From Bacteroidota bacterium (GTDB lineage Bacteria > Bacteroidota > Bacteroidia > Bacteroidales > ML635J-15): a DNA stretch of 64,000 bases. The notes beneath the pieces were generated by a model that saw only the letters and a program-made list of their open reading frames with translations, was not told the origin of the DNA and searched no databases. Positions within the stretch are counted from its first letter, which is position 1. Each line of letters starts with the position of its first letter. Below, piece after piece: positions 1 through 64,000 of the stretch. A program made the position numbers and the translations under genes. The DNA lies in contig JAKQPY010000096.1 of assembly GCA_029564465.1 (NCBI GenBank), positions 15,025-79,024 on the forward strand, given 5' to 3'.

Positions 1-549
1 TCCTTTCAGCGAGAATCCGTGAAAGTGCTTCCCCGAATGATTTTCGGAATCGATGCGATAGAGCATTTTAAACAATTCGAGGGTGGCCAGGGCGTCGCCT
101 TCGGCACGGTGACGGTTTTCGATGCGTATGTTGAGATTATCGCACAGCGTGCCCAGACTATAGGACCTGAAACCGGGAATAAGTTTGCGGCTCAGTTTTA
201 CAGTGCAGAGTTGATCGCGTTTATACCGATAACCTAATCGTTGAAACTCACTTTTCACAAAACCGTAATCGAAACCCACATTATGCGCCACAAAAATGGT
301 ATTCTCTGTAAGTTCAACCAGTTTTTTTGCAATTTCATAAAAACAGGGCGCACCTTCAACCATTTCGTTGCTTATACCGGTAAGGCTAACGATATAAGGT
401 GGAATGCGGCATTCGGGATTAATCAGGCTTGTAAACGATTCAATCAGTTTGTTGCCATCGGTTACCAACACGGCTATTTCGGTGATTTTATCCTGCGCAG
501 CACTGCCACCGGTGGTTTCGATGTCGATAACCGAATACAGTTGGGTCAT
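1..549 (-). CDS. DnaQ / Pol III epsilon-type 3'-5' exonuclease domain protein (3' part runs off the window)
   Basis: Own minus-strand translation from ATG at 549: MTQLYSVIDIETTGG (Exo I), FVAHNVGFDYGFV (Exo II), NRHRAEGDALAT (Exo III). It is absent from the ORF track because it is open at the window edge. Plus-strand ORFs 19-237 and 241-621 are shadows. Confidence 0.8.
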   Translation of the reverse strand, partial: MTQLYSVIDIETTGGSAAQDKITEIAVLVTDGNKLIESFTSLINPECRIPPYIVSLTGISNEMVEGAPCFYEIAKKLVELTENTIFVAHNVGFDYGFVKSEFQRLGYRYKRDQLCTVKLSRKLIPGFRSYSLGTLCDNLNIRIENRHRAEGDALATLELFKMLYRIDSENHSGKHFHGFSLKG

Positions 550-550
550 A

Positions 551-967
551 TCAGTTATGTCGTTTTTTTCCAGGTTTTCTTACCAACTCGACCACAACAT
601 ACGGCGGTTTTCGCATCATAATGGCAATAATTGCACCGGCAATTCCACCGGCAAAACCACTGGTAAGGCCATACGAGCCCAAAAGCTGAATTATCATATT
701 AACGACAAACAGAATACCCATAACTATCAGGCAAAGAACAAGGATTTTCTTCCAGTTGTAGCGAATAATTACTTCGGCATTGCAGTACATGCAAAATCGG
801 TTTTTTGAACCTTTTTGTTTTAAAAATATTTTGCGAAAAACACTCCCTTTACTATGACAATGTGGGCAATCCATAAAATGATCTGATAAGTCGGTTACAA
901 AAATAAGGAAAATATCTTTCTGTTGTGGTTTGCCATTTAATATAAGGGGCAGATCGTCATAAATCAA
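551..967 (-). CDS. hypothetical zinc-ribbon membrane protein
   Basis: 138-aa ORF. A CPHC...CMYC four-Cys ribbon is followed by two hydrophobic helices. Its TGA stop lies 1 nt before the exonuclease ATG (TGATATG), suggesting co-transcription. Confidence 0.5.
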   Translation of the reverse strand: MIYDDLPLILNGKPQQKDIFLIFVTDLSDHFMDCPHCHSKGSVFRKIFLKQKGSKNRFCMYCNAEVIIRYNWKKILVLCLIVMGILFVVNMIIQLLGSYGLTSGFAGGIAGAIIAIMMRKPPYVVVELVRKPGKKRHN

Positions 968-1141
968 TTACTTTATGTTAGCAAAAAATCAAGTATATGA
1001 ATAAAATAAGTTTTTTCATTCTAAATTATGAACACTTGAAATTAAATCAATTTGTCAATAAATCAGAATGTTACACTTTTAAATCACGCAACAATTAATA
1101 CTAATTTCTGTTGGCATATAAATTGATAAGCGTTACGGGTA

Positions 1142-1172
1142 TTTGTTTTGTAACATTAATTATTTATTTTTG
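1142..1172 (+). promoter_or_regulatory. Bacteroidota-type promoter (-33 TTTG / -7 TAnnTTTG) for the PrsW-like gene
   Basis: TTTG at 1142-1145, a 19-nt spacer, TATTTTTG at 1165-1172, 32 nt upstream of the ATG at 1204. Confidence 0.4.
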
Positions 1173-1203
1173 CTATCATTAGTAAACTTAAAAACCAAAA
1201 ACT

Positions 1204-2097
1204 ATGAAGTTTCTTACAAACAAAGGGTTCTTAGGAATCATCCTCTTAATCATCATCGGAGCCGTATGTACATGGCTTCTCGATGGCACCATCCTCAGCC
1301 TTACCGGTGGCTGGCAAATACTCTTCTCACTGGGTGTAACACTACTGCCCGGTTTGTTATGGTTGTGGTTCTTTTATATGCAGGATAAATACGAAAAAGA
1401 ACCGCCACAGATGCTCCTGGGTGTTTTCGCATTGGGTGCACTGGCAGCCTTTACCCTCAGCAAGCCTCTTACTGCTATGCTGACGCCCGAAGTTTCGGTT
1501 TTCGAACAAAGCCTGCTGACACAGTTTCTAAGTTCTTTCCTCGTAGTTGGCATGATACAGTTGCTGGTAATTTTCCTTGTAGTCAGATACAGTATTTATT
1601 TCAGCGATGAGTTCAACGAGCCTGCCGATGGTGTTATCTACTCGATAGCTGCCGGTTTAGGTTTCGCAGCGGCTTACAACATTACCTACCTCAATGGCCT
1701 CGAATCGATGAATATGGGCGTTGTGGTTACCCGTATCATTAACTTTTATCTGGTAATGGCGATTTTCTCAGGAATCATGGGATATTTCATTGGATTTGCC
1801 AAATTTTCGAAAAAAGGCAATTTCGGCAGAGAAATGTTTATGCTTATAGGATTATTAATTGCCACCTTTATTTTCGCAGTATATAATGTAATCGTTTCGA
1901 AAGTTCAGATTTTTGTTGAATTCTTCCAGAAGATATTCAACATCGAAACCGCTGCAGGCGAAAAATCATTTTCAGTTGGCGGGGAACTTGTCGTTTCTTC
2001 AATTGTTGTAATTATTATTTACATCATTATGTACTTCCTGCTCAACAAATCGGTGGAAGCTTCTCCTTTCAAGAATCAGGAAAACAAACCGGAATAA
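1204..2097 (+). CDS. PrsW-family-like polytopic membrane protein (catalytic motifs look degenerate)
   Basis: 297 aa with about 8 hydrophobic helices. PrsW-like landmarks are DKYEKEPPQMLL and EPADGVIYSIAAGLGFAAAYNITY. The expected EExxK reads MIQLLVI and GFAxxEN reads GFAAAYN. Confidence 0.5.
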   Translation: MKFLTNKGFLGIILLIIIGAVCTWLLDGTILSLTGGWQILFSLGVTLLPGLLWLWFFYMQDKYEKEPPQMLLGVFALGALAAFTLSKPLTAMLTPEVSVFEQSLLTQFLSSFLVVGMIQLLVIFLVVRYSIYFSDEFNEPADGVIYSIAAGLGFAAAYNITYLNGLESMNMGVVVTRIINFYLVMAIFSGIMGYFIGFAKFSKKGNFGREMFMLIGLLIATFIFAVYNVIVSKVQIFVEFFQKIFNIETAAGEKSFSVGGELVVSSIVVIIIYIIMYFLLNKSVEASPFKNQENKPE

Positions 2098-2131
2098 CCA
2101 GCTTAGTGTAAAACTTAAAAAAACAGAAACA

Positions 2132-2656
2132 ATGGAAAACAATAAATTATCCTATATTTCATGGACGGTGGTAATCGCCGCAATACTTATCTTTGCCGGC
2201 TGGTTTCTCACCCATGGTTCTAAAGCAAACCTGAAAACTTACCAGAACGAAAAAGTAAAAATCGAATTTGAATACAGTAAGGACTGGACCAATATGGTAA
2301 CCGACAAAGCCCTTGATAAGCTGGTTCAATTAAAAAACCCCAAGGCCTATATTCTCGTTAACAACCTGAGAATTTCTCCGATGGGTCTGAAATCTGGTCA
2401 ATCAGCCTACAATCGTCTCACGTTTGAATCATACGAAGAATTGGGAAGCGAAGCCCTCGAAATTGGAAAAACCGAAGGATTCAAAATCAGTTTTAAATTT
2501 GTGAACAACGGCGAATCGATGCAGGCTTGCGAAGTTCTCGTTCCGGTTTCCGATAAAGAAATGGCTGTTGTCGGATTCTATGCCCCCGCTGCCGAATTCG
2601 AAAACTACAAAGCCGAACTTGAAGATCTTGTGAAAAGTATCAGCATCAAAAACTAA
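2132..2656 (+). CDS. hypothetical membrane-anchored protein
   Basis: 174-aa ORF with one N-terminal TM helix (WTVVIAAILIFAGWFL). It sits 34 bp downstream of the previous gene. No motif recognised. Confidence 0.45.
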   Translation: MENNKLSYISWTVVIAAILIFAGWFLTHGSKANLKTYQNEKVKIEFEYSKDWTNMVTDKALDKLVQLKNPKAYILVNNLRISPMGLKSGQSAYNRLTFESYEELGSEALEIGKTEGFKISFKFVNNGESMQACEVLVPVSDKEMAVVGFYAPAAEFENYKAELEDLVKSISIKN

Positions 2657-2667
2657 ACAAATAACCT

Positions 2668-3924
2668 ATGAAAAAGCACATCATTTTTGGTCTGTTTGCA
2701 GCTGTAATGCTGCTGATGCAGTCGCAGACCTTCGCGCAAATCAACCCGGTTGCCATTTCGGACAACTATTACAAAGGAATCGTGAAAATCCTGCTTTTTG
2801 ACCCCGTTTTGGCTCAGGTTGATGAAGAATCCCTTGGCTATTTGGGTCGTGGTACCGGATTTTTTGTTACCACCGATGGTATAATATTCACCAACAGGCA
2901 TGTAATCGAACAATGTGTTTATGGATATGTAATGTACGAGAATAAAAAAGGCGAATACGATATCGAAACCTATTATAAAGGGATAGAGAAAGACGCCAAC
3001 GTAAAGTGCATTGCCTATAGCGGATACGCAATTCCAATTGTTCAGGTTTATCATGGCCGCGGACCAAACGATTACAAACTCTATCTGGCCGAAGTCCTCA
3101 CCCTGAGCGATGCCTACGATGGAGCTGTTATCAGAATTGTTTCCGATATGGATGGGAAAGCCGTAACAACACCCTTTACTGCTCTGCCGCTTGGAAACTC
3201 CGATTTGTGCAAGCAGGGTGAAGACCTGATTGTAATGGGTTATCCGGCTCAGTATTCAGGGAATTATGACCTCGCGCTTAAAGACATGATTACTTTTACC
3301 AAAGGGTATCATTCAGGTTGGGATTATGTGTTTAACCCCGACTACGGTTTCATAAAAACCGATGCAGCCATTAACGCAGGCAACAGTGGAGGACCCGTTT
3401 TTGGTAAAGACAATAAAGTAATTGGTATTGCCAGTGCAAAAGGTATTGCAACCAACATTGGTCTGGTGGGCGGAATTAATGGTATGTACTATGTTGTTGC
3501 GCCCAAAGCATCAATTTTTAAAGCCTTGGTAGCCAAAGGTCTGACACCGCCAAATAAGGCAGAAAATATAACCGTTACCACCGGGGAGCAAAAAGCAATG
3601 CCCGATTTTAAACTGTGCTCCGAATCGACTACAGCAGCAAAGAAAACTACTGTAACGGGTATTGTTAAAAGTGCTGATACCGGAAAACCTATTAAAAACG
3701 CAGTGGTTGGCTTGCTGATATACGATGCAGCAAAAGACGATTTTATCGTGGTAAGCGGAGGTTATTCGGGTGCTGATGGTAAATTTACAATGGATCCTGA
3801 GGTAACCCTCGATACCGACTATGGAATTGCCTGTATGGCCGATGGATATTCCGATTTGGTGGATGTAATTAAAATCACCAGTAACACCAATTATTTGACA
3901 GTAACACTCGCTCGCGCAAGATAA
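2668..3924 (+). CDS. secreted trypsin-like (S1/S1C) serine protease with C-terminal carboxypeptidase-regulatory-like beta-sandwich
   Basis: Signal peptide. Catalytic triad context is TNRHV ... DGAVIRI ... GNSGGPVFG. The C-terminal segment TVTGIVKSADTGKPIKNAVVGL...GADGKF resembles a CarboxypepD_reg domain. Confidence 0.8.
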   Translation: MKKHIIFGLFAAVMLLMQSQTFAQINPVAISDNYYKGIVKILLFDPVLAQVDEESLGYLGRGTGFFVTTDGIIFTNRHVIEQCVYGYVMYENKKGEYDIETYYKGIEKDANVKCIAYSGYAIPIVQVYHGRGPNDYKLYLAEVLTLSDAYDGAVIRIVSDMDGKAVTTPFTALPLGNSDLCKQGEDLIVMGYPAQYSGNYDLALKDMITFTKGYHSGWDYVFNPDYGFIKTDAAINAGNSGGPVFGKDNKVIGIASAKGIATNIGLVGGINGMYYVVAPKASIFKALVAKGLTPPNKAENITVTTGEQKAMPDFKLCSESTTAAKKTTVTGIVKSADTGKPIKNAVVGLLIYDAAKDDFIVVSGGYSGADGKFTMDPEVTLDTDYGIACMADGYSDLVDVIKITSNTNYLTVTLARAR

Positions 3925-3945
3925 AGACATCAATTTATCTGTTAG

Positions 3946-3980
3946 AAAAAAGACTTGCTGCGGTGAGTCTTTTTTCTTTT
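3946..3980 (+). terminator. rho-independent terminator after the protease gene
   Basis: AAAAAGACT (3946-3955) pairs with AGTCTTTTT (3966-3974), followed by a T-run. It overlaps the GTG start at 3963 proposed by the ORF track. Confidence 0.6.
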
Positions 3981-4025
3981 ATGTATCACTGTTTTTCGTT
4001 AATTTTACGGCAAAAGCTTCAGAAT

Positions 4026-5768
4026 ATGATAACACAAGATTTGCAAAAAATGGTAATCGAAAAAGTCCGAATGTGGCTTAACGATAATATAGACAACGAA
4101 ACGGCCTCCGAAATACGTAATTTAATCGAAGCAAACGACGAAAGCCTCATTGAAGCTTTCTATAAGGATCTTGAGTTTGGCACAGGCGGACTCAGGGGAA
4201 TTATGGGTGTCGGCTCGAATCGAATGAATCGGTATACCGTGGGAATGGCCACTCAGGGTCTTGCAAATTACCTGAACAGGGTTTTTATTGAATCTGAAAA
4301 ATCGGTTGCTATTGCCTACGATTGCCGGAATAATAGCCGTTTCTTTGCGGAGACTGCTGCAGCTGTGTTATCGGCCAACGGGATAAAAGTTTATTTGTTT
4401 GATGCCTTGCGTCCCACTCCCGAGCTTTCGTTTGCAGTACGATATCTTAAATGCAAAAGTGGTATTGTAGTAACTGCCTCTCATAATCCGAAAGAATATA
4501 ACGGGTATAAAGTGTATTGGGAAGATGGGGCTCAGATTGTTGCGCCCCACGATACCAATATTATTGCAGAAGTCAGAAAAATTACCCGTATTTCGGATGT
4601 TCGTTTCGAGGCCAACCCAATCCTGATTAAAAGCATTGGCAGCGAAATTGATGCTGTGTATATCGAAAAAGTTAAAGCATTAAGCGTAAACCCCGGTGTT
4701 ATCAAAAAACAGTCTGATATTCCCATTGTATACACTCCCATTCATGGCTCGGGTGTTACACTCGTTCCTATGGCACTCAAGGCTTTTGGATTTACTAATA
4801 TCCACTGTGTTGAGGAGCAGACCGTGGTAGATGGTAATTTCCCTACAGTTCATTCACCCAATCCTGAAGAGGCTGCAGCACTCGATATGGCGCTGCAACT
4901 TGCAAAAAAAGTTAATGCTGAATTGGTGCTGGGAACCGATCCTGATACTGATCGTGTAGGAGTAATTGCCCGCAACGACACGGGGGATTACGTATTGTTA
5001 AACGGGAATCAGTCAGCGAGTATTCTAATCTGGTATTTACTCAGTCAATGGAAAAGATTGGGTAAAATCACCGGTAACGAATATATTGTAAAAACCATTG
5101 TAACGACCGATTTGTTATCGGAAATGGCAACAAAACATAATGTTAAAAGTTACGATGTGTTGACTGGATTTAAATATATTGCCGAAATAATCAGAAACCT
5201 CGAAGGCAAGGCTCAGTTTATTGGTGGAGGCGAGGAAAGCTACGGATATTTAGCCGGTGACTTTGTTCGCGATAAAGATGCTGTAATTGCCTGTGCTTTA
5301 TTGGCTGAAGCCACAGCCTGGGCAAAAGAAAACGGAAAAACACTGACCCGTTTACTCGGTGAAATTTATCTGGAATATGGTTTTTACAAAGAAAAAATGA
5401 TTTCGCTGACAAAAAAAGGAAAATCAGGTGCTGAAGAGATTTCGCAGATGATGGAAAAATTCCGGCATCAGCCCCCTGAATCGATTGCAGGTATCGACGT
5501 TACAGTGATTCACGATTATTCAAAACAAGTGAGTTTCGATATGATCAGTCAACTGCGCTATTCAATAAATCTGCCCAAGTCGGATGTGTTGCAATTTGAA
5601 CTTAAAAACGGGTCGAAAATCACCGTACGTCCTTCGGGAACCGAGCCAAAAATCAAGTTTTATTTCAGCGTAAAGGGCATATTACAACACATAGATGATT
5701 ACGAAAATACCGATCTTGTGCTGAATGAACTCATCGAAACAATGAAAAACGAAATTTTCGGAATATGA
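4026..5768 (+). CDS. phosphoglucomutase / phosphomannomutase family (alpha-D-phosphohexomutase)
   Basis: Phosphoserine loop [15 protein letters not shown] and Mg loop GTDPDTDR. The ATG at 4026 was chosen because the upstream extension overlaps a terminator hairpin. Confidence 0.85.
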
Positions 5769-6181
5769 AAAGCTATCGTAAAGAACTCTGGTTCTCGACC
5801 GAAAGCCGGCGAAAATTGGTTAATATTACCCCTGAGGTGACAAAATGCCTGCACGAAAGTGGCATCAGCGAAGGCTTATGTTTGGTTAATGCCATGCATA
5901 TAACCGCCAGTGTTTTTATAAACGATGATGAAGCGGGACTGCATCACGATTATGAAATATGGCTCGAAAAGCTGGCTCCCGAAAAACCGCATTCTCAGTA
6001 TCGTCACAATGGGTTCGAAGATAATGCCGATGCACACCTGAAACGGACTGTGATGGGCCGCGAGGTGGTTGTGGCTGTCACCAACGGGAAACTCGATTTC
6101 GGACCCTGGGAACAAATATTTTATGGCGAATTCGACGGAATGCGTAAGAAACGTGTGTTGGTGAAAATAATCGGAGAATAA
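5765..6181 (+). CDS. YjbQ/UPF0047 family protein (secondary thiamine-phosphate synthase-like)
   Basis: 138 aa. The N-terminus and the [12 protein letters not shown]...HLKRTVMG pattern are typical of YjbQ. There is a 4-nt overlap with the upstream gene. Confidence 0.75.
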
Positions 6182-6192
6182 TCGAATTCCAA

Positions 6193-7617
6193 CTACTTTT
6201 TTGTGTCGAGATATTGCAGGTATCTGACAATATCAACAGGTTTAACATCTTTGGCGACAATCCGTTTTTGGCTGTCTAATATAAACAGACGCGGGGTTCG
6301 GTTGGTTCCGTAATACTTATAAAACTCGCATACTCCATCCGGGTCCCATGCATTTATCCAATACAGTTTGTTATCAGTAATATATTTTTCCCATTCACTT
6401 TTGTTGCGTTGAATATTGATAGCGATAAGTTCGGACCCCATTTTACGGATTTCTTCATATTTTGAATGTAACACGGGAGTCAGTTCATCGCACAAACTGC
6501 AGCCTGGTTCCCAAAACCATAATATCAGATACTTTGTACTTATCTCATTTGTATTGATATAATCGCCGTCGAGTTTCTTTAGTTTCAGGTTTTGAGCCTG
6601 CATGCCGAGCAAATTATACTGCATTTCGTCGCGCCGTTCTTTAATGAGGCTTACTGCCTTGTCGTCAGCCCAAGTCAGCTTTTTGTTGATAAAATAGTTA
6701 TCTGCCAGATACACAAATACAGCATCCATTCCAATAACTGAAGGTGTTTCGTAGTGATCGACGAGATAGCTGACAATATATTTTTCAAACTCAATGTTCG
6801 CAGATGCTTTGGTTATCAGGGCATCTACATCTTTATACACATTTTCGATGCTATCAACCCGTGTGCTTAGAAAAAATTTACAATACTCCTGCAACATGCG
6901 GTGAAAAATGAATTCAGGGGTACGCAGCAGCCTCTCATCGGTGAAATCAACAGCATCAAAATAATGGTCTTTGTAATAGTAATAATATTTCGCCGGGTCT
7001 TCGGTCTGCCACTGCAGTACATAAGTTGGAAATTCCGGAGGTAACATCAGATCGAGAATTTTCGACAGATAACTATTTCCGGCAATGCTTTTATAATATT
7101 TATATACGATAATTCGCCGGTTTTTCAGGCTGTCCTCTTCACGCTTAATATCTTCCGGCATTGCCTGACCTGAGTTTTTGAAGTATTGCTTTTTAATATC
7201 GAGTTGTGATGAAGCCAGATTAATTGAGGCAATATCGCGTTGTAAATCAAAGAATAAATCGGGTTTATCGGTACCACTCATCTTTAAATCTGCCACCAGA
7301 TTGTTTAAGTTAGTCGTCATCGAAAACTGCTGATCATCAAGCAATAAAAAGTCAAAACGGGTTTTAGGAGGAATTACAATAAAATATACTCCCTGGGGTA
7401 ATGTAGTTTTACCTTCGAACACGGCGTAGCCTTTATCATTGGTTTGTACCGTATCGATTACAAGAAATTCCGGACCATAATGTGCCCCAAGGTATAACAA
7501 ACCTCCCGGGTGTCCGGACACCGTAACCTCGATACGGTATGCAAAAACCGATGTTAATCCGCTAAATACTATAAAGACGAAAACCAGGAAGGTTTTTACC
7601 GTTCGAAATGGTTTCAT
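6193..7617 (-). CDS. TlpA/AhpC-like thioredoxin-fold protein with N-terminal beta-sandwich and helical domains
   Basis: Signal peptide. The C-terminal thioredoxin fold carries WFWEPGCSLCDE (CxxC). It is a paralog of the next gene. Confidence 0.7.
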   Translation of the reverse strand: MKPFRTVKTFLVFVFIVFSGLTSVFAYRIEVTVSGHPGGLLYLGAHYGPEFLVIDTVQTNDKGYAVFEGKTTLPQGVYFIVIPPKTRFDFLLLDDQQFSMTTNLNNLVADLKMSGTDKPDLFFDLQRDIASINLASSQLDIKKQYFKNSGQAMPEDIKREEDSLKNRRIIVYKYYKSIAGNSYLSKILDLMLPPEFPTYVLQWQTEDPAKYYYYYKDHYFDAVDFTDERLLRTPEFIFHRMLQEYCKFFLSTRVDSIENVYKDVDALITKASANIEFEKYIVSYLVDHYETPSVIGMDAVFVYLADNYFINKKLTWADDKAVSLIKERRDEMQYNLLGMQAQNLKLKKLDGDYINTNEISTKYLILWFWEPGCSLCDELTPVLHSKYEEIRKMGSELIAINIQRNKSEWEKYITDNKLYWINAWDPDGVCEFYKYYGTNRTPRLFILDSQKRIVAKDVKPVDIVRYLQYLDTKK

Positions 7618-7628
7618 TGCTAAAATTG

Positions 7629-9074
7629 TTATGGTTTACCCATTTTCTCTTTCCGTTGTTTATCGAACCTTATAAAGTCAGCCAGATTTTCGATGTTGAT
7701 TCGTTTGGCGACGATGCGTTTATCCTTATCGAGAACGAAAACTACCGGTGTTGAATAGATATCGTAGAAGTTACGGAAGTTTGAATGAGGATATGGTCCG
7801 TCCCAGACATTATACCAACCATTGGTAATCAAGTCTTTTTCGTTTATAAAATCAATCCATTTATCTTTTTCATATTGGGTATAAACTAAAAATACTTTTA
7901 CGCCCATCGTTGCGAGTGTATCCTTAAATTTTGAATATAATTCGGGAACTTCCTTTTTGCAATGCCCGCAATCGGGTTCAAAAAATACCAAAATGGTGTA
8001 TTCGGCTTCTACGGCATGCAGCGACATAAATGTTCCATCGTGGCACTCCATTTTTTTCAGGTCAGGAGCGATATTCCCGATAATATTTGGTGAAATCTTT
8101 ACTACCCTTTCGGTAAGTTTAGCCATAAAAGTACTATCACCCCAATATGTTTTCCCGCTAAGGTACCATTGTTCGGCAATATGAACAAAAACTTCGTCGA
8201 ACCCCATAATTTTAGAGGTCTCAAAATAATTGAGTAAATGGGCGGCAACAAAACGGAACATCAGAGAATCGCCCTGGTAAGCCATTTGTATTACACGGTC
8301 TGATTCCACTTTCATTGAATCGGGGGATGGAATTACCACTTTTTCGAAAAAATAATTGAGTTTTCCCTGAAAAATCGGAGTACGCAGCAGGCCATCTTCT
8401 TTGAAATCGATATTATCGAAATAGTGTTGTTTATAATATCGCCACTGAAAAGTACTGTCAGTAATATTCCCCTTATCGTCGCGGGGCGGTTCGGGCACAT
8501 CAACTTCAACCATTGAATTCAGCACCTTTGCCCAAAAAGTCTGTTTATTGTTTTTAATCATATTCAAAATATACTCATGCCTTTCGGTGTTAACCGCAGC
8601 AATTCTGTCATTAATATTTTTCACAGAATCCGGATTGTCGGCATATTTAGTCTTTGCATCATTCAGTGCCATGTGTTTTGCCTGAAGCTCGCTCATCTTT
8701 CGCTGATAATCGTTGAATAGCTTGTTTTCGAGTGAGCCTTTCACTTTCATATTAGTAACCAGGTTTGCCACATCGGTTTCAACCGAAAACTTCTGCTCGT
8801 TTCCCACGATGATTTCGAAATAGGTCATGTTCTGACTCGGCATAACGACAATGTAAATGCCCTTCTTTAATGCCTCTGCCCCTGAAAAAGTGCAGTTCCC
8901 TTTCGAATCGACCTTTGATGTGTCGACAACATATTTTTTATCGCCGAAATGATGTCCGAGATACATCACCGTGTCGGCAACACCATTTACTTTCACTTTA
9001 ATTTCGTAACCCTGGGCCACAACCGAGCCCACGAAAACAATACAAGCAAAAATCAAAACAACAATCTTATTCAT
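7629..9074 (-). CDS. TlpA/AhpC-like thioredoxin-fold protein (tandem paralog)
   Basis: Signal peptide. VFFEPDCGHCKKE (CGHC) in a C-terminal thioredoxin fold. The N-terminal region aligns by eye with 6193-7617. Confidence 0.7.
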   Translation of the reverse strand: MNKIVVLIFACIVFVGSVVAQGYEIKVKVNGVADTVMYLGHHFGDKKYVVDTSKVDSKGNCTFSGAEALKKGIYIVVMPSQNMTYFEIIVGNEQKFSVETDVANLVTNMKVKGSLENKLFNDYQRKMSELQAKHMALNDAKTKYADNPDSVKNINDRIAAVNTERHEYILNMIKNNKQTFWAKVLNSMVEVDVPEPPRDDKGNITDSTFQWRYYKQHYFDNIDFKEDGLLRTPIFQGKLNYFFEKVVIPSPDSMKVESDRVIQMAYQGDSLMFRFVAAHLLNYFETSKIMGFDEVFVHIAEQWYLSGKTYWGDSTFMAKLTERVVKISPNIIGNIAPDLKKMECHDGTFMSLHAVEAEYTILVFFEPDCGHCKKEVPELYSKFKDTLATMGVKVFLVYTQYEKDKWIDFINEKDLITNGWYNVWDGPYPHSNFRNFYDIYSTPVVFVLDKDKRIVAKRINIENLADFIRFDKQRKEKMGKP

Positions 9075-9168
9075 AACTTACAATTGCTTTAAAGTGTAAA
9101 AACCCATGACGTTAAAATAACAAAAAAGATAGCTAAAAGTCTGTTAAAATTTTTCAAAATTTATGCCA

Positions 9169-11901
9169 TTAAAAATTATCGTACCAACTTCGTTTTTTTG
9201 TCAGTTTCAGATCTTGCAACATCGCTGATTTCACATTAATCTGAAAGGAATATTGCTTGTAGGTGCCAAAAGGAACAAGGTTCAGGCTGGCTTCCCAACA
9301 GTGTAAATCGCGGTAAATATTAATTGAAGTATACGTAACTTTGTTGGCCACAAAATCCCAACCTGTTGTAACGGCAATTTTCCACTTTCCGGTAATATTG
9401 ATGTCGCCTGTTATCTGCAGACTTTGGGTAATTTTGCTTTCGAAATAGGGTTTTGCATACCAGAAATTATAACTTACCCTTAGGTTCCAGGGCATACTAA
9501 AGTCAACATAATTGTCGGGATAACCATATAATTGCGAAGTAGCTTCCTTTTTCTCAGTACCCTTTTTGGTTGAATTCAAATTTAACCCGACACTGACATT
9601 GGCACTGGTCAGGCGAATAATGCTTCCGTTTTCGGTGAGGGCAGCGCGGTTAATTCTTACTGGTTTATCGTATTCGTCGAGGGCTATGGCGTATGGGTCG
9701 AACAAGGAAGAGAAGTTTATATTCAGCTTTCCGAGGCTGGTACGGCCTGTCATATTAACAGGTGCCCAATTGAGCGAATCCGACATAATGTTATAGCTGG
9801 TACTGAACGACAAGCTTTCGAGAAGTTTTATCTTTTTTTCTCCGGTAATAGTATCAGCACGGTTTCGAACCTTCATTTCGAAGGAATTTCCAAGATTAAA
9901 GTTTACCGATCCGGAACCTCCGCGTGCCGGGGTGCCATACGGCAAACCTTCGAAAACAGAGTACACGTAGCTTACTGAATCGTATTGGCCGGTATTGTTG
10001 TTGTATTGAATACGATAATAATCATCGTAGTAGCCATAACGTGGCAACCCGAAATCGGGCAGGTACGAAAAATTTACCGAGGGATTAATAACATGACGAA
10101 AAGCTTTAACCGGACCTCCTTTGAAATTGAACATACCATAAATGGTAGTGTTTGCACCTACCGAAGCCTGGTAGTCCCAGACACGTGAGAATCTGGCAGC
10201 ATAATCAGACTGTAAACTACCGGTTACAGCACCGGCAGAGTCGGGTTGCCATACCCTGTTGAGTTCTTTGGTGTACCACCGCTCGGTGTATTGAAAGGAT
10301 GGAGTTATGTTGATTTGTTTGAAAAGTTTCAGCGTAGTATTTATTGGAATACTGTGTTTGATACCATTATTCAGATTCTGAAACCCGATGTTTAACAGAG
10401 AATCTTCGCGTACATGCACCTGATTGGTCATCACGGCAGAATAGCTGATTCCGATTTTTTCGTACCATCGCTGTTTCCCAACCATATTCTTTCGTTTGAG
10501 CGGATATATCCGGCTCATATTGAACGACATATCAGGGAGAGATATGTTTACTGTACTGTCGGTACTGTTCTGCGACTGCTTCATGGCTACCGACAGGCTG
10601 AACGGGGTGTTGGGCCAGATTTTAGAGTAGCTGATGCTTGATGTTTTATTGGTGTTCATATACGATGCATCGTTGTAGGAGTTCCAACGGTCGTAAGCAC
10701 TTGAGCTGATATTTACGTCGGCCGAAAAAGTGCTGTTTGGCCGGGCCTTGGGATCCTGCGAATGCTTCCACATTACCCTGTATAACCTGTCGACACGGTA
10801 ATTGTCCAGATCCCGGTAACCAAACTTATTGCTGTTGTAACTCAGGTCGAAGCTGCCGCTCATTTTATAGCGCTTTTTATAATTGGAGCGTGCATACAAG
10901 GCATAACTGCCCTTGGAATACACATCGCCCGATAGCAGTAAATCGACATAATCGTTAATGGCAAAATAGTAGCCTCCCCTGCGAAGGAAGAATCCGCGGT
11001 TTTGTTCTTCGCCAAACTCCGGGAAAATAATTCCGGAAGTACTGCCTTTTTTATTGGGGAAGAAACCGAACGGAATCCCCAGCGGTAATGGAACATCTTC
11101 GATAACCAGAAAGGCAGGCCCCGAAACAATTTTATCGTCGGGTATCATTTTCGCTTTACTGATGTTAAAATAAAAGTGCGGATGATCGAGGTTACAGGTT
11201 GTAAACTTTCCGTCTATCAGATGGATTTGATTATTGTCTTGTCTCTTGGTAATGCCACCGTGCAGATAGCTGCCCTCGAATTCGGTGGTTACTTCTTTAA
11301 TAATTGCTTTCTTCGATTTAAAGTTATAGCGTATTGTATCGGCTTTAAAAGTTTCCTCACCCTGAACAAAAACCGGTTTCCCGACAATATTACCGGCTGA
11401 GTCAGTTCTTCCGCAGGCATATACCGAGTTGTCAGAAAAATCAATCATAATATAATCGGCAGTAAGCACAATATCGCCATAGCTTACCTCTGCTTCTCCA
11501 AACAGATAGGCTTTCCGGTTTTTCATATCCACATCCGAAGAGTCTTTCGATTGATAATCGACCGGAAAATCTATTTCTGACTTTTTTGCTTTCACTACAA
11601 TGCTATCCTGCTTTATGGTATCACCACTGAAATAGAAAACTATTATTTGCCCGTTTTCAGAATTCCACCATCTGTTATCATGGCTGCCGGCTTCAATATT
11701 GGCATAACAATTGCCTCCGCAGAAAGCGGCAAAATAAAACAGATGTATGCTAAATAATAAAAGCCTTATGATAAATTTTGATAACAATTTGAAAGTTGTA
11801 TTTTTGTACAAACGGTTTTTTAAAATAATGCCCAAAACTACACAAAATTTAGAATCGTTCAACAGGAGTAACTTCTGGCTTGGGTTAAAAATTGTATGCA
11901 T
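9169..11901 (-). CDS. lptD: LPS-assembly outer-membrane protein LptD (OstA-like), Bacteroidota type
   Basis: About 900 aa. The N-terminal OstA-like region (AYLFGEAEVSYGDIVLTADYIMIDF...FTTCNLDHPHFY) is followed by a long beta-rich region. It is divergent from the amidase and MCE genes. The exact start is uncertain. Confidence 0.7.
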   Translation of the reverse strand: MHTIFNPSQKLLLLNDSKFCVVLGIILKNRLYKNTTFKLLSKFIIRLLLFSIHLFYFAAFCGGNCYANIEAGSHDNRWWNSENGQIIVFYFSGDTIKQDSIVVKAKKSEIDFPVDYQSKDSSDVDMKNRKAYLFGEAEVSYGDIVLTADYIMIDFSDNSVYACGRTDSAGNIVGKPVFVQGEETFKADTIRYNFKSKKAIIKEVTTEFEGSYLHGGITKRQDNNQIHLIDGKFTTCNLDHPHFYFNISKAKMIPDDKIVSGPAFLVIEDVPLPLGIPFGFFPNKKGSTSGIIFPEFGEEQNRGFFLRRGGYYFAINDYVDLLLSGDVYSKGSYALYARSNYKKRYKMSGSFDLSYNSNKFGYRDLDNYRVDRLYRVMWKHSQDPKARPNSTFSADVNISSSAYDRWNSYNDASYMNTNKTSSISYSKIWPNTPFSLSVAMKQSQNSTDSTVNISLPDMSFNMSRIYPLKRKNMVGKQRWYEKIGISYSAVMTNQVHVREDSLLNIGFQNLNNGIKHSIPINTTLKLFKQINITPSFQYTERWYTKELNRVWQPDSAGAVTGSLQSDYAARFSRVWDYQASVGANTTIYGMFNFKGGPVKAFRHVINPSVNFSYLPDFGLPRYGYYDDYYRIQYNNNTGQYDSVSYVYSVFEGLPYGTPARGGSGSVNFNLGNSFEMKVRNRADTITGEKKIKLLESLSFSTSYNIMSDSLNWAPVNMTGRTSLGKLNINFSSLFDPYAIALDEYDKPVRINRAALTENGSIIRLTSANVSVGLNLNSTKKGTEKKEATSQLYGYPDNYVDFSMPWNLRVSYNFWYAKPYFESKITQSLQITGDINITGKWKIAVTTGWDFVANKVTYTSINIYRDLHCWEASLNLVPFGTYKQYSFQINVKSAMLQDLKLTKKRSWYDNF

Positions 11902-13048
11902 TCTTGTGATTGTTGCCCTGCAATTCGTTTCGGTACATATGCTGAACGCCCAGACTGGAAATTCATACGGCGTTAAAAAAGTTGTAATCGATCCCGGTCA
12001 TGGCGGAAAAGACCCCGGAGCTGTTGGTTCATTTTCGAAGGAAAAAGACATTACTCTGGCTGTCTCTCTGAAAGTAGGAGACATGATTAAGAAAAATTTC
12101 CCTGATGTGGAAGTGATTTACACCCGATCTACGGATGATTTTGTGGAGTTACATAAAAGGGCAAAGATTGCCAACGATAACCATGCCGACTTGTTTATTT
12201 GCATCCATGTTAACGCTATAGCGGGTGGTTCGGCCTATGGTGCCGAAACTTTTGTTATGGGTCTTAATGTATCGGACGAAAATATGCGAGTAGCCAAACT
12301 CGAAAACTCGGTAATTCTGAAAGAAGACAATTACGAAAAGCACTACGATGGATTCGATCCCAACAGCCCTGAGTCGAATATAATGTTTTCGCTCTATCAG
12401 AATGCATATCTTGAACAGAGCCTGAAGTTGAGCGAAAAAGTGCAAAAATATATGAAGTCTGAAGCTGGTCGTTACGACCGGGGTGTAAAGCAGGCTGCTT
12501 TTTTGGTACTTTGGAGGACCACCATGCCCAGCATTCTTGTTGAATGTGGTTTTATCACACACAAGGATGAGGAGAAGTTTTTAAACTCCGATGAAGGTCA
12601 GAAAAAATTGGCAACAGCTATATTCAATGCTTTCAGCGATTACAAAAACTCGCTCGAAAATCAAGGCAAGGAAATGCATGGTAATAACGGAATTACTCCT
12701 TCGGATCAGAACTTTGTTCCTGCAGATACAAATTCCCCGGCAAATCTTACCAATACTTCCGACAATTCGTTTAACTTTGCCGAAGGAATATTTTTTGGAG
12801 TACAAGTGAAAACATCCGCAAAAAAGCTGGATATTGCCAGCGACCCGTTATTGAAAAACCAGGGCATGATATATGAATATCAGCAGGATGGACTGTACAA
12901 ATACGTTGCAGGAATTGACAGATCGTACGAAGCGGCCTACTCGAATTTTCAGAAACTACGCAACGAAGTGAAAGATTGTTTTCTGGTGGCTTTCAAGAAC
13001 GGGCAGCGGTTTTCGGTGACCCAGGCTCAAAAAGAGATTAAACAATAA
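11828..13048 (+). CDS. N-acetylmuramoyl-L-alanine amidase (Amidase_3) with C-terminal SPOR-like domain
   Basis: VVIDPGHGGKDPGA ... HVNA ... ECGFITH zinc-amidase motifs. The C-terminal FFGVQVKTSAKK...YKYVAG...FKNGQ region resembles SPOR. The ATG at 11828 is preferred over the ORF-track start at 11747. Confidence 0.85.
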   Translation: MPKTTQNLESFNRSNFWLGLKIVCILVIVALQFVSVHMLNAQTGNSYGVKKVVIDPGHGGKDPGAVGSFSKEKDITLAVSLKVGDMIKKNFPDVEVIYTRSTDDFVELHKRAKIANDNHADLFICIHVNAIAGGSAYGAETFVMGLNVSDENMRVAKLENSVILKEDNYEKHYDGFDPNSPESNIMFSLYQNAYLEQSLKLSEKVQKYMKSEAGRYDRGVKQAAFLVLWRTTMPSILVECGFITHKDEEKFLNSDEGQKKLATAIFNAFSDYKNSLENQGKEMHGNNGITPSDQNFVPADTNSPANLTNTSDNSFNFAEGIFFGVQVKTSAKKLDIASDPLLKNQGMIYEYQQDGLYKYVAGIDRSYEAAYSNFQKLRNEVKDCFLVAFKNGQRFSVTQAQKEIKQ

Positions 13049-13051
13049 GCT

Positions 13052-14482
13052 ATGGACGCAAAACGAAGGAAGTATATCATTTTCGGTGTGTTTGCGATTG
13101 TAGTACTCGCGGGGTCTTACTGGGGATACAATTATATTAAGGGAGCCGACTTATTCGAAAAGCGAAATACCTATTATGTGTATTACGACCGTGTTGATGG
13201 CTTGGGTGTTGCCAGTCCGGTGTATATTAACGGATATAAAATTGGTCAGGTAACTCAGGTTGATTTATTGATTGAGCGTGGTGGTATACTGCTGGTTACC
13301 TTCGATACCGACAGTAAATTTCAGATACCGGATTCAACAGTTGCCGAGATTTTTAGTACCGACCTCATGGGAACCAAAGGAATACAGCTTATCCTCGGTA
13401 ATAAAAAAACATACCACGAATCGGGAGATACAATTATTGGAAGCATCGAACAAAGCTTGAAGGATCAGGTGAGTATGCAGATGCTGCCAATAAAAAATCA
13501 GGCTGAGGATTTGATGAAAGAAATTCAGAATGCCATTACCATTATTACCTATATTTTCAACGAAGAAACCCGTGAAAATCTGGAAAAGAGCTTTGCCAGC
13601 ATTCAAACAACACTCGCTTACCTGGAGTCGTCGGCTATTACTCTCGATACCCTGCTTTCGACCGAAAGTAGTCGTCTGTCGAGGATATTTGCCAATATAG
13701 ATAAAATAACCACCAATCTGCGTGATAACAACGATAAGATAACCCGAATTCTGACCAATGTGGCCAATTTCAGCGACACCTTGCTGGCGATGAATATCAC
13801 ACAGACAATCAGCAATGCCAATAAAGCCATTGCTGACGTAGCTGCCATCACCGACAAAATAAACCGTGGCGAAGGAACATTGGGTATGTTAGCCAACAAC
13901 GATACCCTGTATTACAATCTCGAAAACGCAAGTCTGGAGCTTGACAGGTTGCTGCGTGATGTTCGGATGAATCCCGGAAAATATGTGAACTTCAGCCTGT
14001 TGCACTTTGGAAGGAGCATTAGCGTTACTAACGAAAACGACCTGAGCAAACGCGATAAAAAATATCTTGATAAGCAACGGGAAAAAAACAGCAAGGAAAC
14101 CGAAAAAATGAACAAGCGAAATGCCAATACCAAAGACCACACTTCGCCACCCCCAACCGAACGTAGTTTGCTCGATGTTCCTGCTGATTTCGATCAGAAT
14201 TCGCCGGCTTACTATATGATTCAGATATTAGCCGGATCGAACCGCCTGTACCCCAACTCCCCCGAATTAAAGGCTTATAAAAACGTTCAGGAATTCTACA
14301 GCGAAGGTATATACCGCTACCTGATTATGCCTCATACCAATGCATCAAACACGCGAAAATACCTTGAACTCATTAAACAGGACTTTGAGGATGCTTTCCC
14401 CGTGGGCGTGTATCAGGGAGGTATAATTCCATATCCCGATGCCATCGAAATCAACAATAACAAGGCTTCGGGCGGTAACTAA
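13052..14482 (+). CDS. MCE/MlaD family protein with long coiled-coil and C-terminal SPOR-like domain
   Basis: N-terminal TM helix and an MCE domain (YYVYYDRVDGLGVASPVYINGYKIGQV). The C-terminus YYMIQILAGSNRL...YRYLIMP...AFPVGVY is SPOR-like. Confidence 0.7.
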   Translation: MDAKRRKYIIFGVFAIVVLAGSYWGYNYIKGADLFEKRNTYYVYYDRVDGLGVASPVYINGYKIGQVTQVDLLIERGGILLVTFDTDSKFQIPDSTVAEIFSTDLMGTKGIQLILGNKKTYHESGDTIIGSIEQSLKDQVSMQMLPIKNQAEDLMKEIQNAITIITYIFNEETRENLEKSFASIQTTLAYLESSAITLDTLLSTESSRLSRIFANIDKITTNLRDNNDKITRILTNVANFSDTLLAMNITQTISNANKAIADVAAITDKINRGEGTLGMLANNDTLYYNLENASLELDRLLRDVRMNPGKYVNFSLLHFGRSISVTNENDLSKRDKKYLDKQREKNSKETEKMNKRNANTKDHTSPPPTERSLLDVPADFDQNSPAYYMIQILAGSNRLYPNSPELKAYKNVQEFYSEGIYRYLIMPHTNASNTRKYLELIKQDFEDAFPVGVYQGGIIPYPDAIEINNNKASGGN

Positions 14483-14556
14483 ATAAAACCTGGCGCGAAG
14501 TATTTTTATTTTTTTGAAGAAATTTTTCATTTCCCTCGCTTATTAAAAAAAAAGTG

Positions 14557-14564
14557 TATTTTTG
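14557..14564 (+). promoter_or_regulatory. candidate -7 box (TAnnTTTG) for tRNA-Leu
   Basis: TATTTTTG lies 20 nt upstream of the tRNA 5' end. No clean -33 TTTG was seen. Confidence 0.35.
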
Positions 14565-14584
14565 CGCTGCTCTTTCACAGAATG

Positions 14585-14668
14585 GCCCAGGTGGCGGAAT
14601 TGGTAGACGCGCTAGTTTCAGGGACTAGTATTCGTAAGGATGTGCAGGTTCGATTCCTGTCCTGGGCA
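14585..14668 (+). tRNA. tRNA-Leu (anticodon CAG)
   Basis: 84 nt. Acceptor GCCCAGG/CCTGGGC, anticodon stem CTAGT/ACTAG with loop TTCAGGG, a long variable arm, and T-arm GGTTCGATTCC. Confidence 0.9.
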
Positions 14669-14672
14669 CAAA

Positions 14673-14703
14673 AACGCTTCATGTTTCATGAGGCGTTTTT
14701 TTT
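14673..14703 (+). terminator. rho-independent terminator after tRNA-Leu
   Basis: 10-bp stem AACGCTTCAT/ATGAGGCGTT (one G-U pair), a 5-nt loop, then T8. Confidence 0.7.
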
Positions 14704-14782
14704 ATGGTTTATGTGAACATTTTTAGGATAGATTGGTTAATTTTAACAAAGATTATTAACGAACAACCAAATTAAAAACACT

Positions 14783-15223
14783 ATGGCAATTACCCGTAAA
14801 GCAAGCGCCGTTTGGAACGGCACAGGAAAAGAAGGAAAAGGAATTTTAACCGCTACCAGCGGAGTTCTCAACGAAACCCCTTACTCGTTTGCAGCACGAT
14901 TTGTAAGCGAAGACGGAAAAGCAGGTACCAACCCCGAAGAACTCATTGCAGCAGCCCATGCAGGTTGTTTCGCAATGGCTCTCAGCTTTCAGTTAAACGG
15001 TGCCGGTTTTACAGCCGACGAATTGAAGGCGAAAGCTTCGGTGACGATGGACAATATTGACGGTCATTTTGAATTTACCGGAATTCACCTCGATCTGGAA
15101 GCCAGAATCCCCGGTATTTCACAGGAAAAATTCATGGAACTGGCCGAAGTTGCTAAAAAGAACTGTCCCGTTTCGTTGGCATTGGCGGCTGTAAAAATTA
15201 CGATGGATGCCAAACTGAAATAA
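14783..15223 (+). CDS. osmC: OsmC family peroxiredoxin
   Basis: 146 aa. The ELIAAAHAGCFAMAL and KNCPVS motifs carry the two conserved Cys of OsmC. Confidence 0.85.
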   Translation: MAITRKASAVWNGTGKEGKGILTATSGVLNETPYSFAARFVSEDGKAGTNPEELIAAAHAGCFAMALSFQLNGAGFTADELKAKASVTMDNIDGHFEFTGIHLDLEARIPGISQEKFMELAEVAKKNCPVSLALAAVKITMDAKLK

Positions 15224-15245
15224 ATCGGATAATATAATATACAGA

Positions 15246-15271
15246 GAGCCGGTTTATCCCGGCTTTTTTTT
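15246..15271. terminator. bidirectional terminator between convergent osmC and ATPase genes
   Basis: AGCCGG(15247-15252)-TTTATC-CCGGCT(15259-15264) followed by T8. Confidence 0.6.
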
Positions 15272-15275
15272 CGCG

Positions 15276-16418
15276 CTATTGCAGTATTTCCTGAACCCAG
15301 CGCATAAAAAACACATCGTAGACGCAATAACATCGCTCTCCGGTATCGCTGCGAAATTCACAAACCAACTCTTTCGTCAATAGCGAGTCTAAGGCCCTTA
15401 AAATATTTGCCGAACTACCTAAGCCCGATGAAATAATAAACCCTTTGGCTGTGGGCGCAAACAATTCCTCTTCTCTGGCAACAGCTTTCAGTAATTGCCA
15501 TTGCGATTTTGTAAGCATATCGCGGTAGGTGAAAAAGAACATTTCCTGTTCTTTCAACAGTTTTTGGGCTACGCTTCGCCATGAAGCTTCTTTTACTTTT
15601 CGACCTGAGTTTATAAACAAACGGTTACATAATACCTGCACATAATAGGTGTGTCGTCTGGTCCAATTGAGCATGTCGTCAACATCACGCAGTGAAATAG
15701 TCTTTTTGCGCGACTCGAACATTTCGACAATGAATTCACGGTAAACATTATGGGGTATTTTTTCGAGGTGTAAAAATGCAGTGCTTCGAAAAAACGGACG
15801 TGACGGACTTGCAAATAGCTCTGTCATCAGATGCTGGCGACTTCCCGAGAAAATAAATACCACATTGCGTAAATGCTGAATTTTAGTTCGTAACCATGCG
15901 TCGACGTTTTTTTCGGGATATTCGAGAATCTGCTGGAACTCGTCGATGGCAACCAATACCCGTTTTTCTTGCTTGTCGAGTAGATCAAGTAGAGATTCAA
16001 TGTGTTTTCTGCTTTCGTTTTCATCCAAATCAAAACTCAGGTTGGGTTCTCCGGTAATCGCATCAAACCCCACAACCGGTCTTAATTGCTTCAATGCATT
16101 CCAGATTTTACGCCCCACGCCCGAACGTTCACTGAACACTCTTGCTATTGCTGAAGCTAACATATTCAGCAATTGACTCATGTTTTCGGTTGCCAGAATA
16201 TCTACATAGATACAAATCCAATCCTTATTCAATGTATGTTGCACATGCCTGATTAAGCCTGTTTTTCCAATCCGTCGCATCGAAGTCAGCGTGATTGAAT
16301 GTCCGCCTTTCAGGTTTTGAATCAGTTGATGCAATTCATCGTTTCTATCGCAGAAGTATTCCGGACCAAAATATCCGTTGGCCGGAAAAGGAGTGTAGGG
16401 TATTTTATTATCAGACAT
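15276..16418 (-). CDS. AAA-type ATP-binding protein (archaeal-ATPase/DUF234-like)
   Basis: Walker A MRRIGKTGL and Walker B VLVAIDEFQ. The C-terminal winged-helix-like tail is typical of the ATPase/DUF234 family. Confidence 0.65.
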   Translation of the reverse strand: MSDNKIPYTPFPANGYFGPEYFCDRNDELHQLIQNLKGGHSITLTSMRRIGKTGLIRHVQHTLNKDWICIYVDILATENMSQLLNMLASAIARVFSERSGVGRKIWNALKQLRPVVGFDAITGEPNLSFDLDENESRKHIESLLDLLDKQEKRVLVAIDEFQQILEYPEKNVDAWLRTKIQHLRNVVFIFSGSRQHLMTELFASPSRPFFRSTAFLHLEKIPHNVYREFIVEMFESRKKTISLRDVDDMLNWTRRHTYYVQVLCNRLFINSGRKVKEASWRSVAQKLLKEQEMFFFTYRDMLTKSQWQLLKAVAREEELFAPTAKGFIISSGLGSSANILRALDSLLTKELVCEFRSDTGERCYCVYDVFFMRWVQEILQ

Positions 16419-16433
16419 GGAGCGCTTTATTAA

Positions 16434-16475
16434 GTTACATTATGTTAGTTACATTATGTTAGTTACATTATGTTG
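16434..16475. repeat. 3 x 14-bp perfect/near-perfect tandem repeat (GTTACATTATGTTA) just upstream of the ATPase start codon
   Basis: Units at 16434-16447, 16448-16461 and 16462-16475 (last base A->G). Each unit contains the 9-bp palindrome ACATTATGT. Confidence 0.9.
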
Positions 16476-16741
16476 GTTGATTGAATACGATATTTGTTGA
16501 ACATTTAATATAAATAACATAAAATCAGTTAAATAGAATATTGTAATTAATAACAATGTCGTGCAAATATATTTATATATTTATGAAAATAGAAATAAAA
16601 GTGAGCTAAATTTTAATTTTAATGAAATAATATCATTGCAATTCACGCGAATAAATCAAAATAACTTGTCATAATAGAATAATATTGTGAAATATTTAGT
16701 TGTAATTTTGGGGAGATTCAGGAAAATTTAACATGGTACAG

Positions 16742-16960
16742 AGAAATCGTCTTCAGGTTCACCCTTCGATGAGCACTCCGCTGCGCTTCGTTACTCAGGG
16801 TGACAATACCCTGTCATGCTGAGTAGCGCAGCGTTAATCGAAGCATAGGCCGGGGGTTACAAAGAAATCGTCTTCAGGTTCACCCTTCGATGAGCGCTTC
16901 ACTTTGTTTCGTTACTCAGGGTGACAAATTAGATTACCACTTCACTGCGCTTCGTTACTA
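16742..16960. repeat. REP-like intergenic repeat cluster (two 65-bp direct copies, one partial copy, internal long hairpin)
   Basis: Copies at 16742-16806 and 16863-16927 share an identical 33-nt 5' block and 20-nt 3' block around a variable core. A partial copy lies at 16938-16960. An imperfect palindrome at 16779-16833 has arms CGCTGCGCTTCGTTACTCAGGGTGACA / TGTCATGCTGAGTAGCGCAGCG. Confidence 0.85.
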
Positions 16961-16982
16961 CCAATGACGTATTGCTAAATTT

Positions 16983-17133
16983 GGGAATACAGGAGACAGA
17001 ATACAGAAGGGGCTTTTCGTCGAACTAAAGAAAGCAGCTACCCCGAGAAGGTTCTAAAAATCCAGCCAGAGGAGAATGCTTGATAATTGCCAGTCGCCCC
17101 TTCTGAATTCTCTATTCTGACTTCTGTATTCCG
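16983..17133. repeat. about 150-bp element bounded by imperfect inverted repeats (MITE/REP-like)
   Basis: The left arm GGGAATACAGGAGACAGAATACAGAAGGGGC (16983-17013) matches the reverse complement of the right arm GCCCCTTCTGAATTCTCTATTCTGACTTCTGTATTCCG (17096-17133). The ends match and the interior carries indels. Confidence 0.7.
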
Positions 17134-17182
17134 AATTTTATCCTCAACAAAGTCCCCTTAATAACTTACTGCGAAACTGTTG

Positions 17183-20100
17183 TTAACGCATCAGCAGAAT
17201 ATCACCGGTTTTAACGTATATCTCACCATTCCACATTTCGGCGCGAACAAAAAACTTATAGGTGTCGATATTCTGTAGTTCGCCTTTATGGTAGCCATCC
17301 CATCCCACGTTGATGTCATCGGTGAAGAACACTTCTTCGCCCCAGCGGTTGTATATGCGGAACTCAATAAAATGCTTAATTCCATAGCCTTTGGCGTACA
17401 CAATGCGGTTGGTTTCGTGTCCGAGCGGCGTAAAGGCCGAAGGTACATCAAGCGAATACTGCTCTATCACATAAATATCGACATAGTAATTGTGCCGGAA
17501 ACAACCCGAGGAATCTTCGACAACCACGGTGTAACGCTGGTTCTCTTTAGGGGTAAGCCACGGATTGGGACAAGCGGTGCACGAAATCTCGTATGCGGGC
17601 GTCCATACATAGCTTATTTCTTCCTGGTCGACCACCGACGTAACAAACACTGTATCCCCAATAATAATGGTATCGTAAACCGGAGTTACTTCGAACTCAG
17701 GTATCTGTTGCACCCAAATCTGCACGGAGTCGTTAGCAATACAGCCGTTTTCGTCGGTGAGTCGGGCATAATAGATGATGCTGCTGTCGGGCTCGATAAT
17801 CGGAGTAAGCGAATTTACATCGTTGATAAACTCGTTGGGTGACCACAACACCTGAGGGCCTCCGGTAACATACAATGCAATCTGGTCGCCCAGACAAATG
17901 AGCGTGTCGGGAATAATCTGCATGTCGGGCTGACCATATATCGTAATCGTTTGGGTAGCCGTATCGGTACAACCGAGCTCGTTCTGTCCGAAAATCCGGA
18001 CATTCACCAGCGAATCAATAATGCTGTTGTTGGTCATGCTGAAAGGCAATGTATCGGTTCCGGCAAAGTCGGTTCCGGCAACAGTCCAGATTACTGTATC
18101 GGCACCCTGTGTGGCATTAATCAGATCGAACTCAAACGGACTGCATGAAGCCGAAATAACATTGCCCAGCGAATCGTGTACCACAAAACCTGCAATTACC
18201 TGTTGCACGTAAACCGGCAGGGTTCTGGTAACCTGACATCCGGCGAATTCAACAATCAGTTGAACTTCGGTGAAGCCATCGGGTGGCATATCGGAAAAAA
18301 TAAAATCTACTGTTGTACTCGTGTACTGAATACCCCTTATGTACCATCGAATATTATAATCGCCCTGCATGTTGGTTATTTCGAAATGTACCGTATCGCC
18401 TAAACAAATGGTATCCTGCAAATAATAATAATTAAACACCGGTCCGTTGATGGTTACCTGTACCGAGTCGGCATCTATACAGCCATGCGCTGTGGTAGCC
18501 TCCAGTTTTACCCAGAATAACCCGGGGCTGTCGATAAAAAAGTCCTGTGGTTCATATACGGGCAGGGTATCGCCTGTGCCAAAAGTCCACTGCCACGACG
18601 GACTGTAGAGGCCCTCCTCGGTATGGTTGTTGATGTCGAGGAATGCAGGATAACAGTTGTAAATAGTTTGAGTAATATCAAAATCCACATCCATTCCCTG
18701 TACTTCCACATCAATCTCATCTACGTCAGTGCAGCCAAAACCGTCATCAATCTGAAGGGTGGCGGTAAAAATCCCGTCATCGGTATATGCATGTTCCGGG
18801 TTTATTGCAGTAGACGTTTCGCCATCGCCAAAATCCCAGTGGTAATTGAGTGCCGGATTATCGATTCCCGAATAGAATTGCACGGGTACATTCACGCATT
18901 CCACCGGATCGAGGGTGGTGACGGCTGCTTCGATACTTGAAACCACCACAAGGCCGGGTTCTGTAACTGTAGCTGAACATCCATTGGTATTCGATACGGT
19001 AAGACTGACATCGTAAGTGCCCGGTGCAAATTGTTTTTCGAAAGTAAGGGAATAATGCGACTGGGGAGAACCACTTACCTGCCAGACATTATAACTTAAC
19101 GGGTAATCACTCTGATAGGTAAACGAAAACGTAACATTAAGGCTGTTGCAGCCATGAGCGGGATCGGGATCGGTAACAATCTGAATCACTGGTCCGGACA
19201 CGTGAATGGTTTGCTGGGCAGTAAATTCACAGTTATTGTTATCGATAACGGTAAGGGTAACAATAAAATCGCCGTAACCTTCGAAAACATGATTTGTTAT
19301 CGGATTATCGGATGGCTCCTGGCTTGCACCGTCACCAAAATCCCAGGCATAGCTTACACCGGTTGAGCTTGCCGTTGCATCAAAATAGACAGTGGCACCA
19401 GAGCAAACCTCATTATCTGAAACAAAAAAGCTGGCATTTGTATCTATTACATCTACCCTCACCGAATCGACAAAATCGCAGCCTGTTTCGGTGCTGTAGG
19501 CTCGTACACGAGCCCAGTACACGCCATAACCGGGAAAGGTGAAACTGATTTGGTCGTCGGTACTGCCCGGTTCGCTGTATAAGTTATCGCTGCCGGTTTC
19601 TCCCTCATCGATAAACCAGTCCCAGGCCAGTGTCAGGTCATCGTCGGGGTGGGTGATATTTACGGTAAATGTATAATCGAAAGGATTTCCACATTCAAAT
19701 TCCTTTTGAATACTTTCGATAACAGGACCATTTATATAAAATATTGAATCGAGTTGCAGGGTATCGCGGCATCCGTTAAAATTGGTTACCAGCATCACCG
19801 AAACATATCCCGTATCCTGATCGAAAGCCCATTCGAGATATTCCTCATCGCTGTCGTCGTCAATCGAATCGAGCAGCCATTCAAATTCATCAACATCGGG
19901 GTTATCCCACATAGAATTGTAGATTCTGAAGGTGTCCTGAGCACAGTGTTCCAGTTCGGTAACTTCGTACCAGTCATTGATTCCCTCATCGAACAACATA
20001 AAGGTAAGTTCGCTTTCGATAGGGTTGCCCACATTCACGGTTTGTGTGGAGCTCGAGGTGCAATTACCATCGGTAACTGTGAGCGTAACTGTATATTCTC

Positions 20101-21637
20101 CTGCGTTTTGAAAAGTATGCGCAACCGGAGGTGCTTGTTCTACCGACGGACTCCCATCGCCAAAATTCCATGTATAGCCGGTGATGGTGGAACCTGATGT
20201 CCCGGTGTAATTAAAGGTTTCGAGGAGTGGTGCGCAACCTTCGCCTTCGGTAAAGGCAAATGTAGCATCGGGACTGTGAATAATCACCTGGGCAGACGTC
20301 GTAGCAATGCAACCATTTACCGAGGTAACCGTGAGAACAACCGGATAGGTGCCACTGGTTTGGTAGGTATGACTCGTGTTTGCCTGTGCCGACGACTCGC
20401 CATCGCCAAAAGTATAATTATACGAAGCCACGTTGGCACTTGAGGTGCTGGTAAAATCAACTTCGAATGGCACATTGCAGGTTGTCAGGCTGGCCGGGTC
20501 AGTGGTAAAACCTGCCGAAACTTCCTCGACAAATAGCTGAAAATCAATGTAATTCTCGCATTCTCCTCCGGGTTGAACCGTAAACCTTAAATTATAGGTT
20601 CCCGGGTTCACGAAGGAATAATTATAAATATTCAGGCTTGATGTTTGTCCGCCCCCGAAGTCCCACAGACAATTATATGCAGTAAGATTGGTGAAATGTA
20701 CCGTGGTATTGGGACAAATTACGCTGCCTGGTTGAACGGCGGTACTACCCACATACATACTGAAATCAGGGACCAATTCAGTAATATTTATGTAGTCGGT
20801 ATATGTTTCGGAGTTTGTGCATCCGTAAGCGTCGACCACCGTAAGGGTAACGTCAAAAATATTGGGAGTTGTGTATGTGTGCTGCACACTGGTACCGGAA
20901 CCATTGGGTGCGCCATCACCAAAACTCCAGAAAGCCTGATAACTCAGGTTTAAGGATGTGGTAACAATGCTCTGGAAATTCACAGGAAGGGGAGGTTGAC
21001 AGTAGCTTAGCGGGAACGCGGTGAAAGCTACCGAGGGTGTGTCGGAAACCGAAACCAGCGAAGGCACCGTTACCTGCGATGAACAATTGTGATTGTCGCG
21101 GACAATGAGCAGTACATTAAAAATGCCGGAAAAATCATAAATATGTTGTGGATTTTGCAATGTAGATAAAGGAGTCCCATCGTTAAAAAACCACTCCCAG
21201 CTATTGATAGTGCCATCTCCAGGAGTAGATGCATCATGAAATTGCACAAGAAGCCCATTACCATCTAAAGGTAAGCATCCAATCACCGGAGAATCACCGA
21301 TGATTGCCGTAGGTGGCTGATACACGATAATGGTAATATTATCGCCAGCATTACCGGCTGCGCACGACACATTCAAGGTTACAGTGTAGTTGCCGGCGTT
21401 TTGAAACACCGTTCCCGGATTTGCCTGTGAGGAGTTACCACCCGAGAAACCAAAATCCCATTGGTAATTCACCGCACCGGTACAATTTTGCACGGTAGAA
21501 GTAAACAACACTTCGAGCGGAGCACAACCTTCGAGGGTACTGGCACCTATATCTACCGTAACCTGTGCTCGCCCTGTAAGCGACAACAACAACAGCAAAA
21601 CAGCAGTGATTATTACATTTTTCACAGAGTATACCAT
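17183..21637 (-). CDS. giant PKD-repeat surface protein with T9SS type-B (gliding-motility-associated) C-terminal domain
   Basis: 1484 aa with a signal peptide. At least 10 PKD-type modules are marked by W.FGDG motifs (WDFGDGAS, WNFGDGSP, YTFGDGES and others). The C-terminus VPSAFTPLG...FRIYNRWGEEVF...GWDG...YKFFV matches the type-B CTD pattern. Confidence 0.85.
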   Translation of the reverse strand: MVYSVKNVIITAVLLLLLSLTGRAQVTVDIGASTLEGCAPLEVLFTSTVQNCTGAVNYQWDFGFSGGNSSQANPGTVFQNAGNYTVTLNVSCAAGNAGDNITIIVYQPPTAIIGDSPVIGCLPLDGNGLLVQFHDASTPGDGTINSWEWFFNDGTPLSTLQNPQHIYDFSGIFNVLLIVRDNHNCSSQVTVPSLVSVSDTPSVAFTAFPLSYCQPPLPVNFQSIVTTSLNLSYQAFWSFGDGAPNGSGTSVQHTYTTPNIFDVTLTVVDAYGCTNSETYTDYINITELVPDFSMYVGSTAVQPGSVICPNTTVHFTNLTAYNCLWDFGGGQTSSLNIYNYSFVNPGTYNLRFTVQPGGECENYIDFQLFVEEVSAGFTTDPASLTTCNVPFEVDFTSTSSANVASYNYTFGDGESSAQANTSHTYQTSGTYPVVLTVTSVNGCIATTSAQVIIHSPDATFAFTEGEGCAPLLETFNYTGTSGSTITGYTWNFGDGSPSVEQAPPVAHTFQNAGEYTVTLTVTDGNCTSSSTQTVNVGNPIESELTFMLFDEGINDWYEVTELEHCAQDTFRIYNSMWDNPDVDEFEWLLDSIDDDSDEEYLEWAFDQDTGYVSVMLVTNFNGCRDTLQLDSIFYINGPVIESIQKEFECGNPFDYTFTVNITHPDDDLTLAWDWFIDEGETGSDNLYSEPGSTDDQISFTFPGYGVYWARVRAYSTETGCDFVDSVRVDVIDTNASFFVSDNEVCSGATVYFDATASSTGVSYAWDFGDGASQEPSDNPITNHVFEGYGDFIVTLTVIDNNNCEFTAQQTIHVSGPVIQIVTDPDPAHGCNSLNVTFSFTYQSDYPLSYNVWQVSGSPQSHYSLTFEKQFAPGTYDVSLTVSNTNGCSATVTEPGLVVVSSIEAAVTTLDPVECVNVPVQFYSGIDNPALNYHWDFGDGETSTAINPEHAYTDDGIFTATLQIDDGFGCTDVDEIDVEVQGMDVDFDITQTIYNCYPAFLDINNHTEEGLYSPSWQWTFGTGDTLPVYEPQDFFIDSPGLFWVKLEATTAHGCIDADSVQVTINGPVFNYYYLQDTICLGDTVHFEITNMQGDYNIRWYIRGIQYTSTTVDFIFSDMPPDGFTEVQLIVEFAGCQVTRTLPVYVQQVIAGFVVHDSLGNVISASCSPFEFDLINATQGADTVIWTVAGTDFAGTDTLPFSMTNNSIIDSLVNVRIFGQNELGCTDTATQTITIYGQPDMQIIPDTLICLGDQIALYVTGGPQVLWSPNEFINDVNSLTPIIEPDSSIIYYARLTDENGCIANDSVQIWVQQIPEFEVTPVYDTIIIGDTVFVTSVVDQEEISYVWTPAYEISCTACPNPWLTPKENQRYTVVVEDSSGCFRHNYYVDIYVIEQYSLDVPSAFTPLGHETNRIVYAKGYGIKHFIEFRIYNRWGEEVFFTDDINVGWDGYHKGELQNIDTYKFFVRAEMWNGEIYVKTGDILLMR

Positions 21638-21662
21638 TTTTTATTTTTTGAAAATTTGGTTT

Positions 21663-21690
21663 TTTGTTCTAAACAAAAATACTATATTTG
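21663..21690 (+). promoter_or_regulatory. candidate promoter for the PorP/SprF gene
   Basis: TTTG at 21663-21666 and TATATTTG at 21683-21690. The 16-nt spacer is shorter than the usual 19-21. Confidence 0.3.
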
Positions 21691-21712
21691 ACCAACAAAA
21701 AAAGCAATTCTG

Positions 21713-22726
21713 GTGAAAATATTGAGAATATTGGCTTTGTTAATAGGTTGTTGCTTCGGTATAATAAAACTGAGCGCACAGGATATACATTTCAGCCAGT
21801 ACCAATACAGTCCGCTTACATTAAATCCGGCCCTGGCGGGTAATTTCGACGGCAACTGGCGCTTTTCGAACAATTACCGCAGGCAGTGGAGTACGGTGGG
21901 GATTCCTTATCAGACAATTTCGGCAGGTTTCGACAAACCGTTCAGAACAAAAAAGGGATACTGGGGTCTTGGTGCCATGTTTGTTAACGACCGTTCGGGT
22001 AGTGCATTTCTGAGTGTGAATAAACTGGGTATTTCGGTAGCCTATCATTTCCAGATTGCCGACGGGCATTATCTTGGCGTTGGAGTTTGCGGAGCCTATG
22101 CGGTGCAATCGTTTTCGATTGACGACCTTACTTTTCCGTCGCAGTTTAACGATTTAACAGGGTATTACGACCATACACTTCCGAACAATATGAATCAGTG
22201 GGACGAGAATATCGACTATCCCGATATAAGCGCCGGAATACAATACAGGTCGAACGCAGGCAGTAAAAAGCCCTATGGAGGTATAGCCCTCTACCATGTA
22301 AACTCACCGAAAGTTAGTTTTATCAGAGAAGATAACAGAATGAACCTGCGTGTAGCAGGACATGCCGGAATTAACATCATGCTCAACGATAAAATGTATG
22401 TTGAACCGCGTGTTTTATGCATGTACCAGAAAAAAGCTTCCGATTATGTTGCCGGAGTTGAGGCCGGATATTTTTTTCCTTTAAAAAGCATTGTTGAACA
22501 AGCCTATGTGGGAGCCTCGTTCCGTACTGCCTTTACCAGCTACGACGCACTGATCCTCTCGGGTGGAGTAGGGTTGTATCATTTTCTGATTGGAATCAGC
22601 TATGATGTCAACGTATCGCACCTGGCCACGGTGAGCAATATGCGGGGTGCTTTCGAACTGACAATTATTTATAAAGATATTACCAAATCGCTTGACCAGA
22701 TTACACTGCCCTGTGACCGCTATTAA
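21713..22726 (+). CDS. PorP/SprF family type IX secretion system membrane protein
   Basis: Signal peptide followed by the family signature QDIHFSQYQYSPLTLNPALAG. Beta-barrel-like composition. GTG start, so the exact start is uncertain. Confidence 0.8.
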   Translation: MKILRILALLIGCCFGIIKLSAQDIHFSQYQYSPLTLNPALAGNFDGNWRFSNNYRRQWSTVGIPYQTISAGFDKPFRTKKGYWGLGAMFVNDRSGSAFLSVNKLGISVAYHFQIADGHYLGVGVCGAYAVQSFSIDDLTFPSQFNDLTGYYDHTLPNNMNQWDENIDYPDISAGIQYRSNAGSKKPYGGIALYHVNSPKVSFIREDNRMNLRVAGHAGINIMLNDKMYVEPRVLCMYQKKASDYVAGVEAGYFFPLKSIVEQAYVGASFRTAFTSYDALILSGGVGLYHFLIGISYDVNVSHLATVSNMRGAFELTIIYKDITKSLDQITLPCDRY

Positions 22727-24836
22727 TTACAGATATATAGTTGCCTTACTGATTGGATTCCTTTTGTTACCATGGGTTTTGTCAGCACAAACCGATGCAC
22801 AGCAAATGAAACCCGGTCAGATAAAAAAATATGCAAAGCTGGCAGCCGAATCGGGCGATATATTTACAGCTATCGATTTTTATGAGATTTTTTTGAAGGA
22901 AAGGCCGGGTAATATTAAAGCGCTGCACGAATTGGGCAATTTATATTACCGTGAAAAGAACTATGTAAAAGCGGCCGATTGTCTGCGCAAGGCGTTTAAA
23001 GGCAACCGCGATAAATACATTTTGGATCAGTATTACTATGCCATGGCCCTTAAAACTATGGGAGAATATCTGGATGCTGAGCAACAATTCCAGATTTTTC
23101 AGCGATACCTTAAAAAAGACAAGCTGAAGGACACCTATGGTAAGATGGCTAAGATACATATCGAAAGTTTGAAATTAATACCGGAGCTTCAAAAACCAAC
23201 ACAGAATATTGTAATCACCCACCTCGACTCGGCTGTGAATAAACCCCATATCGAATTTTCGCCCATTCCTACCGAAGATGGAAAACTGATTTATGCTTCG
23301 TTGAAACAAGATAAGCTGGAATACTACGATCCGATTACCCAGAAACTACCTGTTCGTAAGTTTTATATGGCCTACGAAAAAAATGGGAAATGGGTAAACC
23401 TTGGCGAGTTCGATAAAACGATTAATGGCGAAAACCAGAATACCGGCAATGGAGCTTTCGCAGTAAACGGTAACAAGTTTTACTTTACCCGTTGCGAAAA
23501 ATCAGAACAGAATAAAGTAATCTGTAAAATTTTTTACAGTGTTAGCCTCCATAACGAATGGCAAGCGCCTATTGAATTGGGCGAGGAAATCAACATGCCC
23601 TTCTTTACATCGACAATGCCGGCTGTGGGTGTGTCGAAGCGTAATACCGATATTCTCTATTTTGTTTCCGACAGACCCGATGGGCGCGGTGGTCTCGACA
23701 TTTGGTTTACGGCGTACAACGACCGTAAGAACGAGTATGAAACCCCCAAAAACTGTGGTAAAAACATCAATACCCTGGGCAACGAGATTACACCTTATTA
23801 TAATATAGATACCAAAACACTGTACTTCAGTTCTGATTTGCATCCCGGACTGGGTGGTTACGATGTTTTCAAATCGTCGGGTGAAGGCAAGCAATGGACT
23901 GCAGCCGAGAACCTTGGTATTGGCATTAATTCCTCATTCGACGACTTATATTATACCCTAACTCCCAACCGACAGAAAGGATATTTTGTTTCGAACCGTA
24001 AAGGTACACAATCGATTCGTCACGAGAATTGCTGCGATGATATTTTCGAATTTGTGTATTCCGATTTCATTGTTATCGGGGTAACAGGTCAGGTATTCGG
24101 AATTACCGACAGCACATTCTTTAAAAGTATTGAGCACGATTATAAGGAGGATTTGCACCTCAATATCGAAGATGTTAGTCATAACAATGCCATCGAAGTA
24201 TTGTACAATTACCCTGTTTCGCTGTTTATGAAAGACAAAAACACCGGAAAAGACCTGTTTATTAAAACCGATAGCACCCGAAACGGCAATTACTTCTTCA
24301 ATCTGGAACAGGGAATTGATTATTACATTACAGTAAAAGACTTTAACCGGGTCGAAAAGCGGATCGATTTCACTACAAAGCCCATTACCAGTTCTGATAC
24401 CCTGGTACTCGATGCAATTATTGTGAATACCATTCCCAATCAGCCCTTTGTTGTAAACAACATTTATTACGAATTCGGACTGGCCCGATTAACCGATAAA
24501 GCCAAAACCACTATCGACAATACGATATACAGTCTGATGACAAAATATCCCCAGATTATTGTAGAAATCAGGTCGCATACCGACAGTGTTGCCAGCGACG
24601 AGTTTAATATGAAGCTTTCGCAGGACAGGGCGCAGAGCGTAGTGGATTATCTCATTGAGAAAGGAATTAGTCGGGACCGCCTGGTAGCCACAGGCTTTGG
24701 AGAGGCTTTCCCGATAGCCCCCAACACAAACCCTGATGGCACTGACAACCCTGACGGAAGGGCCAAAAACCGCAGAACCGAGTTCAGAATAATTGGTGCT
24801 ATCGAAGACTATTCCGATATTCTCTACGAGGATTAA
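22692..24836 (+). CDS. OmpA-family protein with N-terminal TPR and TolB-like beta-propeller repeats
   Basis: TPR region (ALHELGNLYYREKNYVKAADCL). Repeated 'NT.GNE..P....D..TLYF.S.R.GG.GG.DI' motifs. C-terminal OmpA domain (IEIRSHTDSVASDEFNMKLSQDRAQSV...NRRTEF). Non-ATG (TTG) start that overlaps the porP-like gene. Confidence 0.8.
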   Translation: MTRLHCPVTAINYRYIVALLIGFLLLPWVLSAQTDAQQMKPGQIKKYAKLAAESGDIFTAIDFYEIFLKERPGNIKALHELGNLYYREKNYVKAADCLRKAFKGNRDKYILDQYYYAMALKTMGEYLDAEQQFQIFQRYLKKDKLKDTYGKMAKIHIESLKLIPELQKPTQNIVITHLDSAVNKPHIEFSPIPTEDGKLIYASLKQDKLEYYDPITQKLPVRKFYMAYEKNGKWVNLGEFDKTINGENQNTGNGAFAVNGNKFYFTRCEKSEQNKVICKIFYSVSLHNEWQAPIELGEEINMPFFTSTMPAVGVSKRNTDILYFVSDRPDGRGGLDIWFTAYNDRKNEYETPKNCGKNINTLGNEITPYYNIDTKTLYFSSDLHPGLGGYDVFKSSGEGKQWTAAENLGIGINSSFDDLYYTLTPNRQKGYFVSNRKGTQSIRHENCCDDIFEFVYSDFIVIGVTGQVFGITDSTFFKSIEHDYKEDLHLNIEDVSHNNAIEVLYNYPVSLFMKDKNTGKDLFIKTDSTRNGNYFFNLEQGIDYYITVKDFNRVEKRIDFTTKPITSSDTLVLDAIIVNTIPNQPFVVNNIYYEFGLARLTDKAKTTIDNTIYSLMTKYPQIIVEIRSHTDSVASDEFNMKLSQDRAQSVVDYLIEKGISRDRLVATGFGEAFPIAPNTNPDGTDNPDGRAKNRRTEFRIIGAIEDYSDILYED

Positions 24837-25340
24837 TTACTCTATCTGCAGGCTTCGCAATACCATTTTCCTAGCATAATAAATCCGGCTTTTCACGGTG
24901 CCCATGGGTAATTGGTATCTTTCAGAAATTTCGCTGTATTTATAGCCTGAAATAAAATCGAAAAATGGCTCCCTGAATTTGCTGTCCAACCGGTTGATAC
25001 ATTGCACCACTTCCTTGTACAATAGCTGAGAATCGGGTGAAGGCTCGTAAGTGCAGGTATTGCTTACAATAGGCATCTTGTTGGAAACTGCCTCGGTAAG
25101 CACTTTTCGATATTGTACACTCCGACGGCGCTGGTTAATAAACTGGTGTTTCATAATCGTAAACAACCATGCCCGCAGACATGTGTCACTGGCAAGATTT
25201 CCTTTATAAGAAATAGCCTTGAGCATAGTGTCCTGGGTCAGGTCTTCGGCATCCTCCACATTTTCGGAAAGTGAAACAGCCCTGTCAATCAGCTGACCTC
25301 GTAAGTCAACAAGCTCGTTCTCGAATCCGGGAGTTCTCAT
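24837..25340 (-). CDS. ECF-type RNA polymerase sigma-70 family factor
   Basis: Region 2 (EDAEDLTQDTMLKA...WLFTIMKHQFINQRRR) and region 4 (YSEISERYQLPMGTVKSRIYYARK). The ATG at 25340 is preferred over 25397. No anti-sigma gene is adjacent. It is divergent from the hydrogenase cluster. Confidence 0.75.
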   Translation of the reverse strand: MRTPGFENELVDLRGQLIDRAVSLSENVEDAEDLTQDTMLKAISYKGNLASDTCLRAWLFTIMKHQFINQRRRSVQYRKVLTEAVSNKMPIVSNTCTYEPSPDSQLLYKEVVQCINRLDSKFREPFFDFISGYKYSEISERYQLPMGTVKSRIYYARKMVLRSLQIE

Positions 25341-25458
25341 GTGCTTACAATTTGTGGTTTCTATATCAAATATACAACGCACTGATTGCTTTCGCAAATA
25401 ATTTGTGTTTTAAAATATGCGTTGTTCACATTAAACTTATATTGTTATTGTTCTAACA

Positions 25459-25476
25459 TTGTTTTTTGTTTCACAA
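25459..25476 (+). promoter_or_regulatory. weak candidate Rex operator upstream of the hydrogenase cluster
   Basis: TTGTTTTTTGTTTCACAA compared with the Rex consensus TTGTGAA-N4-TTCACAA. The right half-site is perfect and the left half matches 4 of 7. It sits just upstream of the candidate -7 box. Confidence 0.2.
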
Positions 25477-25483
25477 ATATCAT

Positions 25484-25491
25484 TATCTTTG
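25484..25491 (+). promoter_or_regulatory. candidate -7 box (TAnnTTTG) for the hydrogenase cluster
   Basis: TATCTTTG lies 18 nt upstream of the ATG at 25509. A TTTG at 25465-25468 gives only a 15-nt spacer. Confidence 0.3.
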
Positions 25492-25508
25492 TAACTCAAT
25501 TATCAGTT

Positions 25509-25994
25509 ATGGGTTCCGCATTGGTGCAGGAAATAATTAGCGAAAAAAAAATCACCGACAAATCGGGACTGCTCATGCTGTTGCAGATATTGCAGGAACG
25601 GACAGGTGTGATTCAATATCATGATATTGTTGATATTTCGAAACAACTGGGCATAGCAGAAAGTAAAATATTCGGCATTGCCAGCTTTTACAATTACTTC
25701 CGATTTATCCCTAAAGGGAAATTTCACATCGAAATTTGTACGGGCACCTCTTGTTATCTTTGCGACTGCGAGAAGATGACAGCCGAACTTACACGGCTAA
25801 CCGGTCTCTCCAATGGAGAATTAAGTCGCGACGGACTAGTGTCGATAGAGCATACCGGATGTTTGGGGGGATGTTCGCAAGGTCCGGTTCTAAAAATCAA
25901 TGATAGTTTTTTTACACATGTTGATGTTGCGAAGCTCCGGAACCTTGTTTCTAAATTACAGTCGGGTGAGATGCCTGAAGAAATGAGCGTTTGA
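25509..25994 (+). CDS. NuoE/HydC-like thioredoxin-fold [2Fe-2S] subunit
   Basis: Cys pattern CTGTSC (Cx4C) ... CLGGC (Cx3C) with GPVLKIND, typical of NuoE/HndA. The ATG at 25509 was chosen. The ORF-track extension to 25386 is hydrophobic junk overlapping the divergent promoter. Confidence 0.85.
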   Translation: MGSALVQEIISEKKITDKSGLLMLLQILQERTGVIQYHDIVDISKQLGIAESKIFGIASFYNYFRFIPKGKFHIEICTGTSCYLCDCEKMTAELTRLTGLSNGELSRDGLVSIEHTGCLGGCSQGPVLKINDSFFTHVDVAKLRNLVSKLQSGEMPEEMSV

Positions 25995-25995
25995 A

Positions 25996-27858
25996 ATGAA
26001 TACACCGCTCGAAATAAACAAATCGAAAACAGCACCGTCACAGATATTTCTGCAAACGGGCACCTGTAGCATAGTTGCAGGTATAACCAAAACCAGGGAT
26101 GCATTTATTCAATACATCGAAAGTCATCAGATAGATGCCGACCTGATTGAGACCGGTTGTATGGGCATGTGTTCCAACGATCCGGTTGTCGATATTTTGA
26201 TTCCCGGAAGAAATAAAATCAGCTTTCGCAGGGTGATGCCATCGGATGTGGCTATTATATGCGACTGTATTTTCAATAATATTTTGCCGGAAAAAACCCA
26301 CATTCTGGGGCAGTACAAAAGCAACGACCGTTTTCCCTGGGAATTTGTTCCTTATATTGATGAACTCCCGTTTTTTGCGACACAAAAAAGAATACTTCTT
26401 TCCGGGATCGAAACAATCAGGCCCGATAGTGCCAGCGATTACGAAAGCCTTGGTGGTTTCACTGCCTTGCTCAAAGCCATCAGAACAATGACACCTGCAG
26501 CTGTCTGCAGCGAAATAGCCGAAAGTGGTCTGACCGGGCGCGGCGGCGGTGGATACAGCACTGGCAGTAAACTTCGGACGGTGTTGCAGCAGCATTCTTA
26601 CAAAAAATATTTGATATGCAATGCCGATGAAAGCGATCCGGGATCATTCTCGGGAAGATTACTCGTAGAAGCAAAACCTTTTTTACTCCTTGAGGGAATC
26701 ATCATTGCAGCCTATGCATCCGGGGCAAATCAGGCAATTATTTATATCCGCAACAAATACCGCTTATCTATTGATCGTTTGCAGCGTTGCATCCATCAGT
26801 TATATGAACTCAAGTGGCTGGGAGATGACATTTTAGACAGCGGAATAAACCTTCGGATCAGTATTTACGAAAGTCCGGGCGCCTTTGTTTGTGGCGAAGA
26901 AACAGCCCTGATTGAAAACCTTGAAGGGAACCGGGGGATGCCTCGTACCAAACCGCCTTATCCTGCCATCAGTGGCTTACATGGTATGCCTACCGTGGTA
27001 AACAATGTAGAGACACTGTGCAATATTCCTGCAATAATCAGCAATGGAGCCGCATGGTTTCGCAGCATTGGGAATAACAACACTACGGGAACCAAGTTAT
27101 TTTCTGTTTCAGGTAAAACCGAAATCGGGGGTGTAGTCGAGATCGAAATGGGCAGTACCATCAGACAGGTTATTGATGCATGTGGCGGACCTCAATCGCA
27201 TTCCGAAATAAAGGCAGTGCATCTGGGTGGACCGTCGGGAGGCTTGGTGCCTGTCGAAGACTTTGGGATTCCCCTAGACTACTATCATTTAGATAAACAA
27301 AAACTCTACCTGGGCTCGGGCAGCTTTGCCGTATTAGATCAGGAAAACTGTATTGTGAATACCTGCCGCTATTTTATGGAATTTATCGAGGGCGAAAGTT
27401 GTGGGAAATGTATTCCTTGCCGCGAAGGCTCACAGCGTATTACAGAAATCTTTAAAAGAATATCGAACAAACCCAACGATGCTGAGGAATTTGCCACACT
27501 ACTGCGTTTTAAGGGTGTGATGCAACTGGAACAGATGGCGGAAGTGATGCATGAAACATCATTGTGTGGTTTGGGTCAGCATGCGCCCAATGTGGTTACC
27601 ACTGCATTAAAACATTTCAGAGAAGAGTTTGAGGAGCATATTTTCGAGCGAAAATGCAGGGCAGGAGTATGTAAAAATCTTAAATCCTACTCGATAGACC
27701 ACACGGCATGCACCGGGTGTGGTATGTGTGCAAAACGCTGCCCTGCTGATGCAATTGCCGGTAGTTTGCGGCAAACACATTATATTATCAGCGAGCGCTG
27801 TATCGGATGCGGGATGTGTATGGAATCGTGTAAGTTTAACGCCGTTATTCTCAAATAA
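25996..27858 (+). CDS. NuoF/HydB-like NADH- and FMN-binding subunit with C-terminal 2x[4Fe-4S] ferredoxin domain
   Basis: GLTGRGGGGYSTGSK (FMN), CNADESDPGSF (NADH), ESCGKCIPCREG...LCGLGQ (N3-type 4Fe-4S), and C-terminal CTGCGMCAKRCP / CIGCGMCMESC. Confidence 0.9.
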   Translation: MNTPLEINKSKTAPSQIFLQTGTCSIVAGITKTRDAFIQYIESHQIDADLIETGCMGMCSNDPVVDILIPGRNKISFRRVMPSDVAIICDCIFNNILPEKTHILGQYKSNDRFPWEFVPYIDELPFFATQKRILLSGIETIRPDSASDYESLGGFTALLKAIRTMTPAAVCSEIAESGLTGRGGGGYSTGSKLRTVLQQHSYKKYLICNADESDPGSFSGRLLVEAKPFLLLEGIIIAAYASGANQAIIYIRNKYRLSIDRLQRCIHQLYELKWLGDDILDSGINLRISIYESPGAFVCGEETALIENLEGNRGMPRTKPPYPAISGLHGMPTVVNNVETLCNIPAIISNGAAWFRSIGNNNTTGTKLFSVSGKTEIGGVVEIEMGSTIRQVIDACGGPQSHSEIKAVHLGGPSGGLVPVEDFGIPLDYYHLDKQKLYLGSGSFAVLDQENCIVNTCRYFMEFIEGESCGKCIPCREGSQRITEIFKRISNKPNDAEEFATLLRFKGVMQLEQMAEVMHETSLCGLGQHAPNVVTTALKHFREEFEEHIFERKCRAGVCKNLKSYSIDHTACTGCGMCAKRCPADAIAGSLRQTHYIISERCIGCGMCMESCKFNAVILK

Positions 27859-27859
27859 G

Positions 27860-29515
27860 ATGCAAGTCGAAATTACAGTAAACCGTACTAAAATTCAGGC
27901 ACGCAAAGGCGAAACAATCCTGACGGCATTACAGCGTAACGGAATAAAAATACCAACCCTTTGCAATCTTCCTGAACTTACTCCCACAGGTGCCTGCCGG
28001 CTATGTGTGGTAGAGGATGAAGATACCCGGCATTTGATTCCAGCCTGCTCGACTCCGGTACAAACCGGAATGAAAATATTAACCCATTCACCCAAAGTAA
28101 TCAGAAGTCGCCAGACAATTATCGATTTACTCCTGACGAATCACCCGGACGATTGCCTTTACTGTGATAAAAACCGTCGTTGTGAGTTGCAGTCACTTTC
28201 CGAAGAACTTTATATAAGAGAAAGACTTTTTACCGGTGTTAAAAAGAAGGGTAAAACCGACCGTTCGAGTCAGGGCCTGGTATTCGACATGTCGAAGTGT
28301 ATTTTATGCGGACGCTGTGTAAAGGTATGCTCCGAAATTATAGGCGTTGCTGCCATAGACCATGTGTACCGTGGCAAGCGTTCGGTGGTAGATACCGTAT
28401 TGGGGAAAGGACTATATTATTCTTCCTGCATTCAATGCGGGCAATGCATCAACATTTGCCCGACAGGTGCCCTGCGCGAAAAATCGGCTATAGAACAAAT
28501 TGCTGCCAAAATTGGGCAGGAGTCTGTGAAAATATCGGTAATACTTTCGGCATCATCCGTGGCTTCGATAGCAGCCGTATTTGGAATCCGTAAGTTTGAA
28601 GAAATGACTGAAATGCTGGTGGCTGCTTTGAAAGACACCGGATTTTCTACAATAGTGACCGATAGCTTCGCATCCGATCTGTACTTTGCTGATGCCACAT
28701 CCCTGATTTGTGAGCGAATTGTGCAACCCGATTTTAAAATGGTAATTTCCGATTGCCCTGCTGCCATTCAATGGGTGAAGCAAAAACATCCTGAATTTGC
28801 CCATTTTTTGGTGCCTTTAAGATCACCACAGCAGATAACCGGTCGCATGTTAAAGCGGGAGACCAATGGTAGTAACAATATAGTGGTAGCCGTAATGCCA
28901 TGTATAGCACGTAAAACCGAAGCACTTCAACCCAATAACCTGACCCGCGGTTTGCCTGATATTGATTTTGTGGTTACCACACACGAATTACTTCATTTAC
29001 TCCGTACCCGCGGTGTGACCATGCCATTCCCCAAAAGATGCACCGTCGATAAACCATATAACATATACAGTTCTTGTTCTGTGTTGCACGAATATAATGG
29101 TGGTTTCGCTGAGTCTCTGGTCAGGAATCTGTTAAGTACGGAGGGGAAAAATTCTTTCGATAGTAAATATACCGAACTAAGGGTAAACAAACCTGTGAAA
29201 ACATTCGAAACCAGTATTTCGGGTCGCAACCTGAAGCTTGTTTCTCTTAATGGCATGCAGGCAATCAATGAGTATTTTTTGAAATATGTAACCGACAACA
29301 GTGTACATATAATCGAAATTTCGTCGTGCGTTGGAGGCTGTATCAACGGCAGCAGCCAGCTCGATAGTGAAGCAAGTATTTCGGGCAAGGTGTTACTCGA
29401 TTTCGAAAGTTCAGGTTTACTGCGTAATTCGGTGCAGAATGCCATAGTGAAAGGTATGAGTTCCGACAATGTGGTTAAGCCGATTACACGCTACGAATCA
29501 AATTCTGAATTGTGA
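27860..29515 (+). CDS. HydA-like protein: NuoG-type Fe-S N-terminus + [FeFe]-hydrogenase H-cluster domain with non-canonical motifs
   Basis: N-terminal plant-type 2Fe-2S (CNLPELTPTGACRLC), His-ligated cluster HPDDCLYCDKNRRCELQ, and 2x CxxCxxCxxxCP. H-domain motifs are SDCPAAIQW (28748-), MPCIARKTE (28895-28921) and EISSCVGGCINGSSQ (29315-29359). The ATG at 27860 is 1 nt after the nuoF-like stop. Confidence 0.8.
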   Translation: MQVEITVNRTKIQARKGETILTALQRNGIKIPTLCNLPELTPTGACRLCVVEDEDTRHLIPACSTPVQTGMKILTHSPKVIRSRQTIIDLLLTNHPDDCLYCDKNRRCELQSLSEELYIRERLFTGVKKKGKTDRSSQGLVFDMSKCILCGRCVKVCSEIIGVAAIDHVYRGKRSVVDTVLGKGLYYSSCIQCGQCINICPTGALREKSAIEQIAAKIGQESVKISVILSASSVASIAAVFGIRKFEEMTEMLVAALKDTGFSTIVTDSFASDLYFADATSLICERIVQPDFKMVISDCPAAIQWVKQKHPEFAHFLVPLRSPQQITGRMLKRETNGSNNIVVAVMPCIARKTEALQPNNLTRGLPDIDFVVTTHELLHLLRTRGVTMPFPKRCTVDKPYNIYSSCSVLHEYNGGFAESLVRNLLSTEGKNSFDSKYTELRVNKPVKTFETSISGRNLKLVSLNGMQAINEYFLKYVTDNSVHIIEISSCVGGCINGSSQLDSEASISGKVLLDFESSGLLRNSVQNAIVKGMSSDNVVKPITRYESNSEL

Positions 29516-31500
29516 TGGATCCAAAAAAAATAATATATACGGTCGAAGACCGATGTGAGGTTTGCTACAGTTGTGTGCGTGTTTGTCCAGCCAAGGCAAT
29601 CAGTATTAAAAACGGTCAGGCTCAAGTGATACACGAACGCTGTATTGCCTGTGGAAATTGTGTGAAAGTGTGTACCCGGGAAGCCAAGAGATTCAGGGAT
29701 TCAGCTGATGAACTGATTGAGATGCTCGGTGCGGGAGAATCAATAATTGCCTGTATCGCTCCCAGTTTCCCAGCCGAATTCAGAGAAGTTGCCGATTACA
29801 GATATGTTGTAGGTATGTTCCGTTCACTGGGATTCAGCAAGGTTGTTGAAGTTGCTTTTGGTGCCGATCTGGTAGCCAGGGAATATATTAAACTGCTTAA
29901 TGACCCCGACGGTAAAAAATTCATTTCTTCCGATTGTCCGGCAGTAGTAAACTATATTACCAAATATCACCCGCATCTTACCGAGAATCTGGCACCCATA
30001 GTATCGCCGGTGATGGCACTTGCCCGTGTTTTAAAAAAGGAATATGGTACAAAATATAAACTTGCTTTAATCAGTCCCTGTATTGCAAAGAAATCGGAAT
30101 CCAACGAAATTGATGTTGTTCTCACATTTAAAGAGATTCGCGAAGTATTCCGGATGAAAGGTATTGAGTACCAGCACTGTGAGCCTACGGAGTTTGATCC
30201 GCCGTTAAGTGGCCGTGGTGCCATTTTCCCTGTTTCGAGGGGCATCATTCAAACCATCAATGTTTCCGAAGATTATGTCGATGGGAATGTGGTGGTTGCC
30301 GATGGAAGGTTAAGTTTTAAAGAAGCCATCAATGAGTTCGACAATGGCCTGATTGCCGACCAGCATCTCGAGCTGCTTTGCTGCGAAGGTTGCATCATGG
30401 GGCCCGGAATGTCATCGCAGGGAAAGCCTTATCAAAGCCGGGCTTACGTAACCCGCTATGTAAAAGGCAAATTAAAAAACATCGACCGTAAGTATTGGAA
30501 AAGTCAGGTAAATAAGTACAAAACGCTCAATCTTCAACGCGAGTTTACTCCCGACGACTGCCGTGTAGTGTATCCTTCGCCCGATGAAATTATGAGCATT
30601 TGGAACTCGATGGGCAAAACCGAAGCCATCGACCGTCTCGATTGTCAGGCCTGTGGTTACGAATCGTGCAAAGAGCATGCCGTAGCCGTATTGCGAGGAC
30701 TGGCCGAAATCGACATGTGTTTACCTTATATGATAAAAAAACTTCACCAATCGATTGGTGAACTGAATTTAAAAAATCAAACCCTGGCTTCGGTGCAACA
30801 GGCATTAAAGCAAAGCGAAAAACTGGCCCATCTGGGGCAGTTGTCGGCAGGTATTGCCCATGAACTTAACAACCCGCTGGGTGTGGTAATTATGTACAGT
30901 AACATTCTTATTGACGAAGCAAAACCCGATGACCCACAGGTCGAAGACCTTAAAATGATTGCCGATCAGGCCTTACGCTGTAAAAACATTGTGGGCGGAT
31001 TATTGAATTTTGCACGTAAGAACAAATTGAAAGTCGATAATATCAATATAAGTTCATTAATCAATCGTTCACTGAAATCATTGGTAATACCGGATAATAT
31101 TAAGGTACATACTGCTTTTCAGCTCAAAAACGATCAGGCGGGTCTCGATGAAGAACAAATGATACAGGCATTAACAAATATTATTAAGAACGCTATTGAA
31201 GCCATGCCCGATGGGGGAAGCCTTAATGTCACGGTAAGCGACCGAAATGATATCATTAAAATTGATATTGCAGATACCGGAACAGGCATTGAACAGGAGC
31301 ACATGGATAAAATATTTACGCCGTTTTTTACCACCAAAGGACTTGGAAAAGGAACCGGACTGGGTATGCCTACCACTTACGGTATCATTAAAATGCATAA
31401 TGGGAAAATACACATCGAAACCAATGCAGATGCTGAAAGAGGTAATACCGGAACCACTTTTAGTATCGAAATTCCACGCTATAATAACCAAGTAAGTTGA
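29515..31500 (+). CDS. sensory-type [FeFe]-hydrogenase domain fused to a histidine kinase (HydS-like::HisKA-HATPase)
   Basis: 2x[4Fe-4S] (CEVCYSCVRVCP, CIACGNCVKVCT). H-domain motifs are SSDCPAVVNY, SPCIAKKSE and LLCCEGCIMGPG. Cx2Cx4C...C motif CQACGYESC...MC (30643-30720). Coiled coil, H-box AHELNNPL (His codon at 30859), N/G1/F/G2 boxes. Start is ATG 29515 (TGATG overlap) or GTG 29512. Confidence 0.8.
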   Translation: MDPKKIIYTVEDRCEVCYSCVRVCPAKAISIKNGQAQVIHERCIACGNCVKVCTREAKRFRDSADELIEMLGAGESIIACIAPSFPAEFREVADYRYVVGMFRSLGFSKVVEVAFGADLVAREYIKLLNDPDGKKFISSDCPAVVNYITKYHPHLTENLAPIVSPVMALARVLKKEYGTKYKLALISPCIAKKSESNEIDVVLTFKEIREVFRMKGIEYQHCEPTEFDPPLSGRGAIFPVSRGIIQTINVSEDYVDGNVVVADGRLSFKEAINEFDNGLIADQHLELLCCEGCIMGPGMSSQGKPYQSRAYVTRYVKGKLKNIDRKYWKSQVNKYKTLNLQREFTPDDCRVVYPSPDEIMSIWNSMGKTEAIDRLDCQACGYESCKEHAVAVLRGLAEIDMCLPYMIKKLHQSIGELNLKNQTLASVQQALKQSEKLAHLGQLSAGIAHELNNPLGVVIMYSNILIDEAKPDDPQVEDLKMIADQALRCKNIVGGLLNFARKNKLKVDNINISSLINRSLKSLVIPDNIKVHTAFQLKNDQAGLDEEQMIQALTNIIKNAIEAMPDGGSLNVTVSDRNDIIKIDIADTGTGIEQEHMDKIFTPFFTTKGLGKGTGLGMPTTYGIIKMHNGKIHIETNADAERGNTGTTFSIEIPRYNNQVS

Positions 31501-31501
31501 T

Positions 31502-31885
31502 ATGAAAACCCACACGATTCTCATTGCCGACGATGACTACGATTACCTTTATCAGATGTGTTATCACATAGAAGATGCAGGTTTTACTGTAATTAAGGCC
31601 AATAGTCAGGCAGAAGCAGAAGCCGTAATTGGTGAGCTAAAACCCGACCTTGCCCTTTTCGACTTAATGATGGAAAACCATGATAGCGGTTTTGTACTTG
31701 CCTATAAGATGAAAAAAACATATCCCGATGTGCCGGTAATTATTGCTACGGCTGTTGCCGGTGAGACCGGACTGAATTTCGGGAACGGAAATCAGGGAGG
31801 CTGGGTTAAAGCCGACAAATACCTTGAAAAAGGAACCAGTCCACAGGTAATCATCGAAATTATTAAACAAATGCTCGGAATATAA
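31502..31885 (+). CDS. single-domain response regulator (REC only)
   Basis: 127 aa. ILIADDD ... DLALFDLMM (acceptor Asp) ... PVIIATA ... K. No output domain. Confidence 0.85.
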   Translation: MKTHTILIADDDYDYLYQMCYHIEDAGFTVIKANSQAEAEAVIGELKPDLALFDLMMENHDSGFVLAYKMKKTYPDVPVIIATAVAGETGLNFGNGNQGGWVKADKYLEKGTSPQVIIEIIKQMLGI

Positions 31886-31886
31886 T

Positions 31887-33005
31887 ATGGAAAACCTGAA
31901 AATTCTTGTTGTTGACGACGAACCCGGCATTCGCATGGGTGTACACAGGGTACTCGATAAATTTGTGGTTGACTATCCCTTTATGGACGACTCCATAGGT
32001 TTTGATGTTGACGATGCCTCAACCGGTGAAGAAGCGCTCGAAAAATTGAACGCTGTTACTTACGACATAGTCTATCTCGACAATAAATTGCCGGGAATTC
32101 AGGGAATCGAAGTGCTCGAACATCTCAACAAGGCAAATCCTGCCACCAAGGTTATCATGATTACATCGTATGCCTCACTTGAGCTGGCTGTGCAGGCTAC
32201 CAAAATGGGAGCCCATGATTTTGTTCCAAAACCCTTCACACCACAGGATCTGCGCTCTTCTGCCGAGAATGTGACCAAACAGATATTCCTGAAAAGAATG
32301 ATGCAGAAAATGTATAAGGAAGGGAAACAAATCCGTTTCCAATTCTTGTCATTGTTGTCGCACGAATTGAAAGCCCCTTTGAATGCCATTGAGGGATATC
32401 TGAAAATAATGATTGAACAGAAAGAAGGTAAAGACATAGCCTCTTACGACAAAATGATCAGGCGTTCGCTTGACCGTGTTAAAGATATGCGCTCGCTTAT
32501 TTTTGATCTGCTCGACCTTACAAAGATTGAATCAGGTGAACTGGCAAAGAAAACCGAAGATCTCAATCTTTGTGAAGTATTGAAAAACTCGCTTTCGTCG
32601 ATTCAACCCATGGCAATACAAAAGGACATTACACTGGGTTGCAACCTGAGCTACCCGGTTATTTACAAAGCCGACCCGCGTGATATGGAAATCGTCTTCA
32701 ACAACCTGTTGTCGAATGCAGTAAAATACAATCGCCAGAATGGCTCAATTTCGTGCGCCGTATCCGACACAAGTACGCAAATTGAAGTCAGTATTTCCGA
32801 CACGGGTATTGGTATGACACCCGAAGAAATCGACAGAGTTTTCGGGGAATTTGTCAGAATTAAAAACGAAAACACACGCAATATTCCGGGAAGTGGCCTG
32901 GGATTGGCTATTGTTAAAAAAATTCTTGACAGTTATAACGCCTCCATCAGGGTGCAAAGCACTCCGGGCGAAGGCTCTGTATTTACAGTTACATTTAACA
33001 AATAA
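31887..33005 (+). CDS. hybrid REC-histidine kinase (N-terminal receiver, C-terminal HisKA + HATPase_c)
   Basis: ILVVDDEPGIR ... VYLDNKLPG ... FVPKPF (REC). H-box SHELKAPLN, N-box LLSNAVKYN, G-boxes DTGIGM / GSGLGL. Confidence 0.85.
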   Translation: MENLKILVVDDEPGIRMGVHRVLDKFVVDYPFMDDSIGFDVDDASTGEEALEKLNAVTYDIVYLDNKLPGIQGIEVLEHLNKANPATKVIMITSYASLELAVQATKMGAHDFVPKPFTPQDLRSSAENVTKQIFLKRMMQKMYKEGKQIRFQFLSLLSHELKAPLNAIEGYLKIMIEQKEGKDIASYDKMIRRSLDRVKDMRSLIFDLLDLTKIESGELAKKTEDLNLCEVLKNSLSSIQPMAIQKDITLGCNLSYPVIYKADPRDMEIVFNNLLSNAVKYNRQNGSISCAVSDTSTQIEVSISDTGIGMTPEEIDRVFGEFVRIKNENTRNIPGSGLGLAIVKKILDSYNASIRVQSTPGEGSVFTVTFNK

Positions 33006-33010
33006 TAACT

Positions 33011-33631
33011 ATGTTACCTGAAAAAACCACCGAACGTTTGAGCCAGTATCGCCGTCTGCTTCAGAACCTGTCGGACGAGGGGAAGGAATATATTTTTTCG
33101 CACGAAATTGCATTGATGTTGCACCTGACTCCCGTTCAGGTCCGTCGCGACATTATGCTTATCGGATATAACGGTTCACAACGAAAAGGCTATATCATTC
33201 ACGATCTGATTCAAAAACTCAGTCAGGTACTTGACTCGGAACAGTGTCAAAATGCTGCCGTTTTTGGGGTGGGTAATCTGGGCAAGGCGATTACCAGCTA
33301 TTTCAATGGCAAAGGTCATAATATTAATATTGTGGCTGCTTTCGACAGTGACCCGCAAAAAACCGACAGAATTATCTCGGGCGTTTGGTGTTACGATATT
33401 AAGCAAATAAAAGAGATTGTTAGCGAGAATAATATTTCGCTGGCCATTCTTACTCTGCCACCCCAATATGCCCAGGACATTACCGATAAGCTGGTTTATG
33501 CGGGAATTCGCGGAATACTCAATTTTACCAGTGTTCCACTAAGGGTGTCGCCCGATGTATATGTCGAAAATTACGACATGGTTACATCGCTCGAAAAACT
33601 GGCATACTATGTTAAAGAAATAAATCGTTAA
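33011..33631 (+). CDS. rex: redox-sensing transcriptional repressor Rex
   Basis: 206 aa. N-terminal winged helix (RLSQYRRLL...VQVRRDI..IGY) and a Rossmann fold (VFGVGNLGKAI...AAFDSDP...ILNFT), characteristic of Rex. Confidence 0.85.
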   Translation: MLPEKTTERLSQYRRLLQNLSDEGKEYIFSHEIALMLHLTPVQVRRDIMLIGYNGSQRKGYIIHDLIQKLSQVLDSEQCQNAAVFGVGNLGKAITSYFNGKGHNINIVAAFDSDPQKTDRIISGVWCYDIKQIKEIVSENNISLAILTLPPQYAQDITDKLVYAGIRGILNFTSVPLRVSPDVYVENYDMVTSLEKLAYYVKEINR

Positions 33632-33639
33632 GATATAGC

Positions 33640-34539
33640 ATGAAAGTACATTATAACTTCGATGATTTTGGAACAATCAAAAATCCAGTCGTTACCACGG
33701 GTTCTTTTGATGGCGTTCATACCGGGCACCGCGTGATAATTCAGCGCATTAATTTTTTGGCAAAAGCCATCGATGGCGAATCTGTTCTCATTACATTTTA
33801 CCCGCATCCACGTAAAATATTGTTTCCGAACGAGACTCAGGGCTTGTTCATGATTAACACACCGGACGAAAAAGAATACTTATTGTCGAATACAGGTCTA
33901 GATCACTTGTTTATTATCAACTTTACCATTGAGTTTTCGAAAACCCCATCCGAAGTTTTTGTCAAGGATATATTACTCGCAAAACTGGGTGCAAAAATTA
34001 TCGTGGTTGGGTTTAATCACCATTTCGGACATAATCGTCAGGGCGATTACCAGTACTTGTATCAACTAAGCAAGGTGGCAAACTTCAGGGTTGAAGAAAT
34101 TCCGCAACAGGATATCGAAAACGAAGCTGTAAGTTCAACCCGTATCCGTAAAGCCATACTCGAAGGGAAAATTGGCAGGGCCAACGCCTATCTGAATCAT
34201 CCGTTTTTCTTCATTACGCAACACCTGAAAGCGAGGAAAGCAGTGTTCGAAAATTTTTTACAATATACTGTTACCGATTTATTGCCGGAAAAAATTCTTC
34301 CTCCCTCTGGTAGGTATGCGGGTAAACTATTAAATGTCAATGGAATAACATATATTTTGTGTGATATTTTTGCTAACAGGTTATACTTTTACCTGAATGG
34401 TGATTTTGCTGATTCCGACATGAATAAGGGCATTATAGAACTGCATATGCAAATAAGAACATTTACTGATGAAGAAGATTTAAACATTTACGATAGCTTT
34501 ATGCCGGATGTTGTGTTTTTATCGGAATTGATTTATTAA
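33640..34539 (+). CDS. ribF: RibF-like FAD synthetase (FMN adenylyltransferase domain intact; riboflavin-kinase domain apparently degenerate)
   Basis: N-terminal motifs GSFDGVHTGH, TFYPHPR, VVGFNHHFG and SSTRIRK are present. In the C-terminal domain the expected G(R)xxGFPTAN reads KARKAVFENFLQ. Confidence 0.7.
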   Translation: MKVHYNFDDFGTIKNPVVTTGSFDGVHTGHRVIIQRINFLAKAIDGESVLITFYPHPRKILFPNETQGLFMINTPDEKEYLLSNTGLDHLFIINFTIEFSKTPSEVFVKDILLAKLGAKIIVVGFNHHFGHNRQGDYQYLYQLSKVANFRVEEIPQQDIENEAVSSTRIRKAILEGKIGRANAYLNHPFFFITQHLKARKAVFENFLQYTVTDLLPEKILPPSGRYAGKLLNVNGITYILCDIFANRLYFYLNGDFADSDMNKGIIELHMQIRTFTDEEDLNIYDSFMPDVVFLSELIY

Positions 34540-34570
34540 TATTGAGGTCTAATTTAAAAAAAAGCGAAGT

Positions 34571-35884
34571 ATGAAAGTTGTTATGATAGGTACCGGTTAT
34601 GTGGGTTTGGTTTCGGGAACCTGCTTTGCCGAGATGGGTGTACATACTGTTTGTGTTGACATTGATACAGTGAAAATCGAGAACCTGAAAAAAGGCATTA
34701 TCCCCATTTGGGAGCCCGGTCTCGAAGATATGTTAAAACGTAATTTTGAGAGTGGCAGACTGAGCTTCTCGACAAGTATTGCCGAAAGCATCAGCGGGGC
34801 TGACGCCTGTTTCATTGCTGTGGGAACTCCTCCTGACGAAGATGGCAGCGCTGATCTTCAATACGTTCTGGCTGTCGCCCGCGAAATTGGGAAAAACATT
34901 TCCGACTATCTGGTGGTAGTAACCAAAAGTACAGTTCCTATCGGAACATCCGAAAAAGTAAGAACCGCTGTTCAGGAGGAGATAAGCCTGCGGGGTTTAA
35001 GCATTAGTTTCGATGTGGCCAGTAATCCTGAATTTCTGAAGGAAGGCGATGCCATCGATGATTGTATGCACCCCGACAGAATTGTTATCGGTACCGATTC
35101 CGAAAGGGCACAGGAATTGCTGAACCGTCTTTACAAACCTTTTGTTTTGAATGGCCACCCCATCATTTTCATGGATATTCCCTCGGCTGAGATAACCAAA
35201 TATACGGCCAATGCCATGTTGGCTACGAAAATCAGTTTCATGAATGATATTGCCAACTTCTGTGAACTGGTGGGTGCTGATATTAACGCTGTGAGAAAAG
35301 GAATCGGCAGCGACAGACGAATAGGACAGTACTTTATTTATGCCGGAACGGGTTATGGGGGTTCCTGTTTCCCAAAAGATGTAAAAGCAATCATTAAAAC
35401 AGCTGATAGCAAAGGTTATTCGCTCGAAATTCTCAAAGCGGTGGAGGATGTTAACGACCGGCAGAAATCGAGATTGTACCAAAAAGCCATGCAATACTTT
35501 GGGAATAATCTGCAGGGAAAGAAAATTGCGCTCTGGGGACTTTCGTTCAAACCCAACACCGACGATATGCGTGAAGCTCCGGCGCTGGTTCTGATACAAC
35601 TTCTGGTGAAAGCCGGATGCAAGGTAGTCGCTTACGACCCCGTAGCCATCGAAGAAACCAAACGTAGAATTGGCAACATTATAGAGTATGTCGAAAATCC
35701 ATACGATGCAATTGTTGATGCTGATGCTCTTTTCTTAGTTACCGAATGGACGGAATTCAGGGTGCTGAACTACGAAAAAATGAAAACAATGCGTCATAAA
35801 ATTATTTTTGACGGCAGAAACATATACGACCCCAAAGAATTGCATGCCCATGGGTTTGAATACTTTGGAATCGGACGAAAATAA
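34571..35884 (+). CDS. ugd: UDP-glucose 6-dehydrogenase
   Basis: MIGTGYVGLVSGTCFAEMG (NAD fold), catalytic GGSCFPKDV, and the C-terminal UDP-binding domain. Confidence 0.9.
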   Translation: MKVVMIGTGYVGLVSGTCFAEMGVHTVCVDIDTVKIENLKKGIIPIWEPGLEDMLKRNFESGRLSFSTSIAESISGADACFIAVGTPPDEDGSADLQYVLAVAREIGKNISDYLVVVTKSTVPIGTSEKVRTAVQEEISLRGLSISFDVASNPEFLKEGDAIDDCMHPDRIVIGTDSERAQELLNRLYKPFVLNGHPIIFMDIPSAEITKYTANAMLATKISFMNDIANFCELVGADINAVRKGIGSDRRIGQYFIYAGTGYGGSCFPKDVKAIIKTADSKGYSLEILKAVEDVNDRQKSRLYQKAMQYFGNNLQGKKIALWGLSFKPNTDDMREAPALVLIQLLVKAGCKVVAYDPVAIEETKRRIGNIIEYVENPYDAIVDADALFLVTEWTEFRVLNYEKMKTMRHKIIFDGRNIYDPKELHAHGFEYFGIGRK

Positions 35885-35893
35885 CATCCTTAC

Positions 35894-36145
35894 ATGGAAA
35901 AAACAGTAGAAATAACCATTTGCCTTGGCAGCTCATGCTTTAGTCGCGGTAACAAAGAAATGGTGAGTGTGATTCAGGACTATCTCGAGGAACACAAACT
36001 CAAGGAACAGGTCAAATTTAAAGGTGGCCACTGCTTTGGTAATTGCAGCAATGGACCGGTAATAAAAATAAATGGTCAGCCCTATTATGGGGTTTCCAAA
36101 ATCGGTATTACCGATATTCTGAACCAGGCGTTTAACCTCGAATAA
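35894..36145 (+). CDS. small thioredoxin-like [2Fe-2S] ferredoxin (NuoE-fold, HfsA-like position)
   Basis: 83 aa. CLGSSC (Cx4C) ... CFGNC (Cx3C) ... GPVIKING. It lies 9 bp after ugd and 11 bp before the H-domain-PAS gene. Confidence 0.7.
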   Translation: MEKTVEITICLGSSCFSRGNKEMVSVIQDYLEEHKLKEQVKFKGGHCFGNCSNGPVIKINGQPYYGVSKIGITDILNQAFNLE

Positions 36146-36156
36146 ACCAACGGCAA

Positions 36157-37989
36157 ATGGAATTGATACAATTCGACAAATCGAAATGCACCCTCTGCTA
36201 TGCTTGCGTGAGAGCCTGTCCTGTGCGGGCCATTCATGTAAACAACGAAAATAACGGGGTTTCGATTATTCACGACCGGTGCATTGGTTGCGGCAATTGC
36301 TACACCAATTGTGCCTCGAAGGCAATTTTGTATTACGGTAGTATAAACGAAACACAAGCTTTACTAGCAAAATACACCTGCATGGCCATTGTTGATCCTT
36401 GTATTGCCGCCGAATTTCCTGATGTCACCGACTACCGGAATTTTGTGGGGATGATTAAAGCCATTGGGTTCCGCTATGTTTGTGAAATTTCGTATGGCGC
36501 AGGATTGGTTGCCGATGAGTATAAAACCCATTTCGAGAATTTTCGCGGGAAATATCATATCACCTCGGCATGCACACCTGTGGTTGAATATGTAAGAAAA
36601 TATCAGCCCGGGTTAATAGACAGCCTGATTCCTGTATTAACCCCCATGCTCGCAACTGCTAAAGCATGTCGTGCCATTTATGGCAACGATATTAGAATAA
36701 TTGCTATCACTCCCTGCATCGGGCAAAAACTGGAAGCGCACGAGTTCAATGGTTTAGTACATTCTGTGCTTACTTTTGAGGAATTACGTGAGTTGTTTTC
36801 ACAAAAAGATATTGCCGAAAACTCGGTTGAATTTTCGGAGTTCGACCCGCCCTATGGAGGAAAAGGTTCACTTTTTCCTATCAGTACCGGTCTGCTGGAG
36901 GCAGGCAATATTGCCACCGAGGCGGGAGTCAATCGTATTATAACCCGTGACGGTCCCGATGAGTTTCGTGACAATATTGACGACTTCTCGCGTATAGCAG
37001 CCGTAAAGCACCATTTGAATGCTTACTTCTGCAAAGGCTGTTGTACCGGTCCATGTACTTCGGCCAAACGATCGTATCTGCAAAACCACAGCCTGGTAGT
37101 CGATTTTACAATGAAGCGGGTGGCATTTTGTAACGAAAACCAACCCGATACACTGGCGAATATTCAGCTGAACCGTAGCTTTACTGCTGACGACCAGCGC
37201 TTGCCAATGCCCGATCCGGCCCGGGTTCAGGAGATACTCAAAATGTTGGGGCGTGATATGAACGACAACCACGGTTGCCAGTCGTGCGGATATAAAAGCT
37301 GTACAGAGTTTGCTGTTCATGTGGCTAAAGGCCTTGCCAAGCCTGAACTCTGCGTTACCTATACCCTCCGCAACAGCCAGGAGTTCATAAAACAGCTTAC
37401 CATCACCAATAAAAAACTTGCCGAAACCCAAAAAGCGCTCGAAATTTCGGAACGCAAACTCAGGCAGGATCATAGTGTGGTAAAAGAAACCATGAACTTA
37501 CTGGAAGCCATTATGCAAAAACTGCCTTCTGGGGTTGTGCTGGCCGACAAAAACCTGAAAATCATTCAGTCGAACGAAAAATTCATTCAGATTATTGGCC
37601 GCGAAGCCGAAGAAATCAACGAGATTGTACCCGGGCTTACAGGTGCCGACCTAAAAACGATATTACCTCAGTCGGTATATACCCTTTTTGGTTATGTGCT
37701 GGGCAACAATCAGCCGGTCGAAAACAAAGATATCAGCTACGATGATAAACTCCTTAATGTATCGGTGTTTCCGATAAAAAAAGGTGAAATTGCCGGAGCA
37801 ATATTCCGCGACCTGTATCAGCCCGAGGTTCGCCGCGAAGAAGTGATTAACCGGGTAAACGAAGTCATTGAGAAAAACCTGCAGATGGTTCAGCAAATTG
37901 GCTTCCTGCTTGGAGAAGGTGCTTCCGAAACAGAACGCATGCTCAACAGTATTATAGAATCGTATCAAAAAAGCAACCGGCAGCCATAA
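36157..37989 (+). CDS. sensory [FeFe]-hydrogenase-like protein with C-terminal PAS domain (HydS/HfsB type)
   Basis: 2x[4Fe-4S] (CTLCYACVRACP, CIGCGNCYTNC). H-domain motifs are TSACTP (36562-36579), TPCIGQKLE (36709-36735) and FCKGCCTGPC (37030-37056). CQSCGYKSC...LC (37276-37353), coiled coil, then PAS (LPSGVVLADKNLKIIQSNEKF...). Confidence 0.8.
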   Translation: MELIQFDKSKCTLCYACVRACPVRAIHVNNENNGVSIIHDRCIGCGNCYTNCASKAILYYGSINETQALLAKYTCMAIVDPCIAAEFPDVTDYRNFVGMIKAIGFRYVCEISYGAGLVADEYKTHFENFRGKYHITSACTPVVEYVRKYQPGLIDSLIPVLTPMLATAKACRAIYGNDIRIIAITPCIGQKLEAHEFNGLVHSVLTFEELRELFSQKDIAENSVEFSEFDPPYGGKGSLFPISTGLLEAGNIATEAGVNRIITRDGPDEFRDNIDDFSRIAAVKHHLNAYFCKGCCTGPCTSAKRSYLQNHSLVVDFTMKRVAFCNENQPDTLANIQLNRSFTADDQRLPMPDPARVQEILKMLGRDMNDNHGCQSCGYKSCTEFAVHVAKGLAKPELCVTYTLRNSQEFIKQLTITNKKLAETQKALEISERKLRQDHSVVKETMNLLEAIMQKLPSGVVLADKNLKIIQSNEKFIQIIGREAEEINEIVPGLTGADLKTILPQSVYTLFGYVLGNNQPVENKDISYDDKLLNVSVFPIKKGEIAGAIFRDLYQPEVRREEVINRVNEVIEKNLQMVQQIGFLLGEGASETERMLNSIIESYQKSNRQP

Positions 37990-37992
37990 ACC

Positions 37993-39177
37993 ATGCACAA
38001 CGACTTTTTCATAGAAATTGATGCCCGACAGATAAACCATCAGGGTCAAAAAATCTGCGGAGATGTGTTCATGAAGCGTCGTATCAAAGAGGAGAACCGT
38101 TTTATTGTGGTGTTGAGCGATGGCATGGGACATGGTGTAAAAGCCAATATCCTTGCAAGCCTTACGGCAACCATGGCCATGAATTTTACCATTGAGCACC
38201 GCGATCCGGGACGAATTGCCGAAATCATCATGAAAACCCTGCCGGTGTGTAAGGAACGGAAAATTGCCTATGCCACCTTTACCATAATTGATGTTACTAC
38301 GCACGATAAGGTTCAGATTATTGAGTACGACAACCCGCATGTTATGGCTTTTCGTGACGGAAAGCCCATGCAGCTCGACTGGCACGAAATTGAATTATCG
38401 AAATACGCCCAACACGACAAAAAGCTGTTCACTACAGGTTTTTATCCTCACCTGGGCGACAGGCTTATTCTGGTTTCCGATGGGGTAGCCCAGTCGGGCA
38501 TGGGTTCCGAAACATTCCCATTTGGCTGGGGTGTCGATAAAATTACGAACTATGTAGCTGGGCTGATTGAGGCCGATCACAATATTTCGGCAGCCCGTTT
38601 GTCCGAAAAAATTGTCAACCGCTCAGTACTGAACGATGGCTATAAATCGAAAGACGATACCAGCTGTGCTTCGCTCTACTTCAGAGAACCCCGGAAATTG
38701 CTGCTGGTGACCGGTCCACCCTTCGAAGCCTCCTATGATGCGCGTTTGGCGACCATAATCAGAGAACACAGCGGAAAAAAAGTGGTTTGCGGGGGTACCA
38801 CCACCGATATCGTTTCGCGTGAACTGGGGGTGGAGGTTACCGACAGCCTCGACTTTTACGACAAGGAGCTTCCTCCGGTAGCTTATATGCCGGGTATCGA
38901 CCTTGTTACCGAAGGTATACTCACCCTGAATAAGGTAAACCGCCTGTTACGTGATTTCGACAGCGACTACCTGACGGGCAAAGGTCCTGCCGACCAGATT
39001 GTAAAAATGTTTCACGAAAGCGACCGTATCGATTTCGTGGTGGGTACCAAGGTTAACGAAGCCCATCAGGATCCAAATGTTCCCGTGGACCTCGAAATAC
39101 GGCGTACCATCATAAACCGTATCGCACGTTTACTCGACGAAAAATTTCTGAAAGAAGTAAGCATCTCTTATTTGTAA
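37993..39177 (+). CDS. PP2C/SpoIIE-family serine phosphatase with extra C-terminal domain
   Basis: GDVF...VVLSDGMGHGVKA...LILVSDGV...DDTS metal-binding pattern of SpoIIE/PP2C in the first roughly 225 aa. The remaining roughly 170 aa contain no motif I recognise. Confidence 0.8.
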   Translation: MHNDFFIEIDARQINHQGQKICGDVFMKRRIKEENRFIVVLSDGMGHGVKANILASLTATMAMNFTIEHRDPGRIAEIIMKTLPVCKERKIAYATFTIIDVTTHDKVQIIEYDNPHVMAFRDGKPMQLDWHEIELSKYAQHDKKLFTTGFYPHLGDRLILVSDGVAQSGMGSETFPFGWGVDKITNYVAGLIEADHNISAARLSEKIVNRSVLNDGYKSKDDTSCASLYFREPRKLLLVTGPPFEASYDARLATIIREHSGKKVVCGGTTTDIVSRELGVEVTDSLDFYDKELPPVAYMPGIDLVTEGILTLNKVNRLLRDFDSDYLTGKGPADQIVKMFHESDRIDFVVGTKVNEAHQDPNVPVDLEIRRTIINRIARLLDEKFLKEVSISYL

Positions 39178-39256
39178 GTAGTTTTGCTTTTTTGCTGAAG
39201 ATTTACCAACCGGGAATACCAAAGCGTATTCTATTTTGAAAGTCATTCACGAAATA

Positions 39257-39308
39257 CCCCGACTCCGCTGCGATAACCTGTAAAAGTGGTCGCCGGGCGG
39301 AGGCGGGG
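39257..39308. other. GC-rich long hairpin between convergent genes
   Basis: CCCCGACTCCGC (39257-39268) pairs with GCGGAGGCGGGG (39297-39308) with 1 mismatch. The intervening 28 nt can also pair (GCGA...TCGC). No T-run follows. Confidence 0.5.
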
Positions 39309-39366
39309 TGTCCAAACAATATTCAATCAGAATTTATTTTGGCAAGGTGCAACCACACCTGTCCAA

Positions 39367-40209
39367 TCAATTCCCGTTTATCAGATTTCCGCTACCGCCA
39401 CCTCCTGAGTTTATGCTAGGATTTCCCCGGTAAATAACATCACCACTGCCATCAATTTCGACCAACAGGTTCTCGGTTGCCCACACTTCAGCATTTCCGC
39501 TACCATCGATAAAGACACTGGTGGTTTCGGTTTCGAGGTTGAAACCATAGAAGTCGCCCGATCCATCGATATGCAGAATATTTGAGGCTGACCAACCACT
39601 TGCAAAAACATCACCGCTTCCATTGATACGGAACGAAGAATTGGCAAGTTCAGTTTCGAGGTGCATATTGCCGCTGCCGTCGATAGTGGCACTCAGGCTT
39701 TGGCCCTTTCCTTCAAGGTTCAAATCACCGCTACCGTCGATTTCGAGTGTAATGTTATCGGCTTCGAGCCACTGGAATCCAACATTACCCGATCCGTTGA
39801 TGTCGATTTCAAGGCTGCTTATTGTGTCGAAAACTCCATTAGTAGTCAGGTCGCCACTACCGTCAATTTTAACATAATTTACCTCGTCAGTATAAATGTA
39901 AACAGTTACCGGAAGAGTGGGTCTCACATTGTAGCCGTGCATGAACTCAACAGTGCATATGCCATTGCTGACTTCGGTACTAACCAGATTGATGATATTT
40001 TCCTGTGCTTCAACAAGAATTTTAGCTGAGTCGCTTTTAACAAGTACTACATCAATCATGTCGTTAATCTCAACTCCGTTAATTCCACGACTGTCTCTTT
40101 CAATACTGGTAAGTTGCCCAACGCCCCTTACGTAATCGTGCGGGAAATAGCACGACGATAACCCTCCAAGCAGTGCAGCAATGGCTGCAATTAATGCGAA
40201 TCGTTTCAT
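39367..40209 (-). CDS. GIN-domain (DUF2807, adhesin-head-like) lipoprotein
   Basis: Lipobox LGGLSSC. Repeated (I/V)DGSGD / INGSGN beta-helix turns are typical of DUF2807. Confidence 0.65.
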   Translation of the reverse strand: MKRFALIAAIAALLGGLSSCYFPHDYVRGVGQLTSIERDSRGINGVEINDMIDVVLVKSDSAKILVEAQENIINLVSTEVSNGICTVEFMHGYNVRPTLPVTVYIYTDEVNYVKIDGSGDLTTNGVFDTISSLEIDINGSGNVGFQWLEADNITLEIDGSGDLNLEGKGQSLSATIDGSGNMHLETELANSSFRINGSGDVFASGWSASNILHIDGSGDFYGFNLETETTSVFIDGSGNAEVWATENLLVEIDGSGDVIYRGNPSINSGGGGSGNLINGN

Positions 40210-40227
40210 ATTTATAATTATTTTATA

Positions 40228-40896
40228 TTAGAATTTACCAATTTTAAGACTTACACCTGCATTAAAACCGTTCATCAGATTGTTGTTCCCGATAATCTGT
40301 CCGGCACCACCGGAATACTCAAGATAAATATTCGAAGTATAGCGATAACTGGCATGCACTGCAAGTCTGAAGAAGCGTGTCATATTGAATTGCAGCTCAA
40401 GTCCCGGCTGAACGTAAAAATATGCATAATAGCTTTCGGGATAATAATCGTAGTTTTCGGCAAAATAGTAGTAATTGCCCATATAGCCTACGCCTCCTGC
40501 GCCAATGCTGACAGGTACCGAAAGGTTGATGGCTTTCTGGGGAAATATATTGGCTGCAAACAGTAAACCACCATAAGCACCCGAATACAGGTAATACGAG
40601 TTGTTTAAACTGGCATCGGGACGGGGTTCCGAAACAAAAGCATTAACATCAAGACCGACCTCAAACATGTGGTCAACAACCCAGGCTGTCCGGATGCCCC
40701 CGATGAAGGCATTACGGCCTGCTATCTGAGTGTAGTACAGGTTCGCCCCTAAATAAGCACCATGCGAGGTAATACCATCAGAATCAAAAAGGGTTTGAAT
40801 TTCGGAACCCTGTCGACTGTGCTTTAATGAGTCATTTTGTGAAAAGGCTGTCCCGACAAGGGTTGCCATACAGATTACAAGAAATAGTTTTTTCAT
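40228..40896 (-). CDS. small outer-membrane beta-barrel protein (hypothetical)
   Basis: Signal peptide, Tyr/Gly-rich alternating strands, and a C-terminal ...GVSLKIGKF ending in Phe. Confidence 0.5.
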   Translation of the reverse strand: MKKLFLVICMATLVGTAFSQNDSLKHSRQGSEIQTLFDSDGITSHGAYLGANLYYTQIAGRNAFIGGIRTAWVVDHMFEVGLDVNAFVSEPRPDASLNNSYYLYSGAYGGLLFAANIFPQKAINLSVPVSIGAGGVGYMGNYYYFAENYDYYPESYYAYFYVQPGLELQFNMTRFFRLAVHASYRYTSNIYLEYSGGAGQIIGNNNLMNGFNAGVSLKIGKF

Positions 40897-40967
40897 ACGT
40901 TTTTATTTTTTTACAATCTTATGACAGATACATCTCATTATACCCCTATTCATTAAAAAAAAAAATC

Positions 40968-42932
40968 TTAAAATCTTACCCCAATAGTGAAACCCTGCCA
41001 AATACTATATTGTGTTGGTTTACCTTCGGAAGTGTAATATGCGTAATCAGGTTTCATGTCCGTTAAAAATTCGTTGGTGTATGGATTTTTCCACCTGCTG
41101 GCCGAAAGATTCAACGATGTTCCGGCAAAGAGTATAAAGCTATTTGCCAGATTTAATCCGATTTGTGGCTTCAACGATAACCATAAATTGAGGTCTTTAA
41201 CAAAACTATTGTGCTCAAACACGTGGCTGCAGGTTAAGTCGCAGTTCAGCATCCATTTTTTTCCCATTGAGGTGGATGTTCCCAGTCCATAGCCAATAAA
41301 TAAACGTAAATCGGACCTATCGGGGCTGATTCCGGTATTGATTATATTGTAGAATTTTGGTAATCCGCTTTTAAAACAGAACACGATATTGTTGAGATCG
41401 TTGTAGCTGAATTCAATTGAACGGTATCCGTTTTTGACAACAGTAAAAAAGCCGGCTGCAAAACCACTGTTCACTTCGGAAACATTAATAAAACCAATCT
41501 GGCCACCCCGGCATGAATCGCTTATATTAATAAGCCCAAGTTGAAGACCGTGATTTACGTTGCATCGATTATATAAAGCCGGACACTGCAGCAATTGTAA
41601 ATTGTTGGCTACATTAAAGATAAATGCGGTTTGCAATATCGGGTTCCCGTAACAATCGCGATTTCCCACAGCAGCTATTTGCAATCCATTCGATTCATCA
41701 GCGACATTATAAATTGCTGAAACCTGCAATTTCCCGTTTATTCCGTCGGCAATATTTACTACCGGCGAAATCTGCGAACCCACATAACGACCACGACTCA
41801 GCGAGCTTACTCCCGAAAATTGTAATCCGTTAAGCGAGTCTGTCGACAAGTTACTCACCAGTGAGAACTGCACACCATTCCCAATTCCTGTAAGTGTGTT
41901 ATGAATCAGTGCCAGTTGCATGCCGTTTAAATCGTTACGGCAATAGTTTGTTAAACCTGCTGCTTGTAAGCCCGTTACATGATTGAAAACCAGATTTGCC
42001 CCGGGACTGATCTGTGTACCGCTAACGCTGCCGTTTACAATATTTAGTAGTCCGCCAAACTGAAATCCGAGCATATTGCGGCGTACAATATTCAAAAGCA
42101 ACCCGATTTCAACACCCGAAACGGCTCCAACATAGCCACCGGGAATATTTAATGAAGTTGAATACTTCATGTTGCGGCTGTGCCATAAATCGCTGCCTAT
42201 AAAGGGCAGTACCGACAACTGAAACTCTTTTTTTTCAAGGTCATGATATTCAATGGTATCGCTGACAGGCCTGATTTTAAAAGCATCGGAGAACCCAACT
42301 GCAGCAACGCTGTCATGGTCGTAAGGCGTTGGCTCAAGCATTGGCACCTTTATAATCACGTCGGGTGTTCTTGTCAGTGGCTGCATTTCGAGAATAAATC
42401 CCGGAGTCGGTTTTTCAAGTTTCAGTAGGGTATCGTAATAACCATTGGCTGTAACTTCGATGTAACATGGGTATTCATTACAAATTACGGTAAAATTACC
42501 GGCGCGGTCGCTGCGCCATCTACTTCGTTGCTGGTTCGAAACGCGGGCATTGGAAATCCCGCTGCGTGTTCTCGAATTAATTACCTTACCACTCATTGAT
42601 TGCTTTTGTTGGCTTACTTTCTTCAGAATAATGTGGGTTCCCGATTCCAACATCTGAATATTGTTGCCGCATAGAGTGGTAATAATTTTCCGTATGGTTT
42701 GTTGTTCTGCGTATATACTGACAATAGAATCCTGATTAATAGCATCGTTCCCATAAGAAAAACTGAAGTTTCCGAGTCGTTCAATTTCTGTTAAGGCTTT
42801 ATGCAGGCTGATATTCCGGAATTCAACCGTGATTTTTTTATCCAGAATATGACTCTGCCCAATAACTATTTCACTCTGAGCAAGCATCAGGAGCAAAAGT
42901 ACCAAATGCAGGAACAGGGTTTTATTCGGCAT
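40968..42932 (-). CDS. STN-domain + carboxypeptidase-regulatory-like domain outer-membrane protein with 16-residue repeats (not a TonB-dependent transporter)
   Basis: Signal peptide from ATG 42932. STN-like ITVEFRNISLHKALTEIERLGNFSFSY. CarboxypepD_reg-like MSGKVINSRTRSGISNARV. About 14 repeats of xxGxQxxxxxNxxxxx. C-terminal ...GFTIGVRF. The start overlaps the FecR stop. Confidence 0.65.
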   Translation of the reverse strand: MPNKTLFLHLVLLLLMLAQSEIVIGQSHILDKKITVEFRNISLHKALTEIERLGNFSFSYGNDAINQDSIVSIYAEQQTIRKIITTLCGNNIQMLESGTHIILKKVSQQKQSMSGKVINSRTRSGISNARVSNQQRSRWRSDRAGNFTVICNEYPCYIEVTANGYYDTLLKLEKPTPGFILEMQPLTRTPDVIIKVPMLEPTPYDHDSVAAVGFSDAFKIRPVSDTIEYHDLEKKEFQLSVLPFIGSDLWHSRNMKYSTSLNIPGGYVGAVSGVEIGLLLNIVRRNMLGFQFGGLLNIVNGSVSGTQISPGANLVFNHVTGLQAAGLTNYCRNDLNGMQLALIHNTLTGIGNGVQFSLVSNLSTDSLNGLQFSGVSSLSRGRYVGSQISPVVNIADGINGKLQVSAIYNVADESNGLQIAAVGNRDCYGNPILQTAFIFNVANNLQLLQCPALYNRCNVNHGLQLGLINISDSCRGGQIGFINVSEVNSGFAAGFFTVVKNGYRSIEFSYNDLNNIVFCFKSGLPKFYNIINTGISPDRSDLRLFIGYGLGTSTSMGKKWMLNCDLTCSHVFEHNSFVKDLNLWLSLKPQIGLNLANSFILFAGTSLNLSASRWKNPYTNEFLTDMKPDYAYYTSEGKPTQYSIWQGFTIGVRF

Positions 42933-43899
42933 ATAGCATGAATTGTTGTCCCTGTTTTTCAACCCGCAGACCAAGGGTTAAAGCAATAACATTCAAGACT
43001 TTATCGGCTTGTTCGTTTGTGAATGAGGAGGTAAGTCTCATTTGCCTGATGCTACTGTCGGCTATTCCGATTTGACATCCGTACGCTTTTTCGATAGCCG
43101 AAATAACATCGGGCAGGGGAGTGTTATAAAACGAAAGTCTGTTTTCGACCCAGAACACTTCGTTTCCACTTCCTGCGGTTTTAATAATTTCGTTGCTGTC
43201 AGCCTTGCACAAGGCTTTCTCACCCTTGTGAAGGCTTACACTGTTTTCGTCTTTATTTTGTTTCACCATAACAGAACCTTCTTCTACCCATACCATTACA
43301 TCACCACCGGGTTGGTTGCTGACTAAAAATCGGGTTCCCGTTACCCGGATTTCGGTGGATGCGGTTTTTACAATAAATGGTTTTTGCTTGTCTGATGACA
43401 CCTCGAAAAAAGCCTCTCCGTTCAAACTGACTTCACGGGTATTTTGACTGCCAAAATTCGCAGCATATTTAATTTCGGAGTTTTTATTCAGTGTAATCTT
43501 ACTTCCATCACCCAGTTGTGTATGGCCAATACTATCGGTAGCGGTAAAACTCAGCCACTGGGTTTCGACCCCCGATTTTTTACCAAGCATAGTAACAATA
43601 CCCACTGATACAATTATCAGACAGGTAACGGCTGCGGCATACAACAGGAGTTTGTAAGAAAATCGTGATCTACTATTGTTTGCTGAAATCTTATGTCTCG
43701 TTTTAATAAGGGCTGCCTCAGTATCGAAGGATTCTGTCCCCGAATGAGTCTTATAAATCAAAAGAAACTGCCTGTATAAACGGGAAAATCCAACATCATT
43801 GGCCAGACGTTGTTTTACCTCTTCAACCTGTTCTGCCGTAAGTTTGTCGGCAATAAAGGCAGCCAGTAAATCGTAATCGTATGTGTTTGGTTCCTGCAT
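42922..43899 (-). CDS. FecR-family anti-sigma factor
   Basis: Cytoplasmic N-domain, a single TM helix (LLLYAAAVTCLIIVSVGIVTML), and a periplasmic FecR domain (VSLNGEAFFEV...PFIVKTASTEIRVTGTRFLV). Confidence 0.8.
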   Translation of the reverse strand: MQEPNTYDYDLLAAFIADKLTAEQVEEVKQRLANDVGFSRLYRQFLLIYKTHSGTESFDTEAALIKTRHKISANNSRSRFSYKLLLYAAAVTCLIIVSVGIVTMLGKKSGVETQWLSFTATDSIGHTQLGDGSKITLNKNSEIKYAANFGSQNTREVSLNGEAFFEVSSDKQKPFIVKTASTEIRVTGTRFLVSNQPGGDVMVWVEEGSVMVKQNKDENSVSLHKGEKALCKADSNEIIKTAGSGNEVFWVENRLSFYNTPLPDVISAIEKAYGCQIGIADSSIRQMRLTSSFTNEQADKVLNVIALTLGLRVEKQGQQFMLYAE

Positions 43900-43932
43900 T
43901 TTATACTCTGACAGCTAAATTCATAAATACCC

Positions 43933-44490
43933 CTATTTGAATACCTCAAATAAATTAATCCCCATAATTATTATAATCGGCAAATAGTCCTTCAATTCTT
44001 CCCTGAGATGTTTCAGCGCGTGGCCCATTTGGTTTTCGACTGTTTTAACCGAAATATTTAGTTTATCGGCTATTTCCTGATAGCTCAATCCCTGATTCCT
44101 GCTTAATTGAAACACCTGGCGGCGCCCTTCGCTGAGCGAGTTAATGGCGAATTGTATTCTTTCCTGCAATTCAGCAACCAAAAGTGGGTTAACATCGTGC
44201 AATTCCGATTGACTATATTGCACTTCTCCGGCATATTTCTGTTGCACTTTTCGATGTTCGAATAAATTAAACACTGCATTTCGGGTCGCTGTAAACAGGT
44301 AGGACTTTATCGAAATTGTAATGTCTGTCTGATTACGTTGTGTCCAAAATCTGGCAAACAGGTCCTGAACAATTTCTTCTGCGTCTTCGGCGGTGCAACC
44401 CAACATACATGCATACCGGCACAATCTTGCATAGTAAGCCCTGAAAAGCTGATCGAAAGCAGCTTCAGCCCCATTTTTCAATTGTTCCAT
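43933..44490 (-). CDS. ECF-type RNA polymerase sigma-70 family factor
   Basis: Region 2 (AEEIVQDLFARFW) and region 4 (LSYQEIADKLNISVKTVENQMGHALK). The ATG at 44490 is preferred over the GTG at 44511. Confidence 0.8.
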   Translation of the reverse strand: MEQLKNGAEAAFDQLFRAYYARLCRYACMLGCTAEDAEEIVQDLFARFWTQRNQTDITISIKSYLFTATRNAVFNLFEHRKVQQKYAGEVQYSQSELHDVNPLLVAELQERIQFAINSLSEGRRQVFQLSRNQGLSYQEIADKLNISVKTVENQMGHALKHLREELKDYLPIIIIMGINLFEVFK

Positions 44491-44616
44491 TAACAAACAG
44501 TCTTCCACCAAGAAGCGATTTATTGGCGTAAAATTACATTATTTACATTAAGAAATTGATTCCGTTGAAATAAGATTTTCGAAATGAATTAAACCTGCCT
44601 GATTCCGGTATGTGAA

Positions 44617-45036
44617 TTATTTGCGGGGCTCTTCATCCAAGCCGTTCAGGTGATCCTCAAGAATTTGAAACAGGGTTTCGGAGCGAAGCGGTTTGCAGAT
44701 ATAATCGTCGAAGCCCAGACGCATGTATTTCGACCGGTCGGTGGGAAGTGCGTGCGCGGTTTGAGCAATAACCGATGCATTCGATTTCATCTCCTTCAGC
44801 TTATTCAAGGTATACATGCCATCGCCGTTAGGCATCTGAATGTCAAGCATAATCAAATCAATATCCGGGTTTTTCCGGCAAATCGAAAGTACTTCGTTCC
44901 CGCTGCGGGCTTCAACAATATTAACCCCCGTAACCTGCAGCAATGCCCGGTAGTAAAACAAAACATCATCAACATCGTCGGCTACTAAAATCGTCTTGCC
45001 TTTAAATAGGTTCTTGTATTTGTTTAGTTGCATCAT
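44617..45036 (-). CDS. single-domain response regulator (REC only)
   Basis: ILVADDVDD ... LIMLDIQMPNGDG ... VIAQTAH ... CKP. No output domain. Confidence 0.8.
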   Translation of the reverse strand: MMQLNKYKNLFKGKTILVADDVDDVLFYYRALLQVTGVNIVEARSGNEVLSICRKNPDIDLIMLDIQMPNGDGMYTLNKLKEMKSNASVIAQTAHALPTDRSKYMRLGFDDYICKPLRSETLFQILEDHLNGLDEEPRK

Positions 45037-45270
45037 CCTTCACTTAACTTGAATCATTTCTAGAATAGGTAACCCGTCCTCACAAATTTAGATATTAATT
45101 CTTACTAAAAAAGTCAAGCTTTCCTTTTTGTTTCCATAAAATAATAAAATTAACAGTTCATTAAAATTACCAATTTTATGAAAAAGATGTAGTTTTTTGA
45201 AAATCATTACATTATATTCGCACATGGCTTGAACCAAAGTGAAAAAAAATTGTTTGACAAAAAACTTAGT

Positions 45271-48021
45271 ATGCCACACGATAAACTATTGTCCGGAAGT
45301 GTAAGTGCGATTTGGTTTGATGAATATTATAAGCAATTCTGCGAAGACCCGGAAAGCCTGAGCAGCGACTGGCGCAATTTTTTTGCAGGTTTCGAATATG
45401 CAACCGAAAGCACTGCAATGGATGGTGGCTCCCATTGGGTTTCCAAAGAGTTTAAAGTAGCGCATCTGATTGACGATTACCGGAAGCGCGGTCATTTGTT
45501 TACACAAACCAATCCGGTGCGTACCCCCCGAAAATTTTCTCCAACGCTTGATTTTGTAAATTACGGCCTGAGCAACGAAGACCTCGATCAGGAGTTCGAA
45601 GCGGGTATGCTCATTGGTTTGGGAAAATCCAGCCTGAGAAACATAATTCAAAAACTACAAAAGACCTATTGCAGCAACATTGGGGTTGAGTATATGTATA
45701 TCCGCAATCCCGAGGTTGTCGAGTGGCTGACCACTTATATGGAAACTGCTTCGAATACCCCTGATTTTAGTGTTAGCGTTAAGACCGATATTTATAAGGC
45801 TATCGAAAAAGCAGTTGATTTTGAACAGTTTATACATCGGCGTTTCCCTGGGCAAAAACGCTTTTCGCTCGAAGGTGCAGAAGCATTGGTACCCGGCTTG
45901 CAGTTTCTTATCGATGAGGCTGTATTGCTGGGCGTGGAAGAAATAGATTTTGGTATGGCCCATCGTGGCAGACTCAATGTGCTAACGAATATTATGCAGA
46001 AACCCTATGAAAATGTTTTCAGGGAGTTTCTTGCAAAAGAATACAGCGAAAACGATTTTCTTGGTGATGTGAAATATCACCTGGGATACCAGAGCTGCGT
46101 CACGGTACAGCAGAAGAATATCGAGCTGAACCTGCTGCCCAACCCTTCGCATCTCGAGGCGGTAGGAGGGGTTTTGCAGGGTTTTGCCCGCGGTAATGCC
46201 GACCGTAAGTTTGGCAGCGATTTCAACAAAGTATTGCCGGTGCTGATTCATGGTGATGCAGCAGTTGCTGCTCAGGGGGTGGTGTACGAAGTAATTCAGA
46301 TGTCGCAACTCGACGGTTATAAAACCGGCGGTACCATCCACTTTGTAATAAACAATCAGATTGGATTTACAACCAACTACCTCGATGCCCGATCGAGTAT
46401 TTACAGTACGGATATTGGAAAGGTTACCCGATCTCCGATTTTCCATGTAAACAGCGACGATCCGGAAGCACTGGTGTATGTGGTGCAGATGGCGGTTCGC
46501 TATCGTCAGCGGTTTCACACCGATGTTTTTATCGATGTGCTGGGGTATCGTAAATATGGACACAACGAAGGCGACGAGCCCCGTTTTACTCAGCCGGAAC
46601 TTTATGATGCCATTGCAGCACATCCCAATGTAAAGAAAATATACGCTGCTCAATTGGTTGCCGAAAATGCATTCAGTCAGGCTGATATCATTCAATCAGA
46701 AAAAGTGGTTGTCGATACCCTAGACGCCGCTTTTACATTGGCAGGAAGTCAAAACAGGGTCGATTTTTTTAAATTCAATCGTGATAACCAGCCAGTTGAC
46801 AATGCCCTGAAAGCCGATACGACGCGTATAAAAGAATTGGCACAACAGATTTTCTCCTTGCCAGCCGATGGTGGTTTTATTCCCAAAGCATATAAAATAG
46901 CCGAAGCGCGCCTGCAACGTGCAGCTGATGATAAACTCGACTGGTCGATGTGCGAAATGCTGGCTTATGCGCAGGTAGTTACTTCGGGCAGGAATGTTCG
47001 GCTCAGTGGACAAGATTCGATCAGGGGGACATTTTCGCACCGTCACTCGGCATTTTTTATAAACGATACACGAAACCAGTATTTTCCGCTTAATAGTATT
47101 ACCGGTTACAACGATGCCAGATTCAATGTGTGGAATTCGCTGCTGTCGGAATATGGTGTGCTGGGTTTCGAATATGGTTATGCCCTGGCTGACCGCAATG
47201 CATTGGTTATTTGGGAAGCCCAGTTTGGCGATTTCAACAATGTGGCGCAGGTAATTATCGACCAGTATATTTCATCTGCCGAGGCAAAATGGGGTGTGCA
47301 AAATGGTCTGGTGCTTTACCTGCCTCATGGTTACGAAGGTCAGGGTCCGGAACATTCCAGTGCCCGTATCGAACGTTTTCTTCAGTTGGCTGTTAACGGA
47401 AATATGCAGGTGGTACAACCGGTAAGCCCTGCCAACCTCTATCACATCCTACTACAACAGGCGTCAAACCCGGTGAAGCCTTTGGTGGTGTTTACTCCAA
47501 AAAGTCTGTTAAGACACCCCGCTGTTACCGCTACATTTTCGGAATTAAGCGATAACACCTTCCGAAAGCTTTTGGTTGAATATCCCACCGATCCATCACT
47601 GGTGAAACATCTTGTGTTGTGCAGTGGTAAGGTATATTACGATTTAAAGGATAAACAGAAAGAACTCAATGATACCTCACGTTGTATTGTCGCTGTCGAA
47701 ATGTTACACCCATTCCCGTTGAAGGAAATCGAAACTGTAATAAACTCTTTTGAGAATCTGGCCGAAGTGCTTTGGGTTCAGGAAGAGCCTATTAACATGG
47801 GTGCGGCCTATTATGTGGTTCGCGAAATGCGTGACCATAAAACCCGTGTTGCTGCTCGACCGGCCAGTAGTAGTCCGGCGGTAGGACTTATGGAGCAACA
47901 TTTGCGTCAACAAAAAAAGCTGATTGATAAAGCCTTTGGTTTTTGTAATTGTGTGCGACGATACGATTTTTGCGATATGCAATGTTCAAATTTTGATAAC
48001 CACGAAACGCATGAAGATTGA
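45271..48021 (+). CDS. sucA: 2-oxoglutarate dehydrogenase E1 component
   Basis: About 915 aa. Conserved blocks are [61 protein letters not shown] and [22 protein letters not shown]. The ATG at 45271 is preferred over the TTG at 45229. Confidence 0.9.
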
Positions 48022-49180
48022 AATTAAAATTCCCAGTCCCGGTGAATCTATCGAGGAGCTTGAATTGGTAGAGTGGCTGGTTGCCGACGGCAGTACTGTT
48101 GAGAAGGATCAGGAACTGGCGACTCTTGAATCGGAAAAAGCTAGCCTGATACTGGTGGCCTCCAGCACAGGAGTCATACATATTTTGCTGAAAGCACCCG
48201 CATTGGTTAAGGTTGGAAGTACAGCTTGTGTTATCGATGAGGCGAAAATTCCGGCATCAGGTTCGAACCCGGTTCAGAAATCCGTCGGAAGCGCCATAAT
48301 CTCCGAAAGCCATGTCGAAGTTTTTCAGGCCGAGTCTAAAACCAGGGTTTCTCCCGTAGCGCGCAAACTGGCTGAATTAAACGCAATCGATATTGAGAAG
48401 CTTGCACACCAGGGCGACCGAATTTCGAAAGCCGATGTGGTTAAAGCTATGCGCCGGAAATCGACTGAGAGCCGCGAAGAGAAAGTTCCCATGTCGCAGT
48501 TGCGTAAAAAACTCAGCGAAAAGCTGGTATCGGTACAGCTAAACACGGCCATGCTAACTACCTTCAACGAAGTTGATATGTTCCCCGTGCTCGAACTCCG
48601 GAAAATGTATGGCGAAAAGTTTCTGGCACAATATGGAGTGAAATTGGGACTCATGTCGTTTTTTACAAAAGCAGTTGCATTGGCTTTGAATGATTATCGC
48701 AATGTAAATGCGGCCATTAGCGGAAACGATTTGGTTTTTTATAAATACGCCGATATCGGTATTGCAGTTCAAACCAATAAAGGTCTCATGGTTCCGGTGT
48801 TGCGCGATGTTCAGGATTTGAATCTCCCCGAAATTGAACAACAAATATTTTTAATGGCCGAGAAAGCCCGAAATGCAAGAATCAGCCTTGACGATCTGAA
48901 GGGAGGAACTTTTACCATTACCAATGGAGGTGTTTTTGGCTCATTACTTTCTACACCAATTATAAACCCTCCGCAATCTGCCATACTGGGAATGCATACC
49001 ATTCAGGAAAGACCGGTAGTACGCGATGCACAGATAGTAATTCGCCCAATGATGTATGTGGCATTGTCGTACGATCACCGCATTATCGATGGCCGCGATT
49101 CGGTTGGTTTCCTGAAAACCGTAAAGAATTTAATTGAAAACCCCAAAGAACTTTTTGATTTCGGCTCTTTGGGGTCGTAG
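48011..49180 (+). CDS. sucB: dihydrolipoyllysine-residue succinyltransferase (E2 of 2-oxoglutarate dehydrogenase)
   Basis: N-terminal lipoyl domain (LESEKAS), a peripheral subunit-binding domain (VSPVARKLA), and the catalytic domain ending SYDHRIIDG. The ATG at 48011 overlaps the sucA stop by 11 nt. Confidence 0.9.
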
Positions 49181-49207
49181 TTTCTTCTAAAACCGAGTTT
49201 TCTATCC

Positions 49208-51262
49208 TTACTTTTTATTCAGGTAATCAACAGCTTCTGCCGCGGCATCAAGACAAGGTTTTGCACTAATTTCGGAGCCTACGGCGTTTTTCATCCAGAT
49301 TTGTGGTATTAATTTACCCTGCGAAAACATTCGGGTAATTTCGTTTGCTATATTCTTGCCTTCAACATAGTCTTCTATCTGATATTCAATAAGATGACCC
49401 ACCGGATAATTCGAGAGGTAAAGGGGTGCATCAATCATGTGCGAATAAATTGCCAGGATGGGGGAGTCCTTAACCCCGAAAACCGGAGCATAATATTCGT
49501 TCCATACCTTGATAGCGATATCGGTTACAGCGTTTTTCAATTGTTCGGGAGTGGCATCGGGGTTTTCGTACATCCATTTCCACACGCGTTGATCCACCAG
49601 GCTTACACCCATAATTTCGTACACCGACCAGCAGTTGTCGAGCGCGTTCAGTGCTTCGAGTTCTTCTTTTCCGGTACTGATTTTCACACCCAGTAATTCC
49701 AGATCCTTGGCCTGAAACAGGAACGCTACAGCTTCGGTAAATGCTGTGTTTGGAACGCCATGAAGCATGTAGAACGGTACGTTATGCAGGGTAATGGTTT
49801 GCTCTACACAATGGCCAAATTCATGAACAGCAATGTTGTAGCCTTTATAATCCATCCCATTGGCTCCGATACGGGTTCTCAAATGGGCATTGTAGGCTTT
49901 TCCTTCGGCTCCCCAGGCATGCCCGGCACCCCGTGATGCATCTACCGATATTTTTGATGAGATCCATTCGGCAGTTTGTTTGTCCCATCCCAGTTTAACC
50001 AATATTACCGGTAATTCTTTGGCAAAGGCCGCTTCATTTGGAAAGCGTTTTGTGGTAATGGCACTGAGTTCATCTTCGTTAATAGTACTACGTGATTTAA
50101 AGCCGTCGTACCAGATATCAAAAGGCTGCAAGTCGCGCCCTAACCGTGCTTTAATAATTCCGGCAACATCTTTCATTACAGGGGATGAAATATAATCGAT
50201 AAATAATTTTTCGGTTTCTTCGAGCGACAATTCCATACTGCCATCGAACGCGCGTTGAATGTAAGTTGGATATACCGGATTGTATTGATCCATGTCTTTC
50301 ATTGCCTTGAACACATTCAGAAGGTGCTGGTACCTGACATCCGTTTCGCGTTCCGCAGCAATCGACGCACCATCCTTATACACGGTATTGCTTTTAGGAT
50401 TCCAGCTTAATGCGTTATTGTTAATTACATCTTTTGGTATTGTCTGATTAATAATGTGCAGCATTACAGTGTAAATCAGCTGTTGTTTTTCGAAGCCCCG
50501 TTCCGCATTGTAGTTCGATTTCAGTTCGTCGCGGAGTCCCCAGTGGCTTATCAGTTTCATATCGGCAGGGAAGAGGTTCTCGTTTTTCTCGTTTACCAGT
50601 TTCCCCATCATAATATTATATTCTGATATATATGTGTCTGCATTGGTGGTTGCAACCGAAGCAGCCTGAATCAGCGATGCCGGAACACGTTGGGTAAACA
50701 TGTCACCCATTCGGGCGTACGCCCACTCCCGGGCTGTCCAGCTTTCGCCGAGTTGTTTTTTCTCAGCCAGTGTATAAGCCGGAAAGTTTAGTGCAGTGAG
50801 AAATGCAATTTTATTTTCGAAAAAATCATCCGATAAATGAGCTCCCGGCGAATAGGCTCCAAACATTTCATCAACAGGATGCAGTTCGCCCATATCGAGA
50901 TGCAGGGGCTCCATAAGGCCAATCACCATTTGGTTGTTGCCACCATAGAGTACCTCGAAATTGCGTTCCAGTTTAAGAAATACGGTATGAAGTTCTGCCG
51001 TATCACCTATAAAACTATTCTTACAGAATTCTTTGAAATTGTCGGTAGTACCATCGGTTTCCTGCCAAAGACCGGCAATTTGCTTAACCCCGCGCTCAAT
51101 GCGTGTTTTCTGATTTGGGAAACTGTCGCTAAGGGTTTTAATGGTTTCCTCTATGGTTTTTTGGCCTATAAAGGCAGCAGGGGTGGGGTTCTCGGTGGTT
51201 TTCCTTCCGCATGCAGCAACGAGCAGGCATATAATGAGTGCTCCCGGGATGATTTTTTTCAT
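49208..51262 (-). CDS. lipoprotein with HExxH zinc-metallopeptidase motif (family not resolved)
   Basis: Lipobox LLVAAC. HEFGH sits within YNIAVHEFGHCVEQT. 684 aa and largely helical. Confidence 0.45.
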   Translation of the reverse strand: MKKIIPGALIICLLVAACGRKTTENPTPAAFIGQKTIEETIKTLSDSFPNQKTRIERGVKQIAGLWQETDGTTDNFKEFCKNSFIGDTAELHTVFLKLERNFEVLYGGNNQMVIGLMEPLHLDMGELHPVDEMFGAYSPGAHLSDDFFENKIAFLTALNFPAYTLAEKKQLGESWTAREWAYARMGDMFTQRVPASLIQAASVATTNADTYISEYNIMMGKLVNEKNENLFPADMKLISHWGLRDELKSNYNAERGFEKQQLIYTVMLHIINQTIPKDVINNNALSWNPKSNTVYKDGASIAAERETDVRYQHLLNVFKAMKDMDQYNPVYPTYIQRAFDGSMELSLEETEKLFIDYISSPVMKDVAGIIKARLGRDLQPFDIWYDGFKSRSTINEDELSAITTKRFPNEAAFAKELPVILVKLGWDKQTAEWISSKISVDASRGAGHAWGAEGKAYNAHLRTRIGANGMDYKGYNIAVHEFGHCVEQTITLHNVPFYMLHGVPNTAFTEAVAFLFQAKDLELLGVKISTGKEELEALNALDNCWSVYEIMGVSLVDQRVWKWMYENPDATPEQLKNAVTDIAIKVWNEYYAPVFGVKDSPILAIYSHMIDAPLYLSNYPVGHLIEYQIEDYVEGKNIANEITRMFSQGKLIPQIWMKNAVGSEISAKPCLDAAAEAVDYLNKK

Positions 51263-51279
51263 AGATTGTGTTTTTTATT

Positions 51280-53292
51280 TTAAAACAATGAATTTATAAG
51301 TTTGTCGGAGGCCATGTTGGGAATGCTTATTTTTAAATTAGGATTTTTTTCCATTGCCCGTTGAATTGCAAACACAGCTCCTTCGTTTCGGGCCCAGCTG
51401 CGACGGCTGATACCATTGTTAACGTCCCAGAAAAGCATCATTTCGAGCCTGCGGTCAGCCTCATAACTGCCATCGAGTACCATGCCAAACCCTCCGTTTA
51501 TTACTTCGCCCCATCCAACACCCCCGCCATTATGTATCGAAACCCAGGTAGCCCCGCGGAACGAATCGCCAATCACATTTTGTATGGCCATATCGGCAGT
51601 AAACCGGCTGCCATCATAAATATTGGAGGTTTCGCGGTATGGTGAGTCCGTCCCTGAAACATCGTGATGATCGCGTCCAAGCACAATGGGAGCACTGATT
51701 TTTCCTTCACGAATGGCTGTGTTAAATTCTCGCGCAATTTCGATGCGACCATTGGCATCAGCATATAAAATTCTGGCTTGTGAACCCACAACCAGTGCAT
51801 TTTTTTTTGCTTCGCGAATCCATTTTATATTATCGTGCATTTGCTGCGAAATTTCGTTGGGCGATTCAGCAGCAAGGCGGGTCAGCACACCGAGTGCAAT
51901 ATTGTCGGTAGTGTCGAGATCCTCGGGCTTCGACGAGCAGCATACCCAGCGAAATGGTCCGAAACCATAGTCAAAGCACATGGGGCCCATGATGTCCTGC
52001 ACATACGACGGGTACCTGAATGAGATTCCGTCAGCGGCCATGATGTCGGCTCCGGCGCGTGAACTTTCGAGTAGAAACGCATTGCCGTAATCGAAGAAGT
52101 ACATTCCCTTGCTGCAGAGTGTGTTGATAGCTTTTACCTGCCGCTTGAGGCTTTGGTGAACTTTTTCACGGAAAATCTCAGGCTGTTCAGCCATCAATAG
52201 GTTCGATTCTTCAAGGCTGAGACCAACCGGATAGTATCCCCCTGCCCATGGGTTGTGCAGCGAAGTCTGATCAGAACCCAAATCAACTTTTATGTTTCGT
52301 TCGGCAAGCCGTTCCCACAAATCAACAACATTGCCCAGGTATGCCACCGACCGCGCCTGTTTTAATGAAACGTATTTCAAGGCGACATCAATGGCAGTGT
52401 CAACATTGTCGCTGATTTCGTCGACCCAGCCCTGCTCATGACGCTTGTGTGCGGCCTTAGGATTTATTTCGGCTGTAATGCTTACAACACCCGCTATATT
52501 TCCTGCTTTTGGCTGGGCTCCGCTCATACCACCGAGACCGGAGGTAATAAACAGCTTTCCTTCGGGGCCTTCGCCAGATTTCGAAATTTTACGGCTTGCA
52601 TTCAATACGGTAATTGTAGTACCGTGTACAATTCCCTGCGGCCCGATATACATATAGGAACCTGCGGTCATTTGCCCGTATTGTGAAACGCCGAGCGCAT
52701 TGAATTTTTCCCAGTCATCGGGTTTTGAATAGTTGGGAATAACCATACCGTTGGTTACTACACAGCGCGGAGCATCTTTGTGCGAAGGAAACAGCCCCAT
52801 GGGGTGACCCGAATACATCACCAGGGTTTGCTCGTCGGTCATGTTTGCCAGATATTGCATGGTGAGCAGGTACTGTGCCCAGTTTTGAAAAACCGCCCCA
52901 TTGCCACCATAAGTAATCAGTTCCTGCGGATGCTGGGCAACGGCCTTATCGAGATTGTTGCTTATCATCAGCATGATGGCTGCAGCCTGTTGCGAACGAT
53001 GGGGAAACCACGAAATATCGCGTGCGAAAATTTCGTAATCAGGAATAAAACGATACATGTAAATACGGCCATAGGTCTCCAGTTCTTCTTTGAATTCCTC
53101 GGCTAATACCGGATGCCATTCAGGTTTAAAATACCGTAGTGCATTTCGGATGGCTAGTTTTTTCTCGTCTTTACCTAAAATGTCTTTTCGCTTGGGAGCA
53201 TGATTTAACGAAGTATTAATTGTTTTTTTTGACGGAAGTTCTTGCGGGATACCTTCCAGAATCATTTGCTGAAACTGCTCTTTACTAATCAT
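51280..53292 (-). CDS. hutU: urocanate hydratase (long Bacteroidota form)
   Basis: Conserved blocks are GGMSGAQPKAG, LGSDQTSLHNP, GRDHHDVSGTDSPYRETSN and HNGGGVGWGE. Confidence 0.9.
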   Translation of the reverse strand: MISKEQFQQMILEGIPQELPSKKTINTSLNHAPKRKDILGKDEKKLAIRNALRYFKPEWHPVLAEEFKEELETYGRIYMYRFIPDYEIFARDISWFPHRSQQAAAIMLMISNNLDKAVAQHPQELITYGGNGAVFQNWAQYLLTMQYLANMTDEQTLVMYSGHPMGLFPSHKDAPRCVVTNGMVIPNYSKPDDWEKFNALGVSQYGQMTAGSYMYIGPQGIVHGTTITVLNASRKISKSGEGPEGKLFITSGLGGMSGAQPKAGNIAGVVSITAEINPKAAHKRHEQGWVDEISDNVDTAIDVALKYVSLKQARSVAYLGNVVDLWERLAERNIKVDLGSDQTSLHNPWAGGYYPVGLSLEESNLLMAEQPEIFREKVHQSLKRQVKAINTLCSKGMYFFDYGNAFLLESSRAGADIMAADGISFRYPSYVQDIMGPMCFDYGFGPFRWVCCSSKPEDLDTTDNIALGVLTRLAAESPNEISQQMHDNIKWIREAKKNALVVGSQARILYADANGRIEIAREFNTAIREGKISAPIVLGRDHHDVSGTDSPYRETSNIYDGSRFTADMAIQNVIGDSFRGATWVSIHNGGGVGWGEVINGGFGMVLDGSYEADRRLEMMLFWDVNNGISRRSWARNEGAVFAIQRAMEKNPNLKISIPNMASDKLINSLF

Positions 53293-53318
53293 AGTCGTCG
53301 CTTATTAAAAGGGTAAAA

Positions 53319-53355
53319 ATAAAAAAAACCTGTGGTTTGACCGCAGGTTTTTTAT
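53319..53355 (-). terminator. terminator between the lipoprotein gene and hutU
   Basis: AACCTGTGG (53327-53335) pairs with CCGCAGGTT (53341-53349). It is flanked by A8 and T-runs, so it could act bidirectionally. Confidence 0.55.
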
Positions 53356-53371
53356 TTGTTTTTACCTTACT

Positions 53372-53821
53372 TTATTCTTTAGTCATCGAAATTTTTTGGG
53401 TGATGTTGGTTTGATAGTCTTCGTCAAAATAGGTTCTTTCAATAGCCATTTCATCTTTATATAGTTTCAATATAGTGAATTCTTCCCATTCTTTCCAAAC
53501 TTGGTTTTCATCTTTGGCTCTCATTCTCAATGTTTCGCCATTATTTGTTAACTCCCATTCCGCTTCAAAAGATATGCGCAGATTAAAAAATACAAAGCTC
53601 GCAGTTCCAGTCCCGTCTTTTTCGAAGGTATATTTTGGGTCTAAACTCGAAATGTCTTGGGCTGTACCATTATTAAGGATTTCGGTTACAGTCCATTCAC
53701 CGGCCAGTCGGCTCTTCTTCGACAATAAACTGATTGACGGGCCTTCTTCGTAGGGTTGGCATGATGAAAATACGAATGCAAATACTGCGATTGCAATTCC
53801 GAAAATACTAGCTCTTTTCAT
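53372..53821 (-). CDS. small lipocalin-like lipoprotein (hypothetical)
   Basis: Lipobox VFSSC from ATG 53821. SLLSKKSRLAGEWTV motif. Paralog of 53838-54281. Confidence 0.45.
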   Translation of the reverse strand: MKRASIFGIAIAVFAFVFSSCQPYEEGPSISLLSKKSRLAGEWTVTEILNNGTAQDISSLDPKYTFEKDGTGTASFVFFNLRISFEAEWELTNNGETLRMRAKDENQVWKEWEEFTILKLYKDEMAIERTYFDEDYQTNITQKISMTKE

Positions 53822-53837
53822 AGGATTCTGTTTTAAG

Positions 53838-54281
53838 TTATTGTTTAATGTATCTTTTCTCAACACTTGATTCAGTACGGATTTGATTGCTTCGCTCAAG
53901 CACCAGCCACATTTCGCTATTTGTCAAACGGGTTACATAATAATCCTGACAAAGACTGTCACCGGTAAGCATGTACGAAATATGCCGGTTATCGGGGTTG
54001 TATTGCCAACTACCGTTTTTCGAATAGGTAAGTTCTCCGTTACGGTAGCATTGCATTTCGAAAACCGATTGCTCTCCGAAATTGAGAATATATTGCGATT
54101 CTTCGTTGAACAACGAATCATCGGGCAAGTCGTTAATCAGGGCTGTTTCGAGAGTCCAAGCTCCGTTGATACGCGATTCAACCGATCGAAGACTCAGATA
54201 GGAACCCTCTTCGAAACTGGTACAGGAGCTGATAAAAATGAGGGCAAAGAATGCAAAAATCAGTAATCTTGTTTTTCTCAT
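53838..54281 (-). CDS. small lipocalin-like lipoprotein (hypothetical, tandem paralog)
   Basis: Lipobox FISSC. SLRSVESRINGAWTL motif. Same length class and layout as the downstream gene. Confidence 0.45.
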   Translation of the reverse strand: MRKTRLLIFAFFALIFISSCTSFEEGSYLSLRSVESRINGAWTLETALINDLPDDSLFNEESQYILNFGEQSVFEMQCYRNGELTYSKNGSWQYNPDNRHISYMLTGDSLCQDYYVTRLTNSEMWLVLERSNQIRTESSVEKRYIKQ

Positions 54282-54320
54282 TTTACTTTTGATAAAATTC
54301 CTGACAAATCTAAACGAATT

Positions 54321-54357
54321 TATTTATAAAACAAAATCCCGGTTTTGCCGGGATTTT
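54321..54357 (-). terminator. terminator after the T9SS cargo gene
   Basis: AAAATCCCGG (54333-54342) pairs with CCGGGATTTT (54348-54357), 21 nt past the stop. A T-rich tract follows on the minus strand. Confidence 0.55.
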
Positions 54358-54378
54358 GTAATGCGTTTTTTAAGGATT

Positions 54379-57300
54379 TTATTCCACGATCAGTTTTTTA
54401 ATACCGAATCCGTTTTCACCTTCGATTCTGATGAAATACAAACCCGAAGCCAGCGAACTGATGTCGATACTTCCATTGAAACTGTTGATTTCACTTGAAT
54501 AAACAGTTTTTCCTTCAGGAGTAACGATACTCAGCGATTTTAGGGGTAATTCCGAAACAACCTGAATTACGTCAGTGGCCGGATTGGGATAAATGGTAGT
54601 ACTTCTGCTTAATTCGGTTTCGATGGCTGTCGATTCCACAACATCCGAAGGAATACGGTAGTTAAGTGTGAATGCTCCATAAGAATACAGCATAACACCA
54701 ATAATATCGTAATGTGTACCCACTACTTCCTGAAATGTAAAGGCTCCGTTGTCTTTGCAGGTCAATGCGCCACTGCCATCGTTAACGGTCCATTCTCCAT
54801 ACGTATTCTGAAGAGTCATACATTCGGCATTCTGAACTTTAATCAGAACGCTTTCGTACATTTCGGTTCCAGCGGCAGCGGTAGTAACAACAACGGGCGG
54901 GGGAACAACCTCACCGATTGAAGTAACCTGATAATACGAAATGGTGGTTAACTCAGTCATTTCGAAATATTCCGAAACCTTACCGGTAACCATAACCTTA
55001 TCGCCAATGGCAGGTGTATTGTTCAGGTCGAAAATATACAAGCCATTCCATGCGCCATTGTCGTCCTGTACGAAATAACCTTCACCATAGGGTGTACCGT
55101 TAAATGAAGCAGTAACAACGCCTTCGATAGTAACAGTCTGATTTACAAGGGGCGATGCATAGGGTGAGGTTTCGCTGAACTGAATGTCATAAATCGGAGT
55201 GATATCAGGGCCGCTGAGGTCAACAGTAAAGGTTGAAGTTGCAGTAACAGCAGGACTCAGTGGTGCATTCGACATATTCACCAGTTGTGCGTTCAAAGTA
55301 TGCGATCCATCAGTCATGCCGGTTATGGCAGCGGTTGTTGTTGTAATATAAGTTATACTGCCACCATCAAGCTGGTATGCAATTTTTCCATCAGTACCCA
55401 GTGTAAAATTCGAAACTGTAAATACAGCTGTTGTTCCAGCACTGTACACGGTGGATGCATTGGCAGGGCTGGTAATCGAAAGCATTGGAGTGCTACTTAC
55501 TCCAAGATCAATTACATCCGCTGCGTCCCGGGGTAATAATTTACGTTCACTAAACGCAAAATCAGCCACACCGGTTACATTGTAGGTGTTGCCCAATACA
55601 GGGGTGTAATCATACAGTAAGTCATCAACCAATATAGCTCCAGAACCATCATTAACGGCCCATTGTCCGTAACTGTCGGGAGCTGCTGAATTAACGCCCT
55701 CAATCTGAACCAGTACTCCTTCGTACATTTCGGCACTGGCATCAGCAGTGGTTATTTCAGCTGGAGCACCAATGGTATTTCCCGAGTTAATCAATGTAAA
55801 TGTGGCAAACGAAATTTCGGTCAGGTTATTATATTCGGCAACGGTACCGTTAACCCAAACAGAGTCGCCCACAGCGGGACTCGGGGTGGTGTTGAAATAA
55901 ACATATACACCATTCCATGCTCCAACACCGTCCTGTATCCAGAATTTATCTCCGTTTTTAGCAACTACAACGCCCCTGGTGGTAACTTCCTGACCAACCA
56001 GTGGAGAATCACCTGAAGCTTCAGTAGTATATTGTATACTATAAATGGTGTTGTATTCGGGAACGCTGGTGTTAACTGTGAAGCTAACCTGAGCTGTTAC
56101 CGCTGGGCTTAGCGGGTTGTTGCTCATGTCAACCAGTTCGAGTGCAACCGTGTGCAATGCTTCCGAAAGACCAGTGAGTGCAATCGGGCTTGCAGTTGTG
56201 TATTGAGCACTTCCTCCGTCAACAACATATTTTACTCGTCCTTCGGTTCCTAAATCAAAATTAGTTACATTGAATGCCACATTAACGTCGGTTGTATTTA
56301 TAGTGGCATTGTTGGCAGGTGATGAGATATACAAATAAGGTTCTGTTGATGAAAACTGTGTCCACGATATATCGTCGATGGTAATCTGACTGTTAAAATC
56401 GCTTTCGCCAACGCATTTAATCATCATGGTAAAGCTACCTGCCACATTGATATTGTCAACTGCAAAAGTGTAGATGGTTTCGTCGGCACCGGTAAAAGCA
56501 CCAAAGCTTTCGGAAGTACCTGCAAGTTGTCCGTTTATGTAAAGTTCCAGCTGACGGGCTGTAGACCCGGTAAAGGCTTTACGCATTTTTACCTCGAAGC
56601 TGGCAATACCACCAGGGATTTGGCCTGATTCGAGCTTGCTGTCGGATGCACGACGGAGCATCAACCCGGTTCCGTTAATCGGATAATCACCTTCGTTGCG
56701 TGAATGATAGTAATTCCAGGTTATATCGTTATTGCCTACGAAAGAACCATCTCCATAAGTTGCTGTAGCAGTGCTGTTGTCGAAAGGTTCCATGCCACCG
56801 GGTGTAGTTTCCACACAAGTGAATGTAACTACGTCTGTAACTGCCGGGTCAAGAGCGTTATTACTCATGTCAACCAGTTCGAGTTCCACGGTATGTTCAG
56901 CATAGCTTAATCCTGTCAGTGCTATGGCGTTTGTGTTGGTTTGGTACGTGGTAGCACCACCGTCAACGCTTATAGCTACTTTCCCTTCAGTACCTAAATC
57001 GAAATTAGCTACTGTAAATGTAATGTTGACAGCATCGCTATTAATATTCTGACCTTCAGTAGGACTGGTTATTGTAATTGTTGGGTCGGTCGAAGGTATT
57101 TCGTAAATTACGTTCAGCGTAACTAAAACAGCCGGGTCTAAGGCTGTGCCTTCCATGTCAACCAATTGCAGTTGAATGGTGTTGTTGCCTTCGGTAAGAC
57201 CAGAGATATTGATGGGGCTGGTGGTGGTATATGACGGAGCACCGGAATTGAGAATGTATTCAACCTCACCATCAGTACCCAGCTCAAAATTTGCCACTTC

Positions 57301-57912
57301 GAAAACAACACTTACATTGTCGGCATTCACAATTGCATTATTTGCAGGTGAAGTAACATTAAGTTCGGGGTTAAGCTGAACTGTTCCCCAAAGCTCAAGA
57401 CTGGCATTTGCCAACAGGTTGGCGCCACCGTTTTCTGTATACACAATGTTGTCGATAATAACGCTGGCAGTACCTGCCCAACCTGCTGTAACATCGTAGA
57501 AACGAATTCTGATTACAGCGGTGGTTGCTCCTGCAGGAACAGTTCCTGTCAGGGTGTTGGTTTGCCAGTCAACTCCATCGGCTGAGTACCCCGTTGCATA
57601 ATTCGAGGGAGGGGTGATGTCGGTTCCCCAGAAAATGCCAATACGGCATCTGCCGGCAGGATCGTTGTCGAGAACATCGACCGAAGCCGAAAATGAAGCA
57701 CCTGCAGTTACAGCAATCGGATCAGAATCAATGTCCTGATTGTCAACACTTGTCCAGGTCATCAATGCAGCTTTCGACCCATCACTGACGTCACCGGTTT
57801 CCTCAACGGCAGTAAGCGCCGATGTGGTAATGGTCCAGTTCGTGGGAACGGTCTGTGCCATAACAAAGCCGAAGGCAACCATTCCCAGAATTAAAAAGAT
57901 AGCTTTTTTCAT
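54379..57912 (-). CDS. large modular cell-surface protein with T9SS type-A C-terminal sorting domain
   Basis: Signal peptide. Four roughly 87-aa repeats (SP.N...V...V.F.V.NF.LGT.G...Y..DGG...Y.T......GL....HT..L.LVDM.N..L.P.V). Two OB-like modules (IY.IQ....SPL.GQ.VT..GVV...). C-terminus TIYPNPATDVIQV...GLYFIRIEGENG...KKLIVE. Confidence 0.75.
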   Translation of the reverse strand: MKKAIFLILGMVAFGFVMAQTVPTNWTITTSALTAVEETGDVSDGSKAALMTWTSVDNQDIDSDPIAVTAGASFSASVDVLDNDPAGRCRIGIFWGTDITPPSNYATGYSADGVDWQTNTLTGTVPAGATTAVIRIRFYDVTAGWAGTASVIIDNIVYTENGGANLLANASLELWGTVQLNPELNVTSPANNAIVNADNVSVVFEVANFELGTDGEVEYILNSGAPSYTTTSPINISGLTEGNNTIQLQLVDMEGTALDPAVLVTLNVIYEIPSTDPTITITSPTEGQNINSDAVNITFTVANFDLGTEGKVAISVDGGATTYQTNTNAIALTGLSYAEHTVELELVDMSNNALDPAVTDVVTFTCVETTPGGMEPFDNSTATATYGDGSFVGNNDITWNYYHSRNEGDYPINGTGLMLRRASDSKLESGQIPGGIASFEVKMRKAFTGSTARQLELYINGQLAGTSESFGAFTGADETIYTFAVDNINVAGSFTMMIKCVGESDFNSQITIDDISWTQFSSTEPYLYISSPANNATINTTDVNVAFNVTNFDLGTEGRVKYVVDGGSAQYTTASPIALTGLSEALHTVALELVDMSNNPLSPAVTAQVSFTVNTSVPEYNTIYSIQYTTEASGDSPLVGQEVTTRGVVVAKNGDKFWIQDGVGAWNGVYVYFNTTPSPAVGDSVWVNGTVAEYNNLTEISFATFTLINSGNTIGAPAEITTADASAEMYEGVLVQIEGVNSAAPDSYGQWAVNDGSGAILVDDLLYDYTPVLGNTYNVTGVADFAFSERKLLPRDAADVIDLGVSSTPMLSITSPANASTVYSAGTTAVFTVSNFTLGTDGKIAYQLDGGSITYITTTTAAITGMTDGSHTLNAQLVNMSNAPLSPAVTATSTFTVDLSGPDITPIYDIQFSETSPYASPLVNQTVTIEGVVTASFNGTPYGEGYFVQDDNGAWNGLYIFDLNNTPAIGDKVMVTGKVSEYFEMTELTTISYYQVTSIGEVVPPPVVVTTAAAGTEMYESVLIKVQNAECMTLQNTYGEWTVNDGSGALTCKDNGAFTFQEVVGTHYDIIGVMLYSYGAFTLNYRIPSDVVESTAIETELSRSTTIYPNPATDVIQVVSELPLKSLSIVTPEGKTVYSSEINSFNGSIDISSLASGLYFIRIEGENGFGIKKLIVE

Positions 57913-58013
57913 AAGAGATTAATTTGATTATTTTCGATACAAAATTATTCCTTTTAATAACAGGAATCTGTTCAAAAGGTTAAATATTATTAGAATTTAT
58001 TAACGGTTTTTAA

Positions 58014-58781
58014 CTATTCCGTAATACCCAAAATGCTTTTATCAACGAGAATCCTCCCACAAAATTCACAGGGAATGATTTTCTTTCTTGAATTGATATC
58101 TAACTGGCGCTGGGGCGGAATCTTTGCAAAGCAACCACCGCAGGCATCACGTTCAACGGTTACAACAGCCAGGCCATTGCGGGCATTGTTGCGGATACGG
58201 TAGTAGGCATTGAGGGTTCTTGAGTCAATATAGGCTGCAACTTTATCAGCCTCATCTTTCAATTGTTGCTGATCTTTATAATTCTCTTTCACAATTTCTT
58301 CGAGTTCGGCCTTTTTTTGTTGCAAATCCTGTTTACGTTCTTCAAGCTGATCGAGCGATTCTTTGATAACAAAGTTTTTGTTTTCGATGGCAATATTGTA
58401 CTCTCTGATTCTTTTTTCGAACAGTTCTATTTCGAGGGTTTGAAATTCAATTTCTTTCGAAAGCGCATCATACTCACGATTGTTACGAACATTCATTTGC
58501 TGAGACTCATATTTTTTAATAAGCGACTGTGCACTCAGAATCTCGGTTTTTTTACCTGTGATTTGCTCGTTCAGGTTTTTTATGTCGTTTTCGAAATTTC
58601 CAATTCGGGTTTCCAGACCGGTAATTTCGTCTTCGAGGTCCTGTACTTCGAGGGGTAATTCGCCCTGAAGCATTTTTATTTGGTCAATTTTGCTGTCGAT
58701 GAGCTGTAATTGATATAAATACCGGAGTTTATCCTCTATGCTGAGGCTTGTATTTTCCTGCGTTTGCGCTGTTTTTACCAT
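58014..58781 (-). CDS. coiled-coil protein with C-terminal C4 zinc ribbon (COG1579 family)
   Basis: A long heptad-rich region followed by CGGC...CEFCGRIL. It lies immediately downstream of the Nif3-like gene, the usual conserved pairing. Confidence 0.7.
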   Translation of the reverse strand: MVKTAQTQENTSLSIEDKLRYLYQLQLIDSKIDQIKMLQGELPLEVQDLEDEITGLETRIGNFENDIKNLNEQITGKKTEILSAQSLIKKYESQQMNVRNNREYDALSKEIEFQTLEIELFEKRIREYNIAIENKNFVIKESLDQLEERKQDLQQKKAELEEIVKENYKDQQQLKDEADKVAAYIDSRTLNAYYRIRNNARNGLAVVTVERDACGGCFAKIPPQRQLDINSRKKIIPCEFCGRILVDKSILGITE

Positions 58782-58782
58782 T

Positions 58783-59877
58783 TCAGATAAATTTTATCGG
58801 ATTCGTATTAATATTTGAAAAACGGACTGCAAATGTAGAATTTATTTTTGAAAGTAAATCATAAAAAATCTCTTTTGTAAATTGTTCACTTTCATAATGC
58901 CCGATATCGAGCAGCCATAACTTTCCTTCAGCTTGAAAATATTGGTGGAAGCCAATTTCGGCAGTAATAAAAGCATCGGCTTTCGAAGCAAGTGCAGCCG
59001 GTATTAGCGATGCCCCACTGCCACCGCATAGAGCCACCCTGCGGATATTTTCCGGCAACATTTTATTGCTTTTCACGGTGCTGCAACCAAATATCTCTTT
59101 GATTAATCTGAGAAACTGCCTTCCCGAAATCGTTTGTTGTAATTCGCCAATGACGCCCAGTCCCGATGATGGGTCGCTATTGCCCAGCGGAATGATGTCG
59201 TATGCCACTTCTTCGTAAGGATGTGCAGCCAGCATCGACTGAATCAGTCCGGGCAGGTGTGCCTTATGTACTATGGTTTCGATTCTGATTTCCGGTTCAC
59301 GGTGCATTTCACCGGTGCTGCCAACATAAGGCTTGCAATTATCGCCTGCGCGGAAAGTTCCAAAACCGCTTGTATTAAAACTGCATTGGTCGTAGTTGCC
59401 AATATTTCCGGCACCTCCGGCAAACATGGCTTCGCGAACTGCATCGGCATGCGATTCAGGTACAAAGCATATCAGTTTTTGTAATCCCTGACTTGCCGGC
59501 ATCAGGCATCGTGTATCTACCAAACCCAGTTTCTCTGCCATCCGGTAACTAACCCCGCCTTTAACCATGTCGAAATTTGTGTGTGCTGCATACACGGCAA
59601 TGTCGTTTTTTACAGCATAAATAACGCATTCTTCCACCATGTTGCTTCCCGTAAGCTTACTCAGGGGTTTGAAAATTAGCGGGTGATGCGCAATAACCAG
59701 ATTGCAGCCCGATTGAAAAGCTTCCTGCAAAACTTCAGGTGTGATGTCGATACTGAGCAGTACGCCTTTAATTTCTGATTCACGATTCCCTACCAGCAAG
59801 CCGCAATTATCGTAACTCTCCTGATATTGCAATGGGGCGAAGTCTTCGATTATTTTAAGAAGCTCTATTATTTTCAT
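58783..59877 (-). CDS. Nif3-like dinuclear metal centre protein (with PII-like insert)
   Basis: LVIAHHPLIF, VYAAHTNFD and CGGSGAS...ADAFITAEIGFH motifs. 364 aa. Confidence 0.85.
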   Translation of the reverse strand: MKIIELLKIIEDFAPLQYQESYDNCGLLVGNRESEIKGVLLSIDITPEVLQEAFQSGCNLVIAHHPLIFKPLSKLTGSNMVEECVIYAVKNDIAVYAAHTNFDMVKGGVSYRMAEKLGLVDTRCLMPASQGLQKLICFVPESHADAVREAMFAGGAGNIGNYDQCSFNTSGFGTFRAGDNCKPYVGSTGEMHREPEIRIETIVHKAHLPGLIQSMLAAHPYEEVAYDIIPLGNSDPSSGLGVIGELQQTISGRQFLRLIKEIFGCSTVKSNKMLPENIRRVALCGGSGASLIPAALASKADAFITAEIGFHQYFQAEGKLWLLDIGHYESEQFTKEIFYDLLSKINSTFAVRFSNINTNPIKFI

Positions 59878-59935
59878 TCTTCATGATTTTTATAAGTGTG
59901 GAACAGCTGCCCTGACACTTGTACTCACCGTATAA

Positions 59936-60280
59936 TTACAAGGTGTCGCGTATCTCGGTCAGCAAACTTTTGATTTCTTTCAACTTGCTTACCACTTCAA
60001 AATTACGGTCAACGTCATCCTTATTCTCGCGTATTTTCTTCTTTGCACCGGCAAGTGTCATTCCCCGCTCTTTTACCAGATGGTAAATCAGATGAAAGTT
60101 TTCGATGTCTTTTTTTGTAAATAAACGATTTCCCTTTTTATTCTTAAAAGGCTTAATTATTTCGAATTCCTTCTCCCAGAACCTTATTAGCGATGCATTG
60201 ACATCAAACATGGCAGCTACTTCGCTGATTGAAAAATATAATTTTTCGATTTCTTTTTCTTTGTACGGCATATCATTCAT
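59936..60280 (-). CDS. MerR-family transcriptional regulator
   Basis: 114 aa. HTH segment YFSISEVAAMFDVNASLIRFWEKEF and ...RLFTKKDIENFHLIYHLVKERGMTLAGAKK. Confidence 0.8.
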   Translation of the reverse strand: MNDMPYKEKEIEKLYFSISEVAAMFDVNASLIRFWEKEFEIIKPFKNKKGNRLFTKKDIENFHLIYHLVKERGMTLAGAKKKIRENKDDVDRNFEVVSKLKEIKSLLTEIRDTL

Positions 60281-60442
60281 TATTGCAGTATCAAAAATGC
60301 AAAATTTTGATGAAATTGCAAAAATAATTTTCGTTTAACTTACAATTTATTGAGGTCACCTAAAGAGGTTTTACATTGATGCGAGAATGTAAATAATTGA
60401 ATTTCAAACAAATGCGATGTAATAAAAAAATCTGACAAAATA

Positions 60443-60473
60443 TTTGGTGGATAAAAAAATAGCTTTAATTTTG
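60443..60473 (+). promoter_or_regulatory. Bacteroidota-type promoter for the tRNA-Gly/tRNA-Leu pair
   Basis: TTTG at 60443-60446, a 19-nt spacer, TAATTTTG at 60466-60473, 10 nt before the tRNA 5' end. Confidence 0.45.
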
Positions 60474-60483
60474 CACCTCACAA

Positions 60484-60556
<73 letters not shown>

Positions 60557-60586
60557 CTTTTTTATTGTCAGTTCTTTTGACATGTT

Positions 60587-60672
60587 GCCCGAATGGCGGA
60601 ATAGGTAGACGCGTTGGACTTAAAATCCAATGACCAGCAACGGTCGTGCCGGTTCGATTCCGGCTTCGGGTA
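60587..60672 (+). tRNA. tRNA-Leu (anticodon TAA)
   Basis: 86 nt. Anticodon stem TTGGA/TCCAA with loop CTTAAAA, a long variable arm, and T-arm GGTTCGATTCC. The first acceptor pair is G-U. Confidence 0.88.
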
Positions 60673-60676
60673 CTAT

Positions 60677-60714
60677 AAAAAAAGCGCCTTACAGATATAG
60701 GGCGCTTTTTTTTT
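60677..60714. terminator. bidirectional rho-independent terminator
   Basis: AAAGCGCC (60681-60688) pairs with GGCGCTTT (60701-60708). It is flanked by A7 upstream and T-run downstream, and lies between the tRNA pair (+) and the convergent minus-strand gene. Confidence 0.7.
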
Positions 60715-60729
60715 ATCTGGTTCGGCTTA

Positions 60730-61164
60730 CTAGTGAGCGGTCTCAAAGGATTCTTCCATTTTATCTTCGAAATTCAAATTCTGCACTTTCCATTTATCAT
60801 TGGGCTTGTACATGACAATAATAATTTTTACCGGCTGACGGTCGTAACGCAACATATAGGTGTATCTGCGGTAGGAATCGCCTGCATACTCTAATTTCAT
60901 AAGTTCGTATCCATAGTAGTTGCCCAGTAATTTGCGAGATACTTCGAGCCGCTCTTTGATACTTCTGATACCATCCTGATTTGGGGCTATCAGTTCGTTG
61001 GTCGAGAACAGGTAATCGATGGCCTTATTCATATCGACCTTGAAGGTATCGAAAAAAACATCGATGATATCTTCGGCGTTTTGCTGTGCATGCAAAGCAG
61101 GTAATCCTGCAAATCCCACCAGGGCAACAATGATGATAAGTTTTTTCATAATATTTTTTTTCAA
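60730..61164 (-). CDS. hypothetical secreted protein
   Basis: 144 aa with signal peptide LIIIVALVGFAGLPALHAQQ. It lies downstream of an ECF sigma gene. No TM helix or anti-sigma motif. Confidence 0.45.
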   Translation of the reverse strand: MKKNIMKKLIIIVALVGFAGLPALHAQQNAEDIIDVFFDTFKVDMNKAIDYLFSTNELIAPNQDGIRSIKERLEVSRKLLGNYYGYELMKLEYAGDSYRRYTYMLRYDRQPVKIIIVMYKPNDKWKVQNLNFEDKMEESFETAH

Positions 61165-61250
61165 AGATATAAACTATGTATTACCGAATGCAGGATTCTG
61201 CAAAAAAAATGCCGTTATCGAAACAACAGCATGTATTGCATGAAAACGGG

Positions 61251-61838
61251 TCAGCGGGTCAGGGTAATCTGGTTTTCTTCAATCAGTTTGCGCATGTTAA
61301 TCAGGGCATAGCGCATGCGACCCAGAGCTGTATTAATGCTTACGTTGGTGTGGTCGGCAATTTCCTTGAAACTCATGCCGCCGTAATGCCGCATAAGAAC
61401 AACCTGCTTCTGATCTTCGGGCAGCAATTCGAGTACACTGCGGATATCGGTGCAGATCTGCTCATCAACCAAACGGTCTTCGATGTTGGCATCCGAAAAC
61501 TTATGTGAATTAAACAAATCCACCTCGTTGTCATCGTTCGAGCGTGTATTCAGGTTACGCTCTTTCCTGAAATAGTCAATGGTGAGGTTATGGGCAATAC
61601 GCATCACCCACGGTAAAAATCGTCCTTCGTCTTTATAGCGACCCGATCGCAACGACTGTATCACTTTCATGAACGTATCCTGAAACAAATCGTTGGCAAC
61701 ATCACGGTTGCGCACCGACATCATCAGGTACGTAAACACTTTCGATTTATGGCGTCTGATTAAGATTTCCATGCTTGCATCATCGCCTTTAACAAACCTC
61801 TCTACCAGTTCTTGATCCGTAAGTTTGCGAATGTCCAT
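61251..61838 (-). CDS. ECF-type RNA polymerase sigma-70 family factor
   Basis: Region 2 (VANDLFQDTFMKVI...WVMRIAHNLTIDYFRK) and region 4 (MSFKEIADHTNVSINTALGRMRYA). Confidence 0.8.
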   Translation of the reverse strand: MDIRKLTDQELVERFVKGDDASMEILIRRHKSKVFTYLMMSVRNRDVANDLFQDTFMKVIQSLRSGRYKDEGRFLPWVMRIAHNLTIDYFRKERNLNTRSNDDNEVDLFNSHKFSDANIEDRLVDEQICTDIRSVLELLPEDQKQVVLMRHYGGMSFKEIADHTNVSINTALGRMRYALINMRKLIEENQITLTR

Positions 61839-62307
61839 CTTCGTTAGGTTTTGGTTAAATGCGTAGATCTTTTCTTATAGCATGGTCTCCTTTCTTTTTA
61901 AGTTTTTTTATCTATACGTTACAACCCAAAAATGGTTGCGTAAATATACATGTTTTTTTACAACAGATAATCTTTTTACAAAAATTATACCTTAATTTTT
62001 AATAAAATCCGTGAATCACGTAACTCAGAGATTTTTACCTATAATGTAAGTTTTTGATATTGAGATGATGAATGTTGTAAACTCACACAGCACACGGTTA
62101 TCGTAGAATCAATGCTCCCACGGAGACACAGTGCTCATTTGTAAAAATAAATTCAAAAATGTTCACCTGCCATTTTGATGCTATACTATGTAATTATTAA
62201 AATCACATGACGATAACATTTAGTGAACTAAGAGCTACTTACAACCTGTTGAATAATCAAGTACAGATGATTTATACCGATTTACCAGTGTATGGATCTT
62301 TGTATTT

Positions 62308-62760
62308 TTATCCTTCGAAACCTGTAGCCATATGAGAACCATCGCAGAAGGGTTTGCCCTGTGATTTGCCACAGCGGCAGATGTATTTATCCTGTCCGGC
62401 TTTCAACTCTTTGCCCTGCGCATCGGTGAGGATTACTTCTTTGGGAAGCAACAATGGCCCGTTGCTGAATACTTTAGCGGTTACACTGGTCGTCTCTTTT
62501 TTGTTGTCCATATCGTTTTGGTTTTGTTGTTTGTTTTTTAGTGCATCGTTCCATCGCCAGGTTAAAGCATCCGTCGGACACAGGTCTACAGTCTCAATTA
62601 TTGCATCGGTTTCGGCCTGATCGAGTACAATCCATGGACGTTTATTCGGTCGGAAAACCTTTGGAAGCCGGGCAAAACATACCGTGCTGTGAATGCAAAG
62701 ATGGGGTTGCCAGGTTACGGTAATATCTGCGTTACTGTAGTCTTTTTTTATTTTGTCCAT
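62308..62760 (-). CDS. Fe-S protein: divergent 4Fe-4S mono-cluster domain + CDGSH iron-sulfur domain
   Basis: N-terminal VTWQPHLCIHSTVCF...CPTDAL and C-terminal CRCGKSQGKPFCDGSH. Confidence 0.75.
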   Translation of the reverse strand: MDKIKKDYSNADITVTWQPHLCIHSTVCFARLPKVFRPNKRPWIVLDQAETDAIIETVDLCPTDALTWRWNDALKNKQQNQNDMDNKKETTSVTAKVFSNGPLLLPKEVILTDAQGKELKAGQDKYICRCGKSQGKPFCDGSHMATGFEG

Positions 62761-62953
62761 GACGACTTTTTGGTTTATAACAAAAATACAGATTATTTGG
62801 TTCAGTAAATATTACATTTTTATTTTTAACTCCGTATACAAAAATGTAGTGTTGAAGCACTTGCTTATAAAGTTATAAGGGTTTATAATATAAAAATAAT
62901 TTGAATGGCTTGTTGCGTTGAACAATTTGCGATATTTGCGGTTAGAAAACAAA

Positions 62954-63406
62954 ATGAAGGCGCGAAAAATATATGCATTGTTTTTTGCCTTGCTGATATC
63001 AGCCGGTAGCATTGGTTTTTTTATAATTGACCACTATTGCAAACTGTGCCACATCGAAAAATTGGAATTCAGTGTGTTAAACGGCTCGGAACACGAACAT
63101 CATCATCATGCCTGTACCCATGCTATTGGCGAATGTAATCAGTGTGCTTGCGAGACCAGCGATGATTCTGAATCATGTAGCAGCTATTATTTTACTGTTC
63201 CGGTTGTCCAGACAATTGTTTATGATAAAATTACTCCCGGGGTAATCGACCTCTTGCCCTTACTGAGTTTATATTTTGGTGAAACCGGATTGTCAGATAA
63301 AGGCAGAATAGCTGAATATAACAATAATAAACGACTTCATTTACCTCCTTTATTGGGTTTACTTAATCAGTCTGATCCCGAAAATGTCATGTCTTTCAGG
63401 TTATGA
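62954..63406 (+). CDS. small membrane-anchored His/Cys-rich protein (possibly HYC_CC_PP-like metal-binding family)
   Basis: N-terminal TM helix followed by DHYCKLCH, the His-rich tract SEHEHHHHACTHAIGECNQCAC, and a C-terminal LPPLL. It lies directly upstream of a TonB-dependent receptor. The family assignment is from memory only. Confidence 0.45.
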   Translation: MKARKIYALFFALLISAGSIGFFIIDHYCKLCHIEKLEFSVLNGSEHEHHHHACTHAIGECNQCACETSDDSESCSSYYFTVPVVQTIVYDKITPGVIDLLPLLSLYFGETGLSDKGRIAEYNNNKRLHLPPLLGLLNQSDPENVMSFRL

Positions 63407-63456
63407 GAGCGCAATAGTGAATTGCTTACTGTTGTGTAATTTTAACTTGAAATACT

Positions 63457-64000
63457 ATGAAACTCAAAACAATTTTATTAATAATAGCTTACCTGTGTAT
63501 TGCTAATGCGGTATTTACACAGGTAACAGGTAGTGTAAGCTACCGCGATGGAGGAAAGATTGTGCCACTTTCGGGTGCAAACGTATATTGGTACGCAACC
63601 CAAATTGGCACTGTGACCGATGTTTCCGGCAAATTTATCATCGAAAAACCTGAAAACGCCCGTTTGTTGATTGTGAGTTACGTGGGTTTTACCACCGATA
63701 CTATTGCGATAAACCGAAAAACTCAACATATAGAGGTCGTGCTGACTGAGAGTAACCTGCTCGATGAAGTTACTGTGGGTGAACGTGCTAACACAACTAC
63801 TTTCGACAGGCTTGATCCGCTGGTAACCCAGAAAATTAATGATGGCGAACTGAAGCAGGCCGCGTGTTGCAATTTGGGCGAAAGCTTCGAAACCAATGCT
63901 TCGGTTGATGCAGCCTACAGTGACGCAGGTACCGGTGCCAAGCAGATTAAACTGCTGGGTTTAAGCGGCCGCTATGTGCAAATGATGACCGAAAACATCC
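63457..64000 (+). CDS. TonB-dependent receptor (N-terminal part; continues beyond window)
   Basis: Own translation from ATG 63457: MKLKTILLIIAYLCIANAVFTQVTGSVSYRDGG... gives a signal peptide and a CarboxypepD_reg-like domain. This is followed by ELKQAACCNLGESFETNASVDAAYSDAGTGAKQIKLLGLSGRY, typical of a Bacteroidota TBDR plug region. Confidence 0.75.
   Translation, partial: MKLKTILLIIAYLCIANAVFTQVTGSVSYRDGGKIVPLSGANVYWYATQIGTVTDVSGKFIIEKPENARLLIVSYVGFTTDTIAINRKTQHIEVVLTESNLLDEVTVGERANTTTFDRLDPLVTQKINDGELKQAACCNLGESFETNASVDAAYSDAGTGAKQIKLLGLSGRYVQMMTENI

Follow-up and report, generated by a model that had tools for sequence, protein, structure and literature searches.

An ECF sigma factor/FecR locus in a Bacteroidota genome with an STN-like, solenoid-bearing outer-membrane protein predicted in place of a TonB-dependent transporter

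In the standard teaching, cell-surface signalling belongs to TonB-dependent transporters, whose STN domain reports ligand occupancy and the action of TonB. A locus in the 64,000-nucleotide stretch of DNA analyzed here (the window), from an uncultured member of the Bacteroidales (Bacteroidota), raises the question of what an STN protein encoded beside a FecR-type anti-sigma factor may do if it is not itself a transporter. The answer developed below is that the locus probably encodes a self-contained trans-envelope module consisting of an ECF sigma factor, FecR, and an STN-bearing outer-membrane partner devoid of transport. Cell-surface signalling as such is known and the new element is a STN partner of FecR that is not a transporter, in a widespread design; literature searches on STN/FecR in Bacteroidetes, LA_2272/VC2662, and the promoter-like motif string described below found no published description of the family.

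The locus comprises five open reading frames on the minus strand (as are all features given here), for which the coordinates and a start/stop overlap listed in an earlier note on this DNA were reproduced. The Bacteroidota-type ECF sigma factor (43933-44490; 185 amino acids from an ATG, extendable to 192 from a TTG at 44511) displayed Sigma70_r2 and Sigma70_r4_2 (Pfam) and scored 171 bits against a cut-off of 126.4 for TIGR02985 (NCBIfam), placing it in the Bacteroidota ECF subfamily. The FecR-type anti-sigma factor (42922-43899; 325 amino acids) combines a cytoplasmic N-terminus and a single hydrophobic segment with two periplasmic domains that matched above the Pfam cut-offs, FecR (PF04773; 1.3e-19, 70.8 bits, residues 119-210) and FecR_C (PF16344; 2.6e-12, 47 bits, residues 254-319). 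Its stop overlaps by 11 nt the ATG start of the gene for a 654-amino-acid protein (40968-42932), followed by genes for a secreted protein of 222 amino acids (40228-40896) and a DUF2807 (GIN-domain) lipoprotein of 280 amino acids (39367-40209). A REC-only response regulator (44617-45036; 139 amino acids, PF00072 at 5.3e-23) lies immediately upstream of the sigma gene and is part of a six-gene block (response regulator, sigma, FecR, STN protein, outer-membrane protein, and DUF2807) conserved in relatives, being found also in loci L057 and L058 with different outer flanking genes. Whole-genome searches returned the window's FecR as the sole FecR match and no other STN match, such that the window's pair is the only FecR-type sigma/anti-sigma switch detected in the genome.

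The 654-amino-acid protein was predicted by AF2 (full-length pLDDT 84.7) to consist, in order, of an STN domain, a SusC-type NTE, a disordered linker, a beta-solenoid of about 15 coils of 16 residues, and an eight-strand barrel ending in Phe. The STN and carboxypeptidase-regulatory-like domains claimed in the earlier note are supported by family, fold, and profile, while the protein's own Pfam scores fall below threshold. The STN-like domain (residues 33-105; 42618-42836) adopts a beta-alpha-beta-beta-alpha-beta-beta fold in the AF2 model with Foldseek matches to PilQ N0 and DotD, and PF07660 was matched by 39 of 60 aligned homologues (best 1.7e-15), the alignment having near-invariant core positions L30, L47, F58, S59, Y60, and L84. 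For the CarboxypepD_reg-like NTE (residues 111-183; 42384-42602), a sub-threshold CarboxypepD_reg match (E 0.0055) in the protein itself is accompanied by CarbopepD_reg_2 matches in 54 of the 60 homologues and by similarity to the SusC NTE 9hfj, both by family profile (1.4e-6) and by Foldseek (TM-score of 0.86 normalised to the target). The linker (residues 188-225; 42258-42371; pLDDT below 50) starts with the TonB-box-like stretch TPDVIIKV, which a profile aligned to the TonB-box region of 9gbc. Such a motif was present after the NTE of 14 members out of 60, this protein included, where shuffling would give 5.3. As it is confined to a subset of members, a TonB box common to the whole family was rejected; within that subset it hints at a residual link to TonB.

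Downstream of the linker, neither Plug (PF07715) nor TonB_dep_Rec (PF00593) was matched by the 654-amino-acid protein even at E<=1, nor by any of the 60 aligned homologues, in agreement with the absence of plug and transporter barrel that the earlier note had proposed to check. The AF2 model of the protein alone likewise displayed a solenoid and an eight-strand barrel (residues 226-654; pLDDT 94.9, pTM 0.79) instead of a plug and a 22-strand barrel, and the latter is contradicted by both the lack of a Pfam match and the eight C-terminal strands. The solenoid (residues 233-500; 41433-42236) is built from G-x-Q...N repeats, with G-x-Q at residues 289, 305, 321, 337, 353, 369, 385, 416, 462, and 476 and a DSSP string of about 15 units of E7--E4---, so that the roughly 14 tandem repeats counted earlier are real and number about 15. 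A marginal match to the NCBIfam LA_2272 repeat (NF047436; 25.5 bits against a cut-off of 25) covered residues 461-486, and a Foldseek search gave no solenoid-like structure among the 50 PDB matches listed and none at E<=0.001. The barrel (residues 503-654; 40971-41426) has the features of a small outer-membrane protein in the AF2 model, namely eight long C-terminal strands of alternating hydrophobicity within 152 residues, and the GFTIGVRF end pointed out previously closes it. Its best Foldseek targets were eight-strand outer-membrane proteins (6x9z 0.67, Opa60 0.65, and NspA 0.54), all of them weak (E>0.01). Since an eight-strand barrel with a periplasmic C-terminus also puts the N-terminus in the periplasm, the solenoid, linker, NTE, and STN domain are predicted to be periplasmic, and strand counting on the predicted model makes this the likelier location of the rod; the predicted outward loops are only approximately 4, 2, 8, and 20-27 residues long.

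The protein of 222 amino acids had no Pfam or NCBIfam match and no profile relation to either the solenoid-barrel family or the OMP_b-brl_2 protein encoded at the equivalent position in locus L044. Its family comprised 21 clusters, always in this operon wherever the context was read, and the signal peptide and terminal Phe (...SLKIGKF) suggest that it is probably a small outer-membrane barrel. The 280-amino-acid protein carries the lipobox LGGLSSC and matched PF10988 at 2.7e-40 (138.5 bits against a cut-off of 24.2).

A promoter-like motif, TAGGGGTA-N14-TGTC[ACT]T, was identified before the sigma gene and just after the STN gene across related loci, with 18 exact matches in 331 kb compared to none in a reversed-sequence control. 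In 12 loci or more it preceded sigma, in 13 of the 20 related loci it lay 9-125 nt beyond the stop codon of the STN gene, and conservation extended outside the search pattern, with ATA ahead of GGGG at 26-32 of 32 sites. With one mismatch allowed, the 64-kb window contained only two matches, both on the coding strand and compared to about 0.69 expected by chance, that constitute candidate sigma-dependent promoters predicted from the motif. The first, P1 (GGGGTATTTATGAATTTAGCTGTCAG; 43908-43933), spans the sigma stop codon and ends 8 nt before the FecR start, with L057 having a motif at the same position, and the second, P2 ((ATA)GGGGTATAATGAGATGTATCTGTCAT; 40921-40946), lies within the 71 nt that separate the STN gene from the gene for the 222-amino-acid protein, about 24-25 nt before the ATG of the latter, and is the only exact match in the window. 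When the region upstream of sigma was aligned with that of L058, no clear motif stood out there; in this clade it is located before FecR instead. As a motif of the type seen before the sigma genes of other loci precedes the 222-amino-acid gene, co-regulation of this protein with the DUF2807 lipoprotein is supported as a prediction, consistent with their earlier reading as co-expressed components. In the whole genome (3.48 Mb), exact matches numbered three against none in the control (P2, one before a gene for an LTD surface protein, and one antisense within a gene), none preceding a receptor gene, and the regulon could not be extended by allowing two mismatches, which gave 27 matches compared to 33 in the control.

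The architecture recurs far beyond this genome. At least 292 homologues of the 654-amino-acid protein were found, those with species names being from Dinghuibacter silviterrae, Longitalea arenae, and Limibacter armeniacum. The same full-length architecture was present in hundreds of homologues at 24-55% identity, and in a sample of 401 genomes from the phylum no fewer than 16 others have full-length copies; at E<=1e-30, the solenoid-barrel module alone accounted for 4,066 clusters at 50% identity. The reading of the protein as a non-transporter STN partner, neither a TonB-dependent transporter nor a broken one, is supported. The proposed survey of gene order placed FecR upstream of the STN gene in all 20 other loci and directly adjacent in 19 (overlap or gap of at most 67 nt), with a DUF2807 gene between the two in locus L040. 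Eight of the 20 related loci combine the module with DUF2807 genes, and STN-less solenoid-barrel paralogues stand alone in many genomes, such as beside PagL in L055. In seven of the 20 related loci the cargo, overlooked in the earlier note, is a TonB-dependent receptor that lacks STN; it is about 780 amino acids long, has an NTE, a TonB box (DAIVVTA), and a plug, is encoded directly downstream, and frequently comes with a separate copy of the motif. Some members of the family are therefore still coupled to transport, and across the family the module may still report on a transporter.

In the mechanism that we propose, the eight-strand barrel would anchor the 654-amino-acid protein in the outer membrane, from which a rigid solenoid of about 15 coils, around 70 A long at 4.8 A per coil, would hang into the periplasm, followed by the flexible linker of some 38 residues, the SusC-type NTE, and the STN domain. 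The signalling domain of FoxA binds FoxR in the absence of signal and protects it (PMC11637429), and by analogy with FoxA/FoxR (PMC11637429) the STN domain would bind the C-terminal domain of FecR and shield FecR from proteolysis, a contact for which family, fold, and gene order provide the basis in this protein. The contact would be broken by some alteration of the outer membrane or the periplasm, for which the candidates are a shift in the spacing between the membranes, an anchor that is lost or misassembled, and a partner that binds the rod; FecR would then be degraded and sigma released. Sigma may then transcribe FecR and the STN protein from P1, resetting the switch, and the 222-amino-acid outer-membrane protein and DUF2807 lipoprotein from P2, such that the output would be outer-membrane and periplasmic proteins and no transporter. 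The likelier signal is the state of the envelope or a periplasmic or outer-membrane partner, and sensing of envelope state is a reasonable inference. A more specific version, in which a rod of fixed length holds STN on FecR as an envelope gauge, sigma activity serves as a readout of the distance between the membranes or of outer-membrane integrity, and the number of coils sets the switching point, is put forward tentatively and may well not hold; it would constitute a two-protein counterpart of the Dma sensors made from nutrient-transducer parts.

Other explanations of the locus differ in what the STN domain would do. It may belong to a detached signalling arm that relays the ligand or TonB state of a separate STN-less TonB-dependent receptor to FecR, with the receptor encoded elsewhere in this genome. 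The seven loci with an often motif-preceded receptor directly downstream, the homology of the family N-terminus to SusC-type transducers, and the excess of TonB-box-like motifs over the shuffled expectation speak for such a split transducer. However, a receptor gene is absent from the operon in the window and from 13 of the 20 loci, and neither the three exact motif sites of the genome nor looser matching, no better than the control, linked the motif to a receptor, and we regard this explanation as unlikely here. Even less probable is that the 654-amino-acid protein is regulated cargo only, a structural outer-membrane protein with a degenerate, non-signalling STN domain while FecR senses something else. 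Its sub-threshold STN score and the stand-alone STN-less paralogues would fit, but in 19 of 20 loci the STN gene comes immediately after FecR, often with an overlap, and it precedes the cargo promoter, the STN core positions are near-invariant, and the genome offers no alternative STN partner for FecR.

The sensing of surface contact suggested in the earlier note, with the solenoid of a sensor or adhesin exposed on the cell exterior in the manner of an autotransporter passenger, has in its favor the label 'surface repeat' of LA_2272 in NCBIfam and the Pfam name 'adhesin head GIN domain' of the neighboring gene product. It is nevertheless very improbable because strand counting places the rod in the periplasm with only short loops facing outward: both termini of an even-stranded barrel are periplasmic, the eight-strand barrel lacks a pore for a passenger, and the STN domain, N-terminal to the solenoid, has to contact FecR on the periplasmic side. 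If the protein were a remnant of a SusC-like transducer, left by truncation or a frameshift, the homology of its first approximately 190 residues to the front end of such proteins would be explained. The reading frame is uninterrupted, however, and encodes a conserved C-terminal module of its own with an outer-membrane-protein end signal, and the full-length architecture recurs in hundreds of divergent homologues, which leaves this explanation virtually no probability. The remnant was refuted by the homologue count, the Pfam scan of 60 members, and the 4,066 module clusters, and the protein was neither of the two things, remnant or ordinary SusC-like transducer, that would have undone the earlier reading.

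The non-transporting module that we favor shares with FecA-FecR-FecI, FoxA-FoxR-FoxI, and the Bacteroidota SusC-type transducers an ECF sigma factor, a FecR with FecR_C, a partner protein in the outer membrane whose N-terminal STN-like domain precedes a SusC-type NTE, and promoter-like motifs of the same type before regulators and cargo. Unlike those transducers, the partner in the window has no plug or 22-strand barrel and would import no ligand, it is translationally coupled to FecR rather than being a regulated target, and the cargo comprises one small protein of the outer membrane and one DUF2807 lipoprotein. The sigma/FecR/STN wiring thus occurs here without a transporter in the sensor protein, and no transporter was found in the motif-based predicted regulon of this genome. 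A family of thousands of clusters at 50% identity would separate signalling from transport and would allow a test of what the STN/FecR contact needs to switch, with the conserved motif as a handle for reporters and for regulon prediction in other carriers.

The 16-residue G-x-Q...N repeat is shared with the LA_2272 proteins (NF047436/NF047435), and stand-alone Bacteroidota proteins have the C-terminal barrel in common too, whereas both groups lack the STN/NTE front end and a FecR neighbor, as in L055. The Dma sensors, confined to Bacteroidota according to the paper describing them, similarly tie ECF sigma control to a small, non-transporting, eight-strand barrel via a connection that spans the periplasm. 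Dma is a single polypeptide of anti-sigma domain, transmembrane helix, disordered tether, and barrel working with an ECF21 sigma factor, whereas the anti-sigma factor and barrel in the window are on separate proteins, FecR and the STN-rod-barrel protein, that would be joined by the STN/FecR_C contact through a tether including a rigid solenoid. The module may represent a second Bacteroidota route, beside Dma, for coupling gene expression to outer-membrane state.

The six-gene minus-strand block (39367-45036) contained the gene order proposed in an earlier note, confirmed by open reading frames, Pfam, and NCBIfam as sigma factor, FecR, 654-aa protein, 222-aa protein, and 280-aa DUF2807 lipoprotein. 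The ECF sigma gene (43933-44490; a TTG start would extend it to 44511) matched NCBIfam TIGR02985 at 171 bits against a cut-off of 126.4 and is followed by a FecR-type anti-sigma gene (42922-43899) with FecR and FecR_C domains (Pfam), the stop of which is overlapped by 11 nt from the ATG of the 654-aa protein gene (40968-42932). The 222-aa protein was identified as an open reading frame (40228-40896) and the lipoprotein (39367-40209) by its DUF2807 match (2.7e-40). The block opens with a gene for a REC-only response regulator (44617-45036), which lies 105 nt upstream of sigma and keeps this place in two related loci (L057 and L058), where the outer flanking genes differ; it could provide the module with a second input. 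The divergent neighbors (45229-49180, plus strand) were ordinary open reading frames resembling the E1 (930 aa) and E2 (418 aa) components of 2-oxoglutarate dehydrogenase, assigned by reading their translations alone.

Profile searches and structural modeling showed a three-gene regulatory core with a predicted outer-membrane member that is no transporter. The earlier claim that plug and TonB-dependent barrel are absent held, with no Plug or TonB_dep_Rec match in the 654-aa protein even at E<=1 (Pfam/NCBIfam) and none in the 60 aligned family members. The AlphaFold2 model built on this 60-sequence alignment (pLDDT 84.7) displayed an STN-like beta-alpha-beta-beta-alpha-beta-beta domain (residues 33-105), a beta-sandwich (111-183), a disordered linker (188-225), a solenoid of about 15 repeats, each pairing strands of 7 and 4 residues (233-500), and a barrel of eight long strands (503-653); residues 226-654 modeled separately gave pLDDT 94.9 and pTM 0.79. 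The first domain resembles PilQ N0 and DotD (Foldseek/family-profile search) and the sandwich resembles the SusC-type N-terminal extension (NTE) domain 9hfj (Foldseek TM-score 0.86, target-normalized; family-profile search E 1.4e-6), while the last domain gave mutually consistent Foldseek matches, all at E>0.01, to 8-strand outer-membrane proteins (a designed 8-strand barrel, Opa60, NspA, OmpX, and Ail), and the solenoid had no counterpart among the PDB matches listed. Hydrophobicity alternates along the barrel strands and the chain terminates in GVRF. The repeats and the CarboxypepD_reg-like fold read previously from the sequence were thereby borne out, with CarboxypepD_reg sub-threshold in the query (E 0.0055) and CarbopepD_reg_2 matched by 54 of 60 family members; the STN domain went undetected by Pfam in the query itself but was matched in 39 of 60 homologues. 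The sole match above cut-off was the NCBIfam LA_2272 repeat (25.5 bits versus 25). Directly after the NTE, exactly at the SusC-type TonB-box position, lies TPDVIIKV (residues 188-195; 42348-42371, minus strand), a stretch that the family profile aligns with the TonB-box region of PDB 9gbc; such TonB-box-like motifs occur in 14 of 60 family members versus 5.3 expected.

In each of 20 further loci read for gene context, the FecR gene preceded that of the STN protein, directly adjoining it (gap of at most 67 nt or overlap) in 19, the exception being a locus with a DUF2807 gene in between (L040). Sigma preceded FecR wherever callable (18 loci). Downstream genes varied yet always encoded envelope proteins, including an STN-less solenoid-barrel paralogue (9/20), a TonB-dependent receptor (about 780 aa) that lacks STN but has NTE, TonB box DAIVVTA, plug, and barrel (7/20), DUF2807 proteins (downstream in six loci, upstream in two), and an OMP_b-brl_2 protein (1/20). 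The receptor loci were L003 (7939-10323), L056 (7436-9775), L045, L049, L051, L054, and L040, and several of these genes bear their own TAGGGGTA-N14-TGTC motif. The 222-aa protein family is small (21 clusters), and the entire block from response regulator to DUF2807 gene recurs around a 74%-identity relative with different flanking genes.

A conserved promoter-like motif, TAGGGGTA-N14-TTGTC[ACT]T, was recognized by eye upstream of the sigma genes of related loci. Across 331 kb of related loci, its core GGGGTA-N14-TGTCNT matched exactly 18 times versus 0 in a reversed-sequence control (40 versus 10 with one mismatch), and the A, T, and A preceding GGGG, outside the search pattern, were conserved at 26, 32, and 28 of 32 sites, respectively. 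Coding-strand sites occurred just upstream of sigma in at least 12 loci, before FecR in two, 9-125 nt past the STN stop codon in 13, and again before several receptor genes. The 64 kb window held only two sites at one mismatch (0.69 expected by chance), both on the minus strand of the operon; of these candidate promoters, one spans 43908-43933, with 8 nt between its end and the FecR start, and the other 40921-40946, within the 71 nt that separate the STN and 222-aa genes. L057, a close relative, carries both sites at matching positions. The whole genome gave three exact matches versus 0 in the control; matching at two mismatches was no better than control. Of the exact matches, one was the operon site, another was antisense inside a penicillin-binding-protein gene, and the third (G000:C254:34661-34686) was 35 nt upstream of a gene for a secreted protein of 1,138 aa bearing one Big_5 and three LTD domains (4211-7627, minus strand, of locus L062), a possible extra regulon member. 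The conserved motif marks regulators and cargo as one predicted regulon.

The family is large, with at least 292 homologues of about 550-690 aa, all from Bacteroidota where a source was named; a library of 1.84 billion proteins yielded 4,066 representative clusters that match the solenoid-barrel profile at E<=1e-30. In a sample of 401 genomes from the phylum, 96 had a match at E<=1e-25 and at least 16, besides that of the window, carried the full STN-to-barrel protein. The clusters and full-length copies speak against the truncated or frameshifted SusC-like remnant that had been raised previously. Matches to the N-terminus only were weak and fell in SusC-like open reading frames of 1,100-1,250 aa, showing the source of the front end. 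Many sampled genomes carried only the solenoid-barrel module, lacking STN and NTE, as a stand-alone outer-membrane protein of 400-530 aa, above all those of one Bacteroidota family with 3-4-Mb genomes, almost all of whose sampled members have it; in one locus (L055, 6001-7488) its neighbors are genes for PagL and a peptidyl-prolyl isomerase, and neither sigma nor FecR is close by. No paper on the STN-solenoid-barrel family was found in the literature, and NCBI gives some homologues only the domain-based name [quoted passage not shown]

The main rival to a non-transporting FecR partner is a split transducer, in which the STN-rod protein works with a separate STN-less TonB-dependent receptor; it draws support from the receptors downstream in related loci and from the TonB-box-like motif in a family subset including the 654-aa protein. 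No such receptor linked to the module was found in the window or genome. This assembly (GCA_029564465.1; estimated 100% complete, 289 contigs) contains a single FecR-domain match, the gene at 42922-43899, and no region scoring with Pfam STN; the STN part of the family profile matched nothing beyond the 654-aa protein, and FecR is thus left without a conventional transducer to pair with. A purely structural role is less likely, given that the gene directly follows FecR in 19 of 20 related loci; so are a surface adhesin and a pseudogene. Where the C-terminus of an 8-strand barrel is periplasmic, topology rules place its N-terminus there too, so solenoid, linker, NTE, and STN would all be periplasmic with only short loops outward, which argues against the surface-contact sensing suggested in the earlier note.

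For the non-transporting partner, a mechanism may be drawn from FoxA, whose signaling domain binds the FoxR C-terminal domain in the absence of signal and shields FoxR from proteolysis (PMC11637429). By this analogy, the STN protein would keep FecR stable until contact breaks. The geometry or integrity of the envelope might cause the break, as might binding of a partner to the rod. In function, the Dma anti-sigma factors of Bacteroidota (PMC10927553) come nearest: like the proposed module, they link an ECF sigma with a small barrel that transports nothing, but they do so in a single polypeptide that lacks FecR and STN.
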